In this document: piece by piece, positions 1-64,000 of the stretch | Layout: the number at the start of each line of letters is the position of its first letter | Position numbering within the stretch: position 1 is the stretch's first letter | DNA from: an uncultured delta proteobacterium | GTDB taxonomy: Bacteria > Desulfobacterota > Binatia > UBA9968 | DNA length: 64,000 nt | Direction: 5' to 3' | Assembly: GCA_963771465.1 (NCBI GenBank) | Contig: CAVYTU010000017.1 | Coordinates: 992,001-1,056,000, forward strand | Program-made: the position numbers and the translations under genes | The notes under the pieces: generated by a model | What the model was told of the DNA's origin: nothing | The model's database searches: none | Seen by the model: only the letters and a program-made list of their open reading frames with translations

Positions 1-1
1 A

Positions 2-919
2 ATCAAACAATGGATCGCCGCAGAAACAGCACAAGGCTTCGCCGTCGTGTCCAATCCTGAGTTCATGAAAGAAGGCGCGGCGGTGGAAGATTTCATGAAG
101 CCCGACCGCATCGTTTTGGGTAGCGACAACGCCGATGCCATCGAAGCGGTCAAAGAGTTGTACGAACCGTTTATGCGCACGGGTAATCCCATCTTGGCGA
201 TGGACAGCCGGAGCGCCGAGATGAGCAAGTACGCCGCCAACGCCATGCTTGCCACCAAGATCTCCTTTATCAATGAGGTGGCCCGGCTATGCGAAGATCT
301 CAACGCCGACATCGGCGAAGTGCGTCGGGCGATCAGCTTGGATCGGCGCATCGGTCCGCACTTTATTTTTCCCGGCGCCGGTTACGGCGGCTCATGTTTT
401 CCCAAAGACATCCGTGCGATGATCAGTATGGGCGGCGACGATCCCGACATGTTGTTACTCAAAGCGGTTGAGGCGGTAAACGAACGACAAAAAGGCTTGC
501 TAGTCGAAAAAATCAAGCGCCGCTTCGGCGCCAAGCTGTCCGGACACACCTTCGCCATTTGGGGCTTGGCGTTCAAGCCGCGCACCGACGACATGCGCGA
601 TGCGCCGTCGATCACCGTCATCGAAGCGCTGCTCGCGGCCGGCGCCAAGGTGCAGGCCTTCGACCCGGAGGCCACGGACGAAGCGCGCAAAATATTTGGC
701 GCGCGAATTGACTACGCTCAAAGAAGCTACGACGCGCTTAGCGGCGCATCCGCTTTATTGATTCTCACCGAATGGAACGAGTTTCGCCGGCCTGATTTTT
801 CGCGGGTCAAATCCCTGCTCAAACAGCCGGTGATCATCGACGGCCGAAACATTTACGATGCCGAGGATTTGCGCAAACTTGGATTTACCTACGAATCGAT
901 AGGAAGGAACCATGGCTAG
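2..919 (+). CDS. ugd: UDP-glucose 6-dehydrogenase (5'-truncated by window edge)
   Basis: Motifs [32 protein letters not shown] and [15 protein letters not shown]; the frame is open back to base 2. Confidence 0.95.
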
Positions 920-1851
920 ATATTTAGTGACTGGCGGCGCGGGTTTTATCGGATCTCATCTGTGCGAGAGTTTCCTCAGCCAGGGGCATGAGGTGCTGTG
1001 CATGGATAATTATTCCACCGGGGCGAAGGATAATATCGCGCCGTTTCTAAAAAACCCGCGCTTTCGCTTCATCGATCATAACGTCAGCCGTTACATCGAA
1101 GTGCCCGAGCCGCTGGATTTCATTCTCCATTTCGCGTCGCCGGCGAGCCCTGTGGATTATTTAGAGCTGCCGATCCCCACGCTCAAAGTCGGCGCGTTGG
1201 GGACTCATAACACGTTGGGCCTCGCCAAGGCCAAGGACGCCGTGTTCTTGTTGGCATCGACTTCCGAGGTTTATGGCGATCCGCTGGTTCGGCCTCAGCC
1301 CGAAGATTACTGGGGCAACGTCAATCCCATCGGTCCGCGCGGTGTTTACGATGAAGCGAAGCGATTCGCCGAGGCGATGACGATGGCCTATCATCGCTAC
1401 CATGGTTTGAAAACTCGGATCGTCCGCATCTTCAATACCTATGGGCCGAGAATGCGGCTGCGCGATGGCCGCGTGGTGCCTAACTTTATCATGCAGGCGC
1501 TCAAAGGGGAGCCGCTGACGGTTTATGGCGAGGGACAGCAGACTAGAAGTTTTCAATATGTCGACGATCTCGTGGCTGGGCTCAATAAGTTGCTGCATGC
1601 GAATTATCACCTGCCGGTAAATATCGGCAATCCTGACGAGATGACCGTGTTGGAGTTCGCCAAAAAAATCATCGAACTGACCGGATTCGAAAAGCTCAAT
1701 TGTCTTTAAGCCGCTGCCGGAGGACGATCCCCAAGTTCGCCAACCCGATATTTCCAAGGCGCGAGCGATTCTCGGTTTTGAGCCGAAGGTAAAGCTTGAA
1801 GCGGGTCTAATCAAAACCATCGAATATTTCCGTTCAAAGTTAACGGGGTAA
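912..1851 (+). CDS. UDP-glucuronate decarboxylase / NAD-dependent epimerase-dehydratase; one-base frameshift near 1686
   Basis: [36 protein letters not shown]; the family C-terminus ([22 protein letters not shown]...TIEYFR) continues in the +1 frame to TAA at 1849-1851. Confidence 0.88.
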
Positions 1852-1853
1852 AA

Positions 1854-2780
1854 ATGAAAGTAGTCGTCACCGGAGGCGCCGGCTTTATCGCTTCGCATAT
1901 TGTCGACGCTTATTTGGCGCGCGGTCACGAGGTGCATGTCTTCGACGACTTCTCCACCGGTCAAAAAAACAATCTCAACGGCAGCGCGACGGTCCATAGG
2001 ATCGATATCGCCGATGGCAAAGTCGTCAAGCTGATCGAAGCATTGAAGCCGGATGCGCTGAGCCATCATGCGGCGCAGATGGATGTGCGCCATTCGGTGG
2101 CGGACCCGACTTTTGACGCGCGCGTCAATATACTTGGTTTTATTAATTTACTCGAAGGCTGCAAAAGCGCCGGCGTGAAAAGAGTGACCTTCGCTTCCTC
2201 CGGCGGCGCGGTGTACGGCGAACAGGAAGTATTTCCGGCCCCTGAAAGCCATCTTACCCAACCGGCGAGCCCCTACGGCGTGAGCAAGCGCGCCGGCGAG
2301 CTTTATCTGTCCTATTATCATCAAGCTTATGGACTTCCCTATATCGCCTTGCGTTACGCCAATGTTTACGGGCCGCGCCAGTCGGCCCACGGCGAAGCCG
2401 GCGTGGTGGCGATATTTTTATCGGTATTGCTTTCTGGCAAGACGCCGCTCATCAACGGCGACGGCAAGCAAACGCGCGACTACGTCTACGTTGACGATGT
2501 GGTGGCGGCGAACGTCGCCGCGCTGGAGTCGCCCTTTGTCGGCCCGATCAATATCGGCACCGGCGTCGAAACCGATGTGACAACGATCTTCGAGCATCTG
2601 CGCAAGGCGGTGGGTAGCGAAGTCAAAGCACAGCACGGGCCAGCTAAAGCCGGCGAGCAGCGGCGCAGCTGTTTGGACACGCGGCGCGCCGGTGACATAC
2701 TGGGCTGGCGGCCCCGGGTCGCACTGGTGGACGGCCTCAAGCGTACGGCGGACTTCTACCGCGCCAACCTGAACCGATGA
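1854..2780 (+). CDS. NAD-dependent epimerase, UDP-glucose 4-epimerase-like
   Basis: [33 protein letters not shown] (YxxxK), [10 protein letters not shown]. Confidence 0.9.
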
Positions 2781-4570
2781 CTCTCGAGCATATCCGAAAT
2801 TTTTCCATCATCGCCCACATCGATCATGGCAAGTCGACATTGGCGGACCGGCTCCTGGAATTCACCGGCGCGGTGAGCGCGCGGGAAAAGACCGACCAGA
2901 TTCTCGACAGCATGGATCTCGAACGAGAGCGTGGAATTACCATCAAGGCGAGTCCGGTGTGTCTGCGCTACAAGGCCAAGGACGGCAAAGTATATAAGCT
3001 CAACTTGATCGACACGCCGGGCCACGTCGATTTCACCTACGAAGTTTCGCGCAGCTTAGCGGCGTGTGAAGGCGCTTTGTTAGTCGTCGACGCCGCCCAG
3101 GGCGTTGAAGCGCAGACCGTCGCCAACGTCCATATGGCGTTGGATCACAATTTAGAAATTCTCCCGGTCATCAACAAGATCGATTTGCCGAGCGCGGAGC
3201 CCGAACGGGTGAGAATGGAGATTGAAGACGTCATCGGCATCGATGCCTCCTACGCGATTCCCGCGAGTGCTAAAGAAGGCGTCGGCACGGAAGAAATTCT
3301 CGAAGGCATCATCCACCATTTTCCACCGCCCAAGGGCGACCCCGCCGGGCCGCTGCGCGCACTGATCATCGACAGTTGGTTCGATCCCTATCACGGCGCG
3401 GTGGTCATGCTCAGACTATTCGACGGCACGATGCAAAAGGGCACCAAGATTCGCATGATGTCGAGCGGGTTGGTGTTCGAAGTTCTGCGTCTGGGTGTCA
3501 ACTCTCCCGTGCCGGTGGAGGTTTCTGAGCTTCGGGCCGGCGAAGTCGGCTTTGTCATGGCCGGCATCAAGGAAGTCGGCGAGACCCAAATCGGCGACAC
3601 GATGACCACCGACGATCGGCCGGCGAGCGAGCCGCTGCCAGGTTTCAAGCCGATGAAGCCGATGGTCTTTAGCGGACTTTATCCAACCGATTCCGGCCAG
3701 TACCAGGCGCTGCGCGAAGCGTTGGAAAAACTCCGCCTCAACGATTCGTCGTTTACTTTCGACCCCGAGACATCGCAGGCACTCGGCTTTGGGTTCCGCT
3801 GCGGCTTTTTGGGTCTGCTGCACCTGGATATCATCCGCGAGCGGCTGGAGCGGGAGTTTTCGCTCAGCCTAATCACGACCGCGGCGACGGTTATTTATCG
3901 CGTCATAACGGTTACCGGTGAGACGTTGACGATCGATAATCCGGTGAAGCTCCCCAACGAAGGCGAGATCGAGCGCATCGAAGAGCCGGTGATCCAAGCG
4001 ACTTTGCACCTGCCGCAAGAATATCTCGGCTCGGTTTTGACACTTTGCCAGGAAAAAAGAGGCACGCAGAAAGAAATCAAATATCTCGGTCCGAAGCGCG
4101 CCCAGCTGATCTATGAATTGCCGCTCAACGAGATCGTCGCCGATTTTTATGATAAGCTTAAATCCGTCAGCCGCGGCTACGCTTCGATGGATTACGAGGC
4201 GATTGGCTACCGCGAGGCGGATCTGGTCAAGCTGGACGTGCGTATCAACGGCGAGATAGTCGATGCCATGTCGATGATCGTGCACCGAGAAAACGCTTAT
4301 TACCGCGGCCGCGAGTTGGTGCACACCATGCGCGGGTTGATCCCGCGGCAGATGTTCGAAGTGGTGATCCAAGCCGCCATCGGCAGCCGGATTATCTCGC
4401 GCGAGACGGTCAAAGCGTTACGCAAAGACGTGATCGCCAAATGTTACGGCGGTGATATCACCCGCAAGCGCAAACTGTTGGAACGTCAAAAAGAGGGTAA
4501 GAAACGCATGAAGCAAGTCGGCAAAGTGGAAATACCCCAGGAAGCGTTCCTAGCGGCGCTTAAAATTTAG
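2777..4570 (+). CDS. lepA: Translation elongation factor 4 (LepA)
   Basis: [29 protein letters not shown]-terminal [28 protein letters not shown]. Confidence 0.99.
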
Positions 4571-4584
4571 ACGAGGGGTTGCCA

Positions 4585-5253
4585 ATGGCGTTGGAAAAGG
4601 CGAATAAAGTGAAAGAGACAAACGTAATGGAAAGTTCGGCAACGATGAAGGCAAAATCGACTTTCCGCGAATACGCGGAAGCGATCATCATGGCGCTGGT
4701 TTTGGCGCTGTTTATCCGGACTTTCATAGTTCAAGCGTTCAAAATTCCTTCCGGTTCGATGATCCCGACTTTGGCCATCGGCGATCACATCCTGGTCAAT
4801 AAGCTATCCTACGGTGTGCGCATACCGTTTCTCGAACGCTATCTGCTCGATTACGCAGAACCCGCGCGCGGTGACGTGGTCGTGTTTATCTTTCCGGAGG
4901 ATCGATCCAAGGACTTCATCAAGCGCGTGATCGGGGTTGCCGGCGATACCGTCGAAGTTCGCGCCAAAAAAGTTTATATCAACGGCAAGCCCATCGATGA
5001 TCCCCACGCTTATTTCGCCGGCTACGATCCCCAAGCCGGCGGCGCCGGTAGCGGCGATGAATATGGGCCAAAGGTCGTGCCGGAGAATCATGTTTTTGTC
5101 ATGGGCGATAATCGTGACCGCAGTTACGATAGCCGCTTTTGGGGTTACGTGAGTCTCAACGACGTGCGCGGCAAGGCCTTCCTAATTTATTGGTCTTGGG
5201 ACGGCAATGATCGTTGGGTGCGTTGGGAGCGGCTCGGCAGCCTCATACGGTAA
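4585..5253 (+). CDS. lepB: Signal peptidase I
   Basis: IPSGSMIPTL (catalytic Ser), DFIKRVIG (Lys), MGDNRDRSYDSRFWG; canonical position after lepA; ATG 4585 follows GAGGGG. Confidence 0.97.
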   Translation: MALEKANKVKETNVMESSATMKAKSTFREYAEAIIMALVLALFIRTFIVQAFKIPSGSMIPTLAIGDHILVNKLSYGVRIPFLERYLLDYAEPARGDVVVFIFPEDRSKDFIKRVIGVAGDTVEVRAKKVYINGKPIDDPHAYFAGYDPQAGGAGSGDEYGPKVVPENHVFVMGDNRDRSYDSRFWGYVSLNDVRGKAFLIYWSWDGNDRWVRWERLGSLIR

Positions 5254-5360
5254 CTAGAAATCAGTTAGAGATTTTAGCTAGAGACGGTCGGCACGTTGGA
5301 GAGCTGGCAGGCACGGGAATATGCCTCTCTTCACAGCGTCAATTTTGAATAGAGGTGGCA

Positions 5361-5648
5361 ATGACCAAGAAAATGAAAATAATCCTGACCACGCTGTCGA
5401 GTCTGCTGCTGTTGCTCGTCGTCGTCAACATTTTCATCGGCCTTGGCAATCAGTCGATCCAAGCCGAGGTGGGCGAGCGCCAGCAGGTGATCGCCCAGAC
5501 GATGCAATTGGAAACGCTCCACCGCCAACTGATCAACGTATTAGCCAATCTCGCGCTCAAGACTAACGATGAACCGCTAAAAAAAGTGTTGTTATCCGCT
5601 GGAATCGATCTCGGCGGCGGGCCGGAAGGCGCACCGGGAAAGAAATGA
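5361..5648 (+). CDS. Small single-pass membrane protein, family A copy 1 (unknown function)
   Basis: GAGGTGG RBS; N-terminal hydrophobic helix then Gln-rich helical segment; clearly homologous to 6154-6444. Confidence 0.85.
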   Translation: MTKKMKIILTTLSSLLLLLVVVNIFIGLGNQSIQAEVGERQQVIAQTMQLETLHRQLINVLANLALKTNDEPLKKVLLSAGIDLGGGPEGAPGKK

Positions 5649-5654
5649 GGGCTC

Positions 5655-6068
5655 ATGGCTGAGGAAAATTTCGACACCAGGGATGATGGCGATGAAGCGT
5701 CGGCGCTTCATTCGGATCAACGGCCGATTTCGCACTTGCCATTCATCATTACGTTAGTCGCGTTGCTGCTGTATTTTGCGTTTCAGACCCTGTCGCTACT
5801 TACCGAACGGGCGAACCTTGGCTCGGTCAAGAGCAATCAAGACGGCGCGCTCCAGGAGGCGCAGAAAGTCCAGTCACAGTTTCGTTTGCTGGTTAGCAAA
5901 ACCGGCGAGCTCGCCGATCAGGGCCATGCCGGCGCCAAGATGATCATGGAAGGCTTGCAGCGCCAGGGCATCGGTTTCGCTCCGGAAACGAAGATGCCGG
6001 AAACCAAGACGCCGGCCAAAAGCGAACCTTCCGCCCCTGCAAAAAACGAATCTAAAGCGGCGAAGTAG
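5655..6068 (+). CDS. Small single-pass membrane protein, family B copy 1 (unknown function)
   Basis: GAGGG RBS; acidic N-tail, TM helix PFIITLVALLLYFAF, helical domain, Pro/Ala/Lys tail; homologous to 6451-6801. Confidence 0.85.
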   Translation: MAEENFDTRDDGDEASALHSDQRPISHLPFIITLVALLLYFAFQTLSLLTERANLGSVKSNQDGALQEAQKVQSQFRLLVSKTGELADQGHAGAKMIMEGLQRQGIGFAPETKMPETKTPAKSEPSAPAKNESKAAK

Positions 6069-6153
6069 TCCGAGGTTGTTTGGCGGTCGCAAATTTACCT
6101 AGCGAAATTATCCGGTAGCAACAACCTATTCAGTCGGCACGGTAGGTTAACTC

Positions 6154-6444
6154 ATGATCGGTCAACGGGGACTCAATCTGTTCAGTTTTCTGACGCTGAT
6201 ATTAGTATTCGTCAACATGTTTTTGCTGGTTGGCAATCAATCCTTACAGCGCAGTGTCACGGAGCGCCAGCAGTTCATTATGCAAAGTATCCAGGCGCAA
6301 ACGGGAGCGCGCGAGATCATCGCCGCGGTCGCCAATCTTGCGGTGCGGACCGACGACGAACAGCTAAAAGAGTTGCTGGCCAAACACGGCATCACGGTGT
6401 CGGTAAAATCCGCGCCGGCTGCCGCCGCGGTGAAGAGCAAATAA
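6154..6444 (+). CDS. Small single-pass membrane protein, family A copy 2
   Basis: Shares VN.F...GNQS.Q..V.ERQQ.I.Q and ANLA..T.DE.LK..L...GI with 5361-5648. Confidence 0.85.
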   Translation: MIGQRGLNLFSFLTLILVFVNMFLLVGNQSLQRSVTERQQFIMQSIQAQTGAREIIAAVANLAVRTDDEQLKELLAKHGITVSVKSAPAAAAVKSK

Positions 6445-6450
6445 GTCAGA

Positions 6451-6801
6451 ATGAGCGCGGATAACGTCGAAGATCGCGAACAAGCCGCAAGCGAAACTCA
6501 GCCGGTGCCGAGCGCGAACCTCGCGTTAACACTGGTCGTGTTGTCCTGGTGCGCCTGGACGGTATTCCAAACCGTACAGTTCGTGCGCGAGCGTAATCAT
6601 CTGACTCAGCTCAGAGCCAACCAAGAAACGCCCATTCAAGAAGCAACCAAAGTTAGAGCGCAGATCGAGGCCATCACCGCCGACACCGTCAAGCTCGCCG
6701 CAGCGGGCAACGTCGGCGCCCAACGCATCGTCCTCGAATTGCAAAAGCGCGGCTTCAAGCTCCCCGCCAATGCGAAGCCCGCGGCGCCGACAAAAAAATA
6801 G
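6451..6801 (+). CDS. Small single-pass membrane protein, family B copy 2
   Basis: Shares FQT.....ER..L.....NQ....QEA.KV..Q and LA..G..GA..I...LQ..G with 5655-6068. Confidence 0.85.
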   Translation: MSADNVEDREQAASETQPVPSANLALTLVVLSWCAWTVFQTVQFVRERNHLTQLRANQETPIQEATKVRAQIEAITADTVKLAAAGNVGAQRIVLELQKRGFKLPANAKPAAPTKK

Positions 6802-6888
6802 TGAAGCATAGCAATTCGCGTGACGGTATGCGGTGGACGTGAGTTAGCCATTCGTGAATTAACCCAATCAATTGTCATATTCATAGAC

Positions 6889-6918
6889 GTCGGGTTACGC
6901 TACGTCGACCCGAGCTAC
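6889..6918 (-). repeat. REP-like GTAG-hairpin
   Basis: Reverse complement reads GTAGCTCGGGTCGACGTAGCGTAACCCGAC: GTAG tetranucleotide followed by a TCGGGT/ACCCGA stem. Confidence 0.55.
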
Positions 6919-6949
6919 TGAAGTGTACACGGCTCGAGAATCCTTCTTA

Positions 6950-6978
6950 TTGACCCTCGCTGAAATTCCCTCTAGCTT
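6950..6978 (+). promoter_or_regulatory. Putative sigma70 promoter of lhr
   Basis: TTGACC-17 nt-TAGCTT, 30 nt upstream of the likely start. Confidence 0.45.
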
Positions 6979-7008
6979 GAACTTGTCTATGCATTGGGGA
7001 GATCAAGC

Positions 7009-10000
7009 TTGAACGATTTATTTCATCCCTTAGTTGAACGCTGGTTTTCTGAGCGCTTTCAGGAACCGACGCCGGCGCAAGCGCATGGCTGGGAATCGAT
7101 CGCTGCCGGAAAGTCTACTTTGATCGCGGCGCCGACTGGCTCTGGTAAGACATTAGCCGCATTTCTTTGGTCCATTGACCGCTTGATCAAACGCGCCCTC
7201 GACGGCGCGCTCGATGAGCGCACCAGCGTTGTCTACGTTTCGCCGCTAAAAGCGCTCGGCAACGATATCGCCAAAAACCTGCAAACGCCGCTGGCGGAAA
7301 TCTATCAGCTTGCCGGCCGCGAAGGTATTTTACTGCCGACGATCCGGGTGGCGGTGCGGTCGGGTGACACGCCGGCAGCGGAGCGCCAGACGATGGTGCG
7401 CCGGCCGCCGCATATTCTCATCACCACGCCCGAGTCGCTCTACATTCTTCTCACGTCCGTGCGTAGCCGCGAGTTTCTTCGTACCGCGGAGACACTGATT
7501 GTCGACGAGATCCATGCCACCGCTCAGGATAAGCGCGGCGCGCATTTGTCGTTGTCATTGGAAAGGCTCGATGCTTTAACAGGTAAGCGACTGCAACGCA
7601 TCGGTTTGAGCGCAACCCAGAAACCGATCGACGAGGTCGCGCGCCTGTTAGTCGGAAGTCGCTACGTTGCGGCAGATCGCACGCCGGACTGTGCGATCGT
7701 CGACGTCGGTCATCAGCGCGAAATGAAACTTCGCATCGAGGTGCCCGACGACGAACTCGGACCGATCATACGCCAGGATATCTGGGCCGCGGTGTACGAT
7801 AAACTTGTCGCTGAGATCAAAGCGCATCGGACGACGCTGATTTTCGTCAACACGCGCCGGTTGGTCGAACGGGTGTCGCACCAGCTAACCGAGCGGCTCG
7901 GCGAGGACAAGGTTGGCGCCCATCATGGCAGCCTATCGCGCAAGTCGCGGCTCGCGGTGGAAGAGAAACTCAAGTCCGGCGCGTACCCGGTCGTCGTCGC
8001 GACCGCTTCCCTAGAACTGGGCATCGATATCGGTCACGTCGACGTGGTTTGCCACATCGGTTCGCCGCGCAATTTGGCCGTGCTGCTCCAGCGGGTCGGC
8101 CGCTCCGGCCACTGGCACGGCGCCATTCCCAAAGGGATACTTTTCCCCTTGACGCGCGATGATCTGCTCCAGTCAGTCGCCGCGATTCGTGCTGTGCGCC
8201 AGGGTGAATTGGACAAGCTCATCGTGGTCAAACAGCCGCGCGATATTCTCGCTCAACAAATGGTGGCGACGGTGGCGAGCTGGGATTCAGGCGCAAACAT
8301 TCCGGTGCGGCAAGGCCACGGGCGAAGCCGATTCGCAATCGCAGAATTGACCGCAAAGAGCGCCAAGAAGAGCGAAGATGAGGGAATTAGTGAAGAGGCT
8401 TTGTGGCAGCTCATGCGCGGCGCGTATCCGTACGAGAATCTCTCGCGCGAAGAATTTGACCAGATTCTTGAGATGCTTTGTGAAGGCGTCGAGACGCGGC
8501 GCAGCCGGCGCAGCGCTTTCATTCACCGCGATCGCATCAACGGCATGCTCCGGCCGCGGCGCGGCGCGCGCTTGACGGCGATTACCAACGGCGGCGCGAT
8601 TCCCGACACGGCGGATTATCAGGTGATCGAATTTCCGAGCGAGACCTTCGTCGGCACGGTGCATGAAGACTTCGCCATCGAGAGCCTGGCGGGGGATATT
8701 TTTCTGCTCGGCAACCGTTCCTGGCGCATTCGCCGTGTCGCTTCGGGCAAGGTATGGGTGGAAGACGCCAAGGGACTGCCGCCGACCATTCCATTCTGGA
8801 TGGGAGAGGCGCCGGCGCGAACCTTTGAACTTTCCAAGGCGGTGGGAGAGTTGCGAGTCGCCGTGGCCGAAAAGCTCACAGACAGATGCGCCGCGGCTCA
8901 GTGGCTCATCGACCAAGTGGCGATGGCGCCGGCGGCAGCCGAGCAGATCGTTGGCTATGTCGCCGATACGATCGCCGTGCTTGGCACAGTGCCGTCGCAA
9001 GGGAAACTCATCGCCGAGCGTTTCTTCGACGAAGCCGGCGGTCAGCAATTGATTCTCCATTCGCCGTGGGGCGGGCGGATCAATCGAGCTTGGGGTTTAG
9101 CGCTGCGCAAGCGTTTCTGCGTCAGCTTCGACCGGGAGTTGCAAGCGGCGGCGACCGACGATGGCATTTGTATTTCTCTGGTCGAGCAACATTCGTTTCC
9201 GCTAAACGACGTCTTCGCCATGCTCAAGCCGGCCATGGTCGAAGACCATCTGACTCAAGCGGCGCTTGATTCGCCGATGTTTACTAACCGCTGGCGCTGG
9301 AATGCGACCCGCGCTCTGGCGCTGATGCGCTTCAGCGGCGGCAAGAAAGTACCCGTCGCACTTCAGCGCATGCGCGCCGAGGATTTGCTCGCCGCGGTAT
9401 TTCCCGAGCAGGTGATGTGTCAGGACAATCGCACTGGGCCGGTGGAGCTGCCTGATCATCCGCTGGTCAAAGAAACCATCGGCGATTGCTTGCACGAAGC
9501 GATGGATATCGATGGCCTCACCGACATTCTTACCCGCATCGAGAACGGCGAGATCGAAACTCTCGCCATCGATACGCCGTCGCCGTCGCCCATGGCCCAT
9601 GAAATTCTCAATGCCAATCCCTACGCCTTTCTCGATGACGCGCCGTTGGAAGAACGGCGCGCCCGCGCCGTGTCGCTCAGGCGGGTCGATCCTTGGCTCG
9701 GACGGGAGTTCGGTCAACTCGATGTCGCGGCGATCGCGGCGGTCTGCAAACAAGCGTGGCCGGAAGTGCGCAACGCCGATGAGCTGCATGATTTTCTCCT
9801 GGGTGTCTGTTTGCTGCCGGTCGCGCTGCGTCCGGATTGGCGTCCACTGGCCGAGCAATTAATCGACAATCGCCGCGCCACTATCGCTAGTTGGCAAGCC
9901 GCGAATGGCGCGGCAGGCGCCTACGTCGCCGCTGAACGAAGCGATCTGGTGCGTGTGGCCGTGTCAAATATTGCTTTAACGCCGCCGGTGGAACTGCCTC

Positions 10001-11421
10001 TAGGATTTGCCGAACCCATCGCTGACGCAGAGGACGCGGTTAAAAAAATCGTCCAAGGATGGCTTGAAGTGAGCGGTCCGATCACGGCGAACGCTCTCGC
10101 TTTGCGCCTGGGCCTGCCGATCAACAAGGTCAGCGCCGCATTGATCGCGCTCGAAAGCGCCGGAGTCGTCATGCGCGGCCAGTTTAGCAATCGCAGTGCG
10201 AACGCGGACGGAGAAGAATGGTGCGACCGGGTGTTACTCGCGCGCATTCATCGAATGACGTTAGGGCGCATGCGCAAGGAGATCGAACCCGTCACGGCCG
10301 CTGACTTCATGAATTTTCTCATGCACTGGCAACATGTGACGCCGGAGCGGCAGCTGCGCGGCCGCGATGGCATCTTGACGGTCATCGAGCAGTTACAGGG
10401 CTTGGAGCAGCCGGCGCCGGCTTGGGAGCAGCATATCTTGCCGGCGCGCATCGCGCACTACGATCCCGCTGATCTGGAGCATCTCTGCCTCGCCGGCATG
10501 GTGGCATGGGGAAGGTTGCGCACTGAGAACGACACGTCGATGCCGTTGGCACAACTGGGCGGCGTTGCGAAGAAACGTCGCCGCTTGCTGGCGCCGGCGC
10601 GTAACGCGCCCATCGCTTTCCTATTGCGCGAAGAGATCGCTTGGTTCCTGGAATCCACTTCCGTCCGATTCACGGAAATTGCCACGTTGTCGGCGATGGC
10701 GTTGGAAGTGGCGAGCTATCTCGACCGCTCCGGTGCGTCGTTTCTTACCGATATCGCGCGCGGCACCGGACTTTTGAAAGTCAAAGTCGAAGAAGCGCTC
10801 TGGCAATTGGTCGCCCATGGCTTGGCGACGGGGGATGGGATTGCGGGATTGCGAGTGCTGCTAACGCCGCAACACAAGCGTGTCGAACGGCGGCGCGGAT
10901 TGCGGGTGATCTCCGGCGGACGCAGCGCCGAGCGGGCGATGCCGATCGGACGTTGGTCCCTATGGCGCCAGCAAAAAGTCGCCGAGGAGATTAGCGCGGA
11001 GGCGATCGTGGAACGGCGTGGGCGCCAACTGCTCGATCGCTACGGGATCGTCTTCCGCGAGCTGTTGGCGCGCGAATCGAACATGCCGACCTGGCGCAGT
11101 CTGCTGGCTGTCTATCGGCGCCTTGAAGCGCGCGGTGAGATTCGCGGCGGCCGTTTCGTCAACGGTTTTGTCGGTGAACAGTTTGCGCTGCCAACAGCGG
11201 TTGAAACCTTGCGCGCCTTGTGCCGGACGGAAACCAATCCGTCGCCGATTATTCTGTCGGCGGCCGATCCGCTCAATCTTGTGGGAATTATCAGTCCCGG
11301 CGCCCGCTTATCGCACTATTCAAATCAAGCCATCGCTTATCGCGGCGGTGTCCCATTGGAGGTCGGACTGGTGGGTGAGCTGATCAGCCGGCTCCAACTG
11401 CAATCGACTCAAGAAGGCTAA
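7009..11421 (+). CDS. lhr: Lhr-family DEAD/DEAH-box helicase (long form with C-terminal winged-helix/glycosylase-like region)
   Basis: APTGSGKT, YVSPLKALGND, TTPESLY, DEIH, LSAT, ATASLELGIDIG, QRVGRSGH, C-terminal RGGRFVNGFVGEQFA; TTG start at 7009 after GGGGAG (ORF track starts 6994). Confidence 0.93.
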   Translation: MNDLFHPLVERWFSERFQEPTPAQAHGWESIAAGKSTLIAAPTGSGKTLAAFLWSIDRLIKRALDGALDERTSVVYVSPLKALGNDIAKNLQTPLAEIYQLAGREGILLPTIRVAVRSGDTPAAERQTMVRRPPHILITTPESLYILLTSVRSREFLRTAETLIVDEIHATAQDKRGAHLSLSLERLDALTGKRLQRIGLSATQKPIDEVARLLVGSRYVAADRTPDCAIVDVGHQREMKLRIEVPDDELGPIIRQDIWAAVYDKLVAEIKAHRTTLIFVNTRRLVERVSHQLTERLGEDKVGAHHGSLSRKSRLAVEEKLKSGAYPVVVATASLELGIDIGHVDVVCHIGSPRNLAVLLQRVGRSGHWHGAIPKGILFPLTRDDLLQSVAAIRAVRQGELDKLIVVKQPRDILAQQMVATVASWDSGANIPVRQGHGRSRFAIAELTAKSAKKSEDEGISEEALWQLMRGAYPYENLSREEFDQILEMLCEGVETRRSRRSAFIHRDRINGMLRPRRGARLTAITNGGAIPDTADYQVIEFPSETFVGTVHEDFAIESLAGDIFLLGNRSWRIRRVASGKVWVEDAKGLPPTIPFWMGEAPARTFELSKAVGELRVAVAEKLTDRCAAAQWLIDQVAMAPAAAEQIVGYVADTIAVLGTVPSQGKLIAERFFDEAGGQQLILHSPWGGRINRAWGLALRKRFCVSFDRELQAAATDDGICISLVEQHSFPLNDVFAMLKPAMVEDHLTQAALDSPMFTNRWRWNATRALALMRFSGGKKVPVALQRMRAEDLLAAVFPEQVMCQDNRTGPVELPDHPLVKETIGDCLHEAMDIDGLTDILTRIENGEIETLAIDTPSPSPMAHEILNANPYAFLDDAPLEERRARAVSLRRVDPWLGREFGQLDVAAIAAVCKQAWPEVRNADELHDFLLGVCLLPVALRPDWRPLAEQLIDNRRATIASWQAANGAAGAYVAAERSDLVRVAVSNIALTPPVELPLGFAEPIADAEDAVKKIVQGWLEVSGPITANALALRLGLPINKVSAALIALESAGVVMRGQFSNRSANADGEEWCDRVLLARIHRMTLGRMRKEIEPVTAADFMNFLMHWQHVTPERQLRGRDGILTVIEQLQGLEQPAPAWEQHILPARIAHYDPADLEHLCLAGMVAWGRLRTENDTSMPLAQLGGVAKKRRRLLAPARNAPIAFLLREEIAWFLESTSVRFTEIATLSAMALEVASYLDRSGASFLTDIARGTGLLKVKVEEALWQLVAHGLATGDGIAGLRVLLTPQHKRVERRRGLRVISGGRSAERAMPIGRWSLWRQQKVAEEISAEAIVERRGRQLLDRYGIVFRELLARESNMPTWRSLLAVYRRLEARGEIRGGRFVNGFVGEQFALPTAVETLRALCRTETNPSPIILSAADPLNLVGIISPGARLSHYSNQAIAYRGGVPLEVGLVGELISRLQLQSTQEG

Positions 11422-11532
11422 TCAGACGGGAGATGGCCCCGATTAGTTATCCAGTGGATTTGACGAACCTTCACACTGCTGGAAAGGAATCAGCGGTTAT
11501 CCTAACTCGCCGGTATTGGCGGGAACGCTTCG

Positions 11533-11844
11533 CTAATTCTGCCGTTCACTTGCCGGCATTTGCCGCGCCATACCGTTTCCCGGTTTGTGCATGGGCGAAG
11601 ACAGCACCTCTTTGAGAACGCGAATTTCGACGACATCTTCCTGAAGCCGCGTCAGACCTTCCTTGGCGCGGTGGATTTCGGCGAGCATGGAATCGATCTC
11701 GCCGATGGAAATGGTTTCCAAGGCTTCGCGAATCTTGCGGTTCATGCCGAAAAGATTCTGCACGCCGCCTTTATCGGAAATTTTGTTGTCTAGTTCAACG
11801 TATACTCGGGTAACGCCTTCCATCTGGCTCTTAACATCGTCCAC
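11533..11844 (-). CDS. Hypothetical alpha-helical protein
   Basis: Strong GAGGAGG RBS before GTG; amphipathic helical pattern; fills the gap between lhr and the divergent molybdoenzyme gene. Confidence 0.75.
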   Translation of the reverse strand: MDDVKSQMEGVTRVYVELDNKISDKGGVQNLFGMNRKIREALETISIGEIDSMLAEIHRAKEGLTRLQEDVVEIRVLKEVLSSPMHKPGNGMARQMPASERQN

Positions 11845-12029
11845 AGTAAATCCTCCTCATACACTTGCGGTAAATTTTTTGTTGATGTAACTACGTAAAA
11901 TCATATACCCGTCGAGAAAACAAGCACGCGAATCTTCGCAAAATTATTTTTGAACAAGTCAGGAAAGTTAGCGCGACAAATGCAGCAGCTGGTTTGATTG
12001 TGCGAAAAAAAAGTTTGAGGTGAATCGCA

Positions 12030-14255
12030 ATGGCCGAGATTCGCAGCGTCGGCATTCCCAGTCCAAGAGTCGAAGGCGAGCAGAAAGTCGCGGGCGCAGC
12101 GGTGTACGCCGTCGATGTCAAGCTGGGCGATATGTTGTGCGCCAAAGTGTTGCGCAGTCCCATGGCGCACGCGCGCATCAGGTCGATCGACGTCAACAAA
12201 GCCGCGGCGCTGCCCGGAGTGAAAGCGATTTTGACCGGTAAAGATCTCGCGGGTGCCAAGATCGGTAAAAAGATCATCGACATGCCGCTCCTCGCCGAGG
12301 ATGTCGTGCGCTTCGCCGGCGAAAAAGTCGCCGTGGTAGCCGCCGAGAGCGTGGCGATCGCGGCAGCCGCACTGGATTTGATCGATGTGGAGTATGAACA
12401 GTTGCCGGTGGTTACCGATCCGCTCGAAGCGCTGCAGGCCCATGCGCCGCTGATTCATCCAAACGTCGGCGAGTACAAGGGACTGCTGCATAAGATCGAC
12501 ACGCCGAGCAACGTCTTTGTTCATCTGACTTGGAAAAAGGGCGCGGTGGAAGAAGGTTTTCGCCAATCCGATATCGTGGTGGAGAATACTTTTACCGTGC
12601 CGGCGATCCACCAGGCCTACATCGAGCCCCATTCATCTCTGGTGCGTCTCAATGCCGATGGCAGCGCGGACATCTGGTCGTCCAACAAGAGTCCGTTCGG
12701 CATGCGCGATGCGGTCGCCAACGCGTTACGAATCGCGCCGACAAGCTTAACCATGCATCCGTGCTACGTCGGCGGCGACTTTGGTGGCAAAGGGGACGGC
12801 AACGATGTCGCGCTATGCTACGCGCTCGCGCGCAAGACCGGCCGGCCGGTAAAGCTGACAGTCGACTACACAGAGGAACTGATGGCGGGTAATCCACGCC
12901 ACGGCGCTGTGATCAAGATCAAAACCGGGGTTAAGAAAAACGGCCTCATGATCGCCGAGCATATCGAGTTCGTATTCGACAGCGGCGCCTACGGCGCCTA
13001 TCGGCCGCAGGGATACTTGGTCGGCGCCCACGACGCGCCGGGACCCTATCGCGTGGCCAATTGTCTGGTCGAGGAAAAATACGTCTACACCAACAAGATG
13101 CCCGCCGGTTATATGCGCGCGCCGGGCCATTTGCAGGCTTTTTTCGCCTCCGAGAGCCAGGCCGATTTGGTCGCTAGACGCTTAGCTATGGAGCCAGCGG
13201 AGTTTCGCCGCATGAACTTCATGCATGACGGCGACGCCTCGCCGCTTGGAGAAGTGATTCCCCATGTCAAAGCGAGCGAAACTTTAAGCCGCGCGTTGGA
13301 CGCTGCCGGATTCACCGGCGCCAAGGGAAAAAATATCGGCCGTGGTTGCGCGATCGCCGATTGGGTATCAAAAGGCGGCGAATCCTACGCCATCATCAAG
13401 GTCGACGAGCGCGGCAAGGTAACGCTGTCATCGGCGGTAACCGACACCGGGCCGGGAGTTTTCACCATGATGCGCCAGATCGTCGGTGAAGAGCTCAGTG
13501 TACCCCTCGACGCGATCGCCGTGGAAATGTTGGACTCCAACCAAGTCGTCAAAGACACGGGTGTGCGCGGCAGCAGCAGCACGCGAGTGCACGGCGGCTC
13601 GGCGCTCGATGCCTCGCGCAGAATGCGCGACGAGATTCTCAAGATCGCGGCCCAAGCGATGGACGCCAGGCCGGACGAATTGCTGCTCTTCGATGGCGGG
13701 GTGACCCATGGGCGAGCCGAGCGGCGCATGACCTACGGCGAAATCGCCCGCGCCCATGGCCAACCGATCGTCGTTGAAGGTCACTACCTCAATATGGCCG
13801 ACGGGCCGGAGGCTTCGTTGGTGGCACAGGTGGCCGAGGTTGAAGTCGACAGGGAAACCGGCGAAGTGCGGGTCACCAAGCTCACCACGGCGCATAACAC
13901 TGGGACGATCTTGAATCCGCTGACGCATCAAGGCCAGATCGACGGCGCGGTGATGATGGGATTCGGTTACGGTGTGATGGAAAATCTCGCCTATGACGAA
14001 AGCGGTAAAGTGCTCGCGGCCAATTTGGGCGAGTACAAAATCCCTAATATCAAGGATATCCCTGCGCTTAAAACTACGATCCTGCAATCCGATTTCGGCA
14101 GCGGGCCGTATAACAGCATGAGCATCGGCGAGACCGCGTTAATTCCCACCGCCGCGGCGATCGCCAACGCGGTCGACGACGCGGTCGGCGTTCGTATCAA
14201 GTCGCTGCCGATCACCGCCGAAAAAGTTTTGAGCGCGCTGAAGGCGCTGGCCTAA
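12030..14255 (+). CDS. Xanthine dehydrogenase-family molybdopterin-binding subunit
   Basis: VLRSPMAHARI, HQAYIEPH, VGGDFGGKG, YMRAPG, AQVAEVEVDRETGEV, GQIDG, IGE (catalytic Glu). Confidence 0.93.
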   Translation: MAEIRSVGIPSPRVEGEQKVAGAAVYAVDVKLGDMLCAKVLRSPMAHARIRSIDVNKAAALPGVKAILTGKDLAGAKIGKKIIDMPLLAEDVVRFAGEKVAVVAAESVAIAAAALDLIDVEYEQLPVVTDPLEALQAHAPLIHPNVGEYKGLLHKIDTPSNVFVHLTWKKGAVEEGFRQSDIVVENTFTVPAIHQAYIEPHSSLVRLNADGSADIWSSNKSPFGMRDAVANALRIAPTSLTMHPCYVGGDFGGKGDGNDVALCYALARKTGRPVKLTVDYTEELMAGNPRHGAVIKIKTGVKKNGLMIAEHIEFVFDSGAYGAYRPQGYLVGAHDAPGPYRVANCLVEEKYVYTNKMPAGYMRAPGHLQAFFASESQADLVARRLAMEPAEFRRMNFMHDGDASPLGEVIPHVKASETLSRALDAAGFTGAKGKNIGRGCAIADWVSKGGESYAIIKVDERGKVTLSSAVTDTGPGVFTMMRQIVGEELSVPLDAIAVEMLDSNQVVKDTGVRGSSSTRVHGGSALDASRRMRDEILKIAAQAMDARPDELLLFDGGVTHGRAERRMTYGEIARAHGQPIVVEGHYLNMADGPEASLVAQVAEVEVDRETGEVRVTKLTTAHNTGTILNPLTHQGQIDGAVMMGFGYGVMENLAYDESGKVLAANLGEYKIPNIKDIPALKTTILQSDFGSGPYNSMSIGETALIPTAAAIANAVDDAVGVRIKSLPITAEKVLSALKALA

Positions 14256-14327
14256 GGCGCTCGGTTTGCGTTGTAAGTTTTGGCTTACCGATTCTACGGC
14301 AGCGTGAATGGCTGTGCTATCTTCATC

Positions 14328-14690
14328 ATGAGCATTTTCGATGTCGGCCCGATCCGCCATTTGATCAACGCGACCCGCTATTCGTTTCAAGGGCTGCGGC
14401 ATGCCTGGGTTAACGAGGAATCGTTTCGACTGGAGGTCTGCGTGCTGGTTGTTGCGTTACCGGTGGGTTGGGTTCTCGGCAAGAGCGCGGTGGAACGGGC
14501 GCTGCTGATGGGCAGTTGCTTATTGGTAGTGGTTGTCGAGTTGCTCAATTCCGCTATCGAGGCAGCCGTCGATCGGATCGGCACGGAACATCACGAGATT
14601 TCGGGTCACGCCAAAGACATGGGTTCGGCGGCGGTATTTTGCGCACTCTTGCTCGCCGCCGTGGTTTGGCTATTGGTCCTGTCGGGCTGA
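14328..14690 (+). CDS. dgkA: Diacylglycerol kinase
   Basis: ATRYSFQGL, EESFRLE, VELLNSAIEAAVDRIG, AKDMGSAAV. Confidence 0.93.
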   Translation: MSIFDVGPIRHLINATRYSFQGLRHAWVNEESFRLEVCVLVVALPVGWVLGKSAVERALLMGSCLLVVVVELLNSAIEAAVDRIGTEHHEISGHAKDMGSAAVFCALLLAAVVWLLVLSG

Positions 14691-14885
14691 AATAATTGAT
14701 CAAACGTCGCGGCGGATCGGGTGATGAGGATTGCAGTTCGATCAGATGATAGCAAAATCGTCCTATGAAGGGTTGAAAAGATGCTGCGGGAAAAGGCCGG
14801 CAGATAGCTGTTTGAATCATGTTTGCTGCGCGAGTCAGCAGTGCTCGATAAGTCACTGTGAGAGACGAGAAATCATCAGCAAGTA

Positions 14886-15419
14886 TCACCGCAGCATCGG
14901 TTTTTCTGGATGCAGCCGGTTCCATTCTTCGATGGTCGGCAGCACCTGCATCTTACCGTAGTTGGCTTGGGTGACGTTAAATCTGCCGCCGGTCCATTCG
15001 GCCATGGTACCGTCGCCGCAGTTATTCGGCGCTGGAAATAGTATGGTCGCGACGGTCATGAGATCGTTGAGGCCCAACAAGGTTAGGACAATATCCTTCG
15101 CTCTCTCTCCGGATGTGCCTTCATTGTTCATAATCGCTTCGATGTGATGACATTCATGAGCGAGAACATAGGGGTTGTTAACCGAGAAAGCCGTCATGGT
15201 CGACGGAATGTAACAGCCCAACACAGTCGTAGCGGCTGCACATTCGCGCATCACCGTCGCCTGATCGGCGACGTTGACCGACCAGCCGCGATAAATAAAG
15301 CCGCGGTTGGGGTCGTGCCACCATAGCGGCGAGGTGCAGGCGGAGATCAGCGCCAAGGCCAAGAGCGGCGCGATATTCTTTACATACCCGATGATTGAAT
15401 TCCACGGTTTGTGCTTCAT
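14886..15419 (-). CDS. Hypothetical lipoprotein with HExxH motif
   Basis: GGAG RBS; hydrophobic signal ending in lipobox ISAC; LAHECHHIE. Confidence 0.7.
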   Translation of the reverse strand: MKHKPWNSIIGYVKNIAPLLALALISACTSPLWWHDPNRGFIYRGWSVNVADQATVMRECAAATTVLGCYIPSTMTAFSVNNPYVLAHECHHIEAIMNNEGTSGERAKDIVLTLLGLNDLMTVATILFPAPNNCGDGTMAEWTGGRFNVTQANYGKMQVLPTIEEWNRLHPEKPMLR

Positions 15420-15548
15420 TGGGAACTCCTTGTCGACTGCTCCAAATAGTTATCGGCGGTTTGGCGCAAATCTTAGGGCGGTTGGCGAGGTTTGTTGCCG
15501 CTCCTTCGGCCGTGCGCTATGGTGACGCTTAGGAGTTCGTTGAAGGGC

Positions 15549-17294
15549 GTGAAAATACGGGTTTTATCCGATGAGATGGCGAGCCGAATCGCCGCCGGCG
15601 AGGTCGTCGAACGGCCGGCCTCGGTGGTCAAAGAGCTGATCGAAAATTCCCTCGATGCCGGCGCCCAAAAAATTTTTATTTGTATCGAGAAGGCCGGCAG
15701 CGCGCTGATTCGCGTTAGCGACGATGGCGAGGGCATGGCGCCGGCAGACTTAACCTTAGCGATTGAGCGCCATGCGACCAGCAAACTCGCCGACGATGAC
15801 GCACTTTTTCGCATTGCGACTTTGGGATTTCGCGGCGAAGCGCTGCCGAGTATCGGCTCCATCGCGCGCATGGAAATTGTTTCGCGCCAAGCCGGCGCGG
15901 CGACGGGTCAGCTCTTGCGCGTCGATGGCGGGAAGAAAGATGAGTTACGGACCGCGCCGGCAGCGCCGGGTACGACCATCGAGATCAAAGATATTTTTTT
16001 TAACACCCCGGCACGGCGCAAGTTTCTCAAAACGCCGGCGACTGAGTTGAGTCATATTTGCGACGTGGTCAATCGCATGGCGCTGGCATTTCCGGAAGTT
16101 CATTTCCGATTGCAACACGACGGCCGAACCGTCGCCGATTACGTCGCGGTCGGCGATGCCAAGGATCGCTTGTACCAGGTGCTCGGGCGCGACGTGGCCA
16201 AAGGATTGGTTCCGTTCAGTTCGCGGCACGGTGACGGCGAGTTGGCGCTTTCTGGTTATGTGAGCGCGGCGCCGATTTCATTTCCCAACACGCGCTACAT
16301 TTACACCTTCGTCAATCGGCGCTACGTGCGCGACAAGGTTCTCACCCATGCACTCCTACAAGGATACGATACGCTGCTGATGAGGGGACAATACCCGGCA
16401 GTGCTATTGTTGCTGAAGATTCCGTTTGAGGAAGTCGACGTCAACGTCCATCCGGCCAAATACGAGGTGCGCTTTCGGCATCAATCCGATATCCACGAAG
16501 CCGTGTCGCGGGCGGTGCGTCAAGTGCTGCGACAAGAAGCCAGAGAGCCGATGCTTCACCCAAGTTCGCATTCTACGACGCCGTTCTTCAGGGTGGGTGA
16601 GGCACCCGTGCCTTACGCGATTGCGCCGACCTCGCGCTACGATCAACCGACAGGACGTGAAGCGGTTTTCCTCATGCCGGCGCGCACGGAAATGTTTACC
16701 GAGCCGGGCTTTTTCTCATCATTGACCGTTCTCGGGCAAATTCTTGGGTGCTATCTGATCTGTGCTTCGCAGCAAGGATTGGCGCTGCTCGATCAACACG
16801 CGGCGCACGAAAGGGTTGCCTTCGAGAAGCTGCGCCGCCAGCTCGATGCCGGGCAGGTGGCCCAGCAAAGTCTGTTGATCCCGCAGTCGGTGGAACTTAG
16901 CGCCGGCGAGATGATGCTCGTGGAGCACAAGCGCGATGTGCTCGAAAGTTTCGGCTTTACCTTGGAGCCGTTCGGTCCCAACGCCTATGCGATCATTGCA
17001 GCGCCGGCGTTGCTGCCGGAAGGAGATTACACTCAAACAGTGCGCCAGATGGTCGCCGAGCTGGCCGACGTGGATACCTCGGCGAAACTCCGCCAGCATC
17101 TCGAAGAGCGGCTGGCGACCATCGCTTGTCATAGCGTGATTCGTGCCAATCGTAAATTAGAAATCGACGAGATGCGCGCGCTACTGCGCGAACTCGATGA
17201 GATCGAGTTCGCCACCCAATGTCCTCACGGCCGGCCGGTGTTGCTGGAGTTTAGCCGCGATGAGCTCGAGCGCATGTTCAAGCGCGTAGTGTAA
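15549..17294 (+). CDS. mutL: DNA mismatch repair endonuclease MutL
   Basis: IAAGEVVERPASVVKELIENSLDAGA, RHATSK, TLGFRGEAL, DVNVHPAK, DQHAAHER, IACH, CPHGRP. Confidence 0.98.
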   Translation: MKIRVLSDEMASRIAAGEVVERPASVVKELIENSLDAGAQKIFICIEKAGSALIRVSDDGEGMAPADLTLAIERHATSKLADDDALFRIATLGFRGEALPSIGSIARMEIVSRQAGAATGQLLRVDGGKKDELRTAPAAPGTTIEIKDIFFNTPARRKFLKTPATELSHICDVVNRMALAFPEVHFRLQHDGRTVADYVAVGDAKDRLYQVLGRDVAKGLVPFSSRHGDGELALSGYVSAAPISFPNTRYIYTFVNRRYVRDKVLTHALLQGYDTLLMRGQYPAVLLLLKIPFEEVDVNVHPAKYEVRFRHQSDIHEAVSRAVRQVLRQEAREPMLHPSSHSTTPFFRVGEAPVPYAIAPTSRYDQPTGREAVFLMPARTEMFTEPGFFSSLTVLGQILGCYLICASQQGLALLDQHAAHERVAFEKLRRQLDAGQVAQQSLLIPQSVELSAGEMMLVEHKRDVLESFGFTLEPFGPNAYAIIAAPALLPEGDYTQTVRQMVAELADVDTSAKLRQHLEERLATIACHSVIRANRKLEIDEMRALLRELDEIEFATQCPHGRPVLLEFSRDELERMFKRVV

Positions 17295-17324
17295 TCCTTT
17301 CCTGCCATTCTCCGATTAAATTGC

Positions 17325-18242
17325 ATGAAGCCCAAGCTCGTCATTCTTCTTGGTCCGACTGCGGTGGGCAAAAGCGAGCTTGCGTTGGAATTGGCGGATA
17401 AAATTAATGGCGCCATCGTCAACGTCGACTCGCAGCAGGTGTATCGCTATCTCGACATTGGCACCGGCAAGCCTTCTAAAGCGGAACGCGAGCGGGTGGC
17501 ACACTTCATGATCGATGTCGTCGATCCCGATGAAGAATTTAACGCGGCGCTCTATCGACGGCTCGCTAGTGAGTGCATTGCACAGATTCACCGCCGCAAT
17601 CAGAACGCCATCGTGTGCGGCGGCACGGGACTTTATCTCAAAGCGCTGACCAAGGGGCTGTTCGAAGGGCCTGGCCAAAATAGCGAGATGCGCCAAGTCT
17701 TGGAGCAGCGGATCGAGACCGAAGGACTCGCGTCGCTTTATCGCGAGCTTTTACAGATCGATGCGAGCGTCGCTGCGACGCTTCATCCTAACGATCGCCT
17801 GCGTACGATACGCGCTTTGGAAGTTTATCACTCGACGGGCAAACGGTTGAGCGACTGGCAGAAGGAGCATGCTTTCCACGAGCAACCTTTCGATCTACTC
17901 AAGATCGGTTTGAATCGCGAGCGCGGCGAACTATATGATCTGATCAATCGCCGCAGCGAGCGCATGGTCGAGGCTGGATTTCTCGACGAAGTGCGAGGTT
18001 TGGTGACTAAGGGATATAGCTTGTCACTAAAACCGCTTTCGAGCGTTGGCTATCGTCAGATGGGACAGGTAATGCGGGGACTGCAAGATTTGCCCGCTGC
18101 GCTGGAGGAAATGAAACAGGAAACCCGCCGCCTCGCCAAGCGCCAGCTCACCTGGTTTCGCGCCGATGGGGAAGTTCGCTGGTTTCATCCAGAGCAGAGA
18201 TCGGCAATCATCGACGCAGCGAAGAATTTCCTTTCAAACTAG
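17325..18242 (+). CDS. miaA: tRNA dimethylallyltransferase
   Basis: GPTAVGKS, DSQQVYRYLDIGTGKP, GGTGLY, LAKRQLTWFR; conserved mutL-miaA order. Confidence 0.97.
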   Translation: MKPKLVILLGPTAVGKSELALELADKINGAIVNVDSQQVYRYLDIGTGKPSKAERERVAHFMIDVVDPDEEFNAALYRRLASECIAQIHRRNQNAIVCGGTGLYLKALTKGLFEGPGQNSEMRQVLEQRIETEGLASLYRELLQIDASVAATLHPNDRLRTIRALEVYHSTGKRLSDWQKEHAFHEQPFDLLKIGLNRERGELYDLINRRSERMVEAGFLDEVRGLVTKGYSLSLKPLSSVGYRQMGQVMRGLQDLPAALEEMKQETRRLAKRQLTWFRADGEVRWFHPEQRSAIIDAAKNFLSN

Positions 18243-18250
18243 GGGCCTCC

Positions 18251-19660
18251 ATGAACTTAAAGCGATCGTTAAGCTATTTGATTGTCCTGCTGGCTTGGAT
18301 TGCCGTAATTTCGAAGAGTTATGCGGCAGAAGCTAAGCTTGATTGGACGGCGCTGGAAGACGAAGCTGTGACATTACTTAGCCGTTACATTCAAGTCGAC
18401 ACGACCAACCCCCCCGGTGATGAACTGAAAGCGGCTCAGTTTCTCAAAGCGATTTTGGAGCGCGATGGCATCGAAGCGCGGGTTATCGAGTCGGCGCCGG
18501 GACGGGCAAATATTTACGCCCGGCTTAAAGGTAACGGAGCGAAGAAAGCCATCGTGTTAATGCATCACATGGATGTGGTTCCGGCTGAAGCGAAGCAGTG
18601 GAAAGAGCCGCCCTTCAGCGGCGCGATCAAAGACGGCGTGATCTGGGGGCGTGGCGCAATCGACAACAAGGGCGGCGGCGTAATGGGGCTGATGACGCTG
18701 CTCGCACTCAAGCGCCAAAACGTTCAGCTCAAGGGTGATGTCATTTTTCTCGGTACGGCGGACGAGGAAGCCGGCGGCGTGCTCGGCGCCGGCTTCCTGT
18801 TGGAGAAACATCCGGAGCTATTCAAAGACGTCAGCGTCGTTTTGAACGAAGGCGGCGGCATTCGTCTCGGCGAGGATGGCCGCGCGCGCCTGTACAGCGT
18901 CGGCGTGGCGGAAAAAGTTCCGCTTTGGTTGAAGTTGACAGCTGCCGGCAGCCCCGGCCACGGCGCGTCGCCGGGAGACAATCAGGCCGTGCTCAAGCTA
19001 ATTGCGGCTCTGGCTCGCATCGCGACTTATCAGAGCCCGATCAAAGTCGTGCCGGAGGTGCAGAAGTTTTACGCCGATAGCGCGGCGGCAGCGCCGGCAA
19101 ACCGGCGCCAACAATATTCAGATTTGCGCAAAGCGTTGCAGGATCCGGTCTTCGCCGCCGAGTTTCTCAAAGACCGCAGCAACAATGCCCGCGTGCGTAA
19201 TACGATTTCGATCACCGGCATCAAGGGTTCGGATAAGATCAATGTGATTCCCGCTGAAGCTTCGGCGGAAATTGACGTGCGCTTGTTGCCGGGCGAGGAA
19301 CCGCAGGCTTTTATCAATGAAATGCGGCGTATAGTTAGTGACGATTCAATCAAGATCGAAATTCTGCTCTCGCGCGCAGCGGCGACGTCGCCGCCAAGTC
19401 CCGACGCCCTAAGGGTCATCGGGGAGTATGCTCAAGCTAGCGATCCCGGCGCCACGGTAATGTTTACGATGGGAAGCGGTTTCACCGATTGCCATTTTTT
19501 CCGCGCCAAGGGCATCCCGTGCCTCGGTTTTCTGCCTCGGCGCAGCCGCCCGAGCGAAGAAGGCATGGTCCACGGCATCAATGAGCGAGTGTCGGTGCAA
19601 AGTGTCAAGTCCGACGTTCGCGCGATGTATGAGCTCGTGCACAAGTTGGCTGCGGAATGA
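18251..19660 (+). CDS. Secreted M20/M25/M40-family metallopeptidase
   Basis: Signal peptide (SYA-A); HMDVV, GRGAIDNKG, DEEAG, NEGG, HGINE. Confidence 0.92.
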   Translation: MNLKRSLSYLIVLLAWIAVISKSYAAEAKLDWTALEDEAVTLLSRYIQVDTTNPPGDELKAAQFLKAILERDGIEARVIESAPGRANIYARLKGNGAKKAIVLMHHMDVVPAEAKQWKEPPFSGAIKDGVIWGRGAIDNKGGGVMGLMTLLALKRQNVQLKGDVIFLGTADEEAGGVLGAGFLLEKHPELFKDVSVVLNEGGGIRLGEDGRARLYSVGVAEKVPLWLKLTAAGSPGHGASPGDNQAVLKLIAALARIATYQSPIKVVPEVQKFYADSAAAAPANRRQQYSDLRKALQDPVFAAEFLKDRSNNARVRNTISITGIKGSDKINVIPAEASAEIDVRLLPGEEPQAFINEMRRIVSDDSIKIEILLSRAAATSPPSPDALRVIGEYAQASDPGATVMFTMGSGFTDCHFFRAKGIPCLGFLPRRSRPSEEGMVHGINERVSVQSVKSDVRAMYELVHKLAAE

Positions 19661-19684
19661 TAATAGAAGAAAAGCTTTGTCACG

Positions 19685-21400
19685 CTATAGGGTTTGGTTG
19701 GCAAATTTTCGCGCCACCAAGGTTGCTCCCATTAGGCCGAATATAAGCATGACACCCAGTGCGGCGGTTGTCGCGACTTCGCCATTGCTCCACAGCTCCC
19801 AAACTAGAACCGATAGTACGATACTGTCGTGGCTATATAACATGATGACAGAGCCCATTGCCTTGGTGACGACAATCGCCGAAAAAATCCAGCCGTTGAC
19901 CAACGCCGGCAGCAAAAGCGGCAGGGTAATTTTCCGAAATGTCTTGAACCACGAGCCGCCGCTGGCGTAAGAAGCCTCTTCGAGCTCTTTGTGGAGTTGC
20001 GTCATTGCGGCGTTCATGACCCGGGTGCCGAATGCGATGCGACTCGTAATGTAAGCGATGAGCAAAATCCAGATCGTGCCGTAAATCGGCACCGGTAGAA
20101 AAATATAAACCCACATCAGCGCCACACCCGTGACGATGCCCGGAATGGCGTGGGGCACGAAGGTGAGGAAGTCGAGGACCTTGCGTCCACGGCCGCGGCT
20201 TTTGACGATAACCCAGGAGAGCACCGAGCAGATCAACATGGTGATCGTCGGCGCCAAAAGCACCATGTAGAGCGTGTTTTTAAGCGCCAGGCCGACTTTG
20301 GAAATGTCGAACACGGTGCGATAATTCTCAAGCGAGATACGGCTCAGCGCGGCCATGGAGGGCGCTTGATAGACCGGCAGCACGGACGCCCAGATCAAAA
20401 CCAGCAGGGGCAAGAGAATGGTAACGAGAAAATAACCCACGACGAACGCGATGGCGATAAACCTCCAACGACCTAAGTCGATGGTTTTGGGGCGATAAGC
20501 TTTACCGGTAATCGTCGCGTACCTGTCGGCGTCGCGGGAAAACTTGCTATAGGCGGCGATTAAAAGGGCGCTGATCGCGAGCAGCAAAATCGCCAAGGTG
20601 CTGAGCATGCCATAATCGGGAGGCGATTCCTGTTTCACGAGATAGATCTTAAAAGCCAAGACCTGTATGCCCGCGCGCATGCCGATCACGCCGGGAATCT
20701 CGAAAGATTCCATGGCGGAGATCAGCACGTAGATCAGCGCGCCCAGGATCGACGGACGCAAAACTCGTAGGGTGATGCGATGGAGCGTGGTTAAAAAGCC
20801 GGCGCCGAGCACGTCCGAGGCCTCCTCGAGCGACGGATCCATGCGGCGAAAAGAACCGGCCATCATCAAAAAAGTGATCGGCGTGAGATGCAACCCCTCA
20901 AGAAAAATCATCCCTGGCAAGTTGTAAATATTTAGCGGCGCTTGATCGAGGTTGAAGGCGTGCTTTAGGGCCAGATTGACGATGCCTGCGCCTGGACTAA
21001 GTAAGAGAACCCAGGCGATGGAAAAGAGTACGCCAGGGATGGCTATTGGTATAAGAAAAAGTGGATAGAGCAGATTTTTACCTGGTAGGTTGGTGCGCTC
21101 AACTAACCAGGCGAAGATGATTCCCAATAAAAGCGCGATCGCCGCCGAGCCCAGTGCGAACAGCAGCGTATTGAACATAAGCTCGTAGGTGGCAGGATTG
21201 GCATAGGCGCGGACATAATTTCCGAGAGTTAATTCCGCCGGCATGCCAATCTGCCCGCTGCGGAAACTCGTCCATAGGAGAAAAATCAGTGGGATGACAA
21301 CGAGGTAGATAGTGACTACGAGGACTGGCCCGACGACCAAAGTCCTTGAGTCCCATCTAAAGGTATCGATACGGGGATAGGTTTGTCTTTCGGCCCTCAT
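19685..21400 (-). CDS. ABC transporter permease (FbpB-type, two fused permease domains)
   Basis: Many hydrophobic helices and two EAA loops (DPSLEEASDVLGA; HKELEEASYASGG). Confidence 0.93.
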   Translation of the reverse strand: MRAERQTYPRIDTFRWDSRTLVVGPVLVVTIYLVVIPLIFLLWTSFRSGQIGMPAELTLGNYVRAYANPATYELMFNTLLFALGSAAIALLLGIIFAWLVERTNLPGKNLLYPLFLIPIAIPGVLFSIAWVLLLSPGAGIVNLALKHAFNLDQAPLNIYNLPGMIFLEGLHLTPITFLMMAGSFRRMDPSLEEASDVLGAGFLTTLHRITLRVLRPSILGALIYVLISAMESFEIPGVIGMRAGIQVLAFKIYLVKQESPPDYGMLSTLAILLLAISALLIAAYSKFSRDADRYATITGKAYRPKTIDLGRWRFIAIAFVVGYFLVTILLPLLVLIWASVLPVYQAPSMAALSRISLENYRTVFDISKVGLALKNTLYMVLLAPTITMLICSVLSWVIVKSRGRGRKVLDFLTFVPHAIPGIVTGVALMWVYIFLPVPIYGTIWILLIAYITSRIAFGTRVMNAAMTQLHKELEEASYASGGSWFKTFRKITLPLLLPALVNGWIFSAIVVTKAMGSVIMLYSHDSIVLSVLVWELWSNGEVATTAALGVMLIFGLMGATLVARKFANQTL

Positions 21401-21440
21401 TTGCGCGCCCTTTCACGCTCACTCTCGAATGTCTAGCGCG

Positions 21441-22454
21441 TCATTTGATGCCAAACTTGTTCTTCAGCTGTTCTTGATACTCCTTGCTCGAGTTGTAAAA
21501 TTCATCATCCTCGTAAATAAACTTCTGACCCTTGATAAGCTGCGCTTGTCGCGAACCGCTGCCGGCGGCAGGGTTGCCTTTGTTCAGTACCTCGTCGATC
21601 GCTTTTTCTCCGTCTGGGGAATAAACCCAGTCGAGCCACACCAGCGCAGCATTCGGGTGAGGTGGTTTGGCGCTGAGAAAACTCTTGGGTCCTCGGCCGA
21701 TCAGAGGATTGGCCTTGACGAGTTCGATGGTGGCGCCTTTGTCTTTGCTCGCCATCGCTCTGAACAGAAACGCCTCGGCAGTGATATGCAGATCGCCGGC
21801 CGCGACGAGGGTGAGCCCCGGCGTCCAGCTCAATATCTTCGGTTGATTAGCCGCCAATTTGGTAACGTAGGCAAGAGTTTTCTCTTTGCCCCAAACATTG
21901 GGTTGGCCAAAAACCACCCACATGTCCATGACATCGGGCACAGCGATTTTGCCTTTCCACTTCGGATCGAGCAAATCTTCCCATGTTTTAGGCGCGTCCT
22001 TGGCGGCAACGAGGTTGGTATTGTAAACCGGCACGCTGACGTTGAAACCGAATGGCGCGTAATAGCCATTGGGATCTCTAGCGTCGGCAGGTAATCTCGA
22101 TAATCCAGGAACGGACCATTTCTGCATCACGCCGGCCTTGACCCAATCCTGCGCCGCTCGCGAGCCGCCGCTAATAACATCCCAACTATATTTCTTCGCA
22201 GTAAACTCGGCCCAAACCCGCTCCTGGGTCGCCTTACTCGATGTGTTCCACTGATCGACCACAATGAAAGGATACTTTTGGTTGAAGCGTTTGATGAACT
22301 CACGGTCTTCCGAGTCCGTGCCGCCGCCCCACCAAATCAACTTTCCTTCGGCTTTGGCTTTTTCAATCACGTCCGCAGGCGCAGCATGAGCCAATGAGTT
22401 TAAAAAGCTGAACAGGATTGCCAAGACTAAAAGGCGCATCGATGATTTCTCCAT
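21441..22454 (-). CDS. ABC transporter substrate-binding protein (iron/thiamine/polyamine class)
   Basis: Signal peptide (AHA-A); KAKAEGKL, YNTNLV, PKTWEDLLDPKWKGK, PHPNAA. Confidence 0.9.
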   Translation of the reverse strand: MEKSSMRLLVLAILFSFLNSLAHAAPADVIEKAKAEGKLIWWGGGTDSEDREFIKRFNQKYPFIVVDQWNTSSKATQERVWAEFTAKKYSWDVISGGSRAAQDWVKAGVMQKWSVPGLSRLPADARDPNGYYAPFGFNVSVPVYNTNLVAAKDAPKTWEDLLDPKWKGKIAVPDVMDMWVVFGQPNVWGKEKTLAYVTKLAANQPKILSWTPGLTLVAAGDLHITAEAFLFRAMASKDKGATIELVKANPLIGRGPKSFLSAKPPHPNAALVWLDWVYSPDGEKAIDEVLNKGNPAAGSGSRQAQLIKGQKFIYEDDEFYNSSKEYQEQLKNKFGIK

Positions 22455-22485
22455 GAGTCGATAAGCTGCTCGGTTCGCAGGCTCG

Positions 22486-23373
22486 TTAAATTAAGCAAAA
22501 CGGCGGACGTTGGCGGCCGGGCGCGCCTAGTTGGACGACAAAAAGCGTCGCGCCTTTTTTGCTCGACGTGGCCGCATAGGGAGCGTTGGCGGGATAATAC
22601 ATGCAGGAGACTGCGCGATATTCTTTTCCGTCATACGACACGTCTCCGTCGATGAGCAGGCGGATCTGCTCGCATTCGGCTATGCCTGCCGGCGTGCTGG
22701 CGCCGGCGTCGAGGCCGACTATCTTGATGTTCGGACCGAGCTCGTTGAAGTAGCCCAGATGTTTAACTTGCACGCCCGGAACATTTTCCAGCGGTTCGAA
22801 ATTATATTGCCCGGTATGCATGACCACGTAATTGTTATATCTCGCTTCCGGGTATTCTATCTTTCGCCCGAAGACATATTCTCTGATCGCCTCGGCGCTG
22901 TCTTGCTTGCGGCCATCGGGCCAGACGAACAAGCCTTTCTCCAAGGTGCCGATCTCGGCCAATTTTTGCTGTGCTTCGTGATATTCCGGCGAAGCATGAT
23001 AGAGGATCGGGTGACGCGACACGCCGGGAAACTGCATGGTGAAGCGAATATTTTCGTCGCAGCCTTCCTCGGTGTAAGTCGGTCCGTAGGGTATTCCCTC
23101 GGGCACATAGATCGCGTCGCCTTGTCTGAGGACTTCATGCTTGCTGTAGTTCTCGCCGCCCTTGAGAAAATAACGCACCTGATCAAAATCATGCTTGTGG
23201 CGCGGGTTCATGCGTTCGTGGTTATAAACCGTCATGCCAGCGTTCATGGAAATGCTCCGGTCACGGTCGTAAAAACCAAAATGAACACTGCGTCGGCCGC
23301 CGCCTCGATGTTTGACGACTTGCCCCCATGAGGACTCATGCTCCGAAACAGTGACGGGTGTAGCTAGGTTCAT
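22486..23373 (-). CDS. Hypothetical cupin-like protein, paralogue 2
   Basis: PRHKHDFDQVRY and GDAIYVPEGIPYGP cupin-type motifs; high similarity to 23399-24283. Confidence 0.8.
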   Translation of the reverse strand: MNLATPVTVSEHESSWGQVVKHRGGGRRSVHFGFYDRDRSISMNAGMTVYNHERMNPRHKHDFDQVRYFLKGGENYSKHEVLRQGDAIYVPEGIPYGPTYTEEGCDENIRFTMQFPGVSRHPILYHASPEYHEAQQKLAEIGTLEKGLFVWPDGRKQDSAEAIREYVFGRKIEYPEARYNNYVVMHTGQYNFEPLENVPGVQVKHLGYFNELGPNIKIVGLDAGASTPAGIAECEQIRLLIDGDVSYDGKEYRAVSCMYYPANAPYAATSSKKGATLFVVQLGAPGRQRPPFCLI

Positions 23374-23398
23374 AAATAATCCTTTTCAGTGATTGAAG

Positions 23399-24283
23399 TT
23401 AGATCAAACACCACGGCGGTGGCTGACCATTGGCAATGCCGAGTTGCATCACCAGCAAGGTTGCCCCTTTGGCGCTGGATGTCGAAGGATAGGGCACCTG
23501 TGCAGGAAAATACATGCAGGAAATCGCGCTGTGCGATTCGCCTTGAAACGAAATTTCGCCGTCGATGACGTAGCGCACTTGCTCGCAGGGCGCGGTGCCG
23601 GGTTGGGTGCTGGCGCCGGCGTCGATGCGGACTATCTTGATGTTTGGACCGAGCTCGTTGAAATAACCTAAATGCTTGACCTCGACACCTGGCACGCCTG
23701 GCAGAGGAGTCCATGCGTACTCGTTCGAGTGCATTACGATGTATTCGTCATAGCGCGCTTTTGGGTATTCGAGCGGTTTACCGCCGAGATGCTCGCGAAT
23801 CGCTTCGGCACTATCTTGCTTGCGGCCGTTGGGCCAGACGAAAAGACCTTTGTCATCAAACGTCCCGCCCATTTCGCGCAAGTCGAGCTCGCCCATTTGC
23901 ACTTCGTTGCGCTGGAAAAACGGCCGCTTGGACGCGCCTTGAAACTGCATACCGAGGCGGACGTTCTCATCGCAACCTTCAGCTGTAAAAGTCGGTCCGT
24001 AGGGCACCCCTTCCGGAAAATAGACGCAATCGCCGGGACCGAAAACTTGTTTACTGTAATTTTCTCCGCCCCGCGCATAGTAACGAACCTGGTCGAAGTC
24101 ATGCTTGTGGCGTGGGTTGAGACGTTCTGCGGTATAAACCGACATGCTTGCGTTGATTGCAACACCATGCGCGCGGTCGAAAAATCCGAAGTTTTTGCCT
24201 TTGCGCCCGCCGCCGCGATGTCCTACAAGCTGGCCGAACGCCATTTTCTCGCCGGGAACTATAACCGGTGCAGTAATTGCCAT
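23399..24283 (-). CDS. Hypothetical cupin-like protein, paralogue 1
   Basis: AAGGAG RBS; PRHKHDFDQVRY and GDCVYFPEGVPYGP; tandem duplicate of 22486-23373. Confidence 0.8.
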   Translation of the reverse strand: MAITAPVIVPGEKMAFGQLVGHRGGGRKGKNFGFFDRAHGVAINASMSVYTAERLNPRHKHDFDQVRYYARGGENYSKQVFGPGDCVYFPEGVPYGPTFTAEGCDENVRLGMQFQGASKRPFFQRNEVQMGELDLREMGGTFDDKGLFVWPNGRKQDSAEAIREHLGGKPLEYPKARYDEYIVMHSNEYAWTPLPGVPGVEVKHLGYFNELGPNIKIVRIDAGASTQPGTAPCEQVRYVIDGEISFQGESHSAISCMYFPAQVPYPSTSSAKGATLLVMQLGIANGQPPPWCLI

Positions 24284-24439
24284 AATAATCTCCTTCGTGG
24301 ATTTAAACTGTAAGTGGCTTCTTAGATTAATAGCTCAGGCGCGGAGTTAGTGTCAAACGACGGCCGAGCGCTTAAAGAAAAACACGCTCGTTTTGGCAAG
24401 ATCCGTGGACTAAAACTATGCGGATCGGCGCGGGCACCT

Positions 24440-25699
24440 TCAGCAGCACGGTAGCGGATTCTCGATCAAGTTGTAGACATGATCGAAGGTCACGTCGTTG
24501 ATGCGGGCGAGGATTTTAAACGTGCGCGGCGGTTCATTCTTGAGGAAAACCATCAGCGCGGTTTCTACCGGCGGACAGCCGGCTTTGACACAGGGGACTT
24601 CCTTGACCACGATGGCCGCGTCGGCGGGGAACTCCAGGATGGTTTGTACCCAGTAGCGGATTTGATCCAAGGTAAACTTCGACACGTCTTGTTTTTTGCC
24701 GTAGGGATCGACGTCGTCGGCCGATGACGCAGCGCCATTCCCCGTCGTGATGCAGTTCATGAAACCTTGAGTAATTTTTTCACGGTCCAAGTTTCTACCG
24801 ATAAAGACCAATCGGTTGAGCCGGTCTTCTGCTTCCGCCCACGCCCGGCCGGGCCGGCCTTCAAACAGTAAATGGACCCCCTGGAAGACGAACTGGTCGG
24901 GGTCTTTGCGCAGGTTGAGGATTCCTTTCATGCGCAACATCCGTTCGCCGAATTCGCCGATCAGCTCACGAAACCACTGGCTGATCTTGACGCCGTCGAG
25001 GTCGCCGGCGGTTTCGATGGCGACGGTTTCGATGTCCTCGGTGTGAGCGTGGTTATGATCATGTTTGGCCGCTTTGATTTCCAAGTCGAGGCCGCGCAGG
25101 TCGAGAACCATGCCGATATCGATATCGGAGTTTCTCGTCTGGCAGACTCGCGCCGCGCCGTTCAAGTTGCGCAGTTTGAATTCCAGTTCCGGCAGATCTT
25201 CTGGATTGATCAAATCGATCTTGTTGAGCAGCACCATGTCGGCGAAAGCGATCTGCTCTTTGGCTTCCGGCGAACTACTCAACTGTTGGAGGATATGCTT
25301 AGCGTCGACGACGGTGACGACGCCGTTGAGCGCATAAGCGCTTTTAATTCGATCATCGATAAAAAAACTCTGCACCACCGGCGCCGGATCGGCGAGGCCG
25401 GTAGTTTCGATCATCAGGGTGTCGAATTTTTCGCGATGATCGAGCAGTTGCAACAAACTGCGCAACAGGTCGCCGCGCACGCTGCAACAAATGCAGCCGT
25501 TGCTCATCTCGACAACTTCCTGGTCCGAGGAGATCAACAGGTGGTGATCGATGCCGACCGCGCCGAACTCGTTGACGATGACGGCGACCCGCCGGCCATG
25601 ATCGGCGGTCAGGATGCGATTGAGCAAGGTCGTTTTGCCGGCGCCTAAAAAACCCGTGAGTACGGTTACCGGCACCCGTTGATCGTTAGTCTCTGACAT
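24440..25699 (-). CDS. CobW/COG0523 G3E GTPase metallochaperone with Cys-rich C-terminal extension
   Basis: TGFLGAGKTT, VNEFG, GCICC, ETTGLADP, NKID, HDHNHAH, RMKG, LVFIGR; extra domain of about 80 aa. Confidence 0.93.
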   Translation of the reverse strand: MSETNDQRVPVTVLTGFLGAGKTTLLNRILTADHGRRVAVIVNEFGAVGIDHHLLISSDQEVVEMSNGCICCSVRGDLLRSLLQLLDHREKFDTLMIETTGLADPAPVVQSFFIDDRIKSAYALNGVVTVVDAKHILQQLSSSPEAKEQIAFADMVLLNKIDLINPEDLPELEFKLRNLNGAARVCQTRNSDIDIGMVLDLRGLDLEIKAAKHDHNHAHTEDIETVAIETAGDLDGVKISQWFRELIGEFGERMLRMKGILNLRKDPDQFVFQGVHLLFEGRPGRAWAEAEDRLNRLVFIGRNLDREKITQGFMNCITTGNGAASSADDVDPYGKKQDVSKFTLDQIRYWVQTILEFPADAAIVVKEVPCVKAGCPPVETALMVFLKNEPPRTFKILARINDVTFDHVYNLIENPLPCC

Positions 25700-25798
25700 C
25701 TGTAAAGTCCTCGTTGTTCGTTGAAAAATAACAATGGCTCACCGTTGAGTCAATCGCGCGGCAATTGTATATCTTGTCCACTCACGGAGGGTTTTGGC

Positions 25799-26548
25799 AT
25801 GAAACTTAAAGGCAAAGTGGCATTCATCACCGGCTTCGGATCGGGTTTGGGACAGGCGATTGCCGTGATGTTCGCTCAGGAAGGCGCCGCAGTGGCGGGC
25901 ACTTCACCGACGGAATCCAAAGGACGCGAGACTGTGGTGTTGGTCGAGAAGGTCGGCGGCCGCGCGCTTTTTTGGCCCGGTGACGTTGCCAATTCGGCGC
26001 AGATAAAGACTCTTATCGACGAAACCGTGCGGCAATTGGGCGGCATCGACATCGTCGTCAATAGCGGCGGCGTGCGCACCAACGGCAGCATCACCGACAT
26101 CAGCGAAGCGGATTGGGACCGCACTCTCGACATTAATCTAAAGGGCGCGTTCATCGTCTCGCGCCTGGCGATTCCAGAAATGAAAAAACGCGGCGGCGGC
26201 GTGATTCTACACATCGCAGCGCGCTCGGGCATGATCGGGCAAGGCGGGCGAGCGGCTTACTGCGCTTCTAAAGGCGGCATGGTCACACTCACCGAAGCGA
26301 TGGCGATGGATCACGCCAAAGATAAGATTCGCGTCAACTGCATTTGCCCGGGGCCGACGCGCACGCCGATGGTCGACACCTCGACGCCGGAAAAACTGGC
26401 GCGTTACAAAACCAGGGTTCCGATCGGCCGCATTGGCGAGCCGCAAGACGTCGCCTATGCGGCGCTGTATTTAGCGTCAGACGAGGCTTCGATGGTAACG
26501 GCGGCCATATTACCGGTGGACGGCGGTATGCGGCTCACCGGTTCCTAA
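25799..26548 (+). CDS. SDR family oxidoreductase
   Basis: TGFGSGLG, YCASK, VNCICPG, VDGG; GGAGGG RBS before ATG 25799. Confidence 0.92.
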   Translation: MKLKGKVAFITGFGSGLGQAIAVMFAQEGAAVAGTSPTESKGRETVVLVEKVGGRALFWPGDVANSAQIKTLIDETVRQLGGIDIVVNSGGVRTNGSITDISEADWDRTLDINLKGAFIVSRLAIPEMKKRGGGVILHIAARSGMIGQGGRAAYCASKGGMVTLTEAMAMDHAKDKIRVNCICPGPTRTPMVDTSTPEKLARYKTRVPIGRIGEPQDVAYAALYLASDEASMVTAAILPVDGGMRLTGS

Positions 26549-26585
26549 GAATCAGATGACGAAATGAATTGAGAAGGACAGAATC

Positions 26586-27224
26586 ATGCTCGACGTAAGG
26601 CCAATTGGAATTGAAGATTATGCGGAGCGGTACAGCAAGCCGCTCTCCGCGTTGCACGATAAGTTATGGGTCGAAACCTATTCGAAAATGCACAGCCACA
26701 AGATGATGGTCGGCGCGCTGGAGGGACAGTTCTTGAAAATGCTCGCAGCGATGACCGGAGCGCGGCGCATTCTCGAGATCGGCATGTACACCGGTTATAG
26801 CACCCTCGCGTGGGCCGAAGCGTTGCCTAAGGACGGCAGGGTTGTCACCTGTGACATCAACCCGGAGACAACCGAGATCGCCAAACGCTACTTTGCCGAG
26901 AGCCCGCATGGTCACAAGATTGAAATCAAGCTCGGCCCGGCGTTGGAATCCTTGAAAACCGTTTGGGGTCCCTTCGATATCTGCTTTATCGACGCCGACA
27001 AGGAAAACTACGGCGCTTACTACGAACAGTGTGTCGAGTTGGCGAGACCAAGAGGACTGATCGTTCTCGACAACATGCTGCTCGGCGGCAAAGTTCTCGA
27101 CCCCGCCGATCCGCGCACCGTTGCCGTCGATGCCCTCAACAAACGCATCCGCAATGATCCGAGAGTAGAGAACGTCCTTTTGCCGGTGCGTGACGGGATC
27201 ATGCTGGCGCGCAAGGTTGCATGA
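26586..27224 (+). CDS. Class I SAM O-methyltransferase (caffeoyl-CoA OMT-like)
   Basis: LEIGMYTGYS, FIDADKENY, DNML, LPVRDG. Confidence 0.92.
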   Translation: MLDVRPIGIEDYAERYSKPLSALHDKLWVETYSKMHSHKMMVGALEGQFLKMLAAMTGARRILEIGMYTGYSTLAWAEALPKDGRVVTCDINPETTEIAKRYFAESPHGHKIEIKLGPALESLKTVWGPFDICFIDADKENYGAYYEQCVELARPRGLIVLDNMLLGGKVLDPADPRTVAVDALNKRIRNDPRVENVLLPVRDGIMLARKVA

Positions 27225-27255
27225 GAGGGAAAGTGTCGAGCCCTACGGATTTTGG

Positions 27256-27747
27256 TTAGCGAATTTGCTTTCCTCTTTTCTCATGTTCGCGCAGAAAAAG
27301 GTTGTACAGAGAGGCAACGGTGCGCTCTTCTAATTCCGGGTGGCCGGAGCGATTGCGGGCGACGATGGTGATGCTCAAATCCTCCTTCTTCTCGAGTTCG
27401 ATCAATTCCGCGTCTTTTGATTTCAGATGAGCACCCACGGTGCGTAAAGTGTTCGCCAGACTGTGCGAGTCCGGCAGGCGGTTGGTTTTGGCTCTTTGCG
27501 AGCGTCCTTGGCGGTCGAGCTGCTCGATGTCTTGCCATGTGAAGGTCAGCGAGCTGCTCAATCCTTCACTGCGGTTACGCTGCTGCCAATTGCGCAGCTT
27601 GGCGAGGAGCGAATTTTCTTGATCCGGTTCGCCCGTCACGATAAAGCGCTCGCCTTGTAGCTGTAATTTAAAATTCCGAATGCGCTGGGCTTCGAGCGAC
27701 TGGCCGATGGTTCGCAGTTGGAGATCGTAAGATTTCTTTTCCGCCAT
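27256..27747 (-). CDS. Hypothetical protein with internal two-fold repeat
   Basis: GAGG RBS; LRTIGQSLE and LRTVGAHLK segments; sole plausible ORF in the gap. Confidence 0.75.
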   Translation of the reverse strand: MAEKKSYDLQLRTIGQSLEAQRIRNFKLQLQGERFIVTGEPDQENSLLAKLRNWQQRNRSEGLSSSLTFTWQDIEQLDRQGRSQRAKTNRLPDSHSLANTLRTVGAHLKSKDAELIELEKKEDLSITIVARNRSGHPELEERTVASLYNLFLREHEKRGKQIR

Positions 27748-27857
27748 GAACAACCTCACCTGGACGCTCTACATCGATCCATTGGTTTATCCGAGTTACG
27801 CTGCGCGTTCATAGCACTCTCGCCTTTGGCAAACAAGGTCTAAAACTCCTCACTTTC

Positions 27858-27886
27858 TTGACATCAGTTGGGGGCAAAAGTAAGGT
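27858..27886 (+). promoter_or_regulatory. Putative sigma70 promoter of ubiD-like operon
   Basis: TTGACA-17 nt-TAAGGT upstream of GGAGG RBS and ATG 27925. Confidence 0.6.
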
Positions 27887-27924
27887 GAGAAACTCGATTA
27901 CTTTCACTTCCCACGGAGGCATTC

Positions 27925-29397
27925 ATGGCACGTCCGGAGAGAGTCGGCGCTTCACATAGCACGGTGAGTTATCGCGGTTTGCGCGACTGGATCGACCAAG
28001 TTGAAAAGATGGGCGAATTGTTGAAGGTCAATGGCGCCCACTGGGACCGTGAGATGGGCTCGATCACGCAGATGCTCACCGAAGGCGGTAAGGGCAAGGC
28101 GCCGGCCATCGTGTTCGACGAAGTGCCCGGCTATCCCAAGGGCTATCGGACTTTGTACGGTCAATTCTCGACGATCAAGCGCGTCGCGCTGACCCTTGGC
28201 TTGCCGCTCGAATACGAACACAAAGCCGACATCGTCAAAGCCTATCATCACGTCATGACCGACATGAAAATGATCAAACCGAAGATGGTCAAGAGCGGAC
28301 CGATCTTCGAAAACGTCTTTGAAGGCGACAAAGTGGACGTGCTCAAACTGCCGGTGCCGATTCACCACCAGGCCGACACGCACCGTTACGTCGGTACCGC
28401 CGATATGTGCATCACCAAGGATCCCGACGCCGATTGGTATAACTTCGGCGCCTACCGCTGCGAAGTCTACGACGAGAAAACCATCGGCTGCCAGATCACC
28501 GAAGGCAAGCACGGCCGGATTCACCGCGACAAATATTTCGAGCGCGGCCAAAGCTGCAAGTTTGCCATCGTCTGCGGCCAAGATCCGCTTCTCTACATGC
28601 TTTCCGCTAGCCCGCTGCCGAGCGGAGTTTCCGAGTATGATTTTGCCGGCGGCATCCGCGGCGAACCGGTGGAAGTTGTCAAAGGTCCGTTCACCGGGTT
28701 TCCGATTCCTGCCGACGCCGAAATCGTCATCGAAGGCGAAGCCGTGCCGGGCCAGAGCAAGCCTGAAGGTCCGTTCGGCGAGTGGATGGGCTACTATTCC
28801 GACGACGTCGTGCCGCGGCCTTATCTAAACGTGAAGACCGTCATGTACCGCAACAATCCGATTCTCACCTGTGCGCCGCAGCATAAACCGGTGGACGAAA
28901 CCGGTCTGCTCAAAGGTATCGCCGGCGCGGCGGAGATATGGAACGCGCTGGAAGCTTGCGGCTTGCCCGAAATCCTCGGCGTGTGGAATCACGAAGGCGC
29001 GCCGGCGACGCGTTTCACGGCGATCCAAATCCGCCAGCGCTATCCCGGCCACGCGCGCAATGTTTTGCACGTCGCGTCAAACTGCATGGCCGGCGCCTAC
29101 AACGGTAAATGGACAGTCGTCGTCGACGACGATGTCGATTGCTCGGATATCGATCAAGTGCTGTGGGCCATGGGCACGCGCTTCGATCCGATGACCGATA
29201 TCGATCTGGTGCAAAAAGCCTGGTCGTCGGGACGCGATCCGATGTTTCTGCCGGGCAATTTCAACAACCGCATCTTGATCGACGCTTGCCAGCCGTACAA
29301 TCGAAAACTGCGCGGCGAGTTTCCTAAAGTCGTCGAGGTGCCGGAGAACGTGCGCCAACAATTGAAGGCGAAGTTTCCACAAATCTTTAAGCCATAA
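27925..29397 (+). CDS. UbiD-family (prFMN) decarboxylase
   Basis: NFGAYR, PADAEIVIEG, EGPFGEWMGYY, VVVDDDVD, VLWAMGTR, IDAC. Confidence 0.93.
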   Translation: MARPERVGASHSTVSYRGLRDWIDQVEKMGELLKVNGAHWDREMGSITQMLTEGGKGKAPAIVFDEVPGYPKGYRTLYGQFSTIKRVALTLGLPLEYEHKADIVKAYHHVMTDMKMIKPKMVKSGPIFENVFEGDKVDVLKLPVPIHHQADTHRYVGTADMCITKDPDADWYNFGAYRCEVYDEKTIGCQITEGKHGRIHRDKYFERGQSCKFAIVCGQDPLLYMLSASPLPSGVSEYDFAGGIRGEPVEVVKGPFTGFPIPADAEIVIEGEAVPGQSKPEGPFGEWMGYYSDDVVPRPYLNVKTVMYRNNPILTCAPQHKPVDETGLLKGIAGAAEIWNALEACGLPEILGVWNHEGAPATRFTAIQIRQRYPGHARNVLHVASNCMAGAYNGKWTVVVDDDVDCSDIDQVLWAMGTRFDPMTDIDLVQKAWSSGRDPMFLPGNFNNRILIDACQPYNRKLRGEFPKVVEVPENVRQQLKAKFPQIFKP

Positions 29398-29412
29398 TCC
29401 AAGGAGTCAACG

Positions 29413-30138
29413 ATGGTTTTTACAAGTTGGCGCGGAGTAGTTGGCGTGGTTAAACCAACCCATCGGCCGGGATCGTTGGAAGAATTCATTCGCCTGATGC
29501 CGGAAGGCGTAGGCGTCGTGCCGGTGTATCTTAACTTCCAGCGCGGCACGGAAGACGAATTTGTTGGGGCGCTCAACGCCGCCCATGAAAAAGTCGCGGA
29601 ACTGGCTAAAGAAGGCGTCGATTTGATTCATCCCGAAGGGGCGCCGGTTTTCATGGTGCATGGCTTCAAAGGCGAGGAAAAAATCGTCAAAGAGTGGGAA
29701 GCCGAATTCAAAATCCCTATCGTCACGGCGGGACAGACGCAAGTCGAGGCGCTGCGCGCTCTAGGCCTAAAGAAAATCGTCGGCGTGACCTATTCATCCG
29801 GCAGTATCAACGACATGTTCAAGCGCTATTTTCAGGAAGCCGGATTTGAAGTCTTGGCGATGGAAGGGATGAAAGTCGACTTCGCCGACGTTGGCCGGCT
29901 AGCGTCCACGGAAATCTATGCGCATACGCGGCAAGTCTTTCTAAACAATCCCGGCGCCGACGGAATCTACATGCTCGGCACCGGCTGGCGCTGCCTCGAT
30001 ATCGTTCACTTACTCGAAGAAGACTTACAGGTTCCCGTCGTTCACGCCGTTCCGGCGCGGGTGTGGGCAGTTCAGAAACGGCTGCACATTAGGCAGAAGG
30101 TGAAGGGATTCGGCAAGCTGCTCGAAGAGATGCCGTAA
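29413..30138 (+). CDS. Asp/Glu racemase superfamily protein (maleate isomerase / arylmalonate decarboxylase-like)
   Basis: EALRALGLKKI.GVTY, YFQEAGFEV, ADGIY, LEEDLQVPVV, GFGKLL patterns; AAGGAG RBS. Confidence 0.8.
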   Translation: MVFTSWRGVVGVVKPTHRPGSLEEFIRLMPEGVGVVPVYLNFQRGTEDEFVGALNAAHEKVAELAKEGVDLIHPEGAPVFMVHGFKGEEKIVKEWEAEFKIPIVTAGQTQVEALRALGLKKIVGVTYSSGSINDMFKRYFQEAGFEVLAMEGMKVDFADVGRLASTEIYAHTRQVFLNNPGADGIYMLGTGWRCLDIVHLLEEDLQVPVVHAVPARVWAVQKRLHIRQKVKGFGKLLEEMP

Positions 30139-30145
30139 GGTCGAA

Positions 30146-31139
30146 TTAGAACCTGCCTTCTTTTTCCAGTTTCCTGACAAACCGATCGTCGACCAATTCT
30201 TCCGCTTTGAGTTTGCGGATCTTTTCGTTGGTTTGACCGAGCAGGCGGATGACGTTACGCACGCCGTCGGCGCGCGGATAGATTTTTCTTCTCATAGATA
30301 TTCGCAAGCGTGTCGTAGCCTTCCATGGCTTGTTCAATACTTTTCAGCCGCAGTCCCTTCATCAGACTTTTCAGTACCGCCGGTTTGTTTTCCGGTTTTT
30401 CGACGAACTGAAGCGCGTCGACTACCCCGCGCAGGACGTTCTCGACGACTTCGGGGTGCGAGTTCATGTAGCGCCGGGTCGTCAGGACGCCGGTACTTTG
30501 GAAAGGGATCGGCAATTTGGCGAGGTCGCCGAGATTGGTAAAGCCTTTGCTGATCAACGGCGCGGAAAAGGTATAACCCAAATGCGTCGCGGCGACGGTG
30601 TCATTGAGCAGCGCTTGGCTGCGCACCGACTCATCGCCGAGAACGCGAAAACTAATGCCGTCGCGTTTGGCATCCAAACCCCAATATTCGAGCGCCATCG
30701 TCGTGAACATCCAACTGCCGCCGCTGGCGCTGGTGACCGCGATGACTTTGCCTTTCAAGTCAGCTGGCATTTTGATTGTCGGCGACGCCATGATGTTACC
30801 GATGAGCTTGTTGATGATGCCCGCGACGAATACCAAATCCATACCTTCGGCGGCGGCGCCGAGCACGGCGCCAGTGGCTGACCCGGAATGCAGCTGGGTT
30901 TCGCCCGAAGCCAGCGCCGCCATGCCAACCGGCCCATTGCGGACGGTGACGAAAGTCAATTCCAACCCATAGCGACGAAAAATACCTAGGTCTTGAGCCA
31001 CGTACATCGCCGCTTCGCGCTCGCTGAACGAGCCGCTAGTCATTATGACTTTCGTGATGGCTTGAGCAGCAAAAACAGGTGAGACGGCGAACATGAGCCA
31101 GCAGCAGACCCATTGTCCGACGGCGAATTTTAATTTCAT
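30146..31139 (-). CDS. ABC substrate-binding protein (NMT1/SsuA-like); frameshift in homopolymer at 30283-30287
   Basis: Signal peptide, YVAQDLGIFRRYGLE, ADLKGKVIAV; C-terminus IYPRADGV...VDDRFVRKLEKEGRF lies in the shifted frame. Confidence 0.85.
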
Positions 31140-31265
31140 GATTTTCCTCCGCGAACCGACAGTAAAGAAAAGCGACAGCGGGGTCAAGACGAAATTCCCT
31201 TGCGCCGGTGTCCGTGCTATAGACTAGTGAAATCTCGAAAACTCAATCTACCGGCGCAAATCCCA

Positions 31266-32084
31266 ATGATCCTTGAAGCGGAAAAATTTCGTAGTTTCGA
31301 ACACGCCGGCTGGCAGGAAATTCCTGCCGGCTATCACGAAGCTTTCGGTAGCCTGACAACGCAGACCATCGAGGCGCTACTCGACGCTGTGCGTTTGAAG
31401 AAGGATATGAGCTTTCTCGACATCGCCAGTGGACCCGGCTATCTCGCCGCCGCGGCAGGCCAGCGCGGCGCGACGGTGCTTGGGGTCGATTTCTCCGCGG
31501 CGATGGTCGAGCAGGCAAAAAAACTTCATCCCGGTGTCGAATTTCGCGAAGGCGATGCCGAGAATCTGTCGCTCGGCAACGGTTTGTTTGACGCGGCGGC
31601 GATGAATTTCGGCATCCTTCATTTGGGCCAACCGGAGTTAGCTTTATTGGAAGCGCTAAGAATTCTTCGCGGCGGCGGCCGCTTCGCTTTCTCTGTCTGG
31701 GCCAAGCCGGAAGAAACCATCGGTTTTGACATCGTCCTGCGCGCCGTCGAGTTACACGGCGAGCCCCGCGTCGAACTGCCCGAAGGCCCGCCATTTTTTC
31801 GTTACAGCGAACCGGACGAATGCACTCGCGGCTTGCTCGTCGCGGGTTTTGAGTCGCCGAGCGTCACAAAGGTGATACAGAGGTGGCGTTTGCCGGCTGG
31901 CGATGGGCTTTTCAATGCGATGAAAGACAGCACCGTGCGCACCGCCGGTCTGCTGCGCGCACAAAAACCGACGATACTCAAAAAAATCCGCGATGAAATG
32001 CGTGCTTCGGTGGAGCGATATACCAAAGGGGATATCGTTGAACTGCCAATGCCGGCGTGGATTGCCGCCGGGGTGAAGCCGTAA
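31266..32084 (+). CDS. Class I SAM-dependent methyltransferase
   Basis: LDIASGPG, GVDFS, GDAENL, FDAA. Confidence 0.9.
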   Translation: MILEAEKFRSFEHAGWQEIPAGYHEAFGSLTTQTIEALLDAVRLKKDMSFLDIASGPGYLAAAAGQRGATVLGVDFSAAMVEQAKKLHPGVEFREGDAENLSLGNGLFDAAAMNFGILHLGQPELALLEALRILRGGGRFAFSVWAKPEETIGFDIVLRAVELHGEPRVELPEGPPFFRYSEPDECTRGLLVAGFESPSVTKVIQRWRLPAGDGLFNAMKDSTVRTAGLLRAQKPTILKKIRDEMRASVERYTKGDIVELPMPAWIAAGVKP

Positions 32085-32085
32085 G

Positions 32086-32189
32086 GAAAAGTGCTGAGCA
32101 ATGAGCACTGAGTCCTGAGGTCTGAATTGAATTAATCCTAAGCTCCGGGTTTATTCTCAGCACTCAGGACTTCGCACTCAGCACTTTTC
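32086..32189. repeat. Inverted heptamer tandem-repeat hairpin (GTGCTGA-type), possible bidirectional terminator
   Basis: Perfect 13-bp terminal IR GAAAAGTGCTGAG/CTCAGCACTTTTC with 4-5 degenerate heptamers per arm; fills the gap between convergent stops. Confidence 0.8.
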
Positions 32190-32193
32190 ACTC

Positions 32194-33801
32194 TTATGGT
32201 CCATGGTGCGTCGCCAACGGGCTCGCGTCAGCCAGCTCCATCAACTTTCTCGCTAACGCTTCGGTTAAATCGTGACGGTGTTTCTGTGCTTGCGGTTGCT
32301 TCCACAGATTGTTCATCTCGTACGGGTCTGCGGCTAAATCGTAAAGCTCACCCCAATTCGCGCCTTCGTACAGAGTCAAGCGATGTTGTTTGGTGATGAG
32401 ACTACGGGCGCGGAAGTTGTTATTGAATCCCATGTAGCCGCGGCGCTGGTGTTCCTCAATGACCAATGCGTCGTGTCCGGTTGGATCGCCGCTAACCGCC
32501 TGCAGCAAACTGACTCCTTGCATGCCGTTCGGTTCGCCTAGGCCGGCGCGGTCGAGAATGGTGCTGGCGAGGTCGAGAGTGCCACATAATCCTGTGTTGA
32601 CCAGGCCGCTGGTTTCAACATTCGGATCGCGCCAGATAAACGGCACGCGCACCAGGCCGCGATAGTGCAACGCGCCTTTTAACAGCAATTGGTGGTCGCC
32701 CATGAAGTCGCCGTGGTCGCTGGTGAATATTACCACCGTGTCCTCATCGAGCCGGAGTGTTTTCAACCAGCCCAAGATGCTGCCAATGGCATCGTCGACC
32801 ATCGTGATCATGCCGTAAGTCAGCGCGGTGGCTTCGCGGACTTCGCGCTCGGTGATGGCGAACGTGCGTTGACCGTCCCGGTTGGCTTTGTTGGCGGTGC
32901 GCTCGTCGTAGAGTTTCTGCAAGTGGGGCGTGATCGGCCGCTCGCCCGAATTGAAAGACGGCGGCAGAGTAATCTGCTCGGGGTCATACATATCCCAGTA
33001 GCGTCCCGGCGGCGTGAAAGGATGGTGCGGATCGGGAAACGAGCATTGAATGAAAAATGGCTTGGACCGATCGCTGCGCGAATAGTTTTCCAAATACTTG
33101 ATCGTGCGTTCGGCGACGTACGCGGTTGGATACGAATCTGCCGGTATGCGTGTGCGCCACGCTTGCGGCGCGATGTAAGTATTTCCCGGCAATTGATTTT
33201 GCGCTCCACGCAATTCTTTAGCGTCGGAATGGCGCGCGTGGAGCCATCTTTCATAGTGACCGACCACTTGATCGCCGTGACCGACGGCGAGCTCGACATG
33301 GCCAAAACCGTAATAGGGCAAAGTCAATTCGAACGCAGGATCGTTTTGCCAGGTCGAGCGCAACTCTTGATCGTAGCGTCCGTGGCCGGGCCAGCTGCGG
33401 TCGGCTTCGCGTAAATGAGCCGGCGGCTGAATCTTGTTCGGGTCCGGCTCCGGCATGCCAATGGTCGGCGGATTGCCGCTGATACTTTGCAGATGACATT
33501 TGCCGAAGAGCACGGTGTCGTAACCCGCCGAGCGCATGACTTCGACGAACGTGGTTGCGTTGAGCGACAGCGGAATGCCATTTTGCCGCGCGCCGTGCAG
33601 CGACGGCATGCGTCCGGTCATGAGCGTGGCCCGGTTGGGCATGCAGATCGGCGTAGCGACGTAAAAATTCTCAAAGCGCGTACCGTTCTCGGCGAGCCGA
33701 TCGATGCTCGGCGTCTTGACGACTTTGTTGCCGTAACAGCCGAGATGGTCGGCGCGATGCTGGTCGGTGATGATTAAAAGAAAATTTGGCGGTTTCGCCA
33801 T
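32194..33801 (-). CDS. Sulfatase (Cys-type, choline-sulfatase-like)
   Basis: IITDQHRAD, CMPNR (CxPxR), GKCH, DPHHP, SDHG, ELYDLAADPYE. Confidence 0.93.
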   Translation of the reverse strand: MAKPPNFLLIITDQHRADHLGCYGNKVVKTPSIDRLAENGTRFENFYVATPICMPNRATLMTGRMPSLHGARQNGIPLSLNATTFVEVMRSAGYDTVLFGKCHLQSISGNPPTIGMPEPDPNKIQPPAHLREADRSWPGHGRYDQELRSTWQNDPAFELTLPYYGFGHVELAVGHGDQVVGHYERWLHARHSDAKELRGAQNQLPGNTYIAPQAWRTRIPADSYPTAYVAERTIKYLENYSRSDRSKPFFIQCSFPDPHHPFTPPGRYWDMYDPEQITLPPSFNSGERPITPHLQKLYDERTANKANRDGQRTFAITEREVREATALTYGMITMVDDAIGSILGWLKTLRLDEDTVVIFTSDHGDFMGDHQLLLKGALHYRGLVRVPFIWRDPNVETSGLVNTGLCGTLDLASTILDRAGLGEPNGMQGVSLLQAVSGDPTGHDALVIEEHQRRGYMGFNNNFRARSLITKQHRLTLYEGANWGELYDLAADPYEMNNLWKQPQAQKHRHDLTEALARKLMELADASPLATHHGP

Positions 33802-33907
33802 GTCGTCGATTTCCGTTTCTCGCTCGATCCAAGTATCATAAAGCGACTTCACTGCGCTAGTAAGAAAATTCAGCCATGAGCCGCGGCGGATGTAGAATTT
33901 ATCACCG

Positions 33908-34981
33908 ATGATGAACGATTTTGTCGAGTACTGGGCTGCCGCTCAGCTCTTGTTGTCAGGCCGCAATCCCTACTCGCCCGAAGAGCTGTTGAAGCTAGAA
34001 TCCTCGGTTGGCTGGGCTGAGTCCAGCGCCTTGATTATGTGGAATCCGCCTTGGACTTTGACGTTCCTATGGCCCTTTGGCTTGATCAGTTACGATACCG
34101 CGCAATTCATCTGGTTTCTGTTCCATACTTTGATCGTTTTTCTTGGCGCGCAAGTTTTATGGGCTATTTGCGGCGGCGCCGTCGAGAAAAAACGGATGGC
34201 GGAAATCGCCGTTTTGACCTTCGCGCCGGTTTATTTCGTTCTCCTGATCGGTCAAATCGGGCCGTTGATCTTGCTCGGAGTCATCGGCTTTCTTGCCGCG
34301 GCAAAGAAAGAGGCGTGGGTGTGGGCGGGGGCAAGCTTGGTTTTGATTGCGATCAAGCCTCAACTGCTTTATCTGATATGGCTGGCATTTTTCTTTTGGG
34401 TCGTAAGGGAAAAATGCTGGCGTGCGCTGTTCGGTTTGATCAGTGCCGGTGCGATCGCTGCGCTGCTTCCGCTCGCTATCGATGGCGAGATTTATTCGCA
34501 ATACGTTCAGTTGTTCTCTGCTAGCGGCATCGTTCGTCCTACCGAATGGGCGACACCGAGTTTGGGTACGGCGCTGGGCGAGATCTTTAGTATCCGCGCC
34601 GCGTGGCTTCGCTGGCTGCCGACTCTGTTCGGCACTCTTTGGTTTCTCTGGTATGACCGCCGTCATTCGACCGTTTGGGATTGGCCGTCGCATTTGCCGC
34701 TTATTTCCTTGGTCTCGGTGGCCACGGCTAGCTTTGTCTGGACCTTCGATCAGGTGGTGCTGCTGCCGGCGCTTATCCAAGCGACAGTTTGGTGGGCAAA
34801 GACACGCGGCACTGCTGTGAGCAAAATGGTTCTCAGCAGTTATCTCATAATGATGGCTCTTGTGCTGCTGGCGAAAGTGTTTGTGCGAAACGACCTATGG
34901 TACTTTTGGCTGGCGCCGATGCTATTGCTCTGTTATTTGGCTTTGCAAAAAACCGGCGCGCGCCGGGTAAAAATCGTCTAA
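33908..34981 (+). CDS. GT87/DUF2029-like polytopic membrane glycosyltransferase
   Basis: DFVEYWAA, NPY, WNPP, IGQ, IKPQ and many TM helices. Confidence 0.8.
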   Translation: MMNDFVEYWAAAQLLLSGRNPYSPEELLKLESSVGWAESSALIMWNPPWTLTFLWPFGLISYDTAQFIWFLFHTLIVFLGAQVLWAICGGAVEKKRMAEIAVLTFAPVYFVLLIGQIGPLILLGVIGFLAAAKKEAWVWAGASLVLIAIKPQLLYLIWLAFFFWVVREKCWRALFGLISAGAIAALLPLAIDGEIYSQYVQLFSASGIVRPTEWATPSLGTALGEIFSIRAAWLRWLPTLFGTLWFLWYDRRHSTVWDWPSHLPLISLVSVATASFVWTFDQVVLLPALIQATVWWAKTRGTAVSKMVLSSYLIMMALVLLAKVFVRNDLWYFWLAPMLLLCYLALQKTGARRVKIV

Positions 34982-35052
34982 CCCCGCGCGCGCGCTCAAT
35001 TAGCTTGCTTGCCGATATTGGATCGTAGTACAGCCGAGCCGAGGAGAACTGC

Positions 35053-35568
35053 ATGATCGATGCGGCCGTAGTCATTCCTGTCTATCGAACTCGCGATGGC
35101 GAGCTTCACGTCGTGATGATTTTGCGCAATCCCGGCGGCGTGCACGGCGGCCAGATCGCTTTTCCCGGCGGCAAGCACGATCTCGCTGACGAGACGATGT
35201 TAGACACGGCGCTGCGGGAGCTACATGAAGAACTTGGATTGTCATCGGCGCGGGAAGACGTGCTTGCCGAACTGCCCATGGAACAGACGCGCACGACCGG
35301 TTACCGCGTCTTTCCTTATCTGGTGCGGATCACTGTGCCCGAGCAGTGGCAAATCGCCGAGCGCGAGGTCGCCGAGCTGTTCGACGTCAAGCTCAGCGAT
35401 CTTTTGCGCGCCGGCGCCCACGACAAAATGATCGAGCGCTTTCCAACTTGGCAGAAAGCGGAGCAGGTTTCATTTTATCAAATCGGTACCCATCGGCTCT
35501 GGGGCCTTTCGTATCGAATTCTTCATCCCATCATTCCGCGTTTGGCGGCGGGTGAGTGGGCCGTGTGA
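35053..35568 (+). CDS. Nudix hydrolase (CoA pyrophosphatase-like)
   Basis: HGGQIAFPGG and TALRELHEELG Nudix box; LWGLS. Confidence 0.9.
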   Translation: MIDAAVVIPVYRTRDGELHVVMILRNPGGVHGGQIAFPGGKHDLADETMLDTALRELHEELGLSSAREDVLAELPMEQTRTTGYRVFPYLVRITVPEQWQIAEREVAELFDVKLSDLLRAGAHDKMIERFPTWQKAEQVSFYQIGTHRLWGLSYRILHPIIPRLAAGEWAV

Positions 35569-35583
35569 AGTTGTGTTCGTGAG

Positions 35584-35615
35584 TCGTGTTCGTCGGACTG
35601 CAGTCTCGAACACGA
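35584..35615. repeat. CGTGTT/AACACG hairpin
   Basis: TCGTGTTCG...CGAACACGA around the palindrome GACTGCAGTC; same unit as 51039-51105. Confidence 0.6.
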
Positions 35616-35686
35616 AACCATGCGCGTATCGCAAAGAAGTGTTTTTAAATGTCGCAATAGCTTGGTTAGAGGGAAGGAGAATACCA

Positions 35687-36901
35687 ATGGACTTTAGTTT
35701 ACAGCAGGACACGCCTGAGATCGGCGAGTTCCGCCAAGAGGTGCGCAGTTGGCTGGCGGACAATATGAAAGGCAGCGAGCATCTGCGCTGGTCGGGCAAC
35801 TGGTCGACGCGGGAGAATGACGAGGAGTATACGTTTCGCCGCGCATTGGCTGGCAAGTTGGGAAAAAAACGCTGGCTCTTTCCCACTTACCCGGTGAAAT
35901 ATGGGGGCGCCGGTTTGAGCCTCGATCATCAGTTCGTTCTCGAAACCGAAATCGATCGTTATGGTCTATCGCTCGGCTCCGTGTTTTACACCTTAGCGCG
36001 ATTGGTCGCGCCGGCGGTGATGAAATTCGGCACCGAGGAACAGAAGACGGAGTTTTTGCCGCCGATGGCGCGCGGCGAATTGGCGGTGTGGCAAGTTCTC
36101 ACCGAGCCGCAAGGCGGTAGCGACGTGGCCAATTGCCAAACCAAAGCGATTCGCGACGGCGATCACTTTATCGTCAATGGCCAGAAAGTTCTGGTTGGCC
36201 ATCACCTGCCGCCGGATTATCTCTGGACTTTTGTTTGCACCAACCCGGCGGGCAAGCGCCATGAGAATTTAGGTTGGCTTTATATTCCCGCCAACTTGCC
36301 GGGGATCACGTTGCAACACATGCATCTCATGATGGGCATCAAGAATGCGATTTTCTTCGACAACGTTAAAGTGCCGGCGAAATATCTCGTCGGCGGCGAA
36401 AACAACGGCTGGAAAGTGGCGAACAGCTATCTTGAATTAGAGCATGGCGGCGGTGGCAGTGTCGCCGAACAGCCGCTGTTTAAGCGAATCATCGAACATT
36501 GTCAAAAAACTAATTTCGACGGCGAAAGCTTGATGGAAGATCAGGACATCCGCGATGAGGTCGCCGATATGTTGATCGATCTCGACGTGCAGCGGCTGAT
36601 GGGGCTGCGCAACTTCTGGCATCGCTACGTGCGCGAGCCGCATCCGTATGGTGGCCCGCAGTATCTTTACTTCCAGCGCATGGTGCGGCTGCGCAACTCC
36701 GAGAGGGTGCAAAGAATCCTCGGCTACGACGCATTGGTGCCGGACAATTCAGTCCACGAAGTGGCCGATTTCGAATACACGGTACGTAGCGGCCCCGGCT
36801 GGCTTCACGGCGGCGGCACGTTGGATACCGATCGGCTGATCATCGCGCGCCGCTTGGGTCTCGGCCGTCCGGCGCAAGAAGCCGCACCGACTACGGTGTA
36901 G
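35687..36901 (+). CDS. Acyl-CoA dehydrogenase (FadE26/29-like subunit)
   Basis: TEPQGGSDVA, VNGQK, FFDNVKVP, GGENNGW, LELEH, GGGT; AAGGAG RBS before ATG 35687. Confidence 0.9.
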   Translation: MDFSLQQDTPEIGEFRQEVRSWLADNMKGSEHLRWSGNWSTRENDEEYTFRRALAGKLGKKRWLFPTYPVKYGGAGLSLDHQFVLETEIDRYGLSLGSVFYTLARLVAPAVMKFGTEEQKTEFLPPMARGELAVWQVLTEPQGGSDVANCQTKAIRDGDHFIVNGQKVLVGHHLPPDYLWTFVCTNPAGKRHENLGWLYIPANLPGITLQHMHLMMGIKNAIFFDNVKVPAKYLVGGENNGWKVANSYLELEHGGGGSVAEQPLFKRIIEHCQKTNFDGESLMEDQDIRDEVADMLIDLDVQRLMGLRNFWHRYVREPHPYGGPQYLYFQRMVRLRNSERVQRILGYDALVPDNSVHEVADFEYTVRSGPGWLHGGGTLDTDRLIIARRLGLGRPAQEAAPTTV

Positions 36902-36908
36902 AAGTGTT

Positions 36909-36997
36909 TACCACAGAGAGCACAGAGAAAATGGAGTAGGGACGCGATTCATCGCGCCCTCGGAGTCGGAGATTTGACCGCAAAGGACGCAAAGAGG
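36909..36997 (+). repeat. Cluster of short repeats: 9-mer doublets and a REP-like GTAG hairpin
   Basis: ACCACAGAG-AGCACAGAG; GTAGGGACGCGATTCATCGCGCCCT (36936-36960); TTGACCGCAAAG-GACGCAAAG. Confidence 0.7.
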
Positions 36998-37075
36998 AAT
37001 TCGAAGTTGTCGATGCAGCCCCGTGGTTACCTTACCGATAGTGCCCACGGCGCTCAATCGAAAGGATAGGGACGT

Positions 37076-38212
37076 ATGGACTTAAAACTGAACGACGATC
37101 AAAACATGTTGAAGAAAGTGGCAGCGGATTTCGTTAAGGCAGAGGCGCCGTCGTATGTGATCACGGATTGGTACCAGAAAAAGCTTGCATTCATCCCGGC
37201 GCTTTACAAAAAAACCGCTGAGGTCGGCTGGCTCGGCATGATGGTGCCCGATGAGTTTGGCGGCGGCGGTACTTCCCGCATGGATTGCGCGGCGGTGTTT
37301 GAAGAACTCGGCCGCGGGCCGTTGCCGGGGCCGTATTTTTCCTGCGGCGTGTTGGCGGCCCAGTTGATTCTCGACGGCGGTTCGCCACAGCTCAAGAAAA
37401 CTTGGCTGGCAAAAATCTGCGACGGCAGCGCGGTGATTATCCCGGCGCTCTCCGACGATCAAATTCAGTTCGGACCGCGCTCGGTGCAGACGCGCGCGTT
37501 CAAATCGGGCGATGGTTACAACCTCACCGGCACCAAACGCTTCGTACAGGACGGCGCCGCGGCGAGTCATTTCATCGTCGCGGCGCGCGACGAAGTTGGC
37601 CAAGTGGTGTTGGCGCTGGTGGATCGAAACGCTCCGGGCGTGGGCGTGAATGTGGTCGACGGCTTCATGATCGGCGCGGTCGAAGTTAAGCTCGACGGTG
37701 TAACAGTTACCAAGGATGCAATGTTGAATGGCAGCGCTGGTGGCTGGTCCGTGGTGGAGTCGTCGCTAGGCAAAACTCTGCCGATTCTCTGTGCCTATAA
37801 AGTCGGCGCCTGCCAAGAAATTTTTGACATGACCAACGAATATACCCGCACGCGCGTGGTATTCGGCCAACCGATCGGGCGCTTTCAACGCGTCCAGGAT
37901 CATTGCGTCGACATTTCGATCCACCTCGATGGCGCGCGCTGGACGACCTACGAAACTGTGTGGAAGCTGGATAGTGGCGTTGAAGCGCGGGCGAGCGTGC
38001 ATCAAGCCAAAGCGGTGGCGAGCGAGGGCTATTATCAGTCCTGTAATTTTTCCCATATGGTCTTTGCCGGCGCCGGTACTGACTACAAGCATCCGCTGAT
38101 GGCGCACAGCGTGCTGGCGCATTCCTTGTATCAGTATCTTGGCACGCCGCTCTATCACAAGCGGGCGATGGTCGATGCGTTGTATCCGCGGACGGCCAGA
38201 AAAGCCGGTTAA
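37076..38212 (+). CDS. Acyl-CoA dehydrogenase (FadE27/28-like partner subunit)
   Basis: GWLGMMVPDEFGG, FEELGRGPLPGP, GTKRFV, RVVFGQPIGRFQRVQ. Confidence 0.9.
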   Translation: MDLKLNDDQNMLKKVAADFVKAEAPSYVITDWYQKKLAFIPALYKKTAEVGWLGMMVPDEFGGGGTSRMDCAAVFEELGRGPLPGPYFSCGVLAAQLILDGGSPQLKKTWLAKICDGSAVIIPALSDDQIQFGPRSVQTRAFKSGDGYNLTGTKRFVQDGAAASHFIVAARDEVGQVVLALVDRNAPGVGVNVVDGFMIGAVEVKLDGVTVTKDAMLNGSAGGWSVVESSLGKTLPILCAYKVGACQEIFDMTNEYTRTRVVFGQPIGRFQRVQDHCVDISIHLDGARWTTYETVWKLDSGVEARASVHQAKAVASEGYYQSCNFSHMVFAGAGTDYKHPLMAHSVLAHSLYQYLGTPLYHKRAMVDALYPRTARKAG

Positions 38213-38333
38213 AGGTGATGCTGAAGAGGTAGGAATCAACGCGAGACGGACGGTGAGATTATAGCCGTTTAAATTTTCCGATTTGCTTGCGATTGATGAA
38301 TATGTCGGGATGGGGGGAAGCCTTATTGCTGAA

Positions 38334-39905
38334 TTAGAATTTGACGAAAATCTCTTTCGCTTCATCGCCGGTTAACTGCTTGATTGTCGAAATCCTGTCG
38401 CTGAATTCCTTCAGCGTCCCGAGAGAAGCCGGGCCCATATCGATCAAGATGGAAAACAGCGAAAAGCCGAGCTTTTCCTTTTCTTCGCGAAAAGTTTCCG
38501 CCCATTGGGGATCGACCTGGCACTCGCCGTCGGTGATGAAGATGATGTCGCCCTTTTTGAAGCGCGATTCGCGCAAGCAATGAAGCGCGGCGTCGAGGGG
38601 TTTTTGAAAATCCGTGCCGCCGCCGGGAAAATATTCCGCCAAGTCCATGATCGTCTTGGTTTCGACCTCGTAACGGTCGCGCGGGTTCATGTCGAGGACT
38701 TGGAGCGGCGTCTCCGCGGAAGAGAAACAGATCGAGCGAAACAGGCGGCGCTGTTTGCGGGCGATTTCTAAAAGCGTGAGCGTTACGGCCTTGGACCAAA
38801 TCTCTTTGTCACCGGACATAGACGAGCTGCCATCGAGACAGACGATCATCGGCCCTTTGCCTTTTTCTTCGACGCCGCGGAGCGAGTATTGGATCAATTC
38901 CTGGTCGAGAAAACGGCGGTAGAAATCTTTTCGTAATACCGGATGGTGCAGGCTCAACATCTCGTGCGGCAGCAGGCGGTGGAGCGCGTCGCCTTGCTCG
39001 ACTTCGAGCAGCTCTTCGCTGGAGCGCTCGAAGACTTTTTTGCGCAACCCCTGGGCGTGAAACTTCATGCGTCCGACCATGCGGGCTAGTTTCTTTAGCT
39101 TCTCATTGCCCGCTAGACGCCGGCCGAGTTCGAGTTTCTGTCCCGGCGGTGACTTCTCGCCCGTACCGATCGTGTTACCCCAAGTTTCGGCTTCCTCGGT
39201 AGCATCTTCCAACTGCTGGGCGACTTTGATCGCTTCGGCCTGCATGCGATTGGCCGCTTGGGATTCGATCTTCTTGAGATCTTCCTTGAGCTGCTGAGTC
39301 TTATGGCGCAACAATGCCTCCGCGCCTTGAACTTCGCCGCCCATTTTTTCCTTGGCTTTTTGCAGCGCCTTTTTACCTTCTTCTGAGAGTTGATTTTCGG
39401 GGATCGTGTCGGCGTTGTCGTATTCTTCGATTTTCTCCGAGACGATTTCTTCCTGCTTTTGGATATCCCAGAGATCGCGCATGTCGCGCCGGTTTAGCAA
39501 TTTCTCTTCACGAATCATTGCCAGCAGCCGCTCACCGAGAAGTAACGTCGACAGGCCGGCGTGGGCTTCGTTCAACAATGTTTGCTCGCGGAGAAATTCA
39601 TATTGGGCGCCGTTGTGGATCGCTTGGAGAAAATTGCGATTGAGCAGCGCGCTGGGCAGAACTTCGCTGTCTGCGTAATACTTTGTGTTGTATTTGAATA
39701 GCAGAGAAAAAATATCTTGTAGCAGCGAACCGAAGTGAGGCAGCAGGGTAGAGCCCGCCGATTCTAGCTCGCGGAGCGATGGCGCTTCGGAGCGTAAATG
39801 CTCCCAGACGCGCCGATCGTAAGCGTCGTGCTCGATCCAAAAAGTGTTTTTCGGCAGCGGCTGGAAAACTCTTTTGACAGGCTTACTAGGCGAAGTAGGT
39901 GGCAT
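38334..39905 (-). CDS. VWA-domain protein, ViaA-like
   Basis: KGPMIVCLDGSSSM (MIDAS DxSxS), GGGTDF, IIFITDG; directly downstream of a RavA-like ATPase. Confidence 0.9.
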   Translation of the reverse strand: MPPTSPSKPVKRVFQPLPKNTFWIEHDAYDRRVWEHLRSEAPSLRELESAGSTLLPHFGSLLQDIFSLLFKYNTKYYADSEVLPSALLNRNFLQAIHNGAQYEFLREQTLLNEAHAGLSTLLLGERLLAMIREEKLLNRRDMRDLWDIQKQEEIVSEKIEEYDNADTIPENQLSEEGKKALQKAKEKMGGEVQGAEALLRHKTQQLKEDLKKIESQAANRMQAEAIKVAQQLEDATEEAETWGNTIGTGEKSPPGQKLELGRRLAGNEKLKKLARMVGRMKFHAQGLRKKVFERSSEELLEVEQGDALHRLLPHEMLSLHHPVLRKDFYRRFLDQELIQYSLRGVEEKGKGPMIVCLDGSSSMSGDKEIWSKAVTLTLLEIARKQRRLFRSICFSSAETPLQVLDMNPRDRYEVETKTIMDLAEYFPGGGTDFQKPLDAALHCLRESRFKKGDIIFITDGECQVDPQWAETFREEKEKLGFSLFSILIDMGPASLGTLKEFSDRISTIKQLTGDEAKEIFVKF

Positions 39906-39968
39906 TGGATCACTTACGCCAAGACGTGCACGGCATCAGTGTGCGTCATCCGACTCGGCGCTGCGCAT

Positions 39969-41087
39969 TCAAAACTGCTCGAGCATCTCTTTTTGCAGCT
40001 GCTCGATCTCGCCACGCACGGAATTCACCCGATCGAGTGGGCGGCCCATACGCTCGGCTTTTTCCATGATCTGGTCTACTTTGTTCATGATGTTTCTCAG
40101 TTTGGTGTGATATTCGATCAGCGCGCGGGCGCGCTCGTCGCTAGTGCGCCCCGGTTTAAGCGCGGCCTCGCGAATCTCGCGCGACTCGTAGAGCAACTCG
40201 GTGATTTCTTCTTCGTAGCCGAGCAATAGCTCGCGGATCGTGCCCCGCACCTGCTCATGCTCAGCGGGATCGCGCCAAAGGACATGCTCAAGAAAGAAGA
40301 GATGCTTCTCGTAAACTTCAGCTTCGCCGTCGAGGTAGGCGTAGGCTTGCAGCAGCGCCAGCGATTGACGGTAGCGGCGATCCGAGGCGAGGATATTTTT
40401 CTTGTTTAGCTCGCGCCGAATATCAGCGATGCCGCGGTAGACATGGGACGGAATGGTGATTTGTCCGGCCTGGGATTGAAGCTCGGTGAGTTCCGCCAGC
40501 GTGAGCGTGGTTCGCTCCGCCGCCTTCTGCGACTCCAGCATACGGAGAAAACGGAAATCCTCGGCGATGTAACCGACCACGAATCTGACGAGAAAACGGT
40601 CGTAGAGCGCGGTTAGCTCTTCTTCTTCCGGGAGTTCATTGCTGGCGCCGAAAAGCGTCAGGAGCGGCACTTTGACAATCTCTTTGCCGTTGTGAAACAG
40701 CCGTTCGTTGATCAAGGTGAGAATCGAATTCAAGATCGACGAGTTCGCTTTGAAAATCTCATCCAGAAAGGCGATATGCGCTTCCGGCAGTTTACGGTCG
40801 GTCACGCGGCGGTAGTCGTCCTGCTCCAATGCCTTCAGACTCACCGCCCCGAAAATCTCTTCCGGCGTGGTGAAACGCGTCAGCAGCCATTGAAAATAAT
40901 TCGCCCCCTCGATACGCCGGCACAGCTCGTCGGCGAGCATCGACTTGGCTGTGCCCGGCGGGCCGATGATCAACAAATGATGCGACGCCAGCAGCGCGGC
41001 GAGGGCACCGTCGATTAAGTCGGCGCGCTCTAAAAACGTTTGTTTAAGCTCGTCGCGAATCTTTTTCAGTTTTTCTTGGGCAGTCAT
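39969..41087 (-). CDS. MoxR-family AAA+ ATPase, RavA-like
   Basis: GPPGTAKS, LLTRFTTPEEIFG, FLDEIFKANSSILN, GASNELP, ALYDRF, SDRR. Confidence 0.93.
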   Translation of the reverse strand: MTAQEKLKKIRDELKQTFLERADLIDGALAALLASHHLLIIGPPGTAKSMLADELCRRIEGANYFQWLLTRFTTPEEIFGAVSLKALEQDDYRRVTDRKLPEAHIAFLDEIFKANSSILNSILTLINERLFHNGKEIVKVPLLTLFGASNELPEEEELTALYDRFLVRFVVGYIAEDFRFLRMLESQKAAERTTLTLAELTELQSQAGQITIPSHVYRGIADIRRELNKKNILASDRRYRQSLALLQAYAYLDGEAEVYEKHLFFLEHVLWRDPAEHEQVRGTIRELLLGYEEEITELLYESREIREAALKPGRTSDERARALIEYHTKLRNIMNKVDQIMEKAERMGRPLDRVNSVRGEIEQLQKEMLEQF

Positions 41088-41197
41088 GGGTAACAATTTT
41101 CTTCAGATTAACAAAGGAATAGTACAGAAACAATCAATAGACATTCCGCGGGCTTTTGGATATTGAGGATGTACTACTGCGGCAGGAGGTCGGTTCG

Positions 41198-42217
41198 ATG
41201 AAGAAACGCTGGATTCTGACTATCGTTCAGGTTTGCTCGATATTCTTATCGGGCGTGCCGCTCTTGGCTCAGGACGCCAAACTCATCGAAGCGGCGAAGA
41301 AGGAAGGCGGTAAGGTCGTTGTTTATGGGTCCATTGAAAACGACACCATGGATTTGATCGGCGCGGCGTTCAAAAAGAAGACAGGACTGGAGGTAGAGTT
41401 CTGGCGCGCGGCATCGACCAAAGTGATGGACCGCGTGCTCGGCGAAACCCGCACTGGGAAACCGCTTTACGACGTCGTGCTGACGACCACACCGCCGATG
41501 GAGTTCATGTTCAATGAGGGCGGGTTGTCCAAGTATGATTCGCCGTCGGCGAAATTTTTTCCCAAGGAAGTCATGCACCCCAACCTCGGCCCGCAGTATC
41601 GCAACGCCGTAATCGGTATCCTCTATCACTCCGGTATCGTCAAGGCGGCGGATGCGCCGAAATCGTTGGAAGACCTACTCAAGCCCCAGTACCGCGGCAA
41701 ACTCGTCATGCCCGACGCCAGTCTACACACGACGACGGCGCAGTGGTTGGCGAGTTTGCATAAAGTCATGGGCAGCAAGGAGCGCGCGGACAAATTCATC
41801 CGCGACCTAGCGGCGACTAAACCGCTGTTGGTGGATTCACTGACGCCGGCCGGCGAGCGAGTTACTACAGGCGAGACGCCCATCGGTATCGGTTTTCTCA
41901 AGAATGTCGTCTTCTACGGCCAGAAAGGCGTGCCGATCGATTACGTCAGGCTCGGTAAGTTTATGGGCGACGGTCAAGCTGTGGCGCTCGCGGCGAAACC
42001 GGTCCATGGCAATGCGGGTAAAGCATTTATCGATTATTTCATCGGCGAAGATGGACTCAAAATCATGGCCGGCATCGGCGAGTTCGTCACGCGCAAAGGC
42101 ATCTACCCACCAATCCCAGACGCCAATAAAATCGAATTGGTCGAGATGATCGACATGGATAAGAAGGCCTACACGGAAAAGATGGCCGAGTATAAGAAGA
42201 TATTCTTGCAGCAATGA
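41198..42217 (+). CDS. ABC substrate-binding protein (iron/thiamine class)
   Basis: AGGAGG RBS, signal peptide, LIEAAKKEGGKVVVY, PKSLEDLLKPQYRGK. Confidence 0.9.
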   Translation: MKKRWILTIVQVCSIFLSGVPLLAQDAKLIEAAKKEGGKVVVYGSIENDTMDLIGAAFKKKTGLEVEFWRAASTKVMDRVLGETRTGKPLYDVVLTTTPPMEFMFNEGGLSKYDSPSAKFFPKEVMHPNLGPQYRNAVIGILYHSGIVKAADAPKSLEDLLKPQYRGKLVMPDASLHTTTAQWLASLHKVMGSKERADKFIRDLAATKPLLVDSLTPAGERVTTGETPIGIGFLKNVVFYGQKGVPIDYVRLGKFMGDGQAVALAAKPVHGNAGKAFIDYFIGEDGLKIMAGIGEFVTRKGIYPPIPDANKIELVEMIDMDKKAYTEKMAEYKKIFLQQ

Positions 42218-42226
42218 TGGGTTAGT

Positions 42227-42266
42227 CGTTCAAAACGTTCAAGCCGTTCAAATAGTTGAAATCGTT
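42227..42266 (+). repeat. Nonamer tandem repeat (CGTTCAANN), single arm
   Basis: CGTTCAAAA CGTTCAAGC CGTTCAAAT AGTTGAAAT CGTT. Confidence 0.8.
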
Positions 42267-42292
42267 TTCACGGTTTATAGTGGAGGATTCTC

Positions 42293-43872
42293 GTGGTTGA
42301 TGGCGAATGGGACGTGATCCTGATCGGCGCGGGGCAAAATAATTTTGCTCTCGGCACTTACCTCGGCAAAGCCGGCTTGAAGACGGTGATTTGCGAGAGT
42401 CGGCTCGAGAACGGTGGACGGCTCGCCAGCGAAGAGATCACTCGGCCCGGTTACTGGCACAACACGCTCGCCTACTTCCAAGACAATCGCGAAGTGTCGC
42501 CGCCTTGGCGCGAGCTCGATTGGGACAACGGCCATCACGCTGAGTTCATTTCGCCGCCGGTGATCAGCTCGTTATTGCTTTCCGATGGCAGCTCGGTGTC
42601 GCAGCATCAGTCGCTGGAGCAGACGGTCACTTCGATCAAGAAAATCTCCACTCGAGATGGCGAAGCTTGGCGCGAAACTCACCATCGCTATTACCAACTG
42701 ATCCGCGATTATCTGATTCCCTACTATTACCAGGCGCCTCAAAGCGGCAAGACAATTTTGCAAAAGCTCGATTTCGCACCGGCGGGTAGAGAGTTCATAC
42801 GCCTTTGGCACATGACGCCGCGCCAAGTGGTGGATGAGCTGTTCGAGGCCGATGCGGTGAAGACGTTGGTACTTTCCCAGATGGCCATTCCGCGCGGCGT
42901 AGGCGTTGATTACGCCGGTGGTGGCATCGAAGTCTTAAAGATGATCGCCGGCGATGAAAGACCCGAGCTGGCGCGCGGCGGCGTCCCATTCCATCGCGCA
43001 AGTGTTGCAGCGCGCCTACGTTCACAACGGCGGGCAGATTCGCGCCGTGCATCACGTTGAAAAAATTTTCGTCAATGACGACGGACGCGCCGTGGGCGTG
43101 CGGTTACGCGACGGCCGCGAGTGGCAAGCGCGCTTGGCGGTGGTTTCCAATAGCGATCCTTATTCCACTTTCGTTGAAATGGTTGGCGAGGATTATCTGC
43201 CGCGGACGTTTGTCGAACGGGTTAAAGACATCCAGGTCGATGAGTTTTCATATTTCCAAGTTCACGTCGCTTTGAAAGCGCCGGTGCGTTACGCGCTTCA
43301 CGAAGCGAACGATCCGTCCGTCGGTCAGGCGATGAACGTGAACATCGGACCCGAGAAGCCATCGGATATTGACGAGCATGTGGCAAGAGATTCGCGCTGG
43401 TGAGTTTCCGGAGCATGCTTGTCTGCATGCGATATGTCCGACCGCGTTCGATCCATTGCAGGCGCCGCGCGGCAAACACGCCGCGTCGGTGTTCATGCCG
43501 GTGCCGTTTCAATTGAAGGGCAAAAAGCCGGAGGATTGGGTCAAGCTCAAGAACGGTTTCATGGACAGCGTTTTGAAAATCTGGCGCCGCTGCGCGACCA
43601 ATCTCACCGATGAGAACATCGAAATGAAAGTAGCCATGGAGCCGCACTATATGTCCGGCCGCTGGCCCAACATGCGCCGCGGTTCGGTCTGGGTGGCGCG
43701 CAAAATTCCGACGCAGATGGGTGAGCAGCGGCCGATCGAACAAATCTCCGACTACCGCACGCCGATCGCGGGACTTTATCAAGTCGGCGCGGCGATGCAT
43801 CCAGCCGATGCGGTCATCGCGGGCTCGGGGTATAACTGCTGGCGGGCGATGAAAGAGGATTTGAAACTTTAG
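42293..43872 (+). CDS. Phytoene desaturase-like FAD oxidoreductase 1; frameshifts near 42983 and 43377
   Basis: DVILIGAG, ARGG/SHSIA junction, VVSN, DPLQAPRGKH, YRTPIAGLY; three ORF-track pieces join into one collinear protein. Confidence 0.85.
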
Positions 43873-43879
43873 TAATCTC

Positions 43880-43973
43880 TGAAACGTTTCGAACGGCTTG
43901 AACGATTGCCACGATTTGAACCACGCCGTCCTTCAAGTCGTTCAAATAGTTCAAAACGTTCAGGCCGTTTCGG
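43880..43973. repeat. Inverted nonamer tandem-repeat hairpin (TTGAACG/CGTTCAA)
   Basis: About five 9-nt units per arm in opposite orientation between the two oxidoreductase genes. Confidence 0.8.
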
Positions 43974-43983
43974 ACCGGATGTT

Positions 43984-45607
43984 ATGGCGAAAATTTTGGA
44001 ATACGACGGCGTTGTCATCGGCGCGGGGCATAACGGCATGATTTGCGCCGGCTATCTGGCCAAGTGCGGCCAGAAGATCATGGTCGTCGAGAAAAATATG
44101 GAAGTCGGCGGCGGGCTCGATTCCCACGAAGACCGCAACTATGCCGGCTTTTGGCATAACATTCATTCCGTATTCCACCGCGGCTTGATGATGCTGCCGT
44201 GGTACAGGGATCTCGAGCTGGAGAACTTCGGCATTCATTACTATCGCCCCGATCCCGGCGTGGTGCATCACTTTATCGACAAGACGTATCTTGGCTGGTT
44301 TTCCGACGTGAAGAAAACCGTCGAGACCATCGAGCGCTTTTCGAAAAAAGACGCCGCGTCCTTCATGGACATCTGGACGCGCTGGCAGCCGGTGGTGCAG
44401 AAAATTGTTTTCACCGAAACCTACGCCGTGCCGCTAGCGTTCGAAGAAAAGAAACCGCTGTTGGAAAAGACGATCGAAGGCCGAGAGTATCTGAAGTATT
44501 TCGACACCACGCCGGAGGAGTTTGTTCTCAAACACTTTGAGCATCCGCGCGTGCGCGCGTTTATCGGCTTCCTTGGCGTGATGCGCGGCTATGAGCTCGA
44601 TGCGCCGCAGACCGGCTACCTGATTCCCGCGATGATCGCCTGGGGCGTCAATCCGCAACTGTGCCGCGGCACGTCGCATGCGTTGGGAGACAATCTGGCG
44701 CACATGATGTCGCATAATCACGTCGACTACATCGAGGCCAATGGCGTCGAACGAATTCTGGTGGAGAAAGGGCAGGCGACCGCGGTCGTATTGGAAGACG
44801 GCACGGTGATCAAGGCGCGCAAGTTCATCGCGTCGAACGTGAATCCGGTCGAAACATTCATCAAGCTGGTGGGGCGAGAAAATTTGGACAAGAAGTTCGC
44901 CGATCTGGCGGACGGATTTCGTTTTTCCAAGACGACGCCAATCTTCGCGACCAATTTAGCTCTAAACGAACGGCCCAAGTACATCACTGAAGAAAAATAT
45001 CCCGAAGTCGCAGCTTCGTTCATGCACATCGTCGGCCTGGATGACTACGAAGACTTGCAAAACCTATTCGAAGATTGCCGCACCGGGCAACTGCCGCGCA
45101 AGCCCTTCATGAACGGCGCGACGCCGTCGTTTCACGATCCGACCCAGGCGCCGCCGGGTAAAGCGACGGCGTTTATGTGGCAATTGATGACGTACAATCT
45201 GTGGGGCAATCCCTTGAACTGGGACAAAGCGCGCGACGATTGGTTTAAAAAGCAACTGGCGGTTTGGCAAAAGTTCGCGCCGAACTTGGACGAGGCTAAT
45301 ATTCTCTCGACCGATTCAACGACGCCGCTCGATATCGAACGTCACGACAAGAATATGTACTGCGGCGACTGGATGGTCGGTGAGTACTCCGGCGATCAAG
45401 CGCTGGAGAACCGGCCGTTCCCCGGTTGGGGACAATATCAGAACGCCCATCGACGGGCTATTCATGTGCGGATCGTCGTGTCATCCCGGCGGCAATATCA
45501 CCGGCGCTCCCGGTTACAACGCGGCGAAAGTGATCGCTGAGTCGCTTGGACTCAAGACGTGGTGGAATCCAGTAGACTTTCGCGAACATCTGAAGGGACT
45601 GAGATGA
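43984..45607 (+). CDS. Phytoene desaturase-like FAD oxidoreductase 2; frameshift at 45439
   Basis: VIGAGHNG, DPTQAPPGK, TPLDIE; Y/RTPIDGLFMCGSSCHPGG continues in the +1 frame. Confidence 0.87.
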
Positions 45608-45615
45608 AGACTAGT

Positions 45616-45694
45616 TGGAATATTGGAGTAATGGAGTGGTGGAGTGATGGGTCCGGTACCCAATACCCCAGTACTCCAACACTCCATCACTCCA
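45616..45694. repeat. Inverted octamer tandem-repeat hairpin (TGGAGTNN/NNACTCCA)
   Basis: tggaatat tggagtaa tggagtgg tggagtga tggg - short loop - cccaatac cccagtac tccaacac tccatcac tcca. Confidence 0.85.
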
Positions 45695-45704
45695 GGGGGC
45701 GGTT

Positions 45705-46449
45705 ATGAGATTGGCTGATCGAGTTGCCATCGTCACCGGCGGCGCGCGCCATATCGGCGCGGCGTATTGCCGACGCTTAGCCGAAGAAGGCGCCGCGGTG
45801 GTCATCGCCGATATACTCGACGGTGAGCCGGTGGCGCAGGAGATTCGGGCGAAAGGTGGCAAAGCGTTGGCGCTCAAAGATCGATGTGTCGAATGAAGAC
45901 GACACAAACCGCATGGCTGCCGAAGCGGTGAAAGCATTCGGCCGGATCGATATCCTCGTCAACAACGCGGCGATCTTCATCAACATCCAACGCCATCCGT
46001 TTTATGAAATCACTGGCGAGGAGTGGGACAAGGTCTCCGCCGTGAATATCAAAGGCCCGTTTCTCTGCGCCAAAGCGGTCTTCCCGCAGATGAAAGAGCA
46101 GAAGAGCGGCAAGATTATCAACATCTCGTCGTCGACCGCGTACTGGGGCACGCCCAACTTTCTCCACTACGTGGCGTCGAAAGCCGCACTTATCGGGATG
46201 ACCCGGTCATTGGCGCGTGAAGTCGGCGCGTACGGCATTTGCGTCAACGCAATCGCACCGGGTTTAGTCGAACACGAAGGGCAGAACGCTCCCAAGGCGC
46301 TCACGGAATTGCAGCTCAAAGAGAGATCCATCAAGCGGCTGCAAACGCCTCAAGATTTAATGGGCACGCTCGTGTTTCTATGTTCGTCTGACAGCGATTT
46401 CATGACGGGGCAATCGATTGTGGTGGATGGCGGAAGTATTTTTCATTGA
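45705..46449 (+). CDS. SDR family oxidoreductase; frameshift near 45878
   Basis: VTGGARHIG in the first frame; DVS, NNAA, YVASK, VNAIAPG, VDGG in the +1 frame. Confidence 0.88.
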
Positions 46450-46641
46450 CTATGTCATGGTTTCACATGCCGAACAGTCGCCTGTTCCGCGACGTAAAGA
46501 TTGAGATACAGGCGCGCCTTTGCTGGGAAGGGGAGATTGAGCGAGGGGCGACAGATGCTACTTGAGCAACTGCCTCATGCGATCGGTTGGTTTGACCCCA
46601 TGAAAGTTTGATAGAGGGAGCTTTAGGCGTGTTGGAAATAC

Positions 46642-46665
46642 GCACCGGCTCTTTCGAGCCGGTGC
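46642..46665. terminator. Perfect hairpin just downstream of the amidohydrolase stop
   Basis: GCACCGGCTC-TTTC-GAGCCGGTGC; weak U-tract on the minus strand. Confidence 0.6.
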
Positions 46666-46675
46666 TTCTGACCTC

Positions 46676-47759
46676 TTACTGCACCGGACTCGGCACCGGA
46701 ATGTTGTAAAGCTTGGCGACGTTTTCCCGCACGAGTTTTGCGCGCAACGGGGCGGGAAGATCCCCTAGATCTCGGGCGACGATCTTGACGAGAGTTGGGC
46801 CAGGTCGAGTTGCCATGTGGGAAGTCGTTGGACCACATGCAGTTGTCGGCGCCCCACCAGTTGAGGATATGGCCGCCGACGGCGTCGTTGAAGAAAGTGG
46901 TGTAGATCTGGTTGTGGAAGTATTCGCTCGGCAGTTTCTTGATCGCTAAGCCTTCGCGATTGGCGCCGTGGCGTTTGAAGTAGTAGTCCCACTGCTCCAA
47001 GACAAACGGAATCCAGCCGAGCTCGTTCTCCACTAGGACCACCTTTAGTTTTGGAAAGCGTTCCAACACGCCGGAATAGATCAACTCATAGAGGCTATCG
47101 ACCGACTGAAAGAGTTTCATGTTGACGCTATTGTGCTCCGAAGTCAGGCCGGTTGGGGTATCTTTGAGACCGACCGAACGGCTACGGCTGTAGCCATGGC
47201 CGCTCAAGATGTGCAGGTTCACCGACATGTCGAGGTCCTGAGAGGTGGCCCAGAACTTGTCATAGTGCGACGAGGAGAAAGGCAGTTCCGGCGGCGGCAC
47301 CTGCCAGATCACCGAGCCGCGCATGCCAGCCTTGCGGCAGCGCTCCAGCTCTTTCACGGCGCCGTCGATGTCGTACATCGATAACATCGAAATGCCGATC
47401 AGCCGGTCGGGCGCGGCGCTGCAGTAGTCGATCAGCCAATCGTTGTAAACTCGGCAGCAGGCCCCTTCCAACTCGTGATCGTCGAGGCTCAAGCACTTCA
47501 AACCGTGGGTCGGATAGAGCACTTCGGCGCTGACGCCGTCGGCGGCCATTTCGGCGACGCGCTTGTTCTTGTCCTGCGCACCACCGGGAGTGTCGTTGGG
47601 TCTTTGCCCGCCGAAGTCGGGAGCGCGGTCCTGAAAAGCTTTTGGCAGTTGTTTTTGCCACAGTCCTGCGGGCTCGATGACATGCGAGTCCGACGAGATG
47701 AGAACCTCATCGATGACAGTCTTTGACTCGCGCCCATAGGTTCGTTCGATAATGGCCAT
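46676..47759 (-). CDS. Amidohydrolase_2 family protein; frameshift near 46787
   Basis: ISSDSHVIEP, YNDWL, VNLH, ERFPKLKVVLVE, WSNDFPH; true C-terminus IVARDLG...RENVAKLYNI in the shifted frame ending at 46676. Confidence 0.88.
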
Positions 47760-47848
47760 GGTTCTGTTTCCTTTTTTGTGCAAATTTTCTGGCTGCTGTT
47801 TATCATTCAATACCTAGTCGCGGGGGCGGGCGCAAGAGGAAGTGGAAT

Positions 47849-48381
47849 AATGGAGAATGGAAAATTGAGAATGGATAATTTTCGGATGGAGATGCCGGGT
47901 TTTTCGCAAATGTTAGGTTGTTTAACTACGATTGTCACCATGGTACGAAGCCAGGAGGAATTCGAATTGAGAATTGAGAGTCGAAAAATGAAAGAGAATG
48001 TCGTCAAAGACAAATCTTTTGATTTCGCGCTGCGGGTAGTTAAGCTGGCGAAATTTCTTGAAGCAAGAAAAGGGAATTTGTTTTGTCTCGGCAAGTGCTT
48101 CGTAGTGGGACGGCGATCGGCGCGTTGGTCAGAGAGGCCGAGCACGCCGAGAGCAAAGCGGATTTCATTCACAAGATGAGCATCGCGCTGAAGGAAGCAA
48201 ACGAAACCTCGTACTGGTTGGAACTACTATACCAAGGCGAGTACATTGACAAAGAAAGCTTTCGAGTCGATCCGCTGCTGATAGCGAAGAGATCATCAAA
48301 TTATTGGTGGCGATCGTAAAAACTTCCAAAGTCTCAAAACGCTCCGAATAATTCTCCATTCTCAATTATCCATTATCCATT
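47849..48381. mobile_element. Putative cassette: 32-bp heptamer inverted repeats enclosing a four-helix-bundle gene
   Basis: 47849-47880 AATGGAGAATGGAAAATTGAGAATGGATAATT versus reverse complement of 48350-48381: 29 of 32 identical. Mobility is inferred, not shown. Confidence 0.6.
47988..48351 (+). CDS. Four helix bundle protein (23S rRNA-IVP/Avd-like family); indels near 48068 and 48262-48272
   Basis: MKENVVKDKSFDFALRVVKL / EFVLSRQVLRSGTAIGALVREAEHAESKADFIHKMSIALKEANETSYWLELL / EEIIKLLVAIVKT, a strong match to this family spread over three frames. Confidence 0.88.
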
Positions 48382-49827
48382 ATGCCAAAGTCGCTTCGTA
48401 CGTTTCTCGATGATATGCGCGGGGCATACCCGAGCGAGGTCGTGTCGATTTCCAAGACCGTCAATCCGCTCACTTATGATATTACTGCAATCGTCAAGCA
48501 GCTCGGCGCGCTGAAGAAATTTCCCGTACTGATCTTCGAGCATCCGCTCAATGCTCACGGCCAGGCTACCGACATGAAAGTGGTCATGAGCGCGGAGAAC
48601 TCGCAGAAAAAGATTCAAGTCGCTCTCGGCGTGCCGGCGGACATGGATCGCGCCGAGATGGCGCGCGAGTGCTTGCGCCGCGAGGCGAGCAAGATCGGGC
48701 CGATGATTGTCAGTAAAGACGCGGCGCCGGTGAAAGAGATTATCCGCACCGGCGATCAGGTCGATCTCTATGAGTTGCCGTTGCTCAAGCACCACGAGAT
48801 GGACGGCGGGCCTTATATCGATATGTCGAGCGTCGCCAAAGATCGCGCCAGCGGCGTTTACAATTGCTCGTATCATCGGATGGAAGTGAAAGACCGCAAT
48901 CACACCGGGTTTCTGATGAGCTTGCAACATACGTGGCGCGTCTTTCGCGGTTACGAAGAGGTCGGCGAGGAATGTCCCGTCGCGACCGTGATCGGCCATC
49001 ATCCGGCCTATCAAATGGGCGCGTGTTACGGCGGGCCGTTCGAGATCAGCGAATACGATATCATCGGCGGCTATATGCAGGAGCCGTTGCGCTTAACGCC
49101 TTCTGAAACATGGGGCGAGCGCTTGCTCGTGCCTGCGGACGCAGAGATCGTCATCGAAGGAGCCTTGCTGCCGGGAAAACGAATGGTCGAAGGACCATTC
49201 GGTGAAGTGAACGGTTATCTCGGCGTGCAAGGCTACCAGCAATCGGCGCACTACGAAGTGCGCGCGATCACCCGGCGGCGCGGCGCGCTGCACACGTCGA
49301 TCCTCACACCCGAAGGGGACAAGCCGTGGATGGACTTGGCGCGGGAAGGCGCGTATTTGCGGCGCGCGCGCGAGGCTGTGCCCAATGTGCTGGCGGTGTG
49401 CGCCAGCGGCCGTCATGCGCTGCTGAATGTTTTTATTTCGATGAAAAAAATGTCGGAAGGCGATCCCGGCCGCGCCGCCGCGGCGGTGCTGACGTGGGAC
49501 TGGTGCAAGAACGTTTTTGTCTTCGATGAAGACATTAACGTCTATGATCCGACCGAAATTCTCTGGGCCGTCGCCACCCGAGTGCAGCCGCACCTGCAAG
49601 TTTCGATCATCAAAGAAATCATGCGCGGCAGCTTGATCGATCCATCGATGGTCGACGCGCGCAAGACCTCGGCAATGATCGTCGACGCCACCAAACCGCT
49701 CGACCGGCCATTTTCGCCGGTGTCGAAGTGTCCCGACGAAGCGCTAGCGCGGATTCGCCTCGAAGACTTCGTGCCTGGCGAAGTGTTGCAGCATATTCCC
49801 ATCGACCGGACGACTTACTGGGCGTAA
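48382..49827 (+). CDS. UbiD-family (prFMN) decarboxylase 2
   Basis: DGGPYI, NCSYHR, PADAEIVIEG, EGPFGEVNGY, DEDINVYD, ILWAVATR, VDATKP. Confidence 0.93.
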   Translation: MPKSLRTFLDDMRGAYPSEVVSISKTVNPLTYDITAIVKQLGALKKFPVLIFEHPLNAHGQATDMKVVMSAENSQKKIQVALGVPADMDRAEMARECLRREASKIGPMIVSKDAAPVKEIIRTGDQVDLYELPLLKHHEMDGGPYIDMSSVAKDRASGVYNCSYHRMEVKDRNHTGFLMSLQHTWRVFRGYEEVGEECPVATVIGHHPAYQMGACYGGPFEISEYDIIGGYMQEPLRLTPSETWGERLLVPADAEIVIEGALLPGKRMVEGPFGEVNGYLGVQGYQQSAHYEVRAITRRRGALHTSILTPEGDKPWMDLAREGAYLRRAREAVPNVLAVCASGRHALLNVFISMKKMSEGDPGRAAAAVLTWDWCKNVFVFDEDINVYDPTEILWAVATRVQPHLQVSIIKEIMRGSLIDPSMVDARKTSAMIVDATKPLDRPFSPVSKCPDEALARIRLEDFVPGEVLQHIPIDRTTYWA

Positions 49828-49834
49828 ATATTTT

Positions 49835-49903
49835 GTTCAAGGTTCAAGAGTTCAATGTCGGATGGACTTCTATCGAGGTAATCATCCGATTGAACCGTGA
49901 ACT
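49835..49903. repeat. GTTCAA tandem-repeat hairpin
   Basis: GTTCAAG GTTCAAGA GTTCAATGTCGGATG ... CATCCGATTGAACCGTGAACT just after the ubiD stop. Confidence 0.65.
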
Positions 49904-49994
49904 CTTATACTTTTTGAAAGTGGGTCTTTGCCTGCAAAAGCCGCTATAATCGGCTATCTTGAATTCGTTCCCAGCTATACCAGTGAACTAAACC

Positions 49995-50972
49995 ATGTCC
50001 GGAATCTTCATCAGCTATCGCCGCGAAGACAGCGCGCCTTACGCCGGACGGTTGTACGACCGATTGTGCGGGCGCTTCGGCGCGGATCAAGTTTTCATGG
50101 ACGTCGACGACATTCCACCGGGAGCGGATTTTGCCGCGCATATCGGCGCCAAAGTCGGCTCCTGCGAGGCGATGATCGTCGTCATTGGCCACGAATGGTT
50201 GACCGCGCGCAATGGCGATGGGCAACTGCGCTTGAGCGATCCGCAGGATTTTGTCGGCCTGGAGGTGGCGCTGGCGCTGCAGCGCGACGGCATGGTGATC
50301 CCGGTGCTCGTCGGCGGCGCAAGCATGCCCAAAGCGGCCGAGCTGCGCAGCGACTTAAAGGCGCTGGCCAAGCGCAACGCCGTAATCCTCAGCGATCATG
50401 AATTTCAACGCGATGTCGATTCATTAGTTAAAGCGCTGGAATTGATCCCTAGCCTCGGCAAGAAGCCGGTGAACGAGAGCAACGATTGGAAGGTCGAGAT
50501 GCGTCAGCGGCTGCGCCGGCGGCTGGTCTGGAAGCTGCCGCTGATCGTATCGTTGGTATCGTTTGCGATCTGGTGGCAGTGGCGGATTAACTCGGAGGTC
50601 ATAGTGCCCACACCACACGCAGGGATCGCGGCGAAAACGGCCGCGGCGGTCGCTGGCACTTGGAGCGGCGAAGTCACCTATCCGTGGGGCGCGAAATACA
50701 CCGAACAGTTTTTCTTTCAGCCGGAAGGCGACAGCCTTTTCGGCACGGCGATGTTTCTCCAGTCCAAGCGTGGCATCGAGAACGGCAAGGTTATCGGCGA
50801 TACGATTTCGTTCCAGGTGCGATTCGAAGAGGTGAACGACGGTACGACCAGGACCCGTTGGAACCGCTACGAAGGAAAACTTGCGGGCGCGGAAATTCGC
50901 TTGAAGATACTCGACGACAAAGGCAATCCGCCCGTGGAAATCGCCTTGACTAGGGCCCGAGCAACTCTCTAA
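49995..50972 (+). CDS. TIR-domain protein with one TM helix and C-terminal beta-rich domain
   Basis: IFISYRREDS, VFMDVDDIPPGADF, VIGHEW, DFVGLEVALAL, VIPVLV; hydrophobic LPLIVSLVSFAIWWQW. Confidence 0.9.
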   Translation: MSGIFISYRREDSAPYAGRLYDRLCGRFGADQVFMDVDDIPPGADFAAHIGAKVGSCEAMIVVIGHEWLTARNGDGQLRLSDPQDFVGLEVALALQRDGMVIPVLVGGASMPKAAELRSDLKALAKRNAVILSDHEFQRDVDSLVKALELIPSLGKKPVNESNDWKVEMRQRLRRRLVWKLPLIVSLVSFAIWWQWRINSEVIVPTPHAGIAAKTAAAVAGTWSGEVTYPWGAKYTEQFFFQPEGDSLFGTAMFLQSKRGIENGKVIGDTISFQVRFEEVNDGTTRTRWNRYEGKLAGAEIRLKILDDKGNPPVEIALTRARATL

Positions 50973-51160
50973 CAGGTTGCTGAAAAAAGGCCTCTTGCAG
51001 GTTGCTCAAAAAGATCCAGAGGCGAGGCGCGTGAAAAATCGTGGTCGTGTTCGTGAACGTGACCGTGAAATTCACACGAGCACGAACACGCTACACGAAC
51101 ACGAATTGGACGCGAGGCGATTGAGCGCAACGAAGCATATGGGTCTTTTTCAGCAGCCTG
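50973..51160. mobile_element. MITE-like element, 188 bp, with TIRs and CTAA direct repeat
   Basis: CAGGTTGCTGAAAAA ... TTTTTCAGCAGCCTG (14/15 inverted match) flanked by CTAA at 50969-50972 and 51161-51164; no transposase inside. Confidence 0.75.
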
Positions 51161-51871
51161 CTAAATCCCTTCCCCCGAACCTCGCTGACGATAGATCGGC
51201 GTGCTGTTCCATTCGAGCGCTTCTTGGATCTTGCGCGGCAGGGGAGGCTTGCGCGCGGTCATGAACTGAATGAACTCGTCTCTCGATGCCATCGTCATGC
51301 GCGGATTTTTCTGTTTCTCGTCGCCCAAGGTCGATACCGCTTCGCGATAATCATGGCCGGGATAAACCCGAATCTCATTCGACAGACCGTCAAGCCGTCG
51401 CAAACTATTCCACTGACTTTCAGCGCTGCCACCGGGTAGATCAGTACGGCCGCAGCCGCCGATCAGCAAAGTATCGCCAGTGAAGATGCGATCGTCGAAC
51501 AGGAGGCACATGGCGTCCTGGGTGTGTCCCGGTGTGTAGAAAACTTTGAGCGCGCATTGGCCGAACTTGATTTCGTCACCGTCGTCGACCTTGACGTCGA
51601 CGTAGGGCGCGTCGGTGGCTCGGTGCATAACGACTTGGACACCGTAGCGTTCGCGCATCAGCTTGCAGGCCGAGTTGTGATCGGCGTGGGTGTGGGTGTC
51701 GATGGCGTAGAGCAGTTTCGATTTGAAGAATTCGGCGAGGCCAACGTAATCGGCGGCTTTGTCGAGCTCCGGATCGATGACCACGGAAACTTTGTCCGTG
51801 GCGCAGCCAAGAACATAGGAAAGGCAGCCGCTTGAGCGGATTTGTTCGAAGAAAAATTCGCCGCCGCTCAT
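51161..51871 (-). CDS. MBL-fold protein, persulfide dioxygenase (ETHE1)-like
   Basis: CLSY, DTHTHADH, TPGHT, FTGDTLLIGGCGRTD, YPGHDY. Confidence 0.88.
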   Translation of the reverse strand: MSGGEFFFEQIRSSGCLSYVLGCATDKVSVVIDPELDKAADYVGLAEFFKSKLLYAIDTHTHADHNSACKLMRERYGVQVVMHRATDAPYVDVKVDDGDEIKFGQCALKVFYTPGHTQDAMCLLFDDRIFTGDTLLIGGCGRTDLPGGSAESQWNSLRRLDGLSNEIRVYPGHDYREAVSTLGDEKQKNPRMTMASRDEFIQFMTARKPPLPRKIQEALEWNSTPIYRQRGSGEGI

Positions 51872-51877
51872 TTCTTC

Positions 51878-52441
51878 CTATCGCGCCGGCACGGCAATGA
51901 TCGTGCCTTTTTCCAGGTTGTAGCGGCTGCGGTCGATTTTGTCCAAATCGTAACTCAAAAAACGGAAAACCACGCCGGGCCCCTCGGCCGCGTGGGTAGA
52001 ATGAATATCGCCGGTGACGTAGGGAACGACGACGCCGGCGCTTAGCCGGTCGAGCCGGTCTTTTTCCAGTGTGCATTTACCCGGCTGCGAGCCGTCGTCG
52101 GTGCGTTTGTATTTGGTGATATCGGTGACGCCGCTAAAGGCGCCGTAAACGACCCAGCAGGGACCGTGATCGTGAGGCGTGTTGCCGTGGCCTTGCTTGT
52201 GCACATGGCCCATTTGAATAAAGCCGTGATCGGGATCGCGATATAGCTCGCGGGACGGTTTGCCGTCACGGATGATCTCCGCCATCCACGGGTCATCGGC
52301 TTTCGTCGCAGCAAACAGTTTCTCCATCAGCGCTTGGACTCGAAATGGCAACTGCGGATCTTTGCCGTCACCCCAACCCGCGCGAACTTCGGCGATATAG
52401 CGATCGAAACTATTTTCCGCTTGGCGTTCTTGTACGGCCAT
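51878..52441 (-). CDS. Cupin, cysteine/thiol dioxygenase-like
   Basis: PHDHG.CW..YG and GDIHS three-His pattern; GGAGG RBS. Confidence 0.72.
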   Translation of the reverse strand: MAVQERQAENSFDRYIAEVRAGWGDGKDPQLPFRVQALMEKLFAATKADDPWMAEIIRDGKPSRELYRDPDHGFIQMGHVHKQGHGNTPHDHGPCWVVYGAFSGVTDITKYKRTDDGSQPGKCTLEKDRLDRLSAGVVVPYVTGDIHSTHAAEGPGVVFRFLSYDLDKIDRSRYNLEKGTIIAVPAR

Positions 52442-52584
52442 TGGCAATCCTCCCTTAGTTGGTCATTGAATAGCATGTTCGCCGTCGGCTCGTCCAGCAT
52501 GCATGAATGAATCGCGGTGTCGATTGACAGTGGCTCCGCGGCTCTGTTACCACAGGGAAAAGTTTTTGAAAAAGCGAGACAACC

Positions 52585-53063
52585 ATGGCATTCGAAGCGC
52601 AGGAACTCCGCCGCGTCATGGGCCACTTCGCCACCGGCGTCACCGTGATTACGACCACGGATAAGGAAGGATTACCGCAAGGTTTGACGGCCAACGCTTT
52701 CATGTCGCTATCCCTCGACCCGCCTCGGGTGATTATCAGCGTCGACAAAAAAGCGACCTGTTATTCCTGCTTCGACCGGACAGCGGATTTACGGTCAATT
52801 TCTTAAGTGAAGATCAGGAAGATATTTCACGCCGGTTCGCGACCAAAGGCGCCGACAAATTCGCCGATCTGAAGTGGCGGGCCGGCAGCAACGGCGCCGC
52901 GCTCATCGACGGCGCGTTGGGATCAGTCGAATGTAAGATCACCCAGTGCCACGACGGCGGCGATCACACCATCGTGGTCGGCGAGATTCTTAATGTCGCG
53001 GCAAACGGCGAGCGGCCGCTGCTATTCTTCAAAGGCAAATATCTGAGGCTGCCGCTGTCGTAA
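52585..53063 (+). CDS. Flavin reductase (HpaC/RutF-like); frameshift near 52777
   Basis: LRRVMGHFATGVTVIT, GLTANAFMSLSLDPP, then FTVNFL...RFA...GGDHTIVVGE...PLLFFKG in the shifted frame. Confidence 0.9.
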
Positions 53064-53070
53064 GAAAAAT

Positions 53071-53102
53071 GCTAGGGGCGAGCGGCCGATCGCCCCTCTA
53101 GC
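53071..53102. repeat. REP-like hairpin / possible bidirectional terminator
   Basis: GCTAGGGGCGAGCGGCCGATCGCCCCTCTAGC between convergent genes. Confidence 0.6.
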
Positions 53103-53118
53103 AAATTTGCCGCAGCGA

Positions 53119-54099
53119 TTACGCTCCCAACGCTAACGCGTTGATACAGGGTAGGCCGCTGACGAGGGTTTTAGTATTCCCGGAACAATCCACCTGCACC
53201 ACTTCACCGTCGGCGGTTGCCACCAATATTCCGTTGCCGTCCGCCGCGGCGCAGGTTTCCATCACGCCGCCGCTCATTTTTTCAGTTAAGAGTTCCCAGT
53301 TGGCGCCGTCTTGAGATTTAAAGATCGCGCTGTTGGCGCGGCCGGCGCGCGTCCAGGTGCGTGGCCGGTCTTGGGTGATGCCGAGGTAGATATTGCCGTT
53401 GTCGTCCTCGGCGAGGGTGTTACCGTAGGTCCGATTACCCGTGGTCGGCGTGACCTTTTCCCAGTGGCTGCCGCGATCGGTGCTGCGCGAGACGCCTTCG
53501 CCGCAAGCGGCGACAACCAGTCCGGCGCGTTGCTTCGCCGGCAGTACTTGATGGATGTCGGCGTCGGTCAGGCCGTCGTTGCACTTGGTCCAGTTCTGGC
53601 CGTCGTCATCGCTGACCAAAATGCCACCGACTTCGATGCCGGCATAAAGCCGGCCCGCTGATTTGTTTTCCTGCGCCAGCACGCGCGTGCGCGGCGCGAG
53701 ATCGGGATTGGGCGGGAAGGTTCCGCCGAACGCGCCTTGGCGCACGCCTTTGATTTCTTGCCAACCCTTGCCATCGGTATTGACGTACAGCGCCGCCGGA
53801 CGAGTGCCGACCAGAATCTTCCCCGACTGCGCCAACAGCGCTGACATTTCCAAGCACGGCACGTTCGGGTCGGCGCGAGTCCAGTCTCTGCCGCCGTCGT
53901 TGCTGACGAACATGCCGGAGTGCTCCGTGCCGGCGTAAACTCGCCTCGGATTATCGGGGTCGACCTGAAGGCAGCTCATCTGCCAGAAAGTCAGAGCGCG
54001 GTCGGCCTGCACCCAGTCCTCGCCGCGCCGTTCGAAGCGATACCAACCTGAATGTGTGGCGAGATGCAGGACATTTTTTTCATTGCCATTGGCTGACAT
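53119..54099 (-). CDS. BNR/Asp-box beta-propeller protein (cytoplasmic)
   Basis: Repeated S.D.G..W boxes (SNDGGRDW, SDDDGQNW, STDRGSHW, SQDGANW); GGAGG RBS; no signal peptide. Confidence 0.85.
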   Translation of the reverse strand: MSANGNEKNVLHLATHSGWYRFERRGEDWVQADRALTFWQMSCLQVDPDNPRRVYAGTEHSGMFVSNDGGRDWTRADPNVPCLEMSALLAQSGKILVGTRPAALYVNTDGKGWQEIKGVRQGAFGGTFPPNPDLAPRTRVLAQENKSAGRLYAGIEVGGILVSDDDGQNWTKCNDGLTDADIHQVLPAKQRAGLVVAACGEGVSRSTDRGSHWEKVTPTTGNRTYGNTLAEDDNGNIYLGITQDRPRTWTRAGRANSAIFKSQDGANWELLTEKMSGGVMETCAAADGNGILVATADGEVVQVDCSGNTKTLVSGLPCINALALGA

Positions 54100-54186
54100 C
54101 GGAAACCTCCAGGAATTAAAGTGGCGATCGACTCGACCTGACGCGAAGCATACGTTGGGCGCGAATCATCCGTCAAGCCAAATGGC

Positions 54187-55008
54187 TCACACGCTGATCC
54201 ACAAGTCTTCGAACTGCTTGATCGACCCCGGTGCGAAGCCGGCGTAGTGGTTGTTGAAGAACGCATAGGTCTTGACGCCTTTGTCGGTGATTGTTTTGAG
54301 TTCGTTTACCCATACCGACATCTCCGGCGTCTTGTCTTCGATCAACGTGTCCCAGCGTTTGGTCTTGGCTTCGATGTCTTGGCGGTCGCCGATGAAGCGC
54401 GCGTAAACGAAATCGCTGGTTACGAGATCGAGCGCCTTGGCCAGAGTGTCAATGGGCGGCATCCACGCATGGGCGACCAGTGCGAAGCAAACCGAATGGT
54501 CACGCAAGAGTTCAAGAAAATCCCAACTGATCCAGTGCTTGTTGCGTATCTCCAAGGCGAATTTGAATTCCTTGGGCAGCGTTTTGAGGAACGGCTTGAG
54601 CAAGCGCACAAACGGCTCGCGGGATGGAAACGCATTGCGATTGAAATACGGGAACTGAAGCAGCAACGGACCGAGGCGATCGCCGAGGAGAGAAATATTA
54701 TTCAAGAACGTCGTCATTTCAAGCTGGCAATCCTTAAGCACTTTCTCATGAGTGATGGCGCCGGGAATCTTCGCTGTGAAAATGAAACCCGGCGGGGTTT
54801 TTTCGCGCCAGCTCGACACCACCTGAGGCGACGGAATGCTGTAATACGTCGAGTCGATTTCGACCGCAGCTAACTTGCGAGAGTAGGCTTCGATGAATTG
54901 GCCCGGTTTCAAATTCGGCGGATAGAAAGAGCCGAGCCAGTCGCTGCTCGACCAACTCGAAGTGCCGACCAATAGATTTGCGGGAAATGGCATAGGCTTT
55001 TTCACCAT
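54187..55008 (-). CDS. DUF72 family protein
   Basis: VGTSSWS, VEIDSTYY, ITHE, LGPLLLQFP, ALEIR, FFNNHY. Confidence 0.92.
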   Translation of the reverse strand: MVKKPMPFPANLLVGTSSWSSSDWLGSFYPPNLKPGQFIEAYSRKLAAVEIDSTYYSIPSPQVVSSWREKTPPGFIFTAKIPGAITHEKVLKDCQLEMTTFLNNISLLGDRLGPLLLQFPYFNRNAFPSREPFVRLLKPFLKTLPKEFKFALEIRNKHWISWDFLELLRDHSVCFALVAHAWMPPIDTLAKALDLVTSDFVYARFIGDRQDIEAKTKRWDTLIEDKTPEMSVWVNELKTITDKGVKTYAFFNNHYAGFAPGSIKQFEDLWISV

Positions 55009-55038
55009 ATCCGCCGGTGGCGGTCAAACGAACTTGCC

Positions 55039-55067
55039 TTGACATTGCGCCGTCTTGCGTCTACCTT
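55039..55067 (+). promoter_or_regulatory. Putative sigma70 promoter for the merR-mutS gene string
   Basis: TTGACA-17 nt-TACCTT. Confidence 0.6.
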
Positions 55068-55104
55068 TTGGAAACACGGTTGTTTTCATTTAAATCGATG
55101 TTTC

Positions 55105-55587
55105 ATGGATACTTACGACAGTAAGACCGCGAGTCGCATTGTCGGCGTGAGCTTGCGCCAGTTGCAATACTGGGATGAGCGGGATTTCATTCGGCCGTCG
55201 GTGAAATCGGCCGAGGGACGCGGCACCAAGCGGCTCTACTCGTTTCATGATCTCGTTTGCCTCAAGGTGGTCAAAGACTTGGCGCGCCATGGCTTCACGC
55301 TGCAAAAAATTCGCCGCTGCTTGAAACCTCTTAAAGACACGACGTCGCACACCGAGCGTCCGGCGCAGTCGCTCAAATACTTGACCGACGGTGAGGAGCT
55401 TTTCGTACTCACCAGCGACCGGCAAAAAATTCTCGACGCCATCGAACGACAATTCGTCGTCTCGCTCGGCATCGGCAATCTCATTCGTGAACTGGACGGC
55501 CAGGTGAAGCGGATCGCCCTCGACTTGGCGCGCAAGCACGGCCGCGGTTTGCGTAAGCTCGACGACAAACGGAGCGGCTCGGCCTGA
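55105..55587 (+). CDS. MerR-family HTH protein
   Basis: VGVSLRQLQYWD, IRPS, GRGTKRLYSFHDL, GFTLQKIR. Confidence 0.88.
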   Translation: MDTYDSKTASRIVGVSLRQLQYWDERDFIRPSVKSAEGRGTKRLYSFHDLVCLKVVKDLARHGFTLQKIRRCLKPLKDTTSHTERPAQSLKYLTDGEELFVLTSDRQKILDAIERQFVVSLGIGNLIRELDGQVKRIALDLARKHGRGLRKLDDKRSGSA

Positions 55588-55604
55588 GACAAGTTTGAAG
55601 TAAG

Positions 55605-58187
55605 ATGGAAGCGACCAAAGTCACGCCCATGATGCAGCAGTATCTGCAAATCAAGGAGCGCTACCAGGACGCCATCCTGTTTTTTCGCCTCGGCGATTTT
55701 TACGAAATGTTTTTCGAAGACGCTCATACGGCGTCGAAGATTCTCGACATCGCGCTCACCTCGCGCAACAAAAGCGACGACGGCTCGGTGCCGCTCTGCG
55801 GCGTGCCGTACCACTCGGTGGAACCGTATATTCAAAAGCTATTGAACGCCGGCCATAAAGTCGCCGTGTGCGAGCAGGTCGAAGACCCGGCGCTGGCCAA
55901 GGGCGTGGTCAAACGCGAAGTGGTGCGCGTGATCACGCCGGGCACGGTGACTGCGGTCGATGCGCTCGACGCGCGTGGCAATAATTTTCTCGCCGCGGTT
56001 TTCAAGGGAAGCGCAGGGTTCGGTCTGGCGCTGACCGATATCACCACCGGAGAGTTTCGTTGTACCGAGATCGGCGAGGAGGCGGCGTTGCTCGACGAGC
56101 TGGGCCGGATTCGTCCGAGCGAAATCCTGCTGGCAAGCCGTGACGCTCGGCTCGGCGAGCGGCTCTACAAGGAATATCCATCGATCCATTTCACTCGACT
56201 GGCCGATGAGCAGTTCGGCGATTCGGCTGGAAGTCGGGTGGCGCCCGAGTTTGCCGATCGGCTGATCGGTTACGCCGACGGCATTGGCGCCGCCTCGGCG
56301 ATCCTCGCTTATCTGCAAGCCAACGCCGGCGAATCGCTCAAGCTGCTGCGCGATCTCGAACTCTACGCGGTGGCCAATTATTTAGTTCTGGATGACGCGA
56401 CGCGGGCAAATCTAGAGTTGGTCGCCAACTATCAGGGAGACCGAACGGGTTCGCTTCTGGCGATTCTCGATCGCACGATTACGGCCGTCGGCGCGCGCCG
56501 GCTGCGCCGCTGGCTGCTTTATCCATTGCTTGATGAACGCGCAATCCGCGAACGCTTAGACGGCGTCGGCGAGTTGGCGCAAAGCTTTTCGCTGCGCCAA
56601 GAGTTGCGCCTCGGTCTGGAAAAAATTCAAGATTTGGAGCGGCTCGCCGGCCGGGCCATGGCGGGGAGCGCGTCGCCAAAGGATTTGGTGGCGATCAAGG
56701 AAACCGTTGGCAGCGTCGGCGTGCTCCGAGACGCGCTCAAGAGTGTCGACGCGCCGATACTCACTGGCGCCCGCACCGGCTTGGCCGATCTGCCCGACGT
56801 GGTGAGGTTGATCGCGCGCGCCATGGTCGACGATCCACCGTTCGCGCTTAAAGACGGCGGCTTCATACGCGCCGGATTCGATGCCGAGCTCGACGAGATT
56901 CGCGCGATGAAGTCTCACGCCAAAGATTGGATCGCCCAATTCGAAGCCGGCGAACGGCGGCGCACCGGCATTCATTCGCTCAAAGTGCGCTACAACCGGG
57001 TGTTTGGCTATTACATCGAAGTGACGCAGTCCAATCTTAAATCGGTGCCCGCCGATTACATGCGTAAACAGACCTTGGCCAATGGCGAGCGCTACATCAC
57101 GCCGGAGCTGAAAGAATATGAAGCCAAGGTGCTCAACGCCGAAAGCCTGATCGAAAAATTAGAAGCCGCCTTGCTCACGCGAGTGCGCGAAGAAGTTGCG
57201 GCGTACTATCCGGCTTTGAAAAAAATGGCCGATGCGCTGGCGCTCCTCGATGTCTTGGCGGCATTGGCGGAGGTTGGCGAAGCCTATCGGTTTATTCGGC
57301 CTGAGATCGACAGCAGCGTCGCCTTGTCGATTCGCGAAGGGCGCCATCCGGTGGTCGAAAATACCGTCGGCCGGGGCGCATTCGTCGCCAACGACTGCCG
57401 CATTGAGCCGAGCGAGCAGCAGATCATTTTGCTCACCGGCCCCAACATGGCCGGCAAGTCGACCTATATGCGCCAGGTGGCGCTAATCGTGATTCTCGCC
57501 CAAATGGGCAGCTTCGTGCCGGCGGCCGAAGCACATATCGGCATCGTCGAGCGCATATTCACGCGCATCGGCGCGGCCGATTCGTTGGCGCGCGGCGAGT
57601 CGACGTTCATGGTCGAAATGAAAGAGACCGCCAATATTTTGCACCATGCGACGGCGCGCAGTTTGATTCTGCTCGACGAGGTGGGTCGGGGCACGAGCAC
57701 CTTTGACGGCATCTCGATCGCCTGGGCGGTGGCCGAGGCGTTGCACGATAGTGCGAGCCGGCCGCGCACATTGTTTGCGACCCATTATCATGAACTGACG
57801 GAATTGGCCGAGAGCAAAGAGCGCATCAAAAATTTCAATTTCGCGGTTAAGGAATGGCGCGGCGAGATCATTTTCCTGCGTAATTTGATCGACGGCGCGG
57901 CGAGCCATAGTTACGGTATTCATGTCGCGCGTTTAGCTGGCATGCCTGCCGGAGTGATCGAACGGGCCAAAGAAATATTAGCGCAGCTGGAAGGCAGCCA
58001 AGGGAGCCGCGCCGGACATTTCAATGGGCGCAGTCAAAATGCCGTCGAAGCGCCGCTGCAGATGGGCTTGTTCACCAGCGCCGATAATCGCTACCGCGAT
58101 CGACTGGCGGCCCTCGATGTCGCACGGATGACGCCCATCGAAGCGCTGAACCGGCTGCACGAGCTCTCCGAAGAGGCCAAGAAGTGA
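55605..58187 (+). CDS. mutS: DNA mismatch repair protein MutS
   Basis: TPMMQQY, FRLGDFYEMF, TGPNMAGKSTYMRQ, STFMVEM, DEVGRGTST, ATHYHEL. Confidence 0.99.
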   Translation: MEATKVTPMMQQYLQIKERYQDAILFFRLGDFYEMFFEDAHTASKILDIALTSRNKSDDGSVPLCGVPYHSVEPYIQKLLNAGHKVAVCEQVEDPALAKGVVKREVVRVITPGTVTAVDALDARGNNFLAAVFKGSAGFGLALTDITTGEFRCTEIGEEAALLDELGRIRPSEILLASRDARLGERLYKEYPSIHFTRLADEQFGDSAGSRVAPEFADRLIGYADGIGAASAILAYLQANAGESLKLLRDLELYAVANYLVLDDATRANLELVANYQGDRTGSLLAILDRTITAVGARRLRRWLLYPLLDERAIRERLDGVGELAQSFSLRQELRLGLEKIQDLERLAGRAMAGSASPKDLVAIKETVGSVGVLRDALKSVDAPILTGARTGLADLPDVVRLIARAMVDDPPFALKDGGFIRAGFDAELDEIRAMKSHAKDWIAQFEAGERRRTGIHSLKVRYNRVFGYYIEVTQSNLKSVPADYMRKQTLANGERYITPELKEYEAKVLNAESLIEKLEAALLTRVREEVAAYYPALKKMADALALLDVLAALAEVGEAYRFIRPEIDSSVALSIREGRHPVVENTVGRGAFVANDCRIEPSEQQIILLTGPNMAGKSTYMRQVALIVILAQMGSFVPAAEAHIGIVERIFTRIGAADSLARGESTFMVEMKETANILHHATARSLILLDEVGRGTSTFDGISIAWAVAEALHDSASRPRTLFATHYHELTELAESKERIKNFNFAVKEWRGEIIFLRNLIDGAASHSYGIHVARLAGMPAGVIERAKEILAQLEGSQGSRAGHFNGRSQNAVEAPLQMGLFTSADNRYRDRLAALDVARMTPIEALNRLHELSEEAKK

Positions 58188-58209
58188 CTTGCTTATTGCG
58201 AGGTGAAGG

Positions 58210-59562
58210 ATGAAAGGACGCTTGCAACCCTGGTACATTCTCGTCGGTTTACTCTGTGTGGGATATACGCTCACGTTGCCAAACGATGAAGTCGCATTGG
58301 CGCAGAGTCAAAAGGGCGATGCAATCAAAGAACCCCCGGTGGATACAACGCCAACGCTTAAACCTCTCGACAAAGAGGCAGCGCTTGGCAGCGGCGATAA
58401 CGAACAGAAGGGCACGGCGGCGGATGATAAAACACGGGTGACCGGGCTCCGTTTCTTATCGTCGCCGGCGTATACCCGGATCATGTTGGATCTGTCCCGG
58501 GAAACCCCATATGAAGTGCGTCAGCTGAAAGAAGATACGGCAAAGGGTACGCCGGCGCGGATTTATATCGATATCAGCGGCGCGCGCTTGGCGCTTGCGT
58601 CTAAAGAACCGGTGGTGGTCGAGGACGGCCTGTTGAAGCAGATTCGCATCGGTCAATACAGCGCCGATACCGTGCGGGTGGTTCTAGATATGCACAGTCT
58701 CAGAGCGCACAACGCTTTTATCTTTTCAGATCCCTATCGGTTGGTGCTCGACGTGCAGGGGCAAAAGGCGCTTGAAAGTAGGTCGGCAAAGGAGACGCCG
58801 GCGAGAAGGGCGCCCGCGGGACGCAAGCCAGAGGTCAAGGAAAAAGTCTCGGGACAGGGCGCGGCGCTCAACGGCGGCATTCGCAAGATCGTCTTGGATC
58901 CCGGTCATGGCGGCAAAGATCCCGGCGCCATCGGCGTCGGCGGGCGAGCCGAAAAAGATGTCGTGCTCAGCATCGCAAAACGACTCGCCGTCAAATTGAA
59001 AAATGAGATGGGTATTCAGGTGGTTTTGACGCGCAAGGATGATCGCTATGTACCGTTGGAAAATCGTACGGCCATCGCCAACGCCGAAGACGCCGATCTT
59101 TTCATCTCTCTGCACATGAACGCCAGCGTCAACAGCGAAGCCAAAGGCATCGAGACTTATTATCTCGATAACACCACGGACGAGGCCGCGTTGCGCCTGG
59201 CCGCCCGGGAGAACGGCACGTCGCGTAAAGACGTCTCCGATCTGCAATTTATCTTGAGCGATATGACCCAGAATATAAAACTCGAAGATTCGATCGCGTT
59301 GGCGCATCGCTTGCACAACTCAGCGGTCGGCGGCATGGGCAAAGCGATCAGCGAGGTCAAAGATTTGGGCGTCAAGAAGGCGCTGTTCTACGTGCTCGTC
59401 GGCGCGCGTATGCCCAGCGTATTAGTCGAAATGTTTTTTATTACCAACCCCATTGAAGGGCGATCCATGGGCCAAGAAAGCACCCAAGATGCGATGGTCG
59501 AGGCGCTTATGCAGGGCATTCAAAAATACACCCAATCCAGCGTCATGGCGCGAACTCTTTGA
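58210..59562 (+). CDS. N-acetylmuramoyl-L-alanine amidase with AMIN domains (AmiC-like)
   Basis: LDPGHGGKDPGA, EKD, LTR, FISLHMN, MPSVLVE; AMIN-like VRVVLD and PYRLVLD. Confidence 0.92.
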   Translation: MKGRLQPWYILVGLLCVGYTLTLPNDEVALAQSQKGDAIKEPPVDTTPTLKPLDKEAALGSGDNEQKGTAADDKTRVTGLRFLSSPAYTRIMLDLSRETPYEVRQLKEDTAKGTPARIYIDISGARLALASKEPVVVEDGLLKQIRIGQYSADTVRVVLDMHSLRAHNAFIFSDPYRLVLDVQGQKALESRSAKETPARRAPAGRKPEVKEKVSGQGAALNGGIRKIVLDPGHGGKDPGAIGVGGRAEKDVVLSIAKRLAVKLKNEMGIQVVLTRKDDRYVPLENRTAIANAEDADLFISLHMNASVNSEAKGIETYYLDNTTDEAALRLAARENGTSRKDVSDLQFILSDMTQNIKLEDSIALAHRLHNSAVGGMGKAISEVKDLGVKKALFYVLVGARMPSVLVEMFFITNPIEGRSMGQESTQDAMVEALMQGIQKYTQSSVMARTL

Positions 59563-59571
59563 GATCATCCC

Positions 59572-62289
59572 ATGGACGCAGTCGCCATCTCATTAGGCCT
59601 GCTCAACGATACCAAGGTCGAACCCGACTTAAAGAGTCTGGCCAAGGGTTATCTTGAACGGGGTCGAGCGCTACTATTCGAAAGACATCGGCAGGGCGCC
59701 GGCGGGCTCGAAGTGTGCGCGGCGTTTTCTACCGTGATGGATCATCTCATTCGTCACCTGCTGGGCGCGATCAGCGGCGATGTGCTCTATCGTTTTCCCG
59801 GCCAAACGCCGCGATTCGCCATCATCGCGCAGGGCGGCTACGGGCGTGGCGAGCTTAATCCGCAGTCCGATATCGATTTACTTTTCCTGCACACTTGGAA
59901 AGTCACGCCATTTGTCGAAAGTCTTACCGAAAGGCTGCTCTACACCCTGTACGATAGCGGTCTACAGGTCGGTCACGCTTTGCGCACCATTTCCGACTGC
60001 GTGCGTCTGGCCGAGAGCGACATGAAGATCCGCACGTCGTTGTTGGACGCGCGCTTTTTGTGCGGCGACTTTACGCTCTACGGCGAGTTCGAGAAGACCG
60101 TGGAGAATAAACTACTCAAAAAGAGCATCGCTCGGTTCGTCCGGGAAAAACAGGATGAAAGCCGGCTGCGCCATGAATCTTACGGCGGTTCGATCTATCT
60201 GCTCGAACCGGAAGTTAAAGAAGGCGAAGGCGGCTTGCGCGATGTCCAGACCGCGCGCTGGATCGCCCGCGCCAAGCTCAAAGCAAAAGATTTAGACACT
60301 CTGGCGCTCAATGGGATTGTCAGCGCTAGCGACGTGGCCAATCTCAAGGAGTCGCAGGATTTTCTCCTCAGGGTGCGCAACGAACTGCATTTTTCCACCG
60401 GCAGGCATCAAGATCAGCTGACCTTCGAGCATCAAGAGAATGTGGCGGGCGCGCTCGGTTTTACCGGGGAAGGGAGTTTGCGCGCCGTCGAAGTCTTCAT
60501 GCGCACGTATTATCTGCATGCGGCGCAGATCGGCCGGCTTTCGAGTCTGATCATCCATCGGGTTACCGAGAGTGATAAGCCGCGTTTTACCGATAAGCTC
60601 AGTTTCGGGCGGGTTCTGCGCGAGGGCATTCGCCTGACGCGCGGCCATATCATCGTAACCAAACCGGAAGTGATCGCGGCGCACCCGGAAAATTTAATTT
60701 CGATATTCGATGATGCGCAAAAATATGGCTGCCGGTTGAGCCATGAGACGCTCGAATGTTTGCGCCAGCATTTACCTCTCATCGACGACGATCTACGCCG
60801 CTCGGCGGCGGCCAACGAGCAGTTTTTCACCATTCTCAAATGGAAGGAAAGCGTTTACGAGACGCTGTTGCTCATGCATCGCAGCGGCGTGCTCGGCGCG
60901 TTTATCCCAGAGTTTGGCCGGCTCCTTTGTATGGCGCTGCACGACGCTTACCATATTTACACGGTCGACGAGCATTCGTTGAAACTGATCCAGGAAATCG
61001 AACGGCTCAAGGCCGGCGACTATATCGACGCGCTGCCCCTGCTCACCCAAATCGCCCGGGAGACGGAAAAGATCGAGCTCTTGTATCTCGGCATGATGTT
61101 CCACGATATCGGCAAGGGTTTCGGCGGCGGCCATTCGGAGCGCGGCGCCAAGATGGTTCGGCCCATCGCCCGGCGCTTGCGTCTCAATGCCGACGACGGC
61201 GCCATGGTGGAGTTTCTCGTGCTGCATCATTTGCTGATGACCCACACGGCGTTTCGACGCGATTTGGAAGATGAAAAAACCATCTTCGAATTCGCCAAGA
61301 CCATGGGCAATGTCAACAATCTCAAGATGCTTTATTTGCTCACCTTCGCCGATGTCAAAGCGGTGGGGCCGGAAGTTTGGAATCCGTGGAAAGCCTCGCT
61401 GCTGGGCGAACTCTACGTCAAGGCGCTGCATTTACTCGAAGAGGTCGAGAAGGGCGAGTTTCAACGCGAGGACGTGCGCGCGGTGATACGGCGGGTGCAG
61501 AACCGGGTGCGTAAGCAACTCAAAGAAAGCCACGACGACGAAAAGGTCGAGCGCTTTATGGAAACTATGCCAGAGCGATATTTTGTCTCAACCCCGGAAA
61601 GCGATATCGCGGACCATTTCGAGTTGATGGACAAGTTTCGCGGCAAGAAAGTCGAAATATCAGTGCAACATTTTCCCGAGCGGGATTGTACTTCGGTAGT
61701 GATCTGTTCGCAGGACCGGCCTGGACTGTTTGCCTCCATCACCGGCGTTTTGAGTGCGCTGAGTTTGGATATTCTCAACGCCCGTATATTTACCGCCAGC
61801 GACGGCCGGATTCTCGATGTCTTTCGGATTTCGCACCATGGCCGCGCCGAGCTTGTTATGGCGGAACAGAAGTGGAATCGCTTTCGTGCGCTGCTGGACC
61901 AAGTTCTAGACGGCAAGATCGATGTCGCCAAGCTGGTCGAATCATCCAAGCCGACATTCTATCTGCAAAGGCACGCGCCGAAGGTTTCCACTGTGGTCAA
62001 TATTGATAATGACGTGTCGGACGATTTTACTGTCATCGAAATATTCACCGAGGACCGCATTGGCGTGCTGTTCAGAATCACCTACAGCTTGCACCAACTC
62101 GGCTTGTCGATTCATGTCGCAAAGATTTCGACCAACGTCGATCAGGTCGCCGACGTATTTTACGTCACCGATCAATCCGGCGCTAAATTGAGCGATGCCG
62201 AAGATCTCGAGAGCGTCAGAATCTTTTTGCGCGAAACTCTCGCCCCACAAGGTGCCAGTGGTGAACGAATCGCTCAGCTCCTACATTGA
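59572..62289 (+). CDS. glnD: [Protein-PII] uridylyltransferase
   Basis: GGYGRGELNPQSDIDL, KEGEGGLRD, YHIYTVDEH, FHDIGKG, two ACT domains (DRPGLF, DRIGVL). Confidence 0.97.
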   Translation: MDAVAISLGLLNDTKVEPDLKSLAKGYLERGRALLFERHRQGAGGLEVCAAFSTVMDHLIRHLLGAISGDVLYRFPGQTPRFAIIAQGGYGRGELNPQSDIDLLFLHTWKVTPFVESLTERLLYTLYDSGLQVGHALRTISDCVRLAESDMKIRTSLLDARFLCGDFTLYGEFEKTVENKLLKKSIARFVREKQDESRLRHESYGGSIYLLEPEVKEGEGGLRDVQTARWIARAKLKAKDLDTLALNGIVSASDVANLKESQDFLLRVRNELHFSTGRHQDQLTFEHQENVAGALGFTGEGSLRAVEVFMRTYYLHAAQIGRLSSLIIHRVTESDKPRFTDKLSFGRVLREGIRLTRGHIIVTKPEVIAAHPENLISIFDDAQKYGCRLSHETLECLRQHLPLIDDDLRRSAAANEQFFTILKWKESVYETLLLMHRSGVLGAFIPEFGRLLCMALHDAYHIYTVDEHSLKLIQEIERLKAGDYIDALPLLTQIARETEKIELLYLGMMFHDIGKGFGGGHSERGAKMVRPIARRLRLNADDGAMVEFLVLHHLLMTHTAFRRDLEDEKTIFEFAKTMGNVNNLKMLYLLTFADVKAVGPEVWNPWKASLLGELYVKALHLLEEVEKGEFQREDVRAVIRRVQNRVRKQLKESHDDEKVERFMETMPERYFVSTPESDIADHFELMDKFRGKKVEISVQHFPERDCTSVVICSQDRPGLFASITGVLSALSLDILNARIFTASDGRILDVFRISHHGRAELVMAEQKWNRFRALLDQVLDGKIDVAKLVESSKPTFYLQRHAPKVSTVVNIDNDVSDDFTVIEIFTEDRIGVLFRITYSLHQLGLSIHVAKISTNVDQVADVFYVTDQSGAKLSDAEDLESVRIFLRETLAPQGASGERIAQLLH

Positions 62290-63181
62290 TTCCTTTCTTT
62301 CCATGGCGAGCGTGGAGAAGGGGCTGGCGAAAAATACCATCGAGGCCTACAGCCGCGATTTGAACCGGCTCGCCGATTTTCTTATCAGACAAGGGATTGG
62401 CTCTTGGCCCAAAGTTGAGTCCGTTCATCTGCGCTCCTATCTTGCCGCGCTCAAGAGTGCCGGATTGAGCCCGCGCAGCGTGGCGCGCCATGTCGTGACC
62501 CTGCGCCGGCTTTATCGTTTTCTCGAAACCGAAGGCTTAGTCAACGAGAGTCCGGTGCCGCGGCTATTGTATTCGGCGCAGACTCGCAAACTGCCCCAGA
62601 CGCTCTCTGTGGCTGATGTGCGCACACTCTTGAACCAGCCAGACGATAAGGAAATGCTCGGCGCGCGCGATCAGGCGATGCTGGAATTACTCTACGCCAG
62701 CGGCCTTCGAGTGTCGGAATTGATAACGTTACGCACCCAGCAGGTCAATTTCCAAGGCAACTATCTGACCGTCAAAGGCAAAGGTGCTAAGGTTCGCGCC
62801 GTGCCCTTCGGTCAATGGGCGCGGCAGAAACTGTCGCGTTATCTAAACGATGTCCGGCCACGATTGCTCAAGGGCAAGTCCAGTTCGTATCTCTTCGTCA
62901 ACCGCGGCGGGCAAGGGCTCACTCGCCAGGGATTTTGGAAGCTGATTCGCCGCTATGCCTTGCTTGCCGGCATCGATAAGCGAGTCACGCCGCACACACT
63001 GCGCCATTCGTTTGCGACCCATTTGCTCGAAGGCGGCGCCGACTTGCGCGCGGTGCAGACGATGCTCGGCCACGCCGACATTTCGACGACGCAGATTTAT
63101 ACCCATGTCGACGGCGCCCGGCTCAAAGCGGTGCACCAGAAGTTTCATCCGCGCGAACGGCAAAGTGGCAAAACGGGGTGA
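62261..63181 (+). CDS. xerD: Site-specific tyrosine recombinase XerD
   Basis: RDQAMLELLYASGLRVSEL, LTRQGFWK, PHTLRHSFATHLLEGGADLRAVQTMLGHADISTTQIYTHV. Confidence 0.93.
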   Translation: MNESLSSYIDSFLSMASVEKGLAKNTIEAYSRDLNRLADFLIRQGIGSWPKVESVHLRSYLAALKSAGLSPRSVARHVVTLRRLYRFLETEGLVNESPVPRLLYSAQTRKLPQTLSVADVRTLLNQPDDKEMLGARDQAMLELLYASGLRVSELITLRTQQVNFQGNYLTVKGKGAKVRAVPFGQWARQKLSRYLNDVRPRLLKGKSSSYLFVNRGGQGLTRQGFWKLIRRYALLAGIDKRVTPHTLRHSFATHLLEGGADLRAVQTMLGHADISTTQIYTHVDGARLKAVHQKFHPRERQSGKTG

Positions 63182-63223
63182 CGGATTCGGATTCGGAATA
63201 TTAGCCGCAAAGAGCGCAAAAGG
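63182..63223 (+). repeat. Short intergenic repeat (TCGGA doublet + CCGCAAAG-AGCGCAAA)
   Basis: CGGATTCGGATTCGGAATATTAGCCGCAAAGAGCGCAAAAGG; related copies at 36960-36997 and 8329-8370. Confidence 0.6.
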
Positions 63224-63235
63224 GGATCGGAATAA

Positions 63236-64000
63236 ATGTTATTTCTCAACAACGATGACGTTAAACAAGTTTTGACCATGGAAGTTACGATGGACGCGCT
63301 GGACAAGGCGTATCGCGAGCTGGCGCGCCAAGAGGCGGTGTGTCGGCCGCGCATCGATATTCAGATTCCGACCAAGGATGCTGAAAAAATTTATCAGTGG
63401 GGCACCATGGAAGGCGGCTCCATGTCCGGCTACTTCGCGATTCGCATGAAGTCGGACGTGATTTACGAGCAAGAATATCAAGGCGCGATCACCCAGGAAA
63501 AATATTGCGTGCGGCCGGGAAGTTTCTGCGGCTTGATTCTCCTCAATAGTATCGAGAATGGCGAGCCGCTGGCACTGATCAACGATGGTTACTTGCAGCA
63601 TATGCGGGTTGGCGCCGACTCCGGCATCGGCGCCAAATACATGGCGCGCGAAGATGCCACGGTGGTCGGCATGATCGGTTCCGGCGGCATGGCGCGCTCC
63701 CATGTCGATTCATTTCTACAGGCGCGCCAGATCAAAAAAATTCAAGTCTACAGCCCGACCAAGGCCAATCGTGAGGCCTACGCCAAGGAGATCAGCGAAA
63801 ATTACGGCCTCGATGTTATTCCGATGAACCATCCTCGCGACGTCTACAAAGGCGCCCATATCGTCGCCGGTTGCACCGATTCGGCCGTACCGATCGTCAT
63901 CGGCAAATGGCTGGAGGAAGGCACTCATGTGACGTGTGTTGGCGGCAAGCCCGACGACGACACGTTAAAACGGATCGACGTTTCGCTTCGACTGGGCAAC
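63236..64000 (+). CDS. Ornithine cyclodeaminase / mu-crystallin family protein (3'-truncated; missing from ORF track)
   Basis: Manual translation MLFLNNDDVKQVL...GEPLALINDGYLQHMRVGADSGIGAKYMAREDATVVGMIGSGGMA; frame open to the window end. Confidence 0.9.
   Translation, partial: MLFLNNDDVKQVLTMEVTMDALDKAYRELARQEAVCRPRIDIQIPTKDAEKIYQWGTMEGGSMSGYFAIRMKSDVIYEQEYQGAITQEKYCVRPGSFCGLILLNSIENGEPLALINDGYLQHMRVGADSGIGAKYMAREDATVVGMIGSGGMARSHVDSFLQARQIKKIQVYSPTKANREAYAKEISENYGLDVIPMNHPRDVYKGAHIVAGCTDSAVPIVIGKWLEEGTHVTCVGGKPDDDTLKRIDVSLRLGN

Follow-up and report, generated by a model that had tools for sequence, protein, structure and literature searches.

Intervening sequences (IVS) that carry an open reading frame are found in the 23S rRNA of Leptospira, Coxiella, and other bacteria. 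To our knowledge, rRNA intervening-sequence proteins (IVPs) have remained without a known function since the early 1990s; such proteins are now annotated by the thousands as 'four helix bundle protein' outside rRNA genes. One gene of this kind lies in the 64-kb stretch of DNA analyzed here (the window), where it is enclosed between inverted arms made of tandem heptamers. The locus raises the question of whether these arms are a local oddity or a part of the gene, and what they might do for it. The features on which the argument draws are as follows (window coordinates):

46623..47810, minus strand: Amidohydro_2 gene, pointing away from the cassette, with its C-terminal end continuing in another frame
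47843..47880, plus strand: left (outer) arm, ~5.4 tandem heptamers in the sense orientation, AATKGAN (repeat finder and Tandem Repeats Finder)
47881..47963, plus strand: 83-nt spacer that splits the left array, usually absent from homologues
47964..47979, plus strand: inner partial array with 2.3 GAATTGA units, its end 8 nt upstream of the ATG
47988..48351, plus strand: four-helix-bundle protein gene (PF05635 23S_rRNA_IVP / TIGR02436), ATG at 47988, stop codon TAA at 48349-48351
48350..48387, plus strand: right arm, ~5 heptamers in reverse complement, from inside the stop codon into the first ubiD codons
48382..49827, plus strand: UbiD-family decarboxylase gene (ubiD), its ATG directly after the last heptamer

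The enclosed gene belongs to the IVS-protein family, as had been proposed in a sequence-only reading of this DNA: its 65-aa middle piece, the only part to which the scores refer, exceeds the cut-offs of both PF05635 (66.3 bits versus 33.8) and the NCBIfam model TIGR02436 (69.7 bits versus 24), and no Pfam family other than PF05635 is present in the protein. Intact relatives comprise 120 amino acids; at the locus, the gene is spread over three frames, with no single full-length open frame of ~115-125 aa. When the intact relative P0001 (120 aa) is taken as a reference, residues 1-26 lie in the frame of 47988, residues 27-92 correspond to 48065-48262, and residues 97-120 to 48277-48348; all 120 residues can be placed across the three frames, which change between 48062-48068 and between 48262-48277. 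These breaks are probably assembly indels rather than signs of decay, because the neighboring SDR gene is also frameshifted. A search for relatives returned 7980 proteins at E ≤ 1e-3 among 8000 candidates scored, and the best 120 of the 7980 share 82-100% identity with the 65-aa query piece and are 115-150 aa long. In a DNA alignment with five loci, the invariant columns fall at codon positions 1 and 2, a pattern from which the protein appears to be under purifying selection. The closest solved structure to P0001 is 2rld_A (E 3e-43), which belongs to a PDB entry with five chains, and the Xanthomonas campestris homologue has been described as a homopentameric ring (PMC4990558); from these matches, we infer a four-helix-bundle fold and a pentameric assembly for the window protein.

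The arm pair at 47843-47880 and 48350-48387 (38 nt each, 89% complementary, 469 nt apart by the repeat finder) is the longest inverted repeat of the entire 64 kb, and together with the enclosed gene it delimits a cassette of ~545 bp (47843-48387). On the left, the units read TGGAATA ATGGAGA ATGGAAA ATTGAGA ATGGATA ATT; on the right, AATTCTC CATTCTC AATTATC CATTATC CATT... Tandem Repeats Finder assigned a period of 7 to both arms, with 4.4 copies on the left and 4.7 on the right. Several details noted earlier from the letters alone hold on inspection: 47849-47880 matches the reverse complement of 48350-48381 at 29 of 32 positions, all three mismatches fall at the seventh position of the heptamer, the right arm begins within the TAA stop codon, and a third, partial arm (2.3 copies of period 7 by Tandem Repeats Finder) precedes the ATG. 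The latter, over 15 nt, is 93% complementary to 48353-48367 and occupies the place where homologues have their left array. The spacer between the two left-hand arrays is no recognizable nested repeat, as BLAST yields no match to it in the rest of the window or the related loci L001-L080; a promoter-like consensus match within it (minus strand, 47938-47910) faces the amidohydrolase gene. Three consecutive AATGGAN units, with up to three mismatches allowed, match the window four times, every time within the two arms, and shuffled sequences gave a mean of 0.10 matches, with none of 100 shuffles reaching four. Thus, AATKGAN arrays of ~5 heptamers per arm are confined to the two arms within the window.

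The same arrangement accompanies the gene family elsewhere. Flanking arms were scored for 84 of 87 homologous genes from 80 loci in many phyla, with L016 (flank too short) and L059 and L077 (no stop codon in the locus) excluded. Significant inverted arms (score of at least 13) enclose 53 of the 84 genes, the remaining 31 scoring below 13, compared with 1 of 237 randomly chosen places with matching geometry and, among long ORFs, 3 of 139; for 57 of the 84, no shuffle out of 100 matched the observed arm score. In particular, 68 of 85 genes have a period-7 array on one or both sides, 35 of them on both (none was found at the threshold used in 17), versus 11 of 237 controls, and each of the periods 4-6 and 8-12 is seen at no more than 2 of the 85. 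Of 51 left arrays, 49 read in the sense orientation, and of 53 right arrays, 47 read as the reverse complement; exceptions to the inversion include direct arrays in L090, two reverse arrays in L011, and a swapped pair in L007. Median arrays contain 5.0 units on the left and 4.6 on the right, although they span from 2 to 28, and median distances are 14 nt from array to ATG and 4 nt from stop codon to array. Homologues are therefore strongly enriched for inverted tandem heptamer arms, so that the lack of enrichment named by the sequence-only reading as refuting does not apply, and the proposal of a compact, transposase-free cassette whose arms belong to the gene is supported by this enrichment and by the specificity of period 7. 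The arrangement characterizes the family and is no peculiarity of this locus.

Whereas the period is constant through the family, the unit sequence differs by subfamily. The consensus units, taken with no phase bias, are rotations of AATTGAA, AATTGAG, AATGGAT, AATTGAT, AATGGAG, and AGTTGAC. Among more distant copies on plasmids (37-54% identity), 7 was the best period on both sides in all 13, some of them with low period scores (6-8), and each copy has a different unit; units of other subfamilies among them include GTCGGAR, AATTCGT, and GAAAGNG. Moreover, units differ between paralogues that lie within a few kilobases of each other in a single genome (L043, L080), and arms of one locus match each other better than they match those of other loci (0.63 versus 0.37). 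The family is spread over phyla at 60-79% identity, and its carriers include Nostoc punctiforme (plasmid pNPUN01), Flavobacterium piscis, and a Chlorobaculum strain. Arms and gene are one inherited unit across many phyla. Our literature searches yielded no account in which heptamer arms characterize free-standing PF05635 genes in general.

The absence of an rRNA gene and of a reverse transcriptase (RT), previously stated from the sequence, was verified: no Rfam family reaches its gathering threshold in the window, ARAGORN predicts no tRNA there, and the 53 stop-to-stop ORFs with a length of 130 aa or more found up to ~12 kb away on each side have no Pfam match to an RT, transposase, or integrase. 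Likewise, Rfam revealed no rRNA in the 18 of 80 related loci scanned, including all six multi-copy loci, and the neighbors at the other 62 are protein-coding; an rRNA context was rejected on these grounds, and a transposon reading was rejected for the window because no transposase lies within that distance. Neither a transposase nor an RT recurs as a cassette neighbor across loci, and no RT is present among 150 neighboring ORFs of 78 loci; the sole mobile-DNA genes at related loci are a PDDEXK_2 ORF on the opposite strand (L032), TnsA (L081), and an Rpn-family gene (L094). Phages were rejected as carriers, with matches in only 2 of 50,697 records. In L002, L010, and L003, a conserved motif ahead of the left arm proved to be the shared 3' end of an upstream specificity-subunit gene and was discarded as a cassette element.

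The cassettes are wedged between host cistrons of the same strand. The nearest ORFs lie on the cassette's strand in 136 of 150 cases, both sides agree in 60 of 72 loci (154 of 197 for ordinary adjacent gene pairs), and the median gap between cassette and neighbor is ~40 nt. By our own reading of the neighbors at 78 loci, type I restriction-modification genes are found in 23, ABC-transporter pairs in 13, hypF/hypD in three, split hipA-like pairs in three, and rpoB-rpoC in L031. In the window, the upstream neighbor is divergent, so that the cassette cannot ride an upstream operon here, and the ubiD start codon directly after the last heptamer places the translation start inside the predicted stem; the same junction of gene and ubiD is retained in a relative (protein P0011).

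Repeats of similar design also occur without a gene. Four other intergenic hairpins of the window are composed of tandem units of 7, 8, and 9 nt and enclose no gene, and their units are other than those of the cassette. In 554 kb of related loci, eight ORF-less hairpins of period 7 lie away from any cassette, as judged by a criterion too strict for the window, where it recovers 1 of the 4 gene-less hairpins; one of them (L001, 2173-2234) has the same units as the L001 cassette, and ORF-less repeat doublets are present at L001, L006, L017, and other loci. Nostoc plasmids provide a comparison of carriers and non-carriers: L082 and L085 have the cassette together with both arms, whereas L083 and L084 lack it in the same context, and the differences start and stop at the outer ends of the arms. 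The case is, however, a replacement of ~200 bp rather than a clean empty site or a duplication.

If transcribed, the arms are predicted to pair. The predicted RNA fold of the window cassette has z = -5.5, with 34 of 38 arm positions paired arm to arm, and pairing of at least 12 bp between arms is predicted in 46 of 54 cassettes with good arms. Selection on an RNA stem left no signal in two respects. Among 134 mismatches in 1518 arm positions, 35 are G:T or T:G, which a sense RNA would tolerate, 34 are A:C or C:A, and 65 are other, which distribution amounts to no wobble (G-U) bias. When the unit order of the right arm was permuted, mean complementarity was 17.8 versus 18.3 observed, with p ≤ 0.05 in 2 of 32 loci, in a test that has little power where arrays are nearly uniform. 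As permutation leaves complementarity unchanged, the arms pair because each is an array drawn from a single unit family, not through position-by-position compensation. The earlier suggestion of a transcript stem with the ORF in its loop stands as a predicted fold, but shows no sign of selection on base pairing, and the permutation result fits arrays of binding sites or a symmetry at the DNA level as well as an RNA stem.

The closest parallel is the ORF-bearing IVS of Coxiella 23S rRNA. There, a 28-bp terminal stem is present, the RNase III cut made in vitro falls where the first of two to three tandem GACAGAT heptamers ahead of the ORF begins, and the ORF is, according to the authors, probably not expressed (PMC4990558). 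Common to both are a PF05635/S23p protein, an ORF in the loop of a terminal-inverted-repeat stem (predicted here), tandem heptamers just upstream of the ORF within the stem, and a G+C content below that of the surroundings (~36% versus 42.5% in PMC4990558); the IVS is transcribed as part of its host transcript (PMC4990558), as the cassette may be. The two differ in that the window copy lies between the amidohydrolase gene and ubiD rather than in an rRNA gene, and in the unit, AATKGAN as opposed to GACAGAT (PMC4990558). Heptameric repeats in an IVS stem are thus not new, since they have already been described for this one 23S rRNA case (PMC4990558). The family's links to 23S IVS and to Avd, invoked by the sequence-only reading, are in print (PMC4990558, PMC10053308), and Avd is a homologous four-helix-bundle protein with pentameric relatives (PMC10053308, PMC4990558). 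A diversity-generating retroelement (DGR) was nevertheless rejected because no RT lies among the 53 window ORFs within ~12 kb on either side. As for template and variable repeats, the stretch 47500-48700 contains no long direct repeat. We know of no report of heptamer arms around Avd genes.

Other repeat systems resemble the cassette in part. In REP/REPIN-RAYT systems, a single gene is flanked by inverted short repeats and gene-less doublets are scattered between genes; RAYT is an HUH transposase, and REPs are single palindromes, not tandem heptamer arrays. The cassette shares the one gene between inverted copies of a short repeat; gene-less doublets of the cassette unit are seen at related loci, and the gene-less hairpins of the window carry other units. 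The window protein has no HUH (Y1) transposase domain. Insertion sequences and MITEs share inverted ends, yet no transposase is found here and the Nostoc comparison indicates replacement, not duplication. In contrast to an integron gene cassette, there are two arms instead of one attC, and no integrase within ~12 kb on either side. Cyanobacterial heptamer repeats (STRR) are intergenic short tandem arrays, and heptamers of this kind flank the cassettes on Nostoc plasmids. In Geobacter metallireducens, intergenic inverted pairs of three to five tandem 7-9-nt units, sometimes between cistrons of an operon, were interpreted as binding sites of a nucleoid protein or global regulator (PMC2700814); unlike the cassette, they are described in the main text of that report without an enclosed gene or a link to PF05635.

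On balance, the cassette is probably a free-standing (non-rRNA) form of the ORF-bearing 23S rRNA IVS. Without a dependable promoter of its own, it would be transcribed with the host operon; in the host transcript, the arms would form a duplex of ~30-38 bp, with the ORF isolated in a loop, and this duplex would be a substrate of RNase III, as in the rRNA case, such that the insert is excised from host RNA. Excision would limit harm to the host and set the amount of IVP. Each arm may also offer the IVP homopentamer a series of binding sites, with ~5 units, one per subunit, and binding of the pentamer to the arms could serve autoregulation or help in spread. Formation of the stem in RNA, cutting by RNase III, and binding of the pentamer to the heptamers are inferred. 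Arms as rows of binding sites are the most economical reading, because a stem alone needs neither heptamer periodicity nor subfamily-specific units. The match between ~5 units and a pentamer is numerology, given that arrays range from 2 to 28 units. No intrinsic terminator was found in or after the window cassette. Counting against this reading are the missing wobble bias and unit-order signal, the genes below the arm-score or period-7 thresholds, the exceptions to inversion, the Coxiella authors' view of their ORF (PMC4990558), and, in the window, the divergent upstream neighbor together with a promoter-like match inside the left arm.

The arms might, rather improbably in our view, act in DNA instead, either as rows of subterminal binding sites or as hairpin sites in single-stranded form, and thereby join the cassette ends for excision and insertion, the protein being an end-binding factor and a host enzyme making the cuts. 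DNA-level parallels exist in REP sequences beside RAYT genes, the attC sites of integrons, and subterminal repeats in some transposons. The lack of wobble bias and of positional compensation between arms agrees with this account, as do the Nostoc differences bounded by the outer arm ends, the spread across phyla, the units that are specific to the cassette rather than to the host (the paralogues of L043 and L080), and the ORF-less hairpins of cassette units scattered nearby, much as REPINs are around RAYT genes. However, neither the protein nor any recurrent neighbor has a nuclease or recombinase domain (Pfam detects PF05635 only), and the Nostoc case falls short of a clean empty site; the strong tendency of cassettes to share the orientation of host transcription and the RNase III cut demonstrated experimentally in the rRNA version (PMC4990558) both point to RNA. 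A non-autonomous retroelement would consist of an excised stem-loop RNA, bound by the Avd-like protein, that is copied by an RT supplied in trans and re-inserted. The homology to Avd, an RT-binding accessory protein of DGRs (PMC10053308), and a stem that places the 3' end beside the 5' end would suit such an element, which is nonetheless very unlikely, with no RT in the window within ~12 kb or among the neighbors of the 78 loci, and no template/variable repeat pair seen in the 1.2 kb examined.

Alternatively, the arrays could be a general intergenic signal for a host factor, either a nucleoid or global regulator protein or RNA polymerase, with the gene as a frequent passenger. The four gene-less hairpins of the window argue for such a signal, as do the 24+21+8 such pairs in Geobacter, for example between proB and proA (PMC2700814). 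Additionally, (AATTGAN)n sets TTGANA and GANAAT 17 nt apart and in phase, and a promoter scan found a TGGAGA-17-GATAAT match within the left arm. Phased -35/-10 promoters are thus possible for AATTGAN; they are not general, since other subfamilies use unrelated units and promoter-likeness fails for GTCGGAR, AATTCGT, and GAAAGNG. As the link of period 7 to this gene family holds across phyla whose host factors differ widely, paralogues in one genome carry different units, and arms match best within their own locus, we regard a host signal as improbable. Finally, the assembly does carry indels, but arms that arose by chance or as an assembly artefact are refuted by the shuffles, none of which reached the observed count, and by the recurrence of the same design in finished plasmids as well as in independent assemblies that span many phyla; the likelihood of this explanation is negligible.

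Returning to the free-standing IVS, a bolder extension can be put forward tentatively: the pentamer may read its own heptamer arrays at 7 nt per subunit, and cassettes together with ORF-less hairpins may form a self-propagating system that is neither transposon nor intron and follows a REPIN/RAYT-like logic. Such a system would explain the origin of ORF-bearing rRNA IVS, of cyanobacterial heptamer repeats, and of the paired 'regulator sites' of Geobacter.

Together, the observations point to a cassette type that is widespread across bacterial phyla. For annotation, the arms account for many spurious repeat-peptide ORFs and contig breaks near these genes. If the arms help to define these genes, as our survey indicates, the family would qualify as a genetic element that can be delimited. 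This element sits in operons that matter to the host, namely those for type I restriction-modification, ABC transporters, and, in one cyanobacterium, rpoB-rpoC, and a processing site inside such operons would split their transcripts.

The four-helix-bundle gene of the window lies between two inverted arrays of 7-nt units (AATKGAN). As the sequence-only reading had proposed, 47849-47880 is complementary to 48350-48381 at 29 of 32 positions, and all three mismatches fall on the variable seventh base of the heptamer. A repeat finder extends this pair to 38 nt (89% complementary, 469 nt between the arms), making it the longest inverted repeat in the 64-kb window at a spacing limit of 700 nt. Tandem Repeats Finder reports period 7 in both arms (4.4 and 4.7 copies) and recovers the third partial arm noted near 47964-47979 as a short inner array of 2.3 copies, also of period 7. 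The pattern AATGGAN x3, with at most three mismatches, has four matches in the window, every one within the arms; shuffled sequence yields a mean of 0.10 matches, and 0 of 100 shuffles reach four. The right arm does start within the stop codon (TAA, 48349-48351; arm from 48350), and the ubiD ATG lies directly 3' of its last heptamer. G+C content is 0.40-0.47 across the cassette versus 0.52-0.64 in both flanks.

The protein of this gene belongs to PF05635/TIGR02436, in line with its earlier assignment to the four-helix-bundle/IVP family: its middle 65 residues match PF05635 23S_rRNA_IVP at 66.3 bits (cut-off 33.8) and NCBIfam TIGR02436 'four helix bundle protein' at 69.7 bits (cut-off 24). Compared with P0001, an intact relative of 120 aa, the gene is split over three frames:

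P0001 residues 1-26: frame of the ATG at 47988, + strand
P0001 residues 27-92: 48065-48262, second frame, 100% identical
P0001 residues 97-120: 48277-48348, third frame

In the short-chain dehydrogenase (SDR) gene at 45705-46449, Pfam profile positions 1-54 and 54-185 also lie in different frames, with the split at about 45860-45890, and the amidohydrolase (46623-47810) and FAD-type oxidoreductase (43906-45607) genes each seem to shift frame close to the 3' end. These changes suggest an indel-prone assembly. Because the SDR gene is frameshifted and the amidohydrolase is out of frame at its end, the breaks in the four-helix-bundle gene are read as probable assembly indels rather than decay. Homologues are very numerous (7980 of 8000 scored candidates pass E ≤ 1e-3), and the best 120 of the 7980 are 115-150 aa long and 82-100% identical over the query piece. 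In the match table, many close homologues sit on contigs of only 500-2000 bp, as expected if repeat arms break short-read assemblies. In an alignment of the gene's DNA with that of five related loci, invariant columns sit at codon positions 1 and 2, which points to selection on the protein.

The absence of an rRNA gene and a reverse transcriptase, and the transposase-free nature of the cassette, are borne out: at the Rfam gathering threshold neither rRNA nor any other family is found in the window, tRNA genes are absent, and the 53 stop-to-stop ORFs (130 aa or longer) lying within ~12 kb to each side include no reverse transcriptase, transposase or integrase. The neighbourhood is ordinary chromosome (acyl-CoA dehydrogenases, solute-binding protein, mutS, glnD, amidase), and the adjoining genes are:

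5' of the cassette, divergent: Amidohydro_2 gene (profile match)
3' of the cassette, same strand as the cassette: UbiD-family decarboxylase gene (profile match)

Because the upstream gene is divergent, the cassette heads the ubiD unit and is not internal to an operon. In one relative (144-kb contig), the protein P0011 reads on through the right arm into ubiD; the cassette-ubiD junction is therefore common to the window and this relative. Directly after ubiD, 49995-50972 encodes a protein with a TIR domain (TIR_2, E 1e-12) whose long C-terminal extension is of unknown family, and 39972-41102 (-) encodes a MoxR ATPase of the MoxR-vWA-beta-propeller ternary system type (bpMoxR, E 3e-60).

Inverted arrays recur across the family. 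An alignment of 26 close homologues served as query for a scan of genome contigs. Of 605 candidate stretches, 522 were confirmed; the 80 best loci (60-79% identity to the query) were analysed. They span Desulfobacterota, Nitrospira, Bacteroidota, Cyanobacteriota, Chlorobiota, Leptospirae, Omnitrophota, Patescibacteria and others, and tblastn finds 87 gene copies in them, six loci having two or three. Each copy was given an inverted-repeat score, the best ungapped match between the 260 nt before its start and the 130 nt after its stop; 84 copies were testable, one flank being too short and two genes running off their contigs. In this check of homologue flanks for inverted tandem arrays, which the sequence-only reading had called for, 53 of 84 copies score at least 13, and at 57 of 84 none of 100 shuffles reaches the observed score. 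The control counts are 1 of 237 random places of equal geometry in the same loci and 3 of 139 long ORFs away from cassettes. Period-7 tandem arrays lie on one or both sides of 68 of 85 copies, and on both sides of 35 of 85 (control places, 11/237), each other period from 4 to 12 being found at no more than 2 of 85. The consensus units, obtained without phase choice, are nearly all rotations of A-R-T-K-G-A-N (AATTGAA, AATTGAG, AATGGAT, AATTGAT, AATGGAG, AGTTGAC). Sense orientation is seen for 49 of 51 left arrays and reverse complement for 47 of 53 right arrays, with median lengths of 5.0 and 4.6 units, respectively (range 2 to 28); the median distance is 14 nt from left array to ATG and 4 nt from stop to right array. 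Judged by this layout, the inner partial array of the window holds the normal left-array position, and the main left arm is displaced by an 83-nt insert (47881-47963) that has no match elsewhere in the window or in the 80 loci (L001-L080).

Distant copies keep the period but not the unit. A tblastn search of plasmids with P0001 gave 31 records, 16 of them from Nostoc, and in the 13 plasmid loci inspected (37-54% identity) the best period is 7 on both sides in 13/13, some scores being low. Their units are all different (GTCGGAR, AATTCGT, CAGTGAG, ATTAGTG in 15 copies, GAAAGNG, GATGAAG, ATTTTAG, GCAATTC and others), and a Planktothrix plasmid (L090) has direct rather than inverted arrays, with two units, AATCCCC and AATCGTA, on both sides. 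Paralogues a few kb apart within one genome likewise carry different units (L043, L080). The 7-nt period is thus constant through the family, and because plasmid units all differ and paralogues in one genome differ, the unit goes with the cassette rather than with the host. Among the plasmid loci, one from Bernardetia (L088) carries 15 units on one flank but only a short, weak array on the opposite flank, and in one from Treponema (L089) the GAAAGNG arrays upstream of the gene are very long and fold back on themselves. On Nostoc punctiforme pNPUN01 (L081, 1400-2010), the GTCGGAR-armed cassette, whose annotated ORF of 152 aa is above the usual size, adjoins xisH/xisI excision-factor genes and a Tn7-like tnsA.

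No rRNA was found in the 18 of 80 loci scanned with Rfam, which include all six multi-copy loci. The nearest ORF (at least 90 aa) on each side is on the cassette strand in 136 of 150 cases, and 60 of 72 loci have it so on both sides; for comparison, 154 of 197 ordinary pairs of adjacent ORFs from these loci share a strand. With a median gap of about 40 nt between cassette and neighbour, the intercistronic space is taken up by the arms. No recombinase recurs beside the cassettes. Classed by inspection, the settings of the 78 loci with a neighbouring ORF include:

type I restriction-modification genes: 23/78 loci
between ABC-transporter components: 13/78
beside hypF/hypD: 3/78
between two parts of a split hipA-like pair: 3/78
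between rpoB and rpoC: 1/78 (L031)
between araD and araA: 1/78
between guaA and glmS: 1/78

The rpoB-rpoC cassette (3963-4420) is from an Okeania (cyanobacterial) MAG that has another heptamer hairpin at 6446-6569. The hipA cases (L009, L030, L047; about 3990-4350 in each), from three unrelated Bacteroidota/Balneolaceae MAGs, lie between ORFs with HipA N-terminal and HipA C-terminal kinase domains.

Signs of mobility include the cross-phylum spread at high identity and the low G+C of the cassette relative to its surroundings. In Nostoc plasmids, two records (L082, L085) have the cassette with both AATTCGT arms, and others have the same context without it, five of them covered at 73% in two pieces. 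The difference starts and stops at the outer arm ends, and non-carriers hold instead ~200 bp that include the first part of a small ORF; the records thus differ by replacement rather than by a clean empty site. The surveyed loci also contain eight ORF-less period-7 hairpins in 554 kb, one of which (L001, 2173-2234) has the units of that locus's own cassette. The window has four other gene-less hairpins of tandem units; arrays and hairpins noted in it besides the cassette are:

32086-32189: 34-nt arms, 76% complementary, 36-nt loop; heptamers CTGAGNN / NNCTCAG, resembling the MTYCTGA class of Geobacter metallireducens
45616-45694: flanked by the + strand genes for the FAD-type oxidoreductase and the SDR; 28-nt arms of 8-nt units TGGAGTNN, 86% complementary, 15-nt loop; visible as repeat peptides in six-frame ORF lists
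42226-42266 and 43883-43969: 9-nt unit CGTTCAANN, present as a direct array ahead of the ORFs at 42281-43869 and, past them, as an inverted pair with a 12-nt loop and 33-nt arms (79% complementary); through complementarity between the far arm of this pair and the first array, a 1.6-kb oxidoreductase-like gene is bracketed as well
49835-49900: small hairpin of GTTCAAN heptamers just past the ubiD stop, of opposite polarity to the cassette arms

In predicted folds, the transcript forms the proposed stem with the ORF in its loop: RNA of 47830-48400 is predicted to be stabler than 100 of 100 shuffles (z = -5.5), with 34 of 38 arm positions paired arm to arm. Arm-to-arm pairing of at least 12 bp is predicted for 46 of the 54 cassettes whose arms are good and for 8 of the other 30. 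The one relative studied by experiment is the Coxiella burnetii 23S rRNA intervening sequence (IVS), which has a 28-bp terminal stem cut by RNase III in vitro, two or three tandem GACAGAT heptamers before its ORF, and mapped ends mid-stem, at the start of the first heptamer; its authors doubted that the protein is made (PMC4990558). On this precedent and the predicted folds, it is proposed that free-standing cassettes would be transcribed together with host genes and that the transcript would fold into an IVS-type stem, to be excised by RNase III. The 134 arm mismatches in 53 pairs, located at degenerate unit positions 2, 4 and 7, show no G-U bias (35 sense-type, 34 antisense-type, 65 other), and shuffling the unit order of the right arm barely alters complementarity (18.3 observed vs 17.8 shuffled; p ≤ 0.05 in 2 of 32 loci). 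Both results argue against selection for pairing as such. Arms of one cassette nevertheless match better than arms across loci (0.63 vs 0.37), and on the simplest reading the trait kept would be an inverted array of the cassette's own unit at each end.

REP/RAYT and attC are systems in which ends are brought together for recombination, and a comparable role of the arms in DNA, a rival reading, fits both the missing RNA-type signals and the scattered bare hairpins; this reading lacks any enzyme, however, and leaves the agreement with transcription direction unexplained. The arms might instead be host-factor or promoter sites: (AATTGAN)n sets TTGANA and GANAAT 17 nt apart, the window has its gene-less hairpins, and similar pairs in Geobacter metallireducens were guessed to be regulator sites (PMC2700814), but units are cassette-specific within one genome and other subfamilies carry unrelated ones. 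For a retroelement, the sole argument is homology to Avd, to which the four-helix-bundle family is related (PMC10053308). A Xanthomonas homologue is a pentameric ring (structure cited in PMC4990558), and the solved structure matched by P0001, 2rld_A (E 3e-43), comes from a five-chain entry. Because the 7-nt period is constant, the unit tracks the protein subfamily and the mode is about five units per arm, we infer that such a ring may read one unit per subunit; the match of about five units to a pentamer is only suggestive. The polar residues invariant in the alignment of 26 close homologues (R49, E50, H53, E55, D59, H62, K63, E70, N72, E73, Y76 and W77 in P0001) could mark the unit-reading site.

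The window element may be likened to an ORF-bearing rRNA IVS, but the latter resides in an rRNA gene, its defining feature, and the window element does not. DGR, IS, MITE, integron cassette and REPIN/RAYT were rejected for it by their defining genes. In the literature searched, heptameric repeats with this family were found reported for the Coxiella IVS alone, and the paired tandem repeats of Geobacter were reported without a link to a four-helix-bundle gene. Nothing was found that describes heptamer arms as common to free-standing copies in general, a negative short of proof, since most subscription journals lay outside the search. The class is very large and poorly understood; the cassette described here is an ordinary case of it, and it is the pattern at the level of the class, rather than this instance, that is of note.
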